A stretch of 64,000 bases of DNA, from assembly GCA_033442325.1 (NCBI GenBank), contig JAWQFM010000002.1, forward strand, positions 626,442-690,441, given 5' to 3'. Made by a program: the position numbers and the translations under genes. Of this stretch, positions 1 to 64,000 are shown piece by piece; positions within the stretch are counted from its first letter, which is position 1, and each line of letters opens with the position of its first letter. Below the pieces are notes generated by a model. That model was not told the origin of the DNA, searched no databases, and saw only the letters and a program-made list of their open reading frames with translations. This DNA is from Salpingoeca rosetta. Taxonomy: Eukaryota; Protista; Choanoflagellata.

Positions 1-142
1 TCTCCGCCCTCAATCCACCTGCGAAGCAACTCACGCTTATCATCAACATACCCGAACGCTTCACGTCCCCTCAACTCCCCCCTTCCTTTTTCTCTCCCTC
101 TCCCCCATCCGAATCCCTGCATTGGTGCACCAACAGGGTGCA

Positions 143-1708
143 GACAACCCGAAGGCAGCAGAGCGGCAGAGCAAAGCGGCCGCAGATGCAATGGCGCGTC
201 ACGGCGGTCAGCGCATGCCGTTTGCATGGGCAGCGCGACCTGTGTTCCGCTCTGATAAGGAGCTTGACACGCGTGCTGAGTTTTCGCCGCTGTTTCGCCA
301 GGATCTGGAGAAGATGCGCGAGGAAGACATGTTCCGTGTGCTGCATGAGTACCACCGCACCATGGTCAAGACCAGCACGCAGGGGAAACTCAGGTTTACG
401 ATGGTTCCCGGGGCGTTCACAGCGTCGGTCGAGCGCTACGCGTCCAACTACCCAACGGTGACCCCCTCCCTGCTGCCAGTGGCGCCGTACCCGGACAAGG
501 AACTCGCACCGCGACGCGAGGTGATGAGCTTCTATCCCCGTGCCCTGCAGCACGCCCACCTCACCTACTACGACTTTCTGTACGTGTACCCGCGCTCCGT
601 CAACTTTGCCGCCAAGCGCGTGAGCAAGAGCAGCAGTGCGCGCAATGTGCTCTGCCGCATCATGCTGCTTGACACGGACAAGTTTGCGCTCGACCCAAAT
701 CCATCGGGCGCGCCGCTTGTGTATGGCCGCTCCAACACGCAGCGCTACGTGTCGTACGCAGAGACCACGGTGTCGTACCACACGCGTCAGCCCACCTTCA
801 ACGAGGAGGTGAAGATTGCGCTGCCGCCAACGGTGAGCCGCCACCACCACCTCCTCTTCACCTTCTTCCACGTGGCAGTGAAGGAGAAGAAGAAATCCAA
901 GACAATGGTGCGGCTCGGCCACGCCGTCTTGCCGCTCGCCGTTGCGCTCACCACCAACCGCGCCCGCTTCCACATGTGCGTTGCAAGCGCCTCTGCTGGC
1001 TATGACGGCCACGATCTACCGCCAAACTATCTTGAGCAGATCAAGATGGAGGGCAAGACGCGCGACACGTATGACAAGGAGTGCGAGCAGGAGCCGCTGC
1101 CTGGCCTGCGCTGGCTGGACGACGGCAAGCCCCTGTTTGTCGTGGACACACGCTCGCACTCAACCGTCCGGCACCACGACGACCACTTGCGCAAGTTTTT
1201 CAACGCGTGTGCACGCCACGACCGCACCACGCGCTCCGACACGGAGCTGTGCAACGCCATCAAAGGGCTGCACGCCATGCAGGATGCAACGCTGTTTGGG
1301 TTTCTTCCCGTCATCTTCAACCAGCTGCTGGAGCTGCTGCCGTCGAGTCCAAGCAACCACGACGACGTGACGGCCAACGTGATCACGTATCTGCTGTATG
1401 CGGTGGGACGCATGCCCGTGACAGCCCACGAGCGCAGCCAGCTCGTGCACCAGTATGTTGAGCATGTGTTCAAGACATCTTACGACAGCACATCCATGCG
1501 CGCTGTGCACGACGGCCTTGCACATCAGCTGCTGCCCATCTTGAAGGACGGGCAGACACGCGACTCTGTTGTGCTGTATGCGTGGTTCTTTCTCCGTCTC
1601 ATCAGCAAGAGCATGGCCCAGTTTCTCTTTGAAACGAAAATGCACAAGAAACCCCGCAAGAAGCGCTTTCCTCAGGTTGGCAACGCTTTTTGTGTGTGTG
1701 TGCGTTTG

Positions 1709-1794
<86 letters not shown>

Positions 1795-2256
1795 TGGGTG
1801 TGAGTGTGGCTGGGTGCGTGCGGGTGTNNNNNNNNNNNNNNNNNNNNNNNNNNNNNNNNNNNNNNNNNNNNNNNNNNNNNNNNNNNNNNNNNNNNNNNNN
1901 NNNNNNNNNNNNNNNNNNNNNNNNNNNNNNNNNNNNNNNNNNNNNNNNNNNNNNNNNNNNNNNNNNNNNNNNNNNNNNNNNNNNNNNNNNNNNNNNNNNN
2001 NNNNNNNNNNNNNNNNNNNNNNNNNNNNNNNNNNNNNNNNNNNNNNNNNNNNNNNNNNNNNNNNNNNNNNNNNNNNNNNNNNNNNNNNNNNNNNNNNNNN
2101 NNNNNNNNNNNNNNNNNNNNNNNNNNNNNNNNNNNNNNNNNNNNNNNNNNNNNNNNNNNNNNNNNNNNNNNNNNNNNNNNNNNNNNNNNNNNNNNNNNNN
2201 NNNNNNNNNNNNNNNNNNNNNNNNNNNNNNNNNNNNNNNNNNNNNNNNNNNNNNNN

Positions 2257-2330
<74 letters not shown>

Positions 2331-3759
2331 CTGTGTGCATCTGTGTGTGTGTTGTGCATGTGTGCATGGACATGTCGAGTGAATTCGGCACATCGGGGAG
2401 CGAGAGCTTTACCATCATCACCATCGTCACCATCATCACACAACGCTGGCTGCCATCGCTCAATCCTCAACCTCACGCTCCTGTTGTCGCTGCTGTAGGT
2501 TGCGTGCAAGTTTGATTACATCCGCATCATCTGCAGTTACTCGCAGTTTGTGTCGCTCAACTTGCCGCTGTCGCCAGAGACGCTTGATGAGTGCGTGTCT
2601 GCGTGTGATCACACCTTCAAGCGCCGCCACTACCCGGCGTGGGTGCTCCTCAGCAACGTCACCTCCATGCTTGACCACCCAGATCGAAAGTATGCACTGT
2701 GTGTTAGTGTGTGAGATTGTAGACATGTGTTGGTGTGTGAGAGAGTGAGAGATTGTATTCGTGTGGGTCGTGTGTGTCGCGTGTCGTGAGTCCGTGGCGC
2801 ATATGTACACGTGACGATGCATCCTTTGAGCCATACGACACAATCCTGCCACTCATGCATCACATCCACAAACCTGCCGCACCCCCCCCCCTGTGCATTT
2901 CAGTCTGCGCCAGCGTGCGATTGCGACGCTGCGGAATGTGCTGATGCGCCACGACCGGCAGCTGACGGCATCGTCGCGAGCAGCGCGCGAACGCGTGGCC
3001 ATGCTGTACTTTCCTGTCGTGCACATGGTCACTGCACACAGCCAGTACCTCACAACGTCAAGCACAGGTACGATGTGATGGCGGCGGTTGGGGGGGGGGG
3101 AGGCAATTAGGGTGGTGGTGGTGATGCTGATGCTGATGCTGATAATGCTGTTGGTGTCAGGTGTGCATGGAATTATTTGAACACCTGTTGCACGGAGCAC
3201 TTCCATGCATGCTGTTGAATAGGCCTCACATCGCGAGCACAGCTCCACAACCACCACCACACCTCAACCACATCTACACGTACACACGCTCACACTCACT
3301 TCGTTTCACCCACCCACCACACACACACACTTCAACTCACACGCCATGTATGTCATGCTGTGTTCACCGCCCAGCCGAGCCGCGGTCGCCGCTGCATCTA
3401 AGCCACGACGCAACGCGGGACCTGCTTGCGTGTTTCCTGTTTGTGCTGAAGAACTACGACCCACAGCTCATCATCTACTACCACCGCACGGCGTTTTCGC
3501 GCTCGTTCTTTGACGTGTTGCGTCATGCCATTGACACGTTCCACTTCAAGGGGCGCAAGGAGATTGTGGCGGCCATGATGGACGCCCCAATTACCCACCA
3601 GCACGCAATCAAGTATGCATGGTGGCGCAATGGCTGGTGGTGGTGGTGGTGGTGTTGTTGTTGTTGTTGTCGTTGTTGTTGTTGTTGAAGTTGTTGTTGT
3701 TGTTGAAGTTGTTGTTGAAGTTGTTGTTGTTGAAGTTGTTGTTGTTGTTGTTGTTGAAG

Positions 3760-3823
<64 letters not shown>

Positions 3824-4921
3824 AGTTGTTGTTGTTATTGTTTAAGTTGTTGTTGTTGTTGTTTAAGTTGTTGTGACATCATGACATCGCTTGTTGTCTC
3901 TCTGCATGACACTGCGCGCAGGTTTGTATGGTTATGCTGCCTTGCCATGTGCTCATCAACATCTTTGCTGTCTTGCATGTGTGTGTGTGTGTGTCGCACG
4001 TGTGCACGCACTGTGCTCATTGATTGCGCCCTATCATCCCAGGATCATTGAGGAAGGATACACAACGGTGAAGCGGAAAGGAAGCTCTGCCAGCGGTCTG
4101 ATCGATTGGCGAACACGCACACGCAGCGTTGTTGATCGTCAATCACTCTCTGCCTCCACACCAAACGGGTCCCACCTCGGCACACCCCGCAAGAAGACGT
4201 ACGAGTGTTGTATGTGTGCGTGCGTGTGTGTTGAAGGTGAATGGCTCGGTTCTCCTGCTTGCTGCTGTCCTGTTGGCTCCCGTACAACACCGCTGCCATC
4301 CAACCTCCCACCTCTCCCATCGCCACCCCCTCTTTTATCTCCAGCATTGAGCGGAGTGGGACGTCGCCTGTGCCGCCGCTTGAAGAGCAGTCGTCAACGA
4401 CTCGATTCCGCCTCTCCACCGTCGGCTCTTCCTCTGCACTCCAGGGCGCACTCTCCCCGCAGAAGGTGCCCGATTGCTCGTGCTGGTTTTGTGTTGTTGT
4501 GTTGTATTGTACTGTGCTGTCTTGTGTTGTCTTGTGTTGTCTTGTGTTGTGTTGTACTGTGTTGTGTCGTGCCGTGTGGATGGCGCTTGTTGATGACGGT
4601 GGTGACGATGTCGTACGGTTGATGGTGAGGGTTTTGTTGAATGTTGTTGCTAGTGTTTTGAGTGGATGTACACGAACAGTACCTGCCGTGTGGCGTGGAT
4701 GTTTCGCTGCTGCGTGTTCTATTTCATTTGACGGACAAATATGTTTACGTGTGTGAACGTGTGCAGATTGACAAGGCGGTGCTGCATGCCGGCCACTTCG
4801 CCATGGAGAGCGCATTCGTCGTCCTTGAGATGCTCGAACTCATCCTCCAAGGTGAACACAATATCATCTTCTTGTGGGCACGTGCCTCCGCGTATGCTTG
4901 TGTGTGTGTGGGGGGGGGTGC

Positions 4922-4962
<41 letters not shown>

Positions 4963-5721
4963 TCTGTCCGTTTGTCTGTCTGTCTGTCCGTCTGTCTGTC
5001 TGTCTGTCTGTCTGTATGCCCACCTGTACCTGTACAAATGTGCATGTGTGGACTCCGTGGAGCTCACGCATGTGCGGTTGTCGCAATCATTGCCTCACCT
5101 CTGCCGCAATCACTGCTGTATCGCCATCATCATGTGCACGCCCTGTTCAGACTTTCCGGACACGATTGAGGAGCAAGACGGCATGAACTACGTTGCGCAG
5201 GACTCGTTTGGCATTCTGCTTGAACTCCTGCGAAAGGAGCCCAGCGACAACATCGTGCCACACGTGTTTGCATCCATCAAAGCGTTTGCAGAGACCTACC
5301 CAACTGTCCTCTTCAACCCACAAGTCGACTACAACCAAGAGCTCTGCCACACGGTGAGTAGTCCTCGCGTAGTGTCTGGCTCCACTTTGAAGAGTGCATT
5401 TTGCACGTTGCACTGTCAAGATTTGCACTGTGAACATTGCATTGTGTGCACATTCTCCCCGCTTTCCGTCCCCCCCCCACAAACACACACACACACACTC
5501 TCTCTCTCTCTCACGCGCGTTTGACACTATCATCCACGCTCCACCCGTGGACTTGACGTGACGTGACGTGACACCACAGGCGCTGCGTGCGTGCAGCAGC
5601 TCCCTGCCCCGCTTGCAAAAGTACAGTGCCGTTCTGCTCTATTTTCTCCTCAAGCAGAACATTTCGCGCATGACGCAAGACGTCCTCGTCTCCGTGTCCA
5701 AGATCGCAGGCACTCTCACAG

Positions 5722-5769
<48 letters not shown>

Positions 5770-5973
5770 AAGTATGGAAGTTGGAGGCAGTGCAATTGTG
5801 CGTCTTGGCTTGTGGCTGGTAAGTACCACCAACACCATCTTTTCCACATCACTTTCCCTTCCCCTCCCACCAGAGCGCGGACAAGCGGTTGCAGACGGCA
5901 ATTGACAAAGTCGCTGAATTGGCGCAGGCAAACGCTGCGCGCAGCCAGCCCGGTTTCTCCAGCGAGGTGCGGT

Positions 5974-6019
<46 letters not shown>

Positions 6020-8624
6020 GTGCATGTGTGTTGTGTGCATGTGTGTGTACGTGTCGTGTGCGTGTGTGTACCTGTGTGTGCGTGCTCGTCTACGTCCATC
6101 TTGGTGCGTATCTATCCATCAGTGGTTACGCTTGCGTTGCCACGCGTGTGTACTCCTGTATTTGAATTTCTAACTGATCGTTGCTGACCTTCCTTTGCAC
6201 CATATCAGGTTGAAGGGCTGATGCGACGTGTGAGGACGGTGCTCGTGAACACATCCAAATTCCAACAGTACAAGAGCGATCCCGAAACGCTTGTTGATCT
6301 ACAGGTGTGACAATGCTGCAACATGACGCCTGGAACGTGATCGTGTGCCGGTTGTACATGGAGCTGCTGGTGCGCTTGGCCTGATGTGTTCCTCTGCTTC
6401 TGTCAGCCTTCATCTTGACCATTGACCATTGGTATTTGCTCACAACCACAACAACCACGCACCTTGCCCCTGCTTTGTACACACGTGTTGTCGTTGCAAT
6501 CAGTGGGACGTTGCCAACTCCTACTCCACATCACCAGACCTTCGCCTCACGTGGCTGGAAAAGTACGACAACGCACAGTCGGGGTTGTGCCTGCATCACA
6601 CTGCATCCACAATTGCTGTGCCAATCGATGGTTTCGTGCCATGCACGCACACGCAACACACGCGTATGTCTACACTCACGCATGTGCCAACACACACACA
6701 CATACACATACACATACACACCCACATTGGCTTGTGTGGTACACGTGACAGGATGGCAAGCAACCAGGCCGAGAGCAAGTGCTGGGTTGAGGCGGGCATG
6801 TGTGTTGTGCACGGCGCCGCCATCACCGCCCAGGTCCTCGCTGTAAGAGATCCAAACTCCCCATACCGTACGTCCCTCCGCTCGCAACGTTTCCTTCGTT
6901 TTGTGTGCATGTGCGTTTCTTGCTCTTGTGTGTGTGTGTGCATGTGTGTGTATGTGTATGTGTGTGTACGACATGTTGTTACACCATGAAGCACACACGC
7001 GCACACATGCACGCGCGCGCACACATACACGCACACACACACACGCGCGCGCACACACACACACAAGGTGCAACACACGCCAGTGCAATCACTGCTCTGC
7101 CCCAGCCGTTTTTTTTTCCAGCGTCATCTCAATTCCTTTTATCCTGCATCCACTGCAGGTTTGAAGGACTTTGAAGCGATTTCGCCAAACATCAACATGG
7201 AGCGACTGGATGCGCTTGCTGTTGAGCAAGCAAAGAGTCTCACGTCTCCTCTCTTCACCACGCGAGGTGAGTGGTGGCGAGATGGCAGAAAGGATGGTAG
7301 TGGTGGTGGCGGTGGCGGCGGCAGTGGGAGGTTGTTGTTGTCAGTATGCACAGCGCACGCACAATCACACGCTCATTCAGCGAACGTGTGTTTGTTGCTC
7401 ATCATACACCTCACATCACACGCACACGCACACGCACACGCACATGTGCATGCACAACTGCTCGCTGCTGCCACAGATTGGTGCACATGGTTTCGCGTCG
7501 CCATCTCCTGTTTCAAGCGCGCAGAATACTACGAACTCGTCGGTGCGTGTGTGTGTGTGTGTGTTGTCCAGCGACAGTCACTGTGCCGGGGGCCTATTGA
7601 TAGCATCTTGTAGGTATATCTCTAGTAGGGGCTAGTATGTCGTTATATTTAGATGTGTCACTCAACGTTCAAGAAGCGTGCTTCTGTGCGTTGTGCTGGT
7701 CTTATTGCCGCTGGACATCGTACTGACGTCTCGCCTTCGTGAACACGTGCATGTGGGATGGTCCGTGTTACTCTTCAGCAAACTGTACAACCTGATCACA
7801 CCGCGATTTGAGGAGCAGAATCGGTACACGCTGCTCTCCGAAGCGCACAGCGATCTGCACGAGTGCTACGAACACATTCTCCAGGCAAACAAGTGTGTAA
7901 CCATGCGTGATGTCAACTCCCGCCTGAGTCGAGCACCGCCCTTTTTTGTGCTTTCTGGTCTGCCCTGCGTGTGCACCACGCGTGTACATGTCTGTGTGTG
8001 TGTGTGTGTGTCTGTGTGTGTGTGTCTGTCTTGCCTTCCGTCACTCACGCATATGCAACCCCACCTTCAACACACACACATGCACACACACACACACGCA
8101 CGCACTGAATGCAATAGGAACCGCATGCGTCACTTTGCGACGTATTACCGCGTCAAGTTCTTTGGCGCTGCGTTTGAGACTATGGACGGCAAGGAGTTTA
8201 TTTACAAGGAGCCGAACATCACGCCGCTCGCAACAGTCTCCATTCGTCTCAAGTCGCTCTACACAAAGCATCTTGCCGGCAAGGCAGCGCTTGAGATGAT
8301 CACGGACTCAAATGACGTGGACGCAAGCACGCTTGATGCAAGCAAGGCCTATCTGCAGATCACACACGTGGAGCCGTATTTTGATGAGGAGGAGCTGGCA
8401 GAACGCGCGTTTCATTTCCACCGCAACTACAAATTGCAGCGTTTTATTTACGAGACGCCGTTTACAGCATCTGGAAAAGCGCGCAGCGAATCTGTGACGG
8501 AGCAGTGCAAACGCAAGACCATTCTCACCCTCGCCAACTCGGCCTTCTTCCCCGCCCTCCGCAAGAGGTGCCGTCTCTATGCATGTCCGCACATGTGTGT
8601 GTGTGTGTGTGTGTGTGTCTGTAT

Positions 8625-8658
<34 letters not shown>

Positions 8659-9758
8659 CTTGAAATATGTTTTTGCAGCCACCTGTGTTCAAGAATAATC
8701 TGCATCTGCATCATCATAACATTCGCCAACCCTCCCATCTTCCCATCATGCTTTGATTATTATTTTCGTTTGCTTGCAGGCTTGAAGTGCAGCAGCCGCA
8801 CACAATCATCGAGCTGAGCCCAATCCGCGTTGCCATTGATGAGATGACGAAGAAACTGCTCAAGATTGAGGAAATTGTCGAGGCATCCATCCCGAACCTC
8901 GTGATGCTGCAGCTCCAACTTCAGGGCACCCTCACCTCCCAGGTGCGGCCATGTGCTTGGCTGGTGGCAGTTGCCTGGTGGCCGTTGGCTGATGGCGGTT
9001 GATGTTGTGAGCGACACTTGTGGGTCATGGTTATTCTGTGCGCAAGCGAATGTAACAAAGGAGTGTGTGATTGTGTGTCTTCATGTGTGTGCGTGTGGTT
9101 GTGTGTTTCAGGTGAATGCGGGGCCGATGCAGTACGCAGCCGAGTTTCTTGGCAAGAAGGACCAATTCCCAAAGCGCGACATCAGAGTATGTGGAGTGCG
9201 TTGCTTGTGCACGAGCATGGGGTGGCACACATGCAGGTGCTGGTCGCCATCACATCTTCACAAGCATGCGCACAAACACCCGCGCCTATATGCACACACA
9301 TACACACACATACGCGCACGCACACACACACATACACACATGCACACACACACGTACACACACATACATACACACACATACATACATACACACGTACCTA
9401 CGCCTTTCCTCCTGCTGCCCTTCCATCACTCCGGCATCTCACCTCTTCAACTTCATTTATTTCCCCCCCCCCCCCGCGCGGTGTTTGGTTGCAGAAACTG
9501 TCTGATTTGTTTGAGAAACTGCTGGAGCACATGCGCGCAGGCGTGGAGGTTCACCGCCGGCTCATCTCGGAGGAGCATTTAGAGCTTCAAGTACAATTGG
9601 AGGCGGGACTGGACAGAATGTCCGCCACGTTGGAACAGCTGATTCCGTCCATCCGCCAGAAGAAGCGACGCAGCATGCGCCAGATGCCGCAGCCCAAGGG
9701 CGTTTCGGACAAGGTGGACGAGCCAGGCATCCACTACCTCAACCACCTCCTTGGCTGA
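143..9758 (+). CDS. DOCK-family GEF, DOCK-D/zizimin (DOCK9/10/11-like); multi-exon, 5' end upstream of the window
   Basis: Exon ~143-1675 has RMPFAWAARPVF and the C2/DHR-1 signatures LYVYP..ARN, YH..PTFNEEVKIALP, HHHLLFTFFHV. Later exons encode DHR-2: YYRVKFFG, EFIYKEP, YLQITHVEPYFD, QCKRKTILT, LQLQLQGTLTSQVNAGP. VNAGP resembles DOCK9-11 rather than the VNQGP of DOCK6-8. Stop TGA at 9756-9758. Confidence 0.92.
1828..2256. other. Assembly gap (N run) flanked by (GT)n
   Basis: N run inside a DOCK intron. Confidence 0.99.
3636..3873 (+). repeat. (GGT)n/(GTT)n trinucleotide microsatellite in a DOCK intron
   Basis: Seen directly in the sequence. Confidence 0.95.
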
Positions 9759-10191
9759 GCAGCCAGGTGTTTGGTCGAAGGTGGCTTGAGCTGGCATTTA
9801 CAACCAGCAGTGGTTGCTTGCTTGCAGTTGTTATTCACACGCTTGGACGACAGTGCTGCGGCTTTTGATAGTGGTGATGGTGTGAGGGTGGAGCGCATTC
9901 AAGGCGTGGCTCTTGCCGGGCCTGATGTTATTTGCTTTCCTTTACGTTCCACTGTTATTATTCTGTGTTTGCTTTTCATTTCTCCGTTGTTTCAGTGATG
10001 TGCCCTTGCTTGGCTGGTGGCTGCGAGGTTGTTCAGCCGATGCTTTGGTGTTGTCTGCTTTGAGACGTGTTGGTGTGTGTGTACGGTCTTCATTTCCGTT
10101 CTCAGTCACCGCTAGAAGGATCCAAGCTTTGCAGGTGACATGATGTGATGTGACACATACATTCTGCCTATCGAAACATGAACATGTGCAG

Positions 10192-10788
10192 CTATGCAGA
10201 CTTGATCTTGTGTGGTGTCGGTGTGGTTGCAGTGAACACAGCAATGATCATGATGAAATGGCACACGTGCAGAACAGCTGAGCTGATGTCTGTGGACGGA
10301 TAGGTGTTCCAGGCAAACTCAATCCCCACGAGAACAGCACACCTAAAGCGATGATGAAAGGGGAGTTGTTGCGCGGTGTGTATGCGTGTGAGGGGGGGGG
10401 GGGGCAGAGATCAAATGAGTGTGAGCAACGCACACAACCAGAAATGCACAAGAGACAAAATACATACACATACCCGTACACGTTCGTGCATACCTGCACA
10501 CGCACAAGCACAGACGTACATACACACGCGCATGCATACACGCACACGCACACGACCTGAGTAGGAATGGCAGCTTTGAGTTCCAGAGAAGCCAGGCGAT
10601 GGAGTGATAGTACCAGATGTAAAATTGGTAGTGCAAGCTGCGGGCAACAGCCATCCCAACGAGATTGGAGGCGAACAGCGTCAGCAGGATGCCTCGTGCA
10701 TCGAACCGGCACCGCCCAAAGTCACGTACACTGAACCGTCTGTTTGAGTGTTTTGGGCGGGGGGATATGTGTGTGTGTGAGTGAATGT

Positions 10789-10861
<73 letters not shown>

Positions 10862-11442
10862 TGGGTGTGAATGTGTGTGTGGGGGGGGGGGGTGAATGTG
10901 TGTTCAGTGTGCGTGTTCAGTGTGTGTGAATGTGTGTGTGTGTGAATGTGTGTGTGTGTGTGAATGTGTAAGCGCCACACATGAAAATGCATGAAAGAGC
11001 ATGCACAGCACACAGCACGCTAATCCAAACAAAGCACACGCATACACACGCAACCACCACCGCCACCACCTCGTGCGCCAATATGTGGCGAGCACTGAGC
11101 ACAACTGACCTTGACCACTTGTACGCAAGAGCGGACAGGAGAGCAATGTGCAGGAGGAGGAGCCCTGCGTGAAATCGTCGGTCCAGAAACGTTTCTTCCG
11201 GAAGAAAGCGCCAGTTGACCGTCCACACGTACATGAACTGGCGGCCAAGGTTGAAGGAGCGGACAATGTATCCGATCGGGTTCTCCAGCAGAAACGGGAC
11301 GGCAAGCGCAACCTGCACATGCGGTGTGTCATTTTGGTGATGATGCCGTGATGTAAGAGGGGGGGGGGGGCAATTGTGTGATTCTGGGAGCGGGGCGGGT
11401 GCTTGCTGCACAGAAGGCCTACAAAATGAACACACACACACG

Positions 11443-11533
<91 letters not shown>

Positions 11534-12301
11534 AATGAGGCCGCAGAGAGCGATTCGCCAGAATGCGCCGGCGAAGCCGCAGTGGAGAAGAAGAAGCAGA
11601 AGCAGGCCCGGCGCAAACAGCAGCACGTTCATCTTGATGGACACAGCAAGACTGCAGCCAAGAAGGTGGGGGGCGAGGGAGGTGATGTAGATGAACACGG
11701 GTGTGTGAGCGTGTGTGTAGTTGTGCACATGCATGGAAGGATGTGTGTGTGTGAACGAGAAGAGTCGTCAGAATCGCGGCCGCAGCTTGCTTACCTGAAA
11801 AGGACGCAGCCGGCCGTCCACTTGTACTTGACGAAGAGCGCGCAGGCGGCATAGAAGAAGAGCATGGCGACCGGATCGTTGAAGAGGCGAAGCACGAAGA
11901 TGGAGTGCACCCGGAACGCCGTCAGCGCGATGACTGCCAGCAGGTACGGCGGTTGCTGCCGCAAGGACGCGTGGTGGGGTTTTCAAACACAAGCACGACG
12001 ATAGATGAGCGGATGCACGGTACAGTGCGAGCAATGAAGGTGCAGGTGGTGGTCATGGCAACGACAAGGACGAGTCGTTCGCAACCATCATGATGTGCTG
12101 ATTATGGAGCTGGTCATACCTTCGTTGCAATGTAGAGGTACATGACAAGCGCGAGGAAGGCCAGGTAGACGCCAGCAAAGATGTATTGTGCCAGCAGGAT
12201 ATCAGCTCCTTGTCCTGTCACATGGTATAACCCTGCAAAGATGTACACAAACCCAGCAGGGTATCTGTGTGTGTGTATGTGCGTGTGAGTTGGTGTGTGT
12301 G

Positions 12302-12377
<76 letters not shown>

Positions 12378-12621
12378 AGTGAGTGAGTGGAGGCATGTTG
12401 TGTGAGCACCGCTCGGTCTCTCAGTCTCTCGATCTTGCTTCAGCTCTCCCCTCTCCATCTTCACCCCCACCTCCACCTGCGTCTGCGTCTGCATCTTGGG
12501 TGTGCAAACTTACACAAGTGGGCCCGTGTCTCCCTTGAGCTGGGTGTAGTCGTGTGTGCCATTCAAGAAGCCTTCCACCTCATCCATATACGCCTTCCAG
12601 TCAATCTCCGTATCTGTTCAT

Positions 12622-12702
<81 letters not shown>

Positions 12703-12904
12703 TGAGGGAGCGTTCCAGTCAATGTCAGGATCACACCCACACGAGGCATCACTGCACACTGGCAACATTCCACTCACATGAGACAAAGTGGATGATGGCC
12801 CAGAGCAGCGCAATCTCCGCTGCGAACACGAGCGTCGCCATGCGCCATGACACACGCCAGTCCGTCAGCGTCTCCCGTGCAAACCCAACAACCCCAGACA
12901 ACAT
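10192..12904 (-). CDS. ALG3: Dol-P-Man:Man5GlcNAc2-PP-Dol alpha-1,3-mannosyltransferase, 8 coding exons
   Basis: Spliced motifs [73 protein letters not shown]-terminal KIKSA* is a KxKxx ER-retrieval motif. Confidence 0.96.
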
Positions 12905-13034
12905 CCTCTGCGTCTGTGGTGTGTGTCTGTGTGTGGCTGTGTTGTGTGTGTTGTGCAATTAATTCTCTTTCCTCCCTCCAAACCACCGAACACAACACGA
13001 CACCCAATACACACAAACACAACAAGACAAGACA
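12905..13034. promoter_or_regulatory. Very short divergent (bidirectional) promoter region between ALG3 and the SDR fusion
   Basis: Only 130 bp between the two inferred start codons. Confidence 0.6.
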
Positions 13035-16784
<3,750 letters not shown>

Positions 16785-17667
16785 TGGGGGCATGTCGTGT
16801 CGTCGTGTCATGCATGCGTGCCGCGTTAGTTTTCAAGCAACAGCGACAACAACCCCTCCCCTTTGCTTTGTTCCACGCGTTGCTGTCGGCCCGCGCCCCT
16901 GGATGAATTATTTCGTCTTCAACGCCGGACGCTTTGCGAATGCAATCGCGCGTGGTGTGAATTTGGCATCAATACACAACACCACACAAACAAAGGAATT
17001 GCGCATGTATACGCGAGTGTTGGAGAATGGTTGTCTCGGATGCCATGGCTCGTCATATATACCAGGTCACGGGGGAAGAGGAGGCTGTGGTCGTTCGCAC
17101 CTGGTGATGTAGCAAGGTAGCAGCATGTTGCAGTGTTGGACCACACGAGGAGAAGCAGAAACAAAAAAGAGAGAGAGAGGGGAAAGATGGTGGGCGGGTA
17201 CCATTGCCTCTTTTCAACTTGAAACGTTTCCGTGGCCAGCGAGTCAAAGGCTTGACGCAAGGCGTAGAACGTGTGGTGCAAAAGCACGAAGACCAACACC
17301 CCCACCCCCACCCCCCGGGCGATTCCCAGCAGACAGGCAGACGAGAACCAAGTTAAAAAAAAAAAAAAAAAGACGAAGATAGCGGAATTGTTCGACATTA
17401 AATCATGGGATGGAGATGTGAGGACAGCTGGGAGTCGCGTGCACCACCAACACCTCGCGCCTGAGAAGAGCGAGACAGAAAACACACCATCCTTCATGCA
17501 ACACAATCATTGCCACAAGTGTTTATTGTGACCGGCGTGCTGCTCACAAGTTCTACACACACACCAGGCCTGTTTACTCACACAAAGCAAAGGAGAAATG
17601 CCAAAGGAAAAGAGAGTCAGCAAGAGCAATCACACAGACATACAACAACCACACATGTGTCAGTCAT

Positions 17668-17745
17668 TTACAAGTCCCCAAGCCACTCAGCCGGCACCTC
17701 AGCTGGAAGGAATCGAAACTTGTCACGTGCACCACCACCACCACC

Positions 17746-17779
<34 letters not shown>

Positions 17780-18837
17780 TAACTGCTGCTGTCACAGGCG
17801 ATGAACAGACCCGATTTCCCGCCACTCTTGAGAAGCAGGCGTGTCTCTGCAATGCACACGCTCTTGTCAATGGCCTTCACCATGTCGTACACGGTGAGCG
17901 CAGCAACGCTCACAGCGGTCATGGCCTCCATCTCCACGCCCGTCACACCTGTCGTGCGTGCGCGTGCGAGCACGACGACCTCACGGCCAGATTCCGACAG
18001 CACAACACGCATGTCGACTGCGTCGATGGGAATGTTGTGGCAGAGCGGGATGAGCGTGGCCGTGTGCTTGGCGCCACAGATGCCGGCAAAGTGTGCGATT
18101 TGCAACACGTTGCCCTTGGCAACTGCACCGTCGGAGGACAGCAACACGTCTGCCACGCCCTGCGATACACGGACACGGGATGACGCAATCGCGGTCCTGC
18201 GTTGCGGATGTTTCATCCCAACATCCACCATGCGAGCACGGCCGCCCTCGTCCACGTGTGTAAGCGTGGACTTGGCGCGACACTGCAGTCGGAACGGGGA
18301 CAGCGATGAACGGGCAAGTGGCAGCGTCGATGTTGACGGTGTCGGCAGAGACGAGGGAAGCGGTGCTGGGCAAGCTGCTGCAGACGAGGAGGAGGAGGAG
18401 GAGGAGGAGGAGGAGGTGGTGGTGGTAGCGGAAGAGTGCACCGACAACGCATGCCGTGGCCTGTGTGGCTGGTCTTGCAGGGGTGCAGGTGACGAGAAAA
18501 GGAGAAACGAAGACGCCGGTGGCAGCAAACGATACAGCGGCATGCCCACACCCGCGATGGTGTCGCCAGCCTCGTCCACGGTGGAGGAGGAGGAGGAGGA
18601 GGAAACACGAGTTGCAGATGAAGGCGACGAGGGCGTGGTGGCACGACGAACGAGGGGCGAGACGCAAGAAGACACGAGTGGGGACGGTAACGACGACGAC
18701 GACGACAATGACGGTAACGGCCGAGCAGAAGTAGGATGGGTCGATTCTGCACAGTGAGGGCGGGGGGGGGGGAATGCAAGCAAGGAGACACCACAGTGAG
18801 AAACGGGTTGGCGTGGCCTGGTAAGGGCAGTATACAC
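17668..18837 (-). CDS. MOCS1: MoaC / MOCS1B (cPMP synthase) exon with a long S/P-rich N-terminal linker
   Basis: LTHVDEGGRARMVDVG, GAKHTATLIPLCH, TGVEMEAMTAVSVAALTVYDMVKA, KSGGKSG. Candidate phase-0 splice acceptor at 18837. Confidence 0.92.
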
Positions 18838-19109
18838 CTGTACAAGACGGTTTGAAGCAACAAGAAGGGGGCGGGGGTGTCGGGGGGAGGGAGGGATCGA
18901 AGAAAAGGGGTAGTGGTCAGCGAAGGAAGTCGACACCAAAGACAACAAGTGGAGAGGAGAGGCGGGAGGAGACAGAGGAGAGGTGGGCAAGAGATCGATC
19001 GCGAAGCCACAGCACCACTCAGCGTGGTTGAAACATGAAACACGACACGGCACAGCATACTCACATTAGTGAAGCAGAGCAAGCTACTGGGAAGAGAAGC
19101 GCAACAGCG

Positions 19110-21784
19110 TCAGCCGCCAATAAGGATCATGGGCCGATTTTTCCTCTTTGCCAACTCAAACATGCCTGCATGCTGCTTCTTCTTCCGCTTCACAGCCGCG
19201 TCGATCTCACGAATCGTCTCCTCGTCGTTCTCGCTCCGCCGCAGCGCGTGCTTGAGATCAACCTCCGTACTGCCAAATAGGCACACCTGCAGACGCGTGT
19301 ACATGGCGTATGCGGGGAAGTGCGTGTGTGTGTGTGTGTGGGGGTGTGTGTGTGGGTGAGCGGGAGTGTGGGGAGGGAGTGTGGGGAGGGAGTGTGGGGA
19401 GGGAAGTGTGGGAAGGGGTGGCATGTACACGCCACAGCGTACAACGAGGAACAACAAGCATGTACAGCACGAAGCGCAGCCGAGAGCACGCACACACAGG
19501 GTGGACAGATGAACACACGCACGAGTGGATGAGTGGATGAATGAGCAAACAAGCAAATGAGCAAACAAGCAATGAATCAACCAAACACGCAATCAATCAA
19601 ATAAGTAAACAAGACAGCGCCGGACCTTCAATTGGCCGTTTGCAGTGATGCGCAGGCGATTACAGGAGCCACAAAAGTGCTCGCTCATGGATGTAATGAA
19701 ACCAATTCGTCCCGCATGGCCGGGCACCCACCACGCCTGGCAGCGACAATGGTGGCGGTGGTGGTGGCGGCGGCGGTGGTGGTGAGACTGACGACGGTGA
19801 AACAGCAGACAGTCACACACACACACACATGCACACACACACACATGCACACACACCCACATGCACACAACACACGCACACCTTTGACGTGTCATTGGGA
19901 TGATCTGAGAGGCGAGTGAGGGTGAACCGCTGCTCAATCCTCTCCAGCATCTCTTTGTACGACACAAACCGGTCCATGTTCCATCGGTTGCCTGCAGGCA
20001 AGATGGTCAGCGCAAGCGTGTATGTCGAGTGAGTGGGAGCGGGGAAACCACGAGGGAGTATGTAAAGGAGGGAAGCAAACGCAAATGGGCGAACAGTCAA
20101 CGTGTATGCATCTCGAAGAGCACACGTACTCATACGCAGACACAAACACATGCGCGCACACATGCGCAGACACAGAGACACAGACACACTACACACACAC
20201 GCACACACGCGAACAATTTGACTGACCATCAAAGGGCATGTATTCGATGAAGCGAACATCAACCGGCTTCTCGCGCGTCCACTCGACAAAGTCGAGCAGC
20301 TCATCATCGTTGACGTTGCGGGTCAGCACGACGTTGATTTTTGGGGTCAAGCCAGCATCAATGGCCGCATCAATCCCACGGAACACCCGGTCCAGCCCTG
20401 GCGCCCGGGGCGGGGGAATATCAACAATGGGCATTGTGAACATGCAATGGCACCGCTGCGGCTGTGCACGTCATACATGCAACACACACACACACAAACA
20501 CACAAACAAACAAACAAACAAACAAACAAACAAACAAACAAACAAACAAACAAGCAAACAAACAACCCCACGCGCAAACCTCTGCGTCTGGAGATGATGT
20601 TGAACTTGTGCTCGTGGAAGGTGTCGAGGCTGACGTTCAAATGGGTGAGGCCGGCATCCTTCAGGGCATCCAGCTTGCGTGCCAGCGTCAAGCCATTGGT
20701 TGTGATGCCAACACTCTCAATGCCTGGCATGCCTCGGAACTCCCCTGTGCGCGTGCGTGTGTGAGTATGTGATTATATGTGATTATGAACTCAAAAGGAA
20801 CACTCATTTGCGTACACATGCAGCCCACACATACGCACACACACGCACCCCCACACATACGCATACACATGCACCCCACACATACGCATACACACATGCA
20901 CACACGCATGCACATAGACGCGTGTGTACAGGGTGTGCAGACATGTCCCACGGGCAAATCGCAGCCTAAGGAAACGTACGAATGAGGTCGGAGAGCTGGG
21001 GATACAGGAGGGGCTCTCCACCTGTGAGTCGGATCTTGCTGACGCCGTTTGAAGCGAAGATGCGGGCCAATCGCACCAGCTCATCAAAGGTGAGCAGCTC
21101 GTCCTTTGGTGACAGCTGCACGCCTTCCTCAGGCATGCAGTACTGGCCTGCTCAACACGAAACGCACATAATACACAACACATAGACACAGACACAGACA
21201 CACACACATACAACAAAATACATTGACACATACACAGACAGACAGACGCAGACACAGACACGCAAGCAATTCACAAAACACAAAATACACACACACACAT
21301 GCAATGCATCTCGATTAGAAAGTGCGAAAGACCAGCAAGGTGCTGCGATCAGGAGCACACGAATAGCAACAAAGAGCAACACAAAGAGACCCGCAACGCT
21401 GCTGAACTCACATCGGAGGTTGCAGCGCTCTGTGAGGCTGATGCGCAAATAGCTGTGCTGGCGGCCGAACAAATCCGTAAGCACCGACGACACACGGGAC
21501 TGCTCTTGTTGAGTTTGGTGTGCTGGTCCTTCCTTCTGCGAATGGCGTTGCCCATCTGTGGCTTCTTGGTGTTGATCCGGCTCCGGCATCGCAGAGCCAT
21601 GCTGAAAGCGCGCGCATTGGCGCACTGCAGTAGCGGACAAAGTGGCGGCGAGGTTCACCGGCTGTTGGCGTGCCATGAGGGCTGCTGCCGCACCAGCCCA
21701 CCTGTGCATGGTGTTGGTGGTGCTGGTCATCGTCAGAAAGGGGCGCATGACGCCTCGTCCTCCACAACAGCACGCCTGCATCAT
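19110..21784 (-). CDS. MOCS1: MoaA / MOCS1A radical-SAM GTP 3',8-cyclase, multi-exon, with a mitochondrial-type N-terminal extension
   Basis: [27 protein letters not shown] (CxxxCxxC), [35 protein letters not shown] and the C-terminal RPMILIGG* double-glycine end. Confidence 0.95.
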
Positions 21785-21908
21785 TTTTGCGCGAGGTGGC
21801 GTCACACGAAAGAAAAATATCCACCACACCCACAAATCTTCAGGACTTCCGCCAAACAAGAGACAAGACGAGAAGAAGATGAGGTGTGGAAGGACGATCG
21901 CACTGGCT

Positions 21909-21977
<69 letters not shown>

Positions 21978-22070
21978 TGTGTGTTCGTGGGTATTGGCTT
22001 CGCTTGCTTGTGGCGGCCGCTGGTTTGACGGTGTTTTGGCGTGCTTGTCGCTGCTGAACACAGCCGTGAT

Positions 22071-23748
22071 ATGGGAAGTGCCGGCGGAGATGACCGCATG
22101 CCCGCCCTGTACAAGATCTACCGCGTCGCGGTGAGTTTGGAGAGCAACGACAAGTGATGTGCACGTGTGATACGAGAGTGCACGACTTGTCTCAGGACCG
22201 TGTGTGGTGCGTGTGTGTGCGTGTGTGTGTGGTGCGCGTTCTTGCATCCACTGTCCTCGATGTCATTCGCTTGCTGACGTGCTACGCGCACACACAAACG
22301 CATGTGCAATCCTTGTTGTGTGTCACAGGTGACATCGATCAAGGAATATGGCGCCTTTGTGGAGATGGAAGGATTCAACAAGAAAGGTGCGCTTGGGTTT
22401 GTGGTGTGCTGCGCGACAACAACAACAACGTCTATTGGTCGGCGAGAATGGAGGGCGCTGGGTTCTCTCACACACGCTCACGCACCTTGTTTACAATGGC
22501 TGATGGCTTGTGCATGTCTGCAGCGCTACTGCACATTTCTCAAATGTCACAGTCGCGCATCAATGACCCGACTGAGGTTGTCTCCGTGGGAGATCCGCTC
22601 TTTGCCAAAGTGATTGAAATCAAGGTGAGACATCTCATTACGTGTGCGCGTGTGCGCGTGTGCGCGCGCGCGTGTGTGTGTTTAGTGCGTGCATGGGGTG
22701 TAGAGGTGTGTGTATGCATGTGTGTTTGTTTGTGTGTGTGTGCCTGTTTTGTGTGTTTGTGTGTGTGTGTGTGCGCATTGCACTGCACGTGTACACGTCC
22801 GACTTGCCTGTGTATGCAATAAACCTCACGTGCGACACACACACATGTATGCACGCCTTTGCTGCATACAGGAGGACGGCAAGATCTCCGTGAGCATCAA
22901 GACGGTGCGCCAGTCAGATGGTACAGACACAGACACAACGAACATAATTGTCGAGCAAGACAACCTGCGCAAGCGTTCTGTGACAGAGACGGAGAAGCCG
23001 CGGCTACAGCTGGGCGCCGTGCTCAACACCGTGTGTTCAAAGTGCGGCACAAAGGGCCACTTTGCCAAGGACTGTTTCTCTGTCGGCAAACGATACGAGG
23101 TGGTGACCGCTGAGCCGGAGGAGGAGGAGTTGGAGGAAATGCTGGAGCGTCGGCGTCGACGTCATCACCACAGCTCATCTGACACAGGCTCAGACAGTGA
23201 TGGCAGCGTACGTTGTGCATGCGTGTTGCGTGCGTGTGTGTTGTGCGTGTGTGTTGTGTGTGTTGTGTGTGTTGTGTGTTGTGTGTGTGTGTGTGTGTTT
23301 GCATGAGCTTGTGTGTGCTTGTGTGCTTGTGTGCTTGTGAAACTGCTTGCTGGCTGATGGCGTAGCTCTCACTTACGTCACACTTGCATCGCCACTCAAA
23401 CCACCCAACCTAAACCACCACCGCCACCATCATAATGCCGATCACCTCAACCAACAATCTATCACGTTTCATCTTACCCCACGTGTGTACTGCACCTGCA
23501 TATTTGCTCTGCAGCCAAGCGAGAAGCGAGCGAAGCGGGGACACGATGACAAGAAGAAGAAGAAGAGGAAACACAAGGACAAGAAACACAAGGACAAGAA
23601 ACACAAGAAGAAATCCAAGAAGGACAAGAAGGACAAGAAGGACAGGAGAGAGCGCCATGGTGGCGACGATGACAAACACCGCCATCATCATCATCATCAT
23701 CATCGACACAGTGACGATCGCGAGCGAAGAAGACGGCGCAGTGAATGA
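22071..23748 (+). CDS. ZCCHC17: S1 RNA-binding plus CCHC zinc-knuckle nucleolar protein (pNO40)
   Basis: PALYKIY..YGAFVEM..LHISQMS (S1 domain), AVLNTVCSKCGTKGHFAKDCF (CCHC knuckle), K/H/D-rich tail. Confidence 0.9.
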
Positions 23749-23760
23749 TCAACAAGCGAG

Positions 23761-23830
<70 letters not shown>

Positions 23831-24265
23831 TGAATTCTTTGTGTGCGCGTCTGTGTGCGTGTGCGGGGGAGGGAGGAACATTAGCACTGTTCACTTCATT
23901 GTAGCGATGAGTCTGTATTGATAACGAGCACTCGGCCAATGAAGAAGGAAGAAGAATAGAGCAAGAGGAAGCGAAAGCAGAACGAGAGACACGTGCACTG
24001 AGGATGACTGGAACTCAAGTGCACACGATGACGGAAAGCAACCAAAGAGCAACAGCAACAAAACCGAAAGGCACTGAAACAACAAAAGAAGCAAGCAGAA
24101 CGAAACGGTAACACAACGCATCTATGACACGCAATGCTGCGACCTGGCACGGGCAAAACGAGCAAACAGATGGACAAACACGAACATACACACAGCCACA
24201 ACCGTACAACCACAACCACGAACACAAACACAACACAACACACACAGCCACAAAAAGCGAGCTGT

Positions 24266-25053
24266 CTAGACCATGCTCTCTGACGAGTTGTAGATTGCGT
24301 CCTCCACAACACCGACAAGGTTTTCTGTCGCCTCCGCCTTCAAAATGTCTTCGGGGATAATGCCCGAGACAGATGAAATGTTCACGGCGCCACACCGCGA
24401 GCAAAACGCCGTCGCATTGCGTTTTAAACGCAGGCTCCTGGGCGGCGGCTTGTTGCTTGGGTCCTCCACAATGGCGACTTTGTTCTTCGGGTAGAGCTCG
24501 TTGAGGAGGCGGCACAGCATGATGCCGCTGGCCAGGGCGCGTCCAAGCAGCAGTGGGCACTCAAGACCTGCAATCTCATCCTGCACATGCGTCTCAATCG
24601 TCTGCAGAGAGAGGAAAAAGAGGGGGGGGGGGGGAGACGTGTGTCATGTGTTTGTGTGTACGTGGTATGTATGTGTTTGTGTGTACGTGGTATGTGTGTG
24701 TGTGTATGTGGTTTGCAAGCGCGGCATGCACGGGAAGCCATGGCAGAGGTGAAAACACGCCCTCGCACCCACAAAAACAACAAACAAACAAACAAACGAC
24801 GGCTGTGCGGACCTCGGCAGCCTTGAGATAGCGGGCGGCAGTCTCTGCAACGCGCTTGCCGGCGTCCTCAACTGTCCGCGAATCAACAGAGCCAGACAGG
24901 TGGATGTGGCCTGGGCATGTTTGTGACGGCGACGGTGTCGGGGGCAGGGATGATGTTGGTTGGCATGGTGGTGAGTTCGTGCAGACAAAAAGCAGCGAAA
25001 GGCCAACACACAGACACAGACACACTCAACACACAGACACAGACACAGAGGCT

Positions 25054-25129
<76 letters not shown>

Positions 25130-27516
25130 CTTCGAGCCGTCACTCACTCTGCTTGAGGAAGTCCTCCAGGCCGGTCTTGGTGACGGGCACCGTGCTGCCG
25201 TACACGCTGTCTGCCGCAGCCAAGATGCGGAGGTACACCGCGTGGAAGTGCGTTGACGATGTCTTGAGGGCGGCGCGGTCGTCGTGTGACTGCTGCAGGA
25301 ATCGCTGCCGGCGCTCGTCTTGGATGCGTCGCAGCTCTGCAGCCGGCAGCTGCGGCCACTGCTTCGTCTCGGACTGACGCGAAGCGGTTGCCGTGAAAAG
25401 GGAGAAAGTGAGGAAGGTGAGGGGTTGAAGGCGTGTGAGGTCCGAAGCGGGGAAAGGCGAGAAGTATGGCCAAGCAAAGCAAGCAAAGCAAGCAAAGCAA
25501 GCAAGCAAAGCAAGCAATCAAAGCAATCAAAGCAAGCAAAGCAAGCAAGCAAGCAAAGCAAGCAAAGCAAGCAAACACATACACATACACACACACACAC
25601 GCACACACACCTCACCACCCACCCAACCAACACAAAACACAACAAAGCGATAGCTCACAATAGTGCCGCGCTTCTTCGCCTCGATGCGCTCCTGCAGTTT
25701 CCTCCTCTTCTCCTCCTCAATGGCCGCCCTTTCCCGCCGCTTCCGCTCGGCCTCCTCCTGCGCCGTCTCCAGCTCGCGTCGCGCCTCTGCTCGCCGCCGC
25801 GCACGCGCAATCTCCGCCGCCGTCGCATCTGCATCGCCTGCTGTTGATGCCGAGGAGGGCGTGGAGGTGGCAGGTGTGGGTTTGGTCGCGTGCGTGGTCG
25901 TGTGCGTGGTGCGTGTGCGTGACACGGTGCTGCTGGTTGGTGTTGTGGTCGCGGATGGCGTTGACGGCTGCTGCCGCGCCGGTGTGCGGTGCGGTGTGGC
26001 GTGCTTCCTCGCTGTGCCGGGCGACTTTGCTGCTGCTGTTGCAGTGGTGGCGGTGGTGGCGAGGGACGACGATGGCGCCGCTGTTGCTGTGGAGCGGCCG
26101 GCGCGCGGGGATCGCGGCGACTGCGTGACAGATGCAGATGCACTCCGCCCGCGATCAGACGGCGACGCAGACACGTTGCGCTGCGCCTGTGATGCTGGCG
26201 TGGTGGTGGTGGTGGTGGTGGTGGTGGTGCGATGTTTCGATACAGGCGATGACAATGTCCCTGCGGCGGAGGGGCGGGCACTGGAGATGGTGGAGCGACG
26301 CGTGGTGCCCGTGGACGACGTGGATGAGGAGGCAGGTGTTGTGGATGGGGATGCAGAGCCGTCACGGCTGCGGGTCTTCTTGGGCACGGGCAGGTGTGCT
26401 GATGGCGACGAGAAAAAGGGGTTGGTCGACACCTCTGTGCGAATGTTCTTGCTGACGCCCGCCTGCTTCTCCTTCTCCCGCTCCTTTGCAATGCGGTCGC
26501 GTGCCTCGGCAATGCGCTTGTTCTTGTCCTCCTCAATGCGCACCTTGTCAGCCTCCCTCTTCTTCTGTGCAGCCTCCTCCCTCTCCTGCCGCGCCGCCTC
26601 CCGCGCCGCCCGCTCCCGCCGGCGGGCATCCATCGCCTCCTTGTCCGTGTGGTATGCGGCCTGCACCGACGACGCAAGCTCTGTCGCCTTGTTCAGCAGC
26701 GTGTTGAGCGATTGCTGCCGCTCTGCAAGCTTTCGGCTCATCTCATCCTCCTTTGCACTCGCTTGCTTCCGCGCAGAGCGGGGCGACTTTGCGCCCGCTG
26801 TTGCTGACGGCGACGCTGTTGCTGATCGCGATGGTGTTGTTGTTGTTGCTGGTGCTGCTGGTGTCGTGGTGGGGGTTGTTGTGGACTTGGCGGTGGTAGT
26901 GGCAGCAGCAGATGCCTTCTCCCTGTCCTTGCGTTCCAGTTCCCGCACTTCCTTCTCCAGTCGTTCTTTCTCCCGTTGCAGTTGCTCCTTCCTTTCCTTC
27001 TCCAGGCGCTCTTTCTCCCGTTTCTCGCGTTCTTTCTTTTCCTTCTCTTCCTTCTCCTTCTTCTCCCTTTCCGCCTTCTCGCGCTCCAAACGTTCCTTTT
27101 CTTTTCTCTCCTTCTCCTTCTTTTCCTTCTCCCTCCTTTCCTTCTCCTTCTGTTCCTTTTCTTGTCTTTCTTTCTCCTTCTTTTCCTTCTCCTGCTTCTC
27201 GCGCTCCTTCCGTTCGCGTTCCGCCCTCTCTCTTCGCTCCCTGTCCCGCTTCTCCCGCTCTGCGCGCGCCTTTCGCTCCTTTTCCTTTTCCTCGCGTTCC
27301 TGTCTCTCCTTTTCCAAACGTGCCTGCTCAATCTTCTTCTTCTCCACCTCGGCCTTTTCTCGCTCCAGCTGCTTGCGCGTGCGTGCAATCGCCTCCTTTG
27401 CCCGCTGTTCTGCCAGCGTCTTCTCCCGCTCCTCCTGCTGTTGCCGCAGCTTCATCTCCTTGGCAGCTGCAGTGGGCACACACGCGCACACACAACAGCG
27501 CATACAAGTATACAAG

Positions 27517-27576
<60 letters not shown>

Positions 27577-27584
27577 ACACACAC

Positions 27585-27635
<51 letters not shown>

Positions 27636-28102
27636 CACACACACACACAAACAAGCATACAAGTATACGAGGCGCACGTTATCGTGGGCGGGGTGTGAGC
27701 GAGTGAAGGGGACACGGGCGTGTGTATGTATGGGAGGTGTGTCAGGGCAAGGAGATGCGAGGGGGTTGAATGTGTTGTGCACCTTCTTGCTGCGCCTTTT
27801 CTTGCTGGAGAAGACGCTCCTGTGCCGCCTGTAGCTCTTGCTCTTTCTGCACGCACATGAAGACGAGACGTAGGGGTGAGTAGGAGAAGGGAGGGGGTGG
27901 GGGTGGGTGGAGCGGCTGCATTGAATCGCATCCGCACGCAGGGCAACGGAATCACAGCTTCGCATGCAACAACAAGCACATCCTCTATCCGCACACACAG
28001 ACACACACACGCAACACAATTTGGAGACGAACCTGCTCGAGCTGTGCGCGCATCTGCTGTAATCGCTGCGCCTCCTCCGCCATCTGCTTCTCCTGATGAA
28101 TG

Positions 28103-28159
<57 letters not shown>

Positions 28160-28317
28160 GCACGAGAACGAAAGACGTGAGTAACTGGACGTACAACCAA
28201 ACAGACACATGCATGGATATGGGCACGCACATAGTGGCAGACAACTTTGTGCGCTTGTGTTTGTTTGCAGTTGAGATGCAAGGAGGTACGGACAAGAGAG
28301 CAATGAGACAGACAGAC

Positions 28318-28409
<92 letters not shown>

Positions 28410-29151
28410 CAATGAGAGGATGAGGGGAGACAAAACAGCACAGCACGCCCCTGCCGTACCCGTTCGTTGATGCGTTCTTGCTCCTGTTGTGCGGTTGGGA
28501 AGTGGGGAGGATGCAAGACATGCAAAGTTGAACGTGGCAGAGGCATGGATGTGAAAACCAGAAAGACAAGAAAAGGAAAAATCACAAGCAAACAAACGAC
28601 AGTGAACCACAAGTGTACAGCCAGGGCAATCCCAGTACTGCGCACACACACACACACATACACACGCACACACGAAACTAGTGTCAATGCTACAAGAAGC
28701 CGACCTTTGCAGATGCGTCCTCAACATCAACATCGCGCGCCTGACAGAGCATTGGTGGCGGTGAGCGAAGGTGGTCAGACGAGGCAGACGTGACGAGATG
28801 ATGACGTACACACAAGCACACATGTACACACGGAAGTGCTCGGACACAGGCTCAGACATGCCTGGACGTCAGCAGACACAGATACAAACACAAACACAGA
28901 CAGAGGGGCACACAGGGCGGTTCGTGGTGCACCTGAGCGGCCGAGGCCTGCAGGTCCTGTGTGGCCTTGGCAGCGCGCTGCTTCTCTTGCTGGAGAAAGT
29001 TGATGATGTGCACACGCCCGCGGCTGCAGATCTGTATGCACACGCACATGCACACAGGAGACAGTGCAAGAGGGTGTGATATGGTAATGTGAGGATCGCG
29101 TGTTGATTTGGAACAGAAACACGAAGAAGCACACTATAGTCACAGCAAGCG

Positions 29152-29226
<75 letters not shown>

Positions 29227-29592
29227 GACAGACACAGACAGACACACCGACACACCGACACACAGAAACAGACAGACAGACAGAGACACGGCCTGACGTG
29301 TGGCGGGGGCTGCATGAGCGGGTTTGAGTCGACGTTGAGGGACGTGAGGTGGGCCAGGTCGGCCATGCTGATGGGCAGCACGGAGATGGCGTTGCTTGAC
29401 ATATCCAGCGTCACCAGCGCCCTTAGCGACCCGAGTCCTGCACCGCGCACGGGAGAACGAGGGAAACAGGGGGAAGTGGGGGCAAGTTTGGTGTGGTGGA
29501 AGTAGAAAGGTGAGGATGTGAAACGGCAAGGAACAAAAAAAGGGGGTAGGAGCGCGTAAGCACGCACGTATACACACACACAACACACACAC

Positions 29593-29645
<53 letters not shown>

Positions 29646-30318
29646 TGTAGCATGCTTGCATGCACGTGCAACCATGCTGTTTCGCTGCTGTTACCTTCGG
29701 GCAGGGTGTCGAGCTTGTTGCGAGCAATGTTGAGTTCTCTCAGCGAGTGGAGGGAGCACACCGCATCAGGCAAGATGCGCAGCGCATTGTTGGAGATGTT
29801 CTGCGCACACAACAACAAGATAAAACACAACGCATGAACGGCACCAGTACCTGTTACATTGCTTGAAGTTGTCTTGAGCACATGTACATGGATACTGACG
29901 AACAGGCAGGCACACAGGCACACAAGGAGACAGGCACACAGACAAACAGAGATACGCACACAGACAAACAGAGATACGCACACACACGCAGACACACACG
30001 CAGACACACACACACACACACACACACAGACACATACACACGAACCAGTTCTTTGAGGGTGTCGCGGAGGTTGCCAATGTGGGCCGGGAGCTCATGAATT
30101 TTGTTGCTGCTGATGTCCAGGATCTCAAGCGGGAGTTCGCACACGTCTTCGGGGAGAGAGCTCAGCTGGTTGCGCCTGCACCACGTCCACAGGGAAACGA
30201 AACAAGCGGACAAGGAAGGTGAAATCCACATGTGAGGATGTGTTGGGACAAGGCTGCACAATGTGTGTGCGCGTATGCGTATTTATACACACGCGTGTTA
30301 GTGCCTAACCTTTGGTGA

Positions 30319-30414
<96 letters not shown>

Positions 30415-31154
30415 GTCCATGGGCTTTCGGACTGTTAATCAGGAGCGCGAGAAGCGAGGAGGCAGAACACAATAGTGTCACGAACCCAAGGTGAAGCTCA
30501 GTCAGGGACTGCAGGCTGGAAAAGTCAGGCAAGTGGGTGATGATGTTGTGGGAGCAGTTGAGGAGCTCCAGCTCAATCATATCCAGCAGCTGGCTGGGCA
30601 GCTGCACCAGCCGGTTCTCCGCCACATCTGGTTTTGAAGACCAAAGCAAAGGCAGGAAGCGCCCCCACACGCAAAGGCGTTCAGCAGTCCATGAAGCAAA
30701 GCCGTGAAGCAGAAGAAGAGATGAGAAAGTGTTTACGTGTGTGCGTGTGTATACGTTTGCATGCGTGCGTGTGTGTATGTGTGTAACTTGCATGTTCCAC
30801 GGACAACAAACAACCAATGCAAGGCGTGCATGTTGTATCCGTGTGTGTTTGGCTTCGAAAAACTCGTCATGAACCAGGTGCACTTTCATTGTGTGTGTGT
30901 GCTGTGGCCATGTGTGTGCGTGTGTGCTGTGGACATGTGTGTGTGCGTGCGTGTGCGTGCGTGTGCGTGAGTGTGTGCTGTGGACGAGTGCTCGGGTTGT
31001 CGTTGCGCGCATGGACCGTACCGAGTTCGATAAGGTCTGCGGCGTCAACGTCCTCTGGCAGCTCTGGAAACTTGCGCAAATTGAGTGCGCGAAGACGCAG
31101 TGTTCCCGTCTCAGACGCACACCGAATGGCCTCGCTGAGACTTGTAGACGCCAT
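24266..31154 (-). CDS. Leucine-rich repeat plus C-terminal calponin-homology domain protein (LRCH-like) with a long charged helical centre
   Basis: N-terminus [18 protein letters not shown], about 8-9 LRRs ending in [19 protein letters not shown] (LRCH-type cap), E/K/R-rich region ~26930-27470, C-terminal CH-like [29 protein letters not shown]. Confidence 0.82.
28325..28402 (+). repeat. (GA)n microsatellite
   Basis: Seen directly; intronic in the LRCH-like gene. Confidence 0.95.
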
Positions 31155-31424
31155 TGCCGTAGAGCAAGAAAGGGGGGCGGGGAAGGAAGTGGGGTGGGGG
31201 ACCTGGTCACGCCAAGTCGTCGTGCGTGTCTGTGTCTCACTCAGGTGTTGTGTGTGCTTGTTGCCTGAACGGACGGGGGTGGTGTTTGCGTTGTGTGGTT
31301 CGGTTGGCTCCAGCGATCGTCAGAGTATTATATCAAATCATTCACCATTTTTCTACAAACACGGCAACCTTCTGCAGGAAGGAAGAGTGTGTGCAGTGTG
31401 CCGTGCCAGTGTGGGTTGCGGAGG

Positions 31425-31843
31425 ATGGAAGGTGCCGTGTATCTGGACAGCAATGCGACGACGCCACTTGCTGCTGAGGTGAAGGCGGCAGTTGTGGAGG
31501 CCATGGACGTGGCGTGGGGAAATCCATCCAGCACATACGCTGCTGGCCTCGCCGCCAAACAGGTGTGTGTTTGCGTTTGGGTGCGTGTGCGGGTGTGCGT
31601 GCGTGTGCGCTTGCGTTTGTGCGCTTGCGTTTGTGTGCTTGCGTTTGTGTGCTTGTGTGCTTGTGTGCGTGCGCGTGCGTATGCGTGTGCGTGTGCGCGT
31701 GCGCGTGTGTGTGTGTGTGTGTGTGTGCGTACAGTGGCACTTGTGGTGCACTGCTCTCATAGACATGCTCTTGTCCTCCATACAATGTGTTGCTTCTCGA
31801 TGCGAACGCCCCCCCCCCAACAATCCATCACACATCCTCCAAA

Positions 31844-31906
<63 letters not shown>

Positions 31907-32459
31907 ACCACCACACACACCACCACCCCACCCCCACCCACCACACACACACACACACACGCACACACAACCCCCCACCCCACACACACACACACGCACA
32001 CACACACGCACACGCGCCATAATTTGTAGATGATCAGCGAGAGTCGCAAGCATACGGCGGACATGATTGGGGCGGACGCAAGCGAGATTGTGTTTATGAG
32101 TGGCGGCACGGAGATCAACAACCATGTCATCCACACGGCGCTGGAGGCATTCCACCGCTCCGGGCGAAGTGGCCTTCCACACATCATCACCTCCAACATC
32201 GAGCACGACTCTGTGGAGAAGGTTCTGGCCGCGTTGGAGCACGGGAACAAAGCTGCCGTCACCCGAGTCAAGGCCGACAGCACCACGTATGCTGTGCCAG
32301 TGGACGCTGTCTTGGCAGCGCTCACAGACAACACGTGCCTTGTCACCATCATGCTGGCCAACAATGAGACTGGCGTGATTCAGCCCGTGTCGGACATCTT
32401 CCAGCACATCCGACAAGACCCCAAGCACAGCCACATCCTCCTCCACACAGATGCCGCAC

Positions 32460-32539
<80 letters not shown>

Positions 32540-32924
32540 CTTGTGTGTGCGGGGGGGGGGTACGGGTAGGGAATACATCCCTAAGGGTAGAAGCAGGAAC
32601 GCATTGCTGCAGTGGCATCTCTGCGAAGCTTTGCTTGCTCGCTCGTGCTCATTCGTGTTACTTGTGCCGACACGGCTACATGTGTTTACATCCCTCTGTG
32701 CTGTGCACTTGCGTGTTGTGTTTCAGGCCATTGGCAAGATACCCGTGCACGTTGACGCCTTGCGCGCTGATTGCGTCACCCTCGTTGGTCACAAGGTACG
32801 TTGTGTGCGCACACCAGGGTGGAGATAGGCGCAACAACGATGGCAACAACAACACCGATGTCAGCGATGTGGTTGCTGCAAATGCCCTTCCAGTGTGCCG
32901 TGCTAACTTTCCATCCACATGCTC

Positions 32925-32990
<66 letters not shown>

Positions 32991-34339
32991 ACTGCCAGTT
33001 TTATGCGCCGCGCATTGGTGCGGTGTATGTGCGGCAACTCGGCAAAGAAGGCGGTGTGCCTTTCCATGCCATGCTCTACGGCGGAGGCCAGGTTTGTGTT
33101 GCCCCTCACTTCCATGTGCGCGTTGAGAGTGAATGGGAACCTGCCAACGTGTGCAGCTGGTCGTCTCCGGGATGCTACATTCGCATAGCGAATCGCCTGC
33201 ATGTCACGTGTGTATGTGTGCGTGTGTATGTGTGTGTCGACAGGAACGAAACTACCGGCCCGGTACAGAGAACACACCCATGATTGCTGGCTTTGGGGCG
33301 GTCAGTGCCTTGTTTGCTTGAGTATCACATCCCGCGACTTGCTGCTTCCCAACTTCACAGCGTGCATGCCATGTTTTAATTTCGATGACATGCTTTCACA
33401 CGCGCGTTTCTTGCAGGCATGCCAGCTCGTGTGTGACCACTTGCCTGAGTATCTCGATCACATGCAGAGCATGCGGGACCATCTCCATGCCCAGCTCAAG
33501 GTTCAACTTGTGTCAACACATCGCGAAATCACCGCATCATTCATTACAGACACACACACAGACACACACAGACACAGACACACACAGACACACACAGACA
33601 CACAGACACACACACACACAGACACACGCACACACACACACACACACACCCTTTCTCCCTCTCAGGCTGCGTTTGGCACGGATGCCGTGAGGATCAACGG
33701 CCCAGCAGACTCGCTGCACACCGCCGTCCTGCCCAACACCCTCAACTTCTCCATCATGTCTTCAGGTGCTCGTGCACACCACTGTCCGTTTGTCTGTGAT
33801 TTTCGCCCACCCTGCTTCTTAACTCACTCACGCCGTCATTGTGTGCATGTTCACTGAAGACCTGTCTGGGCGGGCCATCCTGAAACAGCTGCCCTCCATA
33901 TGCGCCTCTGTGGGCTCCGCCTGCCACTCAGATTGCGGCGACAGGTGTGTATGCGCACGCTCGTGTATGAATTGTCACCCCCCCCCAGTTGTTGTTCACA
34001 AGCCACACATCTCCCCGATGCTCGTCCATTCATTCATTCAATAAGCTGTGGTGTTTACTTGTGTGTCGCGGTCACCAGACCATCACAGATTCTCATGGCG
34101 TTGGGCATCGACCACGAACAAGGCAAGTGCTATGCCACAGTGCGTGCATGCGTGATGGTTGCATGACTTCAAACGGCACAACAACACAAATGAGTTCACA
34201 CGTACGTATGGCCTTCGGCCGTTGTCCCCGCATGATCGATGCAGCACGCCGCGCCATGCGCTGGTCCGTGGGTCGCGATACCACAGAGGAGCAAATCGAT
34301 GCTGCAGTGGCAAACCTAGCTCGGGTCCTGAAACAATAG
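31425..34339 (+). CDS. SCLY: Selenocysteine lyase (PLP-dependent, class V aminotransferase fold)
   Basis: [32 protein letters not shown] (Asp where NFS1 has EHK), [39 protein letters not shown]. Confidence 0.9.
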
Positions 34340-35117
34340 GAATCACAACCACACATGTGCTCAAAATGAGTAAAAACAATATCAGCTCTCAAAGAGCAGT
34401 GGTGGCATCTTCACATGGAAAACAAACGACAGGTGTACGTGTGTGTGTGTGTGTGTGATCGGAGAGTTGTAGTCAAAAGGTCACATGGTGTTTTGGGTTT
34501 CAACGTTGGAATAAGGTTTCCTCATTTCACACACGTGTTTGGGGGTGGGGTGGGGGGACTTGGGGGCCCGCGAGCAAAACAGAGACCACTCAAACGACGC
34601 ACCTGTTTGTCAGCAGAACTGCGAAAGATGGCCGACCGTAGGGTGACGCAGCTGCACTGCGTCATTCGCGTCGTCGTGGCTCTTGCTGCCATTCTGAATC
34701 ACCTGAAGATAGATAGGATGTGTTGCTGTGAGAAAAGAAAAAGTCTCGGAGTCACAAATGTGAAAGCAGATGCAACACAAAAGGGAAAGAAAAGGGGTAA
34801 GGAGAAGAGGTGATGTCGTCCATGCACGTGTTGAAAAATTCAACACAGAACACAAGTGTTAGCCATGGTGGGGCACGAAGCCCCACAAGGCATATCCACC
34901 AAGCGGTTGCATGTGACAAGTGTTTCTTTAGGCAACCTGAAGTAAGCGACAATCAACCTCGAAACATGAAGATCGCGGGCGTGGTGCCGACCAACAAAAA
35001 GCAGTGAAAAAGAAAGGACGAGGGACGAGTGGAGCAAGAGAGAACAAGGGGGGGGGACAGAAGGAAAAGGGGAGACAAGACAGGTTCACACGCGCTTGTG
35101 CGTGCAGCAACAGTAAT

Positions 35118-35205
35118 TTGGTCATCAGATAGAAATGGTGCGTTCACATCAAGGTATTCAGTAGCAGAACTGGCGTTAACACTTTGAGTTTCGTCACTTG
35201 ACCAA
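35118..35205 (-). ncRNA. Box C/D snoRNA, predicted guide for LSU rRNA A methylation (yeast snR61 Am1133 / human SNORD38 equivalent)
   Basis: 7-bp terminal stem TTGGTCA/TGACCAA, C box GTGACGA, D' CTGA, C' TTGATGT, D CTGA. The 13-nt D' guide CGCCAGTTCTGCT is complementary to the conserved LSU sequence AGCAGAACUGGCG. Confidence 0.85.
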
Positions 35206-35504
35206 GGGGAGAAAAGAAAAGTAGAAAATGAAAGTAGAAAATGGGGCAAGGGGTGGTAGCTTTGGGTGGAGGTTTAGTCTTGTACCTGACAAAGAGTGGA
35301 GTGTTGCCGCAGATTAGGCCTCTGTCATGGCCGTGTGAATAGCATCGTCACGTGCTTGACGTGTGCCATACCTGGTTATCTGAACACGAGAGCACATGCC
35401 GCTGGGTGAGCAAAGGGCACTTCACCATAGTAAACGCAAAGGTGTGATTTTGGAAGAAGAAGAAGAACGACGACACGACAAATGTGATGCCATATCCGCC
35501 GCAA

Positions 35505-35606
35505 CCAAGCCATCAGTTAAGATAAAAAGGAGATAGTTATCCTCAAAGATGAACAAGTTCATCGGTTCGGAGTGGTGCATTAACACTTTAAAATCATATG
35601 GCTTGG
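35505..35606 (-). ncRNA. Box C/D snoRNA, predicted guide for SSU rRNA G methylation (yeast snR40 Gm1271 / human SNORD32A equivalent)
   Basis: 8-bp terminal stem CCAAGCCA/TGGCTTGG, degenerate C box ATGATTT, D' CCGA, D CTGA. The D' guide ATGCACCAC is complementary to SSU GUGGUGCAU, and the +5 rule lands on the G before UGCAU. Confidence 0.72.
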
Positions 35607-35721
35607 CTTGGCGTGTGTTGCATGGAAGCAGACGGAGAGGGATGCGACAGGTACAGAGCACTCAGGAAAACAAAAGAGTGTGACATGCTGTGTTGGCTCA
35701 GGAAAAAGAAGTGGTGAAACA

Positions 35722-35886
35722 ATTGTCAGCACGGGTGTAATACCAACGAAGCGCATCCAAGGCGTTGATGGGTCATCCAACGCCGAATACACGGCGAGGA
35801 CAAGCACCAAGCAAGCACACGAGGACACAAACTCCGTGGTTGTTGTGAAATCAACTCAGTTGATAAAGTTAATCCTCATTGCCAAC
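35722..35886 (-). ncRNA. Possible long box C/D RNA (orphan)
   Basis: ATGAGGA (35879-35873), CTGA (35859-35856), internal hairpin 35761-35784, terminal CTGA (35729-35726). Weak terminal stem and no target recognised. Confidence 0.35.
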
Positions 35887-36346
35887 AGAACACAGCTGTG
35901 GGAAAAAGAAAAGAAGCATGGTGGAAGGGGTATTGGAGTTGAGACACACACCTCGCTGCATGCCTTCTTCATCTTAGGGTGGCCATAACGTCGGGTGTCG
36001 GGGGGGGGGGAAATCAGAGTGCTTTGAGAGCGATGAGGAGAAATAAATGAACATGCCACGCAAGTGCACGTGGGCTGGTTTGCCATCTTCGCCTTCTCTT
36101 CTGGTCTTTGCCTCTTTCGCTTCTTGCTTGCTTTTACAGCAGACAACAAGCAATAGAAAAAAAAAGGGTGAATTTCACGCGAATTTGTTGTGAGGACGTG
36201 GCAGCTGTCAAAGTTGACACTGTGTGCCGCGAAACTTTTGAAATCGAGGAAAGGGAGGACAACCAAGAAGCGAGTCTGAGCAGAGGGCGCTGCGACCACA
36301 AGACAACAAGGGCAGCGAGCGAGACGGCCTGGCCAACACAGGCAAC

Positions 36347-40997
<4,651 letters not shown>

Positions 40998-41617
40998 GTT
41001 TCTTGTTGATGAACAAAAGCGCGCGCACACCACATGCGCACATACACACACCACACGCGCGCACACACACACACACACCACATGCGCACATACACACACC
41101 ACATGCGCACTTACACGCACACACACGCACACCACATGCGCACATACACACACACACACACATACACCCTTCGTGCCCACTGTTACTGACGTGATGTGGT
41201 GTGATCACCGTCGCCAACTGGCTTGCTTGCGGTCATTGGGGAGTTCCGCAGGCAAACGCTTCCCTTCTTTGGACACGCTTACCTCTTGTTGTACATTGTT
41301 CCTCCTTCTTTTGGTTCTTGTTTTCAGACACATAAACGGACTTGAAACGAAACAGCCATGCCAGAGTGAGGGGGAGTATTTGTGTCTGCGCGATGGAGAG
41401 GGAGATTGCTGAAGCGAGGGCGCAGCGCAGCGGCACACTGAGCACACTGAGCACACAAGTCGCGCAGCACGAAGGACTTGCTTGGTGTTTTGTTGCTTCA
41501 AGTCTTGGCGATTGAAGGAAGATACAATCAATTTTCGGCAAACTTTGAGGGGACAACAACAACAAACAACAACCGCGCCACCACCACCAAACAACTGAGC
41601 AAGCAAGCAACTCAAGC

Positions 41618-44013
41618 ATGAATGTGGTGCAGCAGCTGTTCTCGGCAGTGGAGGAAGGGAACGCAGAGAAGGTGGCGTTCCTTGTCAAGAAACACAGGTG
41701 TGTGTGTGTGTGTGTCGCTGTGTGTGCATATGAATGTGCGTGTGCGTGTGAATGGTGTCGAGCAGCTGTTGCGATCGCTAGTTTGAGCAATCACGCTTGC
41801 ACAAGCACACACGCAACACAAAACGAACACAACAACACCACAAGCACACGCACGTAGGCAGTGCAGTTGATCGAGTTCTTGTTGAGCGCGTTCATCATTG
41901 TTTCTGCCTTGTACATGTACAGGTGTGTGGATGCCAGGGATGCAGTCGGGGCAACGGCACTGCACCACGCTGTCTCAAATGGCAAGCTGCGTGTTGTACA
42001 AGCCCTGCTCCAGGCGGGAGCAAACGTGAACGCTTCCGCAGACAACCCTCAAGTCAGTTTCAAGACAGGTGCCACACCACTTCACTACGCAGGTCTGTGA
42101 CTGTGATGTTTGTTTCTTTTTTCTCGCAGCAGAGGGCGCAGGCCCGTATGCGGCACGTGTCAAAACTGCACCACGACAGGTCCTGCTTCTGCTCTGGTCA
42201 TCACAGACAGTGGCTCACCCAATGAGCATGTGCACATGTGTGTGTGTGTGTTTACATGTGTGTGTGTGTGTGCTTCGTGCCGTTGCGGATCGGTGGCAGC
42301 GCGTGCTGGTCGCGTGCCGTGTGTTCGTGCGCTGTGCCGTTTTGGAGCGGATGTCAACGCCAAGGACGACAAGGGTGTCACTCCTCTTCTCATGGCAGCA
42401 AGAGGTGCGAATGATGGCCGGGGGGGGGGGGAGGTGGGGCCGGGGAGGAAGGTTTGTGCTTATGATCTGCGCTTACGCATGGAATGTGTGAGAGAGAGAA
42501 AGTTGTGTGTGTGTGAGTGTGTGAGTATGTGTGTGTGTGTGTGCATTCAGTGAGTATGTATTGTGTGTACTTTCTGCGCCATGCATTTTCATCAAGGTTG
42601 CGTGTCTGAGTAAGCGTGCATCTTCTTGTTCTCCACCGATCCATTCAGACTAACCCATGCTCGTGTCTTTCCACACATACTCCCTGGCCCCTGTTCTTTT
42701 GTAGGCGGGCACTCTGATGCTGTCATTGCTTTGCTGGACTTCAAAGCGAAGATGCTACCTGACGACACGGGTATCACGCCACTTCACTCGGCCTGCGGGC
42801 GCGGCAGTGGTCCCACCATCCACGCCCTCATGAATGCCGGCGCAGACCCCTCTGCCAAAGACAAGTGCGTGTTTGAACGAGATAAAGGGGCGAGGGGGCA
42901 CGTGTGTGTATCAGTCTGTACGTGTGTGCGAGGGTGTGAGTGACATGAGTGTGTGTGCGTGTGTATGAGTCTGCACGCGCGCGTGTGTGTGTGTGTGCGT
43001 GTGCGTGCGCGTGGTGGTGTTTGTCGCTGCTGGTGACCCTCCCCTCCTGACCTCTACTCCCAATCCCTGACCTATGCCATGCATCCACCATCTCGCTTCT
43101 TCCTCCGTCTGTCTCCTCTGTCTCTCTTGCGCCCTGCGAGCGTGCAGATACGGCTATTCTCCGCTCTTCTGGGCTGCGAGGAACGGGCGCAAGACCGCCG
43201 TCCGAACCCTCGCAGATCACGGCGTCACCCTCGACTTTGACCAAGATGGCCAGTACGTCTGCGTGCGTGTGTGTGTGTGTGTTTGTGTGCGTGTGTGTGC
43301 ATGTGTGTGTTTTTGTGTTTGTGTTTGTGTGAAAGACATCAGGTCTTCTCCACCATCACGTGCGCGGGTGCATGCCTTTTCACTTGTCTCTCCTTTGCAC
43401 ATTCTTGATTGGCCCGCTGGCTTTCTGCCACTGTTGATTGTACTTTCACCACCGTGTGCCCCACGATCTAATCACGACTCCCGCTCTACCTGACACGGTA
43501 TTTCACGCGCGTATGCAGCACGGCGCTTGACATTGCACTGCGTTTCCGCCACGCCGAGTGCGCGAACCTGATCCGAAAACTGTACCCAGATGCGCAGGAG
43601 TGCAGTGCGCCGTGGAGTGGTGGTGACAGCGACACACACGTGCCTGCAGGCACTTCACGAGGCGCCAGCCGTCGCACATCGTCGTCAAGTCTCGGGCGCA
43701 GCAGCTCCGATGCCACCGCCACAGCAACCACGCTCCCCTCGTTCCTCACAGAGGAGGAGGAGGAGCAGGGGTACATGGATGTGACGCAGCCAAAGCGACA
43801 ACAGGCCGTCAGTGGTGCTCCTTCTGCAAGTGCCACCAGCAATGAGGTACAGCGCGCCTCTGCACCAGGTGCGAGCGACCAAGCCAGCCTGCCACGCTTT
43901 GGTGAAGAGAGCGCAGATGCCGGCAACGACGCGTACATCGACGTTGAGGAGGTTTCATTCGGCTTTTCAGGTGTGTGTGTGTGTGCGTGCGTGCGTGCTC
44001 GTTTTGTTTTGTT

Positions 44014-44088
<75 letters not shown>

Positions 44089-44117
44089 GTGCGTGTGTGT
44101 GCGTGCTCGTTTTGTTT

Positions 44118-44162
<45 letters not shown>

Positions 44163-45084
44163 TTGTGGAAGACCCTCCCTTTCACTCTCCATGCTTGTGA
44201 AATAAGCGCGTGCGTACGCGTTGTGCCTGCAATCTCGCCCCCCCCCCCCTCAGCTTGACGCTGATGGTTGTGTTGGTTACGTGTGTTGTGCGGGATTGGC
44301 TGCAGGCAAGCAATATGTGGTTCCTGCACCTGCGCCGAAGAGCAAGAGTGGTGATACAGCATCGGCAGGTCACGGTGGAGGCGGCGGCGATATGGTCGAC
44401 GCGTACATTGATGTTGCTGATGAGGACCAGGGAGGGGAGGCGGAGACGGTGGCAGGGGCTGCAAAGCAGGGAAAGGGCAAGGGCCTCTCGCGGGCGAGTC
44501 GCCGACAGTCGAAGAAGGAGCAGAGGCGCCAAGAGAAAGAGCGCAAGAAGCAGGAGAAACTGCAGCGAAAGGCGTCCAAGAAGGAGGCACGAAGGCAAGA
44601 GAAGCAGCAAAAGGCAGACAAGCAGCGACAACAACAACAGGAGGAGGAGGAGGAGGAGGAGGAGGAGAGTCAGCTTAAGGAGCAGCAACAACAGCCAAAA
44701 GAGCAACAACAGCAGGAGCAGCAAGGAGAGCCGCAGGCGAATTCTCCTTCGTCAGTACAGGAGACCCAGCCGGCGCTGGCCACCGGTACGGGTGCTGATG
44801 CTGGCGATGTGCTGCCACGTTTTGGAAGTCATGGCCAGGATGGCGAGCAGACAGAAGAAGATGGCGGCTACATTCAGGTCGAAGATCCACCGCCAGCCAC
44901 ACAAGCAGGAAAAAGCAAGCATGGTGGGCCCCAGACACATGTACCCTCTCCACAACAACAACAGCAGCAGCAGCAGCAGCAGCAACGACAAGAGTCTGTG
45001 CTGCCGCGCTTCAACGACGCAAGCGATGATGGGGAGGAAGTGGCCTTTGGCTTTGATGGCTCCTACCTCGCCATTGGCGACTGA
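41618..45084 (+). CDS. Ankyrin-repeat protein with a disordered C-terminal tail carrying repeated tyrosine motifs
   Basis: Ankyrin repeats [49 protein letters not shown] over about 7 exons. Tail motifs GYMDV, AYIDV (twice), GYIQV, SYLAI. Confidence 0.85.
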
Positions 45085-45603
45085 ATTCAGTCGCTAGGCA
45101 GGACTGCTGAACGTTTGTTTGTATTTGTGTGTGCACAGTTATGTTACGCGCATATGCTTGTGCTTGTGTGTTCGTCCTTCATCCCTATTGCTTGCTTCTT
45201 GCTTGCTTGTTCTTTTATGGCTTTGTGCCCCCAGCCACCTCCCGTCAAACGTTACACGACGCAGCAATGATTGTGTCTGATGTGGACAACTAGTGTGTTG
45301 AGTTACACACACGCGCATGCCAGCGGTTTTGTTTTGGACTGTTACACGCCGTGCTTTTTTTTTTTTTCTGAGTTGTTTCTTGAGAATCCCTTTCCCTCTT
45401 TCCTCCCCCTGTATCTCCTTTGTGTCCCCCGTTCCTCGCACTGCTCAGCCCTGCTGTTGCCCTTGCCATTGTCATCATGTCGCACCTTTCATTTTCACAG
45501 CTCGATCACCTGACCCTGTCTGTTGATCATACCCTCTACTCAAAGCTCATGCTCAAGATACACGAGCCAGCATAACCCCCACACGAGAGCAACACTGACG
45601 GAG

Positions 45604-47677
45604 ATGGAACAGCACAAGAGCGACGACAAGACGATGGCGCATTGCCACAGCGAAGGTCGCAGCGACGTGAGCGACGAGCGCATGCAGGATGCGCAGCAGC
45701 AGGAGCAGCAGCAAGCCGCCATCGAGGCGCAATTGGCAGCCATGAAGCAGATGCTGTCCCGGCTCATGGGCGTGCAAGCCAAAGCCGAGGAGAAACTCGC
45801 CAATCTGCAGACTGCAGCGACGGCAGCAACACAAGCAGACAGACCAGAAGCAGACACAACAACAGCAACAGCAGCAACAACAGCAGACACAATGACGACA
45901 GCAACAACAACAACACCAACAGCAGCAGCAGACGAGTGCAGCGCCACATCGACGCGGTCCGCGACGCCTGAGGTCGGCGATCGGGATGAGGACGCACACG
46001 TCAAGCGAGCGGAGGCTGACGAGGCGGAGGAAGCGGGAGAAGGTGGCATGGTTGTGAGGGAGGCAGAGGCAGAAAGCAACGACACGGTTCTTGCTGAAGA
46101 AGAAGAGCAGAGGGAGACGGGCGCCCATGTGCAGAGCGGGGAGGAAGCTGACCTGACGCAGGGAGAAGCGCAGGAGAACGAGAAATCCACAGAGGAAAGG
46201 AATGAGAAGCAGGAGAAGGACGATGAGGAGGAGAAGCTAGGTGTGTGCCCCGTGTTCACCAACGCACTGGTGTGCCTCAACCGGGCGTGGACCCCTCGAC
46301 AGGATCGTGTCGTTGATTTCGCTGTGAACTTCCTGGGGAAGGACAGCGTAACTTTGCTCATTGCAGTGCGCAACGTCGCACCCAAGAAGCACGTGTTTGT
46401 GCGGTACACAGACGACGCCTGGGCCACATACAGCGATGCGAAAGCAACACAAGTTGGCATTCGCAAGAGCACCACCTCAGACGCAGCTGAACTCCAGTAC
46501 ATGACCTTCTCGGTGAGCCAATCGTGCACGTGCGCGCGTGTCTGCATTGTGTGCGTGTGTGTGTGTGTCTGCGTGACGTTATGTCTGTGTGTGTGCGTGT
46601 GTGTGTGTGCGTGTGTGTGTGTGTGTGCGTGTGTGTGCGTGTGTGCGTGTTTGCGCATTGTATTGTAGTTGTGGCCCTGGCGTGCTCACTCACGTCCTGT
46701 CCCACCTTCCTCGACACACCCACCAACACCCATCAACACTTGCGATGTGGACAGGCTGATGTGGTCTTTGCACCGCACGTGCATGAGGTGGAGCTGTGCA
46801 TCTGTTACCGCGCTGGCGAGCAGACGCACTGGAACAACAACGACGAGATGAACTACAAGCTGTCGATCATTGGTGTCGACGCCAGTGCGCAGAGCATGTT
46901 GCTGGAGAGCGTGAACGGCCACAAGGGCGAGTGCGAGCACTGCACCACAGTTGTTTCGAAGAACGGCGAATGCCCCGTCTGCCTAACCCCAGACACCCTC
47001 CTCTACCCAAGTGTGCATTCCTGGGCCTCTGAGCACGTAAGTTGTCATGTCAACGGCAACTGCATGTATGCGCGCGTGCTCTGCTTCGACTCGTATTTCT
47101 TGACATCGCATTCCTGCTTGTGTGAACGCACGCATGTACACACGTGCACACGTGCACACGTACACTCACACACACACACACACAATACACACACACACAC
47201 ACAATACACACACACACAATACACACACACACACACACAATACACACACAATACACCCACACACGCACACAATACACACAGTGGGTTACGCAGGGTTGTG
47301 GGCACAGCGCGTGCCGCGAGTGTTTGGCCAATTGGTATCGGGTGCAAGTGCTGGACGGCGCACGTGTCATCCGCTGCATCGCACCAGATTGCGACCTGCA
47401 GGTCAAGCCGCCAGATGTGCACGTGGTGGACGTTCTCCTTGGCGCCTTGTTTGTTATGAACCAGCGTACCTCCCACGAGGGTCACTTCAAGGACATGATG
47501 CAAGACAGCGAGCTTGCGTGCTGGCTCAACGACAACGCGCGCAAGTGCCCGTCCTGTGCTGTTGCGGTGGAGCGTGAGACGGGCTGCAATGAGATGCTCT
47601 GCCACTGTGGTGCTCGCTTCTGCTACGAATGTGGCGAAAGTCTCGAAGGCGGCACGTGCTTGTGTTCAGAATACTAA
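45604..47677 (+). CDS. CBM21 glycogen-binding domain plus RING1 and Rcat (RBR-type) putative E3 ubiquitin ligase; ~528 aa, 3 exons
   Basis: Exons 45604-46512, 46755-47036, 47282-47677, all phase 0 GT-AG. CBM21: VCL..IAVRNVAPKKHVFVRYTDDAW..LCICYRAGEQTHWNNNDEMNY. RING1: CPVC..CGH..CREC..CIAPDC. Rcat: CPSC..VERETGCNEMLCHCGARFCYEC. Confidence 0.82.
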
Positions 47678-47678
47678 C

Positions 47679-47713
<35 letters not shown>

Positions 47714-48371
47714 TGTGTGTGTGTGTGAGTGAGTGAGTGAGTGTGTGTGTGTGTATGTATGATATGTGTGTGTGTGTGTATGATATGTGTGTGTGTGCGC
47801 GTGTGCGTGCATTTGCTCTCCCCTCATTGATTTGATTCCTTCACACACGTCATTTCTGACCTCGCCCATGAATGAATGAGCGAGCTGCATAATAAACAAA
47901 ACCAAACGCTACCCGCGTGTAATCGGCGGGAGTTGTGTGTAAGTCCGTGTACTGTCTTGATGGAAACAAGAAAGCAGGCAAGCGAGCGAGGGAGCAACGG
48001 GAGAGATGCATATCTCTCACCACAAAATCACGCATGCGCAGGCCATTGCCCAACTCAGCACGGAGACTGTCAGCAGCAGTATCACAACACAACACAGCAT
48101 CAACACGACACGACACAACAAAACACAACACAACACAACACAACAAGTCAACCAAACAAACGACACCACAAACGCACTGGCTGCCATTCGCGTTCACATA
48201 ACACGACATGGAAGGTTACGGGACGGAAGGAGGCGGCAGGCAAAGCAGATACACACACCCAAAGCGGAAGCACAACCAACACGCCAAACAGCCATGATCA
48301 ACAGCCGTCACCGTGCATGCATGGTCACACCTCTCTCCCGCCCGCGTCTTCCTGTTGAATCACCGTTGCGT

Positions 48372-50243
48372 TTACATGACCTCGTAGTTGGGGCCGCCGC
48401 TGCCCTCAGGCACCGTCCAGTTGATGTACTCGCGCGGCGTCTTGATGGAGCAGCACTTGCAGTGCACGCAGTTCTGTGCGTTGATGATGAGCTGTGGCTT
48501 GCCGTCTGCAGAGTCGCTACCATCCGAGTACTCGTACACGCGCGCGGGGCAGAAGCGCGACTCGGGCGCCGCGTACACGGGGTACGACACGTCGGCCGGC
48601 ACATCGCTCAGCTCGGGCTTCACGCGCAGGTGGGAGGGCTGGTCCTCGTGGTAGGTGTTGCTGCGGGCAAGGTTGGAGAGCAGGTCAAACGTCAGCTTGC
48701 CATCGGGCTTGGGGTACTCGATGGGCTTAAACTCGGCCGCAGGGCGCGTGCGCTCGGCGTCTGTCTTGTCGTTGGGGAGCGTCCATGGCTCCTTGCCGCG
48801 CGTGATGAACGTGGACAGGCCAGAGTGGACCAGGCCGGGGCCGACGCCGTAGTGGAACGCCTGGTGGCAGTTGCGCACCTCCTTCAGCTCGTCAAACACC
48901 CACGACTTCTCCATGCTAGCCTGGTACTCCCGCACCTCGACGCTTGCCTCCTCTGCGCTGATCTCGCCCGTCTCCGCCACGGGCGCGGTGCCGGTCGACG
49001 TGAGCGCGTCAAACACGGCGTTGCCCGCCAGCCGCCCAGACTCCATGGCCGTGTGCGAGCCCTTGATCTTGACCGAGTTGAGGAAGCCTGCGCTGCAGCC
49101 GAGCAGGGCGCCGCCGGGGAAGGTGAGCTTGGGGATGGCGTGGTATCCGCCCTCGTTGAGGCAGCGCGCGCCGTACGCAATGCACTCGCCGCCCTCGAGG
49201 TGCTTGCGGACAGCTGGGTGCGTCTTCCAGCGCTGGAACTCCTCGTATGGGGAGAGGTACGGGTTCTCGTAGTCGAGGCCGACAACAAAGCCAACAAGGA
49301 CCAAGTTGGGCTCCATGTGGTACAGGAAGGAACCGCCAAACGTCTTGTCAAAGAGGCCCTGCTGCAGCGGCCAGCCGAGCGTGTGCTGCACAAACCCGGG
49401 CCTGAAGTTCTCCTCGGGGATCTCCCACACCTCCTTGACGCCGAGGCCGTATGTCTGCGGCTGCACGCCCTCGCGCAGGTTGAACTGCTTCATCACCTCC
49501 TCGCTGCAGCTGCCGCGGCAGCCCTCTGCAAAGAGCGTCTGCCGCGCGCGAAGCTCCATGCCGCGCGCAAAGGTTGCCTTTGGCGTGCCGTCCTTGTTGA
49601 TGCCCATGTCGCGCGTGGCGATGCCCTTGACGGCGCCGTCGTTGCCGTACAGCACCTCGCTGGCAGAGAAGCCCGGGAAAATCTCCACGCCAAGCTCCTC
49701 CGCGTACTCGCCGAGCCAGCGCACGACCTTGGACAGGCTGATGACGTAGTTGCCCTCGTTGTGCAGCTGCTTTGGCAGCAGCGCGTTGGGGATGGCAAAG
49801 GACGACGTCTCGTTGGGCAGCACGAGAAACTGGTCCTCCGTGACAGGGGTGCCAATGGGCGCGTCGCGCTCCTTCCAGTCGGGAATCAGCGCGTCCAGCG
49901 CACGCGGCTCAAACACGTTGCCGGAGAGGATGTGCGCGCCAACCTCGGCGCCCTTCTCCACCACACACACGGACAGCTCCTGGCCAGACTCTGCGGCGCG
50001 CTTGCGCAGCTGGATGCCGGCGGCAAGGCCCGCGGGGCCTGCGCCAACGATGACCACGTCGTAGTCCATAAACTCGCGGGGGCTGTTGAGGAGGTCGTCG
50101 GTCGCCTCCTCGGCGCGGGCGGCGGTTGCGGCGCGGTGCAGGGATGCCCGCGACCGGGCCATGCGCGCGAGGGTTGGGCGCGCAGCCCAGGTTCCGCATG
50201 CGTGGCGGACAGACCGCAGCAGCACGCTACCGGCAGCGGTCAT
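48372..50243 (-). CDS. ETFDH: Electron transfer flavoprotein-ubiquinone oxidoreductase, single exon
   Basis: DVVIVGAGPAGL, EKGAEVGAHILSG, KIKGSHTAM, RFCPARVYE, NAQNCVHCKCC (4Fe-4S ligands), WTVPEGSGGPNY. Mitochondrial presequence from the ATG at 50243. Confidence 0.97.
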   Translation of the reverse strand: MTAAGSVLLRSVRHACGTWAARPTLARMARSRASLHRAATAARAEEATDDLLNSPREFMDYDVVIVGAGPAGLAAGIQLRKRAAESGQELSVCVVEKGAEVGAHILSGNVFEPRALDALIPDWKERDAPIGTPVTEDQFLVLPNETSSFAIPNALLPKQLHNEGNYVISLSKVVRWLGEYAEELGVEIFPGFSASEVLYGNDGAVKGIATRDMGINKDGTPKATFARGMELRARQTLFAEGCRGSCSEEVMKQFNLREGVQPQTYGLGVKEVWEIPEENFRPGFVQHTLGWPLQQGLFDKTFGGSFLYHMEPNLVLVGFVVGLDYENPYLSPYEEFQRWKTHPAVRKHLEGGECIAYGARCLNEGGYHAIPKLTFPGGALLGCSAGFLNSVKIKGSHTAMESGRLAGNAVFDALTSTGTAPVAETGEISAEEASVEVREYQASMEKSWVFDELKEVRNCHQAFHYGVGPGLVHSGLSTFITRGKEPWTLPNDKTDAERTRPAAEFKPIEYPKPDGKLTFDLLSNLARSNTYHEDQPSHLRVKPELSDVPADVSYPVYAAPESRFCPARVYEYSDGSDSADGKPQLIINAQNCVHCKCCSIKTPREYINWTVPEGSGGPNYEVM

Positions 50244-50390
50244 GATGGTGATGGTGGCGGTTGCGGGATGTGGGTTTGTGTGTGTGTGGGGAGGTTGTCG
50301 GTGGGGTTGGTTGGCCTGGCTATGAAGCAATGAATGGGTGAACGCAGCCCTATCCAGACAGAGAGCGAAGGAAGGAAGGAAGGAAGGGGG

Positions 50391-50421
<31 letters not shown>

Positions 50422-50736
50422 GGGAGCGAGAGTGCAAGACACAGAAGACGTGATGTGTGACACGATGATGTGAGCATAAGAAGCGCATGACTTAGAAAGC
50501 AAGCATCGTCTGACACGAGCACACACACGCACGCACACATACAAAGACACACAGGCAGAGTATACAGGCAGAGATATCAAGGCCGACAGACAAATACAGA
50601 TAGACAGATAGACAGACAGACACACAAACACTCACAAACAAACAAGCACACACACACACACACACAACAAACTGTACGAGACATACAACACCATATCGAT
50701 CAGGAACGAGCCACCGCGTCCAACCAACCAACCAAC

Positions 50737-50881
50737 CATCGCCATCCATCCACCCATCTATCCACCCATCTATCCACCCATCTATCCACCCATCTATCCA
50801 CCTGTAGCCGAACACACACGATCACTCCTCACATCCATCCATCCATCCATCCATCCATCCATCCATCCATCCATCCATCCA
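50737..50881 (+). repeat. (CCAT)n-type tetranucleotide repeats in the divergent intergenic region
   Basis: Seen directly in the sequence. Confidence 0.85.
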
Positions 50882-51054
50882 CCAGGAGCAGCCCATATCC
50901 CCTCCTTCGATTGCGGTTGATCCAGCAGAACAAACCTGAGCCACTGAAAATGGCTGCAATTCTGCATTTTCGCGCATTTTCGCTGACTCAGCAACCACAC
51001 AGAACAAACGCAGAGAGGGCAGGCAGGACAACAAACACAAAGGAAGGCAGGACG

Positions 51055-52839
<1,785 letters not shown>

Positions 52840-52952
52840 GTACGTTGGCAGTGCACTCAAAAACTCCACATTGTCCACAACCGCTCCATACCATTGTACT
52901 TCCTGCTTTGCGTGTCCAGATTCATTGTTTTTGTCAAGATCACACACACAGC

Positions 52953-53027
<75 letters not shown>

Positions 53028-53779
53028 NNNNNNNNNNNNNNNNNNNNNNNNNNNNNNNNNNNNNNNNNNNNNNNNNNNNNNNNNNNNNNNNNNNNNNNNN
53101 NNNNNNNNNNNNNNNNNNNNNNNNNNNNNNNNNNNNNNNNNNNNNNNNNNNNNNNNNNNNNNNNNNNNNNNNNNNNNNNNNNNNNNNNNNNNNNNNNNNN
53201 NNNNNNNNNNNNNNNNNNNNNNNNNNNNNNNNNNNNNNNNNNNNNNNNNNNNNNNNNNNNNNNNNNNNNNNNNNNNNNNNNNNNNNNNNNNNNNNNNNNN
53301 NNNNNNNNNNNNNNNNNNNNNNNNNNNNNNNNNNNNNNNNNNNNNNNNNNNNNNNNNNNNNNNNNNNNNNNNNNNNNNNNNNNNNNNNNNNNNNNNNNNN
53401 NNNNNNNNNNNNNNNNNNNNNNNNNNNNNNNNNNNNNNNNNNNNNNNNNNNNNNNNNNNNNNNNNNNNNNNNNNNNNNNNNNNNNNNNNNNNNNNNNNNN
53501 NNNNNNNNNNNNNNNNNNNNNNNNNNNNNNNNNNNNNNNNNNNNNNNNNNNNNNNNNNNNNNNNNNNNNNNNNNNNNNNNNNNNNNNNNNNNNNNNNNNN
53601 NNNNNNNNNNNNNNNNNNNNNNNNNNNNNNNNNNNNNNNNNNNNNNNNNNNNNNNNNNNNNNNNNNNNNNNNNNNNNNNNNNNNNNNNNNNNNNNNNNNN
53701 NNNNNNNNNNNNNNNNNNNNNNNNNNNNNNNNNNNNNNNNNNNNNNNNNNNNNNNNNNNNNNNNNNNNNNNNNNNNNNN
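53028..53779. other. Assembly gap (N run) between (CA)n and (GT)n
   Basis: N run. Confidence 0.99.
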
Positions 53780-53870
<91 letters not shown>

Positions 53871-54382
53871 GTGGCAGTCGTTGCGATGGGGCACACATTC
53901 CAACCGTCCAAAAACGAATGAATACCGATTGATGAGAATGCGCACGTACGTGAGAGCACAGAACACACCAGATTGTTGTCCACTGCTTTACGCGGCTCTG
54001 CTTGACGACGAGCAGATGGTGCTTGGGGGGAAGAAACGACAACAAACAGTGTGAAGCAAAAACAGACAAAGAAACCAAACACACACACACACACATACAG
54101 AGGTGAAAAACAAGCAGCAGTCACACTCGCGACTCGAAGCGGAAGAAACAACCAAAGACGAGAAAGGAAAAAAAAAGGTGAAGTCAGCCAAGCAGAGCAA
54201 AGCCACAACCCGTCAGTGCCACATGCGACTAAGGGCACAGCTACCAACTGTCTCGTTGAGATGCAAACGGACAAGGCACGCACCAGCAAAACGAAATCAC
54301 CCAAACAACGCGCGGGAAGCAGGCAAAACGTATCCATCCCTACGACACACTCACACAGACATACACAGACACACCCACACAG

Positions 54383-54417
<35 letters not shown>

Positions 54418-54472
54418 TACACCCACATGGACACACCCACACATCCACTGTCACCCACACACGACATCACTT

Positions 54473-57400
54473 TCAAGAGCGGCCGCCCTGGCCGGCAGCA
54501 AGGTGGCTGTTGTTGCGCTTCTTCTTCTTCTTCATGTTGGAGAGCATGAGGGAGATGTACGAGGTGAGCAGGTCATCCATCTTGTACCCGAGCGTCGTCT
54601 CGCACAGCAGCTTCGAGCCCTTCACCATGCTGCCAATCGCCATGTGGAAGTACGTGCCGCCAGAGCTCCAGTTGGAGATCTTCGTAAACGGGTGCGTCTG
54701 CAGCACCTCCTTGTTCTCCGGGTTGATCAGGTTGACGCCGTTCTTGTTGATGGCAATGAGCAGCTGCTGCGGCAGGTGCGTCTCTGTCGTCTGCCGAACC
54801 TCAAAGAAGGCAGACCCAAACGTGGGCCAGCGCGCAATGATCTTCAGGAACGAAATCTTGGCGTCCTGCGGCGACTTGCCAGAGTGCTTGTTGAAGGCAA
54901 GCACAATCGCGCGCTTCCACTCGTCCGGGCTCATAATGTCAATCATGTCGTAAGGGACCAGCTCCTTGAGCATGTGCGGCAGCGACCCAAACTCCTTCTT
55001 GTCGTCGCCAAAGCGCACCCGGTACTGCAGGGCCGCCAGCTGCACAGCCTCCTCCTTGGTGCACTTGTGGTACCCGCGCAGAAGCTTGGGCAGCTCCTGG
55101 TGGTAGTGGAAGATGCAGTCCGCGTTGGGGTCCTTGCCCACCACCGTGTTGGACCACAGCTTGCGCATGAAGAACACCTGGTACACCAGGTTCGGGTTCT
55201 GGCCAGAGGCGTGCTGCTTCGTCTTCTTCAGCCACTCCGTCAGGTGCCGCACAAAGTCAAAAAAGAAGTCGCCCTCCGGCACGCTAATCACCTTGTCCGC
55301 AATCTTCACAAACAGGCTGAAGCCCTCCACGCTCGCCAGCTGCAGCCGCTTGCCAATCGCCTGGCAAAAGTCCTTGGCGCGCGTGCTCGAGTCCACCTCA
55401 AACGCCTGGTCGCTGTCGTCGGGGAAGTACACCTTGTGGTAGATGCTCAGCTTCTTGTTCTGGATCGCCTCCACCTCCACCAGGTGCGGTGGGTACTTGC
55501 GCTGCCCGGCACGGATGATCTTCGTCAGCCGGTTCTGGCAGTCTGTCGCCACGGGCTGCCGCGGCGCCTTGCTGCGCAGGAACGCGTTCACCTCCTTCAG
55601 CAGCGTCGTGCTGCAAGGGAAGCACCCCGTGCACAGCCAGAACAGCTCCCACCCGCGCTCCTCCGAGATGCGCGTCTTGTTGTCCGTGAGCTGCTTGATG
55701 AGCTGGCAGTACACCTCGTCCCGCAGCGGCTCGTGCGCCAGCGGGAACTCGAAGATGAGGTCCGTCAGCTCCGTGGAGCAGCGCGCCTTCTTCGAGGGGT
55801 AGTCCCCCATGTACTTCATGATGTTCTGGTAAATCTGCACCGCCTTGATGCTCAGGTCCTCCACCTCGCAGATCTTCAGCAGCAGCGGCTGCTTGATCAC
55901 GTCCCGCGAGTGCGACCACGGCGTCGCCCGCGACGACCCGCGCTTGAACGACCGCCGCCCGAGCGTCCGCGTCAGCGACTTCTTCGGCGGCGCGCGGAAG
56001 TGCTGCGCGGCAAAGGCGTCCAGCGTGTAGGCGCCCACCTCCTCCTCGTCAAGCTCGTCCTCGCCCGTGGCCACCAGGGCGTCCGCTGCCTCGTCGCTCT
56101 GGTCCTGGAACAGGTGCAGAATGTCCTTGGAGGGCTTGGTCAGCGCAGGCAACACGTACACGCAGTTGGCGGGGAAGTCGCCCTCCTCGCCCGTGCGGTC
56201 GTTGCGGCCAAAGCACCAGCCAGAGTGCAGCACGCTGCTGCCGTCGTCCTGGTCCAGCACAATCAGGTCGCCCTTGGTCAGGCTGAGGAACGACGACCCG
56301 TCCCCGGGGCTGGAGTAGTCGGTCATGGCCACGCAGAACTTGGACTTGTGCCGCAGCCCCTCCAGGAAGGTCAGCACGAGGTCGCGAATGTCGTCGCCGT
56401 TGGTGCTCGTGAACGTGTACTCGTCGCCCTTGACCGTGGTGATGGTGAAGCTCTGGCCCTGCGACTTGCCGCTGCGGCTGCTGCTCACGTTGGTGATCTC
56501 CGGGTACGAGCACTCGAGCAGCACGCGCTCCTGGTCGTCCACAATGTACACGCCCGTCCAGTTGACGGCGATGATCACGTCGTTCTTGGGCAGGCTGGGC
56601 CCGCTGAACTTGTACGCCTCGTAGAAGCGCGAGAAGAGCAGTGGCCACTCGTTCTTGGCAAACGTCACCACGTCCTCCTTCACCCGCTGCACGGGCCAGC
56701 AGTTGCGCGTGTACTCCGCGCGCGCGTGGCACTTCTCAATGCGCGGCGCCCACTTCTCCGGCGAGCGCGCCTGCAGCGCAGAGTCGGGGATGTACGAGGG
56801 GATGAGCCGGATCAGCCGCTCCGTGTCCATGTCCGGGCCGTACTCCACGTAAAACTGCTTGGCGGCAATCTCCGCCAGCTGCTCGTCCTTCTCGCAGCGG
56901 TACTCGCCAAACTTGATGCCGCGCACCACCTGCTGGTAGATGAGGTTGGTGCCCACCTCGTCCTGCGCAGGGTCGTGCCAGGGCGCGAAAATCTCCTTGC
57001 GGAAGAACAGGCGCCAGGGGGCGTTGCGCTCCTGCGCGCCCTGCTCCTTGGCGTACTGCTCGCACTGGGAGATGGCGTCCATGACGTGGTCCCCGCCGCT
57101 GCCGAGCGACGACACCTTGTCAAACAGCGCAATGTACAACGAGAAGCCAAACTTGTCCTGCAGCCCAATCTTCTCCGCTAGCTGGTCGCACAGCTCCGAG
57201 GCCGTGGTGGCAGAGTCCGCCAGGAGCGTCTTGGTGTTGCCGTCCATAAACGTGATGGGCAGCATGAGCGGCTTCTTCGACTTGGTCGCCTGCAGCTCCA
57301 GCCACGACGGCGGCTGGTGGCGCGTGCCGTTGAGCTGCGTGCGCTTGAGGCGCTCCTCGCAGTACGGCGCGTACCCTGGCGGGCCCTCGCCGATGAAGCA

Positions 57401-60400
57401 GCGCAGGTACTTGACAAAGCGGTCGCTGGGCGCAAAGCAGCCCAGGCACAGCGACAGCAGGATCCACCCGCGCGCGTGGCTCGACTTGGACGGGTTCTGC
57501 GTCAGCTGCTTGCAAATCTGGCAGTAAATCTCGTCGCGCAGCTCCGGGCGAAGGATGCCGTGGCCGATGATGAAGTGCAGCTTCTCCAGGTTGCTTGTGG
57601 GCCTCTGCTGCAGCGGCATGACCGCGTTGTCATTGGCCTCGCCGGCCTCCTCGGCCTCCGCGCGCTGCCGCTCGCGCTCAATCTGCTCTTGCATCTCCTT
57701 GCTCATCTTGCTCTTCTTGCGCAGCGTCATGGAGGCCAGCTTCTTGCGCAGGCTCTTCTTCTCCTCCTCCGGCGCATCCCCGCCCTCTGACGCCTGCTGC
57801 TGCTGCTGGTCTTGTTGTTGCAGCATCTCATCCACAGACATGGAGGCGGCCGACGCGCCTTGGTCGTCGCTCTCGCGCAGGTTCTTCTTGCTGAAGCGAC
57901 GGCCGAGCGTCTTGTACATGCGGCCCATCACAGACTGGTTGTCCTTGCCCTGGCTGACAGAGTCGCGCTGGTACTTTGGCTCCGGCATGTCGCCCATGAA
58001 TCGCAGGATGGTGATCCACACGGACAGCGCAGCCTGCTGGTCTGCCGGGTTCTTCAGCGCCAGCAGCGGCTGCTTGATGGGGCGCCGGATGTAGAACGCG
58101 TTGGCGTTGCCCTGGAAGTACGTGCCAGCAAACTTGCTGAACTTGAACTGGCTCACGTCCTCCTCGCTCTCCGGGATGACGCGCGAGTCAAAGCCAAAGC
58201 CCTCCGGCGCGTCAAACTCCTCCTGGGGAGCCTCGGGCAGGTCCTGGAAGCCGAGCGGGCCCTCGCCGCGCACGCCCTCCTCCTCCTCAACAAAGCCAAA
58301 CATCTCGTCCACGAGCTGGGCATCGTTGACGTCGCGGTCATCGCGTGCCTGCTTCTCGGCCTCGGCCTGCGCAATCTCCCTGCGCTTTGCCTCTGCCTCC
58401 TCCTTGCGGCGTCGGTCCTCGTCCTCGATGCGCTTGAGGGCCTCCTGCTTCTGGCGGTCGGCCTCTGCTGCAGCCAGGCCGCGCTTGATGGCCGCCTGCC
58501 GCTCCGCCTCCGCCGCGGCCTCCTTGCGCAGCCGGTCCACGCGCTGCAGCGCAAGCACCATCGAGAAGATGGCCTGCATGTTCTCCACCGCAGACACAAT
58601 CGAGCGGTGCGTCTGGCGCGCCAGGAACCCGCGGATGCGCGTCTGCAGGCCGAGGATGTTGGTGCGCGTGGCCTGGAAGTTCTGGGAAAGCTTCTTCATG
58701 CGGATTGTGGCCTGGAGGCGGCCAAAGCCCGTGCGCATGGCCGCAAACCGCTGGCGGGCGAGGTGGGCGCGGAAGCGCGTCTGCACCACCAGCATGGACG
58801 ACTTCATGGCGGTGAAGCGGGCGCGCGCCATGGCACCGCGCAGCACGCGCTGCAGCACGACGGCCTGGTCCGTGAAGGCGTCCTCGCGCGCGTCCTCCAG
58901 CTTCTGGTCGTGGGCGTCCTTGAGGAACACCTTGGTGTGGCCGGCCTGCCAGTCTGCAGCGCCAGCCTCGCCAAGCACGCGCGTGGCGAGCTTGAGGGCG
59001 TTCTCCTTGTCTGCGCTGGACCCGGCGGGCGGGATGGAGCTGTCGAGGAGGCGGTAGCGGGCAATAAACTCGGCAAACGAGTGGCGGATCGGGTACCCCG
59101 CGCGGCGGATGCGAATGGTCTCCATCATGCCGGAGTAGCGCAGCTGGCGCGTGCACAGCAGGCGGTCAAACATGTTGGGCTTCTTGTACTCGTTGGGCTT
59201 GATGCAGCGGACAAAGTACGGGTTGCAGGCGCCGAGCGTCTTCATGAGGGCGTCCAGGCTGCGCTTGAACTGCGAGGCAAGCGTCTGCTTCTTGGAGCGC
59301 GTCTCGCTGCCGGCGGACATGTCGCTCTCAAACAGGCTGACCAGAAACTGGTTCTCGCTGTCCGAGATGACGCCAACGAGGTCGTTGGAGAAGGTGTCCC
59401 TGTTCTTGTCCAGGAAGCCGTGGCTGTGGTAGTACACGTTGCCGGCAAAGTGGCAGATGCCAAATGTCGGGTCGGAGCGAGCGCGCGGCTTGAGGTACAG
59501 GCCGTTCTTGTCGTGGTGCTGGTGCAGCTTGGTCAGCATGCTCTCGTCCGTGCCCTTGGGGAACTTGGCCTCCTCGTCCACGAGCGCGAGGATGTTCATG
59601 GGCTTCTCCGCAATCATGTCCAGCACGGGCTGGTTGTCCTGGAAGTCAATCTTGGACCAGTTGATGCCCTCCTTGTCGTACTCCAGCTGCTCCAACTTGA
59701 AGATGTGCTGCACGAAGAACTGCTGCAGGTTCTCGTTGCAGAAGTTGATGCACAGCTGCTCAAAACTGCAGGCGGTTCAGTTTTGGGACAAGGGGGGAGG
59801 CGGGAGGCGAGGGTTACAAGGGGAGGATGTGAGCATTGAGTGAGCCAGCAGGGGGTCAGGGGATCGGTGGGATGCATTCATGTTGCATACAGAAGCAAAC
59901 AAAACAGCATACCCACACACCCACACACCCACACACCCACACACCCACACACCCATACACACATGCACACGTTCAAACACACACAAACACACATGCACAC
60001 GTTCCAAACACACACAAACACACACGCACACGTTCAAACACACGCACGCGCCACCAAGCAAACAAAACAGAGCCGCGGCGAACCTGTTCTGGGTGAAGTT
60101 CTCAAAGCCGAAGATGTCAAGGACGCCAATGCTGGTGCGCTTTGCACTGCGCTTGCTCTGCTTGGAGATGGTTGAGTTGATCTTGTCGACAATCCACACG
60201 AAGATGCGGCCGTACACCTGCTTGACAAAGGCGTCGCGCACGTCTGTTGCCTTCTCATTGTCGAGTTGCTTGACAATGGTCTCGCCGCGGGTGACGGTGG
60301 TCTGCGTGGTCAGGGCATCGGCCATGGCCTCGGCGTCGCACTGGAACAGCTTGCACGCGCTCTCCACGGCGTCCATGTTGACCACCTCCGCCGCCATCAT

Positions 60401-60716
60401 GTTGTTCACCTCGCTCTCCTCAAACTCGGTGTTGCCCATGTGCAGGAAGGCGGCGACGAGGCGGAAGATGTTCCACTGCTCCTCCTCCGTGAAGCCGAGC
60501 ACCTTCATGGCGCCGCGGATGCCGCCCCACTCCTCGCGGTCATCGACGCCCGGCAGGTTGATGCAGTCGCCCCCAGTCAGGTAGGCGTAGTCCTCGCACT
60601 TGGTCAGCCCGAGCGCGCTCAGCTCCTCCGCGCTCGACCCAACAATCAGCCGGTAGAACACGTGGTAGTTGCGCTCATCAGCCGCCTAACCGTTCAGTGT
60701 GTGATGGTTGCAATGG

Positions 60717-60776
<60 letters not shown>

Positions 60777-61632
60777 TGTCAAGGGTTATTAGTCGCATCT
60801 GCGGAGCTGAGAGGGGTTCACGTCCGCAACAAAGACACACGAATATGGCTACGGCAACAACCAAACCATTGGTACCATGACACTCACATATACGCAACAC
60901 ACAACCTCCCAAACGGCCTCTCTCTTCAGAACAGACACAGACACAGACACAGACACAGACACACAGACAGACACACACACAAACATACACACCTGGAAGG
61001 AGAGGCGGGACTTTTCGAGGAGGTACTGCTCGATGCTTGCGCCCTCAATGGCGCCATCCTCATCAAAGCTGATGTCAATGTACTTTCCGAAACGCGACGA
61101 GTTGTCGTTGCGAATGGTCTTGGCGTTGCCAAATGCCTCCATGATGGGGTTGGCCTCCAGAATCTGCTGCTCAATCCACGAGTGTTGGCCAGAGACCGCG
61201 GCAAGAAACTGCAGCACAAGCTTCGTGGTCTCCGTCTTGCCTGCACCAGACTCGCCCGAGATGACGCAGCACTGGTTGCGCTTGTCGCGTCGCATCATGG
61301 TGTACGCGGCGTCGGCAATGGCGAAGATGTGGGGCGGCAGGTCGCCAATCTTGGTGTTCTTGTATGTCTCCATGTGGCTGCCATCGTAAATGTCCAGCGC
61401 CTGGTACGGGTTCACCGCAACCAGAATCGAACCCGTGTACGTCTGCACAGAAAAAGAAGGAGGAGGATGACACAAGTTTGGGGATGGCGCGTGCGCGCGC
61501 GCGAGAGAGAGAGAGGGGGGGTGTGTGGCGACAGACAAGCGGGTCAGAACGCAAAACGAGACTGATGGCAGTCATGCACACATGCAAACACCTGCACACA
61601 AACGCACACAAACAAACAAACAAACAAACAAA

Positions 61633-61668
<36 letters not shown>

Positions 61669-62496
61669 CCAGCTTACGTAAAGCTTGCAGCCCTCTGGAT
61701 CGTTGTAACGGATCTGAAGGTTGCGAAGGATGCCTGCTTCGTGCAAATCACCGAGTTGAATCTGCAAAGAACGGGTCAAACAAAGCAACAACATCCGTGG
61801 TGTGCACGGTAAGCGGTGAGATGTGCAAACAAAGAGGAGAGAGAGGGAGAAGGGGGGCAAGGGCGGGCATGGCACGAATCAGGGGGAGGGGGGGAGCTGA
61901 AAAGCAACGGGAACGCACCATGTCTTCCACGCCATTGGCCGACGTCGGATGCATGATTTTCAGCTTGGCGTCTGCTTCTGCAGTGGGCACCCATATTTCC
62001 TGGCAATTGGGAGCAGAGGAAAGAGGGTTAGTGCCTGACTTGGACGGGACTTGGAGAAAGGCAAACAGCACCGACAAGGATTGAGAGCCGGTGCGCCAAC
62101 CAACCACACACAAAAAACAAGCTGCGTCTACAGATACAACACACACACACATACACACACACACACCTCGTTTTCGTCTGTGACGATGATAATCTGGCCT
62201 GAATCTGCTTGCTTGACGCGAGCGCCAATGGGCAAGTCAAACTCGCCCTGGCCACCCGCATCATACCACACGAGGTCGCCCTGAATGTCGTGAACGTCGA
62301 CGGGCAAAGGCCGGGGGGGGGGGGAGTGCAATGCCATGCATGTGTGAGGTCGACCCACCAAATCACCAAAACAAGGACCAGGCAAGAGAGAACAGCACAC
62401 GCACGCACAACGGGCGTCGAATCAAGTGCATGTGCGTGTATGTTGTGTGTTGGGGGGCGGGGCGGGCGTCGGCTATACCTTGGCGACGACAACCAT
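54473..62496 (-). CDS. MYO7A: Myosin VII (motor, IQ repeats, SAH-like helix, MyTH4-FERM-SH3-MyTH4-FERM)
   Basis: MVVVAK|GDLVW start, [43 protein letters not shown]. The tail is close to MYO7A ([42 protein letters not shown]). Final exon 59765-54473. Confidence 0.96.
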
Positions 62497-63101
62497 GCTT
62501 GCGGCTTAACAGGAAGCGGTGCAAGTTTGTTGTGTGTGAATCTGTGTTGCGCGTGATACAGGCAGAGTTTGACATGCAACAACGTCAGCCAGTGAACACA
62601 TGCAGGGGACGAGAAGTGTGGGGGTTGGGGTTGGGGTTGGTCAGCAAGAAGGATTGGAAGGCTGAGCGCCCCCTACCCCCTAAGGTCTTGAAAGGACAAC
62701 AGCAGAGCCAAGGAAGAGATGTGGGGCGTGGACGAGCAGAAACCAAAACACAAGCAAGCCCAGTGGTATGCGACATCAAAACAAAACCAACCAGCCAACG
62801 CAACGAGCAGCAACCAATGCACGAGCGAAACAGAAACGGCTGACACAAAGAGGTGGCTTGATGTCACACACATCCGAACACGCACACACACTTGGTTCTT
62901 GCTTGCTTGCTCGACCGGCACAACACATACGGACGACGCAAACACACACAAGCAGCGGAAAGGGGGGGGGGGAAGGTTGTACTCGCCTGTCGTTGTGGGT
63001 TGATGATGGGAGGGGCAAGGAGAAGGTGAAGTTGTTGTTGTGGTTTTGGTTTTGGGTTGTGTATTTTTTATTTATTTGTGATGACGGAAAAGTTAAGGGA
63101 A

Positions 63102-63184
63102 TCATTGCGAAAACGCAAAATTGACGTCGTTTCTTAAACCTGGTGTTGTGTGTGACACGACACACAAAAACATGCATGTGAGCT

Positions 63185-63282
<98 letters not shown>

Positions 63283-63581
63283 GACATAGCTTTGTGATTG
63301 TGGCAGCACTCACCGCAGACGTTGTTGCCGCGATAGAGGCGGATGTAACCGTTCTCGCCCCTGCGCAAGACAAGATTTGTGCATTGTGGCAATGTGAGTG
63401 TGAATACAACATTGAGTGGTGTACGTACACACAGGTCGTCTTTGCACACAGGTTGTCTTTGCACACAGGCCGTCTTGCATGCATGCAGGGATAGGGGCAT
63501 GTGCGAGGTAATGTGGGATGAGTGTCACGTACCAGTCTTCGCCCCACGAGTTGCGAACAGTCCAGTATGGAATTGCAGGTC
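63102..63581 (-). CDS. Papain-family (C1A) cysteine protease, 3' exons only; gene continues beyond the window
   Basis: PYWTVRNSWGEDW|GENGYIRLYRGNNVCG|LRNDVNFAFSQ* with the catalytic-Asn NSWG motif. Confidence 0.88.
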
Positions 63582-64000
63582 CTGAGGAACACCAAAGCAA
63601 GAAGCCAGTGGCAGAGTAATGCGACAGCCGCGAAACAGGAGAGATGCAGAGTGAGGCCTCACGTGCTGAAAGCACACATGAGATGCACACGCACTGCATG
63701 CACATGAATGCGCACTGCATGTGCCGTTTAAAGTTACACAGAAAGATACGCACCGCTGGAGGAATCGATGCCGTATCCCACAATTTGCACGGCATGCTGC
63801 AGAGAAGTGAGAATGGGCGATTGGGTCAGTCGAAGAGCTTCAGTACGTGGGGAAGACAGTAGGAGAACGTATCTGGCACGTTTGGTTTGATCTCAAACAC
63901 ACACACACACAGATAGAGAGAGGAGCATTCACAGAGAAACAGAAACACAGACATACAGAGGACACAGACACAGACACGGGCACAGATATAGACACACACA

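What the first reader, a model, noticed from the sequence alone, without database searches (positions are those of the whole stretch)
17668..19626. Bicistronic MOCS1: MoaA and MoaC are in one frame, separated by a single TGA in a skippable exon
Seen: MoaA ends ILIGG-TGA (19112-19110). The frame stays open for 15 codons (RCCASLPSSLLCFTN) up to a consensus GTGAGT donor at 19064. A phase-0 acceptor at 18837 enters the MoaC ORF in frame. The stop-bearing exon (19286-19065, 222 nt) is phase 0 on both sides, so skipping it gives a MOCS1AB fusion. The stop also sits in the leaky TGA-C context. Established: animal MOCS1 uses this arrangement because MoaA needs a free C-terminal GG, and MoaC is made from stop-skipping splice forms. 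Inference: the arrangement predates animals and MoaC arises here by exon skipping, readthrough or reinitiation.
Basis: partly seen in the sequence, partly recalled or inferred. Interest (0 to 1): 0.75.

Follow-up and report, generated by a model that had tools for sequence, protein, structure and literature searches.

The report
Choanoflagellate MOCS1-like MoaA–MoaC tandem locus
In the choanoflagellate Salpingoeca rosetta, the two enzymes of the first molybdenum-cofactor step lie head to tail as in the animal MOCS1 gene, but this layout is already known outside animals and I got no RNA data to test the proposed exon skipping.

Summary
The window is Salpingoeca rosetta. MoaA has 7 exons and ends ILIGG-TGA at 19112-19110. 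Fifteen open codons lead to a GTGAGT at 19064. An AG|G acceptor at 18837 enters the single-copy MoaC ORF in frame. The stop-bearing exon is 222 nt with phase 0 at both ends.

The two frame coincidences have about a 1/9 chance, and at least three other in-frame routes exist. GenBank annotates two separate genes.

Comparison supports a MOCS1-type gene in choanoflagellates:
- Barroeca has the two genes as neighbours.
- Salpingoeca infusionum and Hartaetosiga transcripts encode MoaA with a free GG.
- Choanoeca perplexa and C. flexa transcripts encode MoaA-MoaC fusions. They leave MoaA right after QHA(G), the same codon as in Drosophila and Trichoplax.

S. rosetta has no intron at that codon, so its route must differ if it makes a fusion. 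That the arrangement predates animals is already published (Neurospora nit-7; Dictyostelium).

Verdict: a probable new member of a known kind, with the mechanism unproven. The scan had not noted this before.

The parts
21412..21709 (-). MoaA exon 1 coding part (ATG 21709; presequence-like N-terminus; start of the CNLRCQYC radical-SAM motif)
   Evidence: Its peptide is found at position 0 of GenBank protein P0121; donor GAT|GTGAGT
20980..21147 (-). MoaA exon 2
   Evidence: Radical_SAM match; peptide matches P0121
20580..20744 (-). MoaA exon 3
   Evidence: Radical_SAM match; peptide matches P0121
20227..20397 (-). MoaA exon 4
19882..19991 (-). MoaA exon 5
   Evidence: Mob_synth_C match
19626..19736 (-). 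MoaA exon 6 ([17 protein letters not shown]); ends in phase 0, donor AAG|GTCCGG
   Evidence: Mob_synth_C E=7.6e-14
19110..19286 (-). MoaA exon 7 coding part (VCLFG...[24 protein letters not shown]) plus TGA at 19112-19110. It has no intron at the QHA|G codon, where animals and Choanoeca splice
19065..19109 (-). 45 nt after the stop, open in the MoaA frame (15 codons). The stop lies under 50 nt from the putative exon end
18838..19064 (-). Candidate intron (GTGAGT...TACAG, 227 nt). Its length, G-to-C skew polarity and lack of codon periodicity resemble the six MoaA introns
   Evidence: its use is not shown
18232..18837 (-). Ser/Pro/Thr-rich linker ORF in the MoaC frame. Candidate acceptors lie at 18837 (phase 0), 18817 (phase 2), 18746 (phase 1) and 18377 (phase 1). 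The GenBank ATG is at 18543-18541. An R-x-x|S-T motif, like a mitochondrial processing peptidase (MPP) site, sits just before STLTHVD
   Evidence: Codon-position periodicity is present from about 18746 downward, which is upstream of the annotated ATG
17818..18231 (-). MoaC domain
   Evidence: PF01967 E=8.6e-46, full-length match 1-136/136; the only MoaC match in the genome
17668..17817 (-). MoaC C-terminal tail (poly-Asp/poly-Gly, then ...PAEWLGDL) and TAA
   Evidence: The end motif P-x-EWL is shared with Barroeca monosierra MoaC
19162..19211 (-). Alternative candidate donors inside exon 7, upstream of the stop: TTC|GTGAGA (exon end 19211, phase 1), CAG|GCATGT (exon end 19166, phase 1, exactly at QHA|G), CAT|GTTTGA (exon end 19162, phase 2)
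   Evidence: their use is not shown

Best explanation
This is the Salpingoeca rosetta orthologue of MOCS1/nit-7. It is most likely one transcription unit. The full-length message yields MoaA (GTP 3',8-cyclase) with its required free Gly-Gly end. A minor splice form removes GG and TGA and joins the MoaA reading frame to the Ser/Pro-rich linker and MoaC. In that case MoaC would enter mitochondria as a fusion and be released by cleavage at the R-x-x|ST site just before its domain, as in human and Neurospora.

Shown: the two ORFs, their order and strand, single-copy status, the splice-site-like sequences and their frames, and the existence of fusion and MoaA-only transcripts in other choanoflagellates.

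Inferred: a common transcript in S. rosetta, and which junction is used. My split within this explanation is:
- an internal phase-1 donor (19166 GC, or 19211 GT) to 18746, about 0.2;
- other routes, about 0.1.
For: - Pfam finds Radical_SAM and Mob_synth_C on exons 2-7 and a full MoaC domain 0.9 kb downstream on the same strand.
- Both are single copy in the 55 Mb genome.
- Barroeca monosierra MoaC and MoaA are consecutive entries P004657 and P004658.
- Choanoeca perplexa (548 aa) and C. flexa (564 aa) transcript ORFs carry Radical_SAM, Mob_synth_C and MoaC in one protein. They diverge from MoaA right after QHA(G), as do Drosophila and Trichoplax.
- The Trichoplax genome shows the donor CAG|GTATCA at that codon, followed by a small exon encoding [18 protein letters not shown]-stop.
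- The MoaC frame has no ATG upstream of 18543. Even so, codon-position periodicity of the same kind as in the annotated linker extends up to about 18746 (p=1.4e-4; p=0.06 with triplet runs masked). The segment 19064-18838 is aperiodic like real introns.
- The candidate intron has the length and skew polarity of the gene's other introns.
- Several in-frame routes exist.
- Literature: human type I-III forms (10.1101/429183); nit-7 retained intron (PMC7232280).
Against: - There is no RNA evidence of any kind for S. rosetta.
- GenBank models two genes, MoaA of 399 aa and MoaC of 302 aa starting at ATG 18543.
- S. rosetta lacks both junctions that animals use. QHA|G has no intron and offers only a GC dinucleotide. 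The GG codons are GGC GGC, not G|GT.
- In-frame donor/acceptor pairs are available in every phase, so being in frame is weak evidence.
- Periodicity is partly due to the (GTC)5 and (TCC)7 runs.
- A divergent gene starts only 170 nt from the MoaA ATG, so promoters here can be very short. The 570 nt between the TGA and ATG 18543 could therefore hold a 3' end plus a promoter.
Confidence: 0.5

Rival explanations
1. There are two independent genes, as annotated in GenBank. After losing the ancestral intron at QHA|G, the S. rosetta lineage uncoupled the cistrons. MoaC would then be transcribed from its own promoter in the CT-rich spacer and translated from ATG 18543, with its own N-terminal targeting sequence, as with plant cnx2/cnx3.
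For: - GenBank has separate models, P0121 and P0001.
- GeneMark also models two genes in Barroeca.
- ATG 18543 has G at -3, and no ATG lies between the TGA and it once 19064-18838 is removed.
- S. rosetta lacks the conserved GT donors at QHA|G and at GG.
- The Hartaetosiga MoaA transcript contig ends 123 nt after its stop, judging by the ORF coordinates, so monocistronic MoaA messages may exist in choanoflagellates.
- Compact promoters occur at this locus.
Against: - Every opisthokont and amoebozoan examined in the literature expresses MoaC from a fusion (10.1101/429183, PMC7232280), and so do two Choanoeca species.
- Codon-like periodicity extends about 200 nt upstream of ATG 18543.
- The peptide from 18543 is proline-rich (7 Pro in 30 residues), which is atypical for an amphipathic presequence (by eye).
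- Gene predictors split bicistronic loci by default, so the annotation is weak evidence.
Confidence: 0.3
2. One mature mRNA makes both proteins without alternative splicing. After removal of 19064-18838, the TGA is the only stop between MoaA and MoaC. Occasional readthrough of UGA-C would give the fusion; much less likely, reinitiation at AUG 18543 would give MoaC alone.
For: The splice 19065>18837 would be in frame, and the stop is TGA followed by C. UGA-C is the leakiest tetranucleotide in mammals (established knowledge). The stop lies 45 nt from the putative junction, within the distance that escapes junction-dependent mRNA decay in animals (inference).
Against: - Being in frame is a 1/3 chance.
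- There is no known readthrough motif beyond the +4 C.
- No MOCS1-type gene is reported to use readthrough, and in human type I mRNA the second ORF is not translated (10.1101/429183).
- Reinitiation after a 399-codon ORF is not expected.
- A readthrough fusion would bury the GG, but that is also true of splice fusions.
Confidence: 0.07

Closest known systems
Human MOCS1 (type I bicistronic; type II/III MOCS1AB splice forms)
   Same: MoaA ORF ends in GG plus a stop. MoaC ORF follows downstream on the same strand behind a roughly 100-residue-or-longer linker. The stop sits close to the end of a putative exon. A whole-exon skip would be in frame, as in type III.
   Different: The human stop-bearing exon 9 is the short exon that follows ...QHAG, and type II uses a donor just upstream of the GG and the stop, 15 nt before the end of exon 9 (10.1101/429183). 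In S. rosetta the stop-bearing exon also carries VCLFG...QHAG, with no intron at QHA|G and no GT at the GG codons. No transcripts are shown for S. rosetta.
Neurospora crassa nit-7 (and Aspergillus cnxABC)
   Same: One locus. GG and the stop lie in a stretch that is either retained (giving NIT-7A) or spliced out (giving the NIT-7AB fusion, cleaved after import) (PMC7232280). A donor inside S. rosetta exon 7 (19166 or 19211) joined to 18746 would work in exactly this way.
   Different: nit-7 has a single intron and experimentally shown splice forms. The S. rosetta donors are only candidates, one of them a GC donor.
Choanoeca perplexa / C. flexa MOCS1AB-type transcripts; Trichoplax and Drosophila Mocs1
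   Same: These are the closest relatives with fusion ORFs. Same domain order, and an R-x-x|S(T/S)L(T/S)H motif before MoaC.
   Different: Their fusion junction is the phase-1 site at QHA|G. S. rosetta and its near relative Barroeca are modelled as two genes.
Plant cnx2 / cnx3
   Same: This is the state S. rosetta would resemble if the GenBank two-gene model is right.
   Different: The plant genes are at separate loci (PMC7232280). Here the two ORFs are 0.6-0.9 kb apart on one strand.

Membership tests
MOCS1/nit-7-type cPMP synthase gene (one locus, MoaA with free GG plus MoaC made as a stop-skipping fusion) | MoaA ORF ending in Gly-Gly immediately followed by a stop | tested here: met
   ILIGG-TGA at 19112-19110. 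The same end occurs in mouse, Actinia, Barroeca and S. infusionum.
MOCS1/nit-7-type cPMP synthase gene (one locus, MoaA with free GG plus MoaC made as a stop-skipping fusion) | MoaC ORF directly downstream on the same strand, with no other MoaC in the genome | tested here: met
   PF01967 E=8.6e-46 at 18231-17818; one genomic match.
MOCS1/nit-7-type cPMP synthase gene (one locus, MoaA with free GG plus MoaC made as a stop-skipping fusion) | A transcript that spans both ORFs | not testable with these tools
No transcript-derived S. rosetta proteins appeared in three word searches.
MOCS1/nit-7-type cPMP synthase gene (one locus, MoaA with free GG plus MoaC made as a stop-skipping fusion) | A splice form that removes GG and the stop and fuses the frames | tested here: inconclusive
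   In-frame routes exist on paper: 19626>18837, 19166>18746, 19211>18746 and 19162>18817. None is observed.
MOCS1/nit-7-type cPMP synthase gene (one locus, MoaA with free GG plus MoaC made as a stop-skipping fusion) | Animal/Choanoeca junction: phase-1 GT donor in the Gly codon of QHAG, or at the first Gly of GG | tested here: not met
   S. rosetta reads GCA G|GC ATG and ATT G|GC GGC TGA, with no intron and no GT. Compare Trichoplax CAG|GTATCA.
MoaA / GTP 3',8-cyclase | Radical-SAM CxxxCxxC motif, Mob_synth_C domain with the C-terminal cluster cysteines, GG tail | tested here: met
   CNLRCQYC, FCGSCN...VCLFG and ILIGG are in P0121, which the seven exons reproduce exactly.
MoaC (PF01967) | Full-length match above the Pfam cut-off | tested here: met
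   155.8 bits against a cut-off of 27, profile positions 1-136 of 136.

The most novel reading that the evidence does not exclude
S. rosetta lost the ancestral intron at QHA|G and now makes MoaC from a single mature mRNA. After in-frame removal of 19064-18838, the UGA-C is the only stop between MoaA and MoaC, and programmed readthrough yields the MoaA-MoaC fusion. Translational recoding would thus replace the alternative splicing used by animals and fungi.
Probability: 0.06. Interest if true: 0.65.

Novelty: new member of a known kind. Interest (0 to 1): 0.3.

Why it matters
If confirmed, it would correct a two-gene annotation in the main choanoflagellate model. It would also show how a lineage that lost the ancestral stop-skipping intron still couples MoaA, which needs a free GG, with MoaC, which elsewhere is imported as a fusion. 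The broader point, that the MOCS1 arrangement is older than animals, is already in the literature for fungi and Dictyostelium. The new comparative detail here is that Choanoeca fusion transcripts use the same QHA|G junction as Drosophila and Trichoplax. That places this junction no later than the common ancestor of choanoflagellates and animals.

Tried and rejected
- **Reads.** Local scripts did read them: searches counted base composition and showed splice-site contexts for the whole of intron 2, and one search compared the window with L001 as a plain string. Later scripts left those places out.
- **Word shares.** The shares of 0.53-0.60 fit 'exons only', but the run type is a guess, so I draw nothing from them.
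- **Transcript-derived proteins.** I looked for S. rosetta ORFs from Logan contigs in three word searches and found none.
- **Joined model.** Exons were searched by reference, and the GenBank protein id P0121 was used instead.
- **Poly(A) signal.** No AATAAA-like hexamer occurs in the 566 nt after the MoaA stop. The neighbouring genes lack canonical signals too, so this is uninformative.
- **Linker similarity to Barroeca.** The best match (FPPPRPHCAESTH against FTHSTPHCVYKTH) has E=0.13, which is not significant.
- **Frameshifting.** Excluded, because the MoaC frame has a TAA at 19068-19066, downstream of the TGA.
- **Papers.** Gray and Nicholls 2000 (PMC1369970) is not held. No paper in the library mentions both MOCS1 and choanoflagellates.
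- **Monosiga brevicollis.** It did not appear among the listed hits, so its locus could not be compared.

Full report
**Identity of the locus**

The window is Salpingoeca rosetta. The 13 kb around the finding is identical to GenBank GL832958.1.

On the minus strand, seven exons reproduce the GenBank MoaA protein P0121 (399 aa) exactly, checked exon by exon:
- 21709-21412
- 21147-20980
- 20744-20580
- 20397-20227
- 19991-19882
- 19736-19626
- 19286-19113, followed by TGA at 19112-19110

Pfam finds Radical_SAM and Mob_synth_C on these exons. It also finds a complete MoaC domain (E=8.6e-46) at 18231-17818 inside an ORF open from 19065 to 17671. MoaC and Mob_synth_C each occur once in the 55 Mb genome.

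**The observation**

- ILIGG-TGA-C.
- 15 open codons to 19065.
- GTGAGT at 19064.
- TACAG|G giving an exon start at 18837, in phase 0 of the MoaC ORF.
- A 222-nt stop-bearing exon, phase 0 on both sides.
- Exon 6 ending in phase 0, at 19626 rather than about 19627.

The stretch 19064-18838 also looks like an intron of this gene:
- It is 227 nt long; the six MoaA introns range from 145 to 339 nt.
- It is G-over-C rich at the 5' end and C-over-G rich at the 3' end, like four of the five introns I measured.
- It shows no codon-position periodicity.

Three cautions apply:
- On genomic DNA the two ORFs are in different frames.
- This A-poor stretch is open in all three frames and has only 17 AG dinucleotides, with a plausible acceptor in every phase.

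Other in-frame routes therefore exist on paper:
- 19166>18746, a GC donor CAG|GCATGT.
- 19211>18746, donor TTC|GTGAGA.
- 19162>18817.

**What could not be done**

The decisive test was RNA reads. I worked beside those places and sent none of their letters to any search tool. Local scripts did read them: searches counted composition over the whole of intron 2, and one search compared the window with L001 as a plain string.

No transcript-derived S. rosetta protein turned up in three word searches. There is therefore no evidence here that any of the proposed junctions is used.

**Comparative evidence**

GenBank models two genes: MoaA, and a 302-aa MoaC starting at ATG 18543.

EukProt identifiers show the following:
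- The closest relative, Barroeca monosierra, has MoaC and MoaA as consecutive entries P004657 and P004658.
- Salpingoeca infusionum and Hartaetosiga balthica transcript ORFs encode MoaA alone, ending in GG.
- Choanoeca perplexa (548 aa) and C. flexa (564 aa) transcript ORFs are MoaA-linker-MoaC fusions.

In alignment A2, the Choanoeca, Drosophila and Trichoplax fusions leave the MoaA sequence right after QHA(G). The Actinia and shark fusions leave it at ILI(G), just before GG.

The Trichoplax genome shows the corresponding phase-1 donor (CAG|GTATCA), followed by a small exon encoding [18 protein letters not shown]-stop. This matches the published human scheme, in which type III skips exon 9 and type II uses a donor 15 nt before its end (10.1101/429183).

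So choanoflagellates do have the animal-type system. S. rosetta differs: it has no intron at QHA|G, and its GG codons are GGC GGC.

**Hints on where coding starts**

The same periodicity (C at codon position 2) seen in the annotated linker 18543-18232 (p=6e-5) is also present in 18746-18544 (p=1.4e-4; p=0.06 after masking the triplet runs). It is absent from 18837-18747, though that stretch is only 91 nt.

This suggests translation upstream of the annotated ATG, hence a fusion. It mildly favours the phase-1 acceptor at 18746. Against that, the acceptor has A rather than the G that follows AG in all six MoaA introns. A non-significant match to Barroeca (E=0.13) also spans it. I leave the route open.

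Just before the MoaC domain, S. rosetta (RAK|STLTH), Choanoeca (RSY|STLSH; RFN|SSLTH) and Barroeca (RLM|SSLSH) share an R-x-x|S motif. It resembles a cleavage site of the mitochondrial processing peptidase (MPP) and would fit release of MoaC from a precursor as in human and Neurospora (by eye; 10.1101/429183; PMC7232280).

**Verdict**

- One MOCS1/nit-7-type gene that makes MoaA, plus a spliced MoaA-MoaC fusion: about 0.5.
- Two independent genes, as annotated: about 0.3.
- Readthrough or reinitiation on one mRNA: about 0.07.

The claim that the arrangement predates animals is correct but already published for fungi and Dictyostelium. What is new is modest: the S. rosetta locus is probably mis-split in GenBank, it lacks the ancestral junction, and Choanoeca transcripts place the QHA|G junction before the animal-choanoflagellate split.

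Noticed in passing
window 17461-17697 (minus strand): The GenBank MoaC model P0001 splices out 17697-17461 (donor GAG|GTGCCG, which lacks the G at +5 seen in all six MoaA introns) and ends ...ARGVGGARDSQLSSHLHPMI. The unspliced reading ends ...LPAEVPAEWLGDL-TAA at 17668. Its P-x-EWL end is shared with Barroeca MoaC (...FPQEWLEKI), so the unspliced end is probably the conserved one.
   Followed up: partly
window 19287-21411, the six MoaA introns: All six donors are GTNNG, and all six acceptors are CAG followed by G. Of the five introns measured, four switch from G-over-C rich at the 5' end to C-over-G rich at the 3' end.
   Followed up: partly
L006 about 4380-4800 (Amphimedon queenslandica GL345193.1): In this sponge, the small exon after ...HHAG reads [17 protein letters not shown] and then runs on without a stop. 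The RefSeq model splices ILIG|GYHTN... straight into MoaC. No GG-stop form is visible in the genomic sequence I read.
   Followed up: no
L001 2665-2835 = window about 21709-21879: An S1-domain gene on the other strand starts only about 170 nt from the MoaA ATG, giving a very compact divergent promoter region.
   Followed up: no
window 17730-17790 (minus strand): The MoaC tail carries DDDDDD followed by GGGGGGGGGG, encoded by (GAT)n(GGT)n. Barroeca lacks it.
   Followed up: no
EukProt EP00055_Hartaetosiga_balthica_P003035 (P0201): The MoaA-only ORF lies at 124-1344(-) of its transcript contig. Only 123 nt therefore follow the stop, so this contig cannot hold a MoaC ORF. This may be a monocistronic MoaA message or an assembly break.
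   Followed up: no
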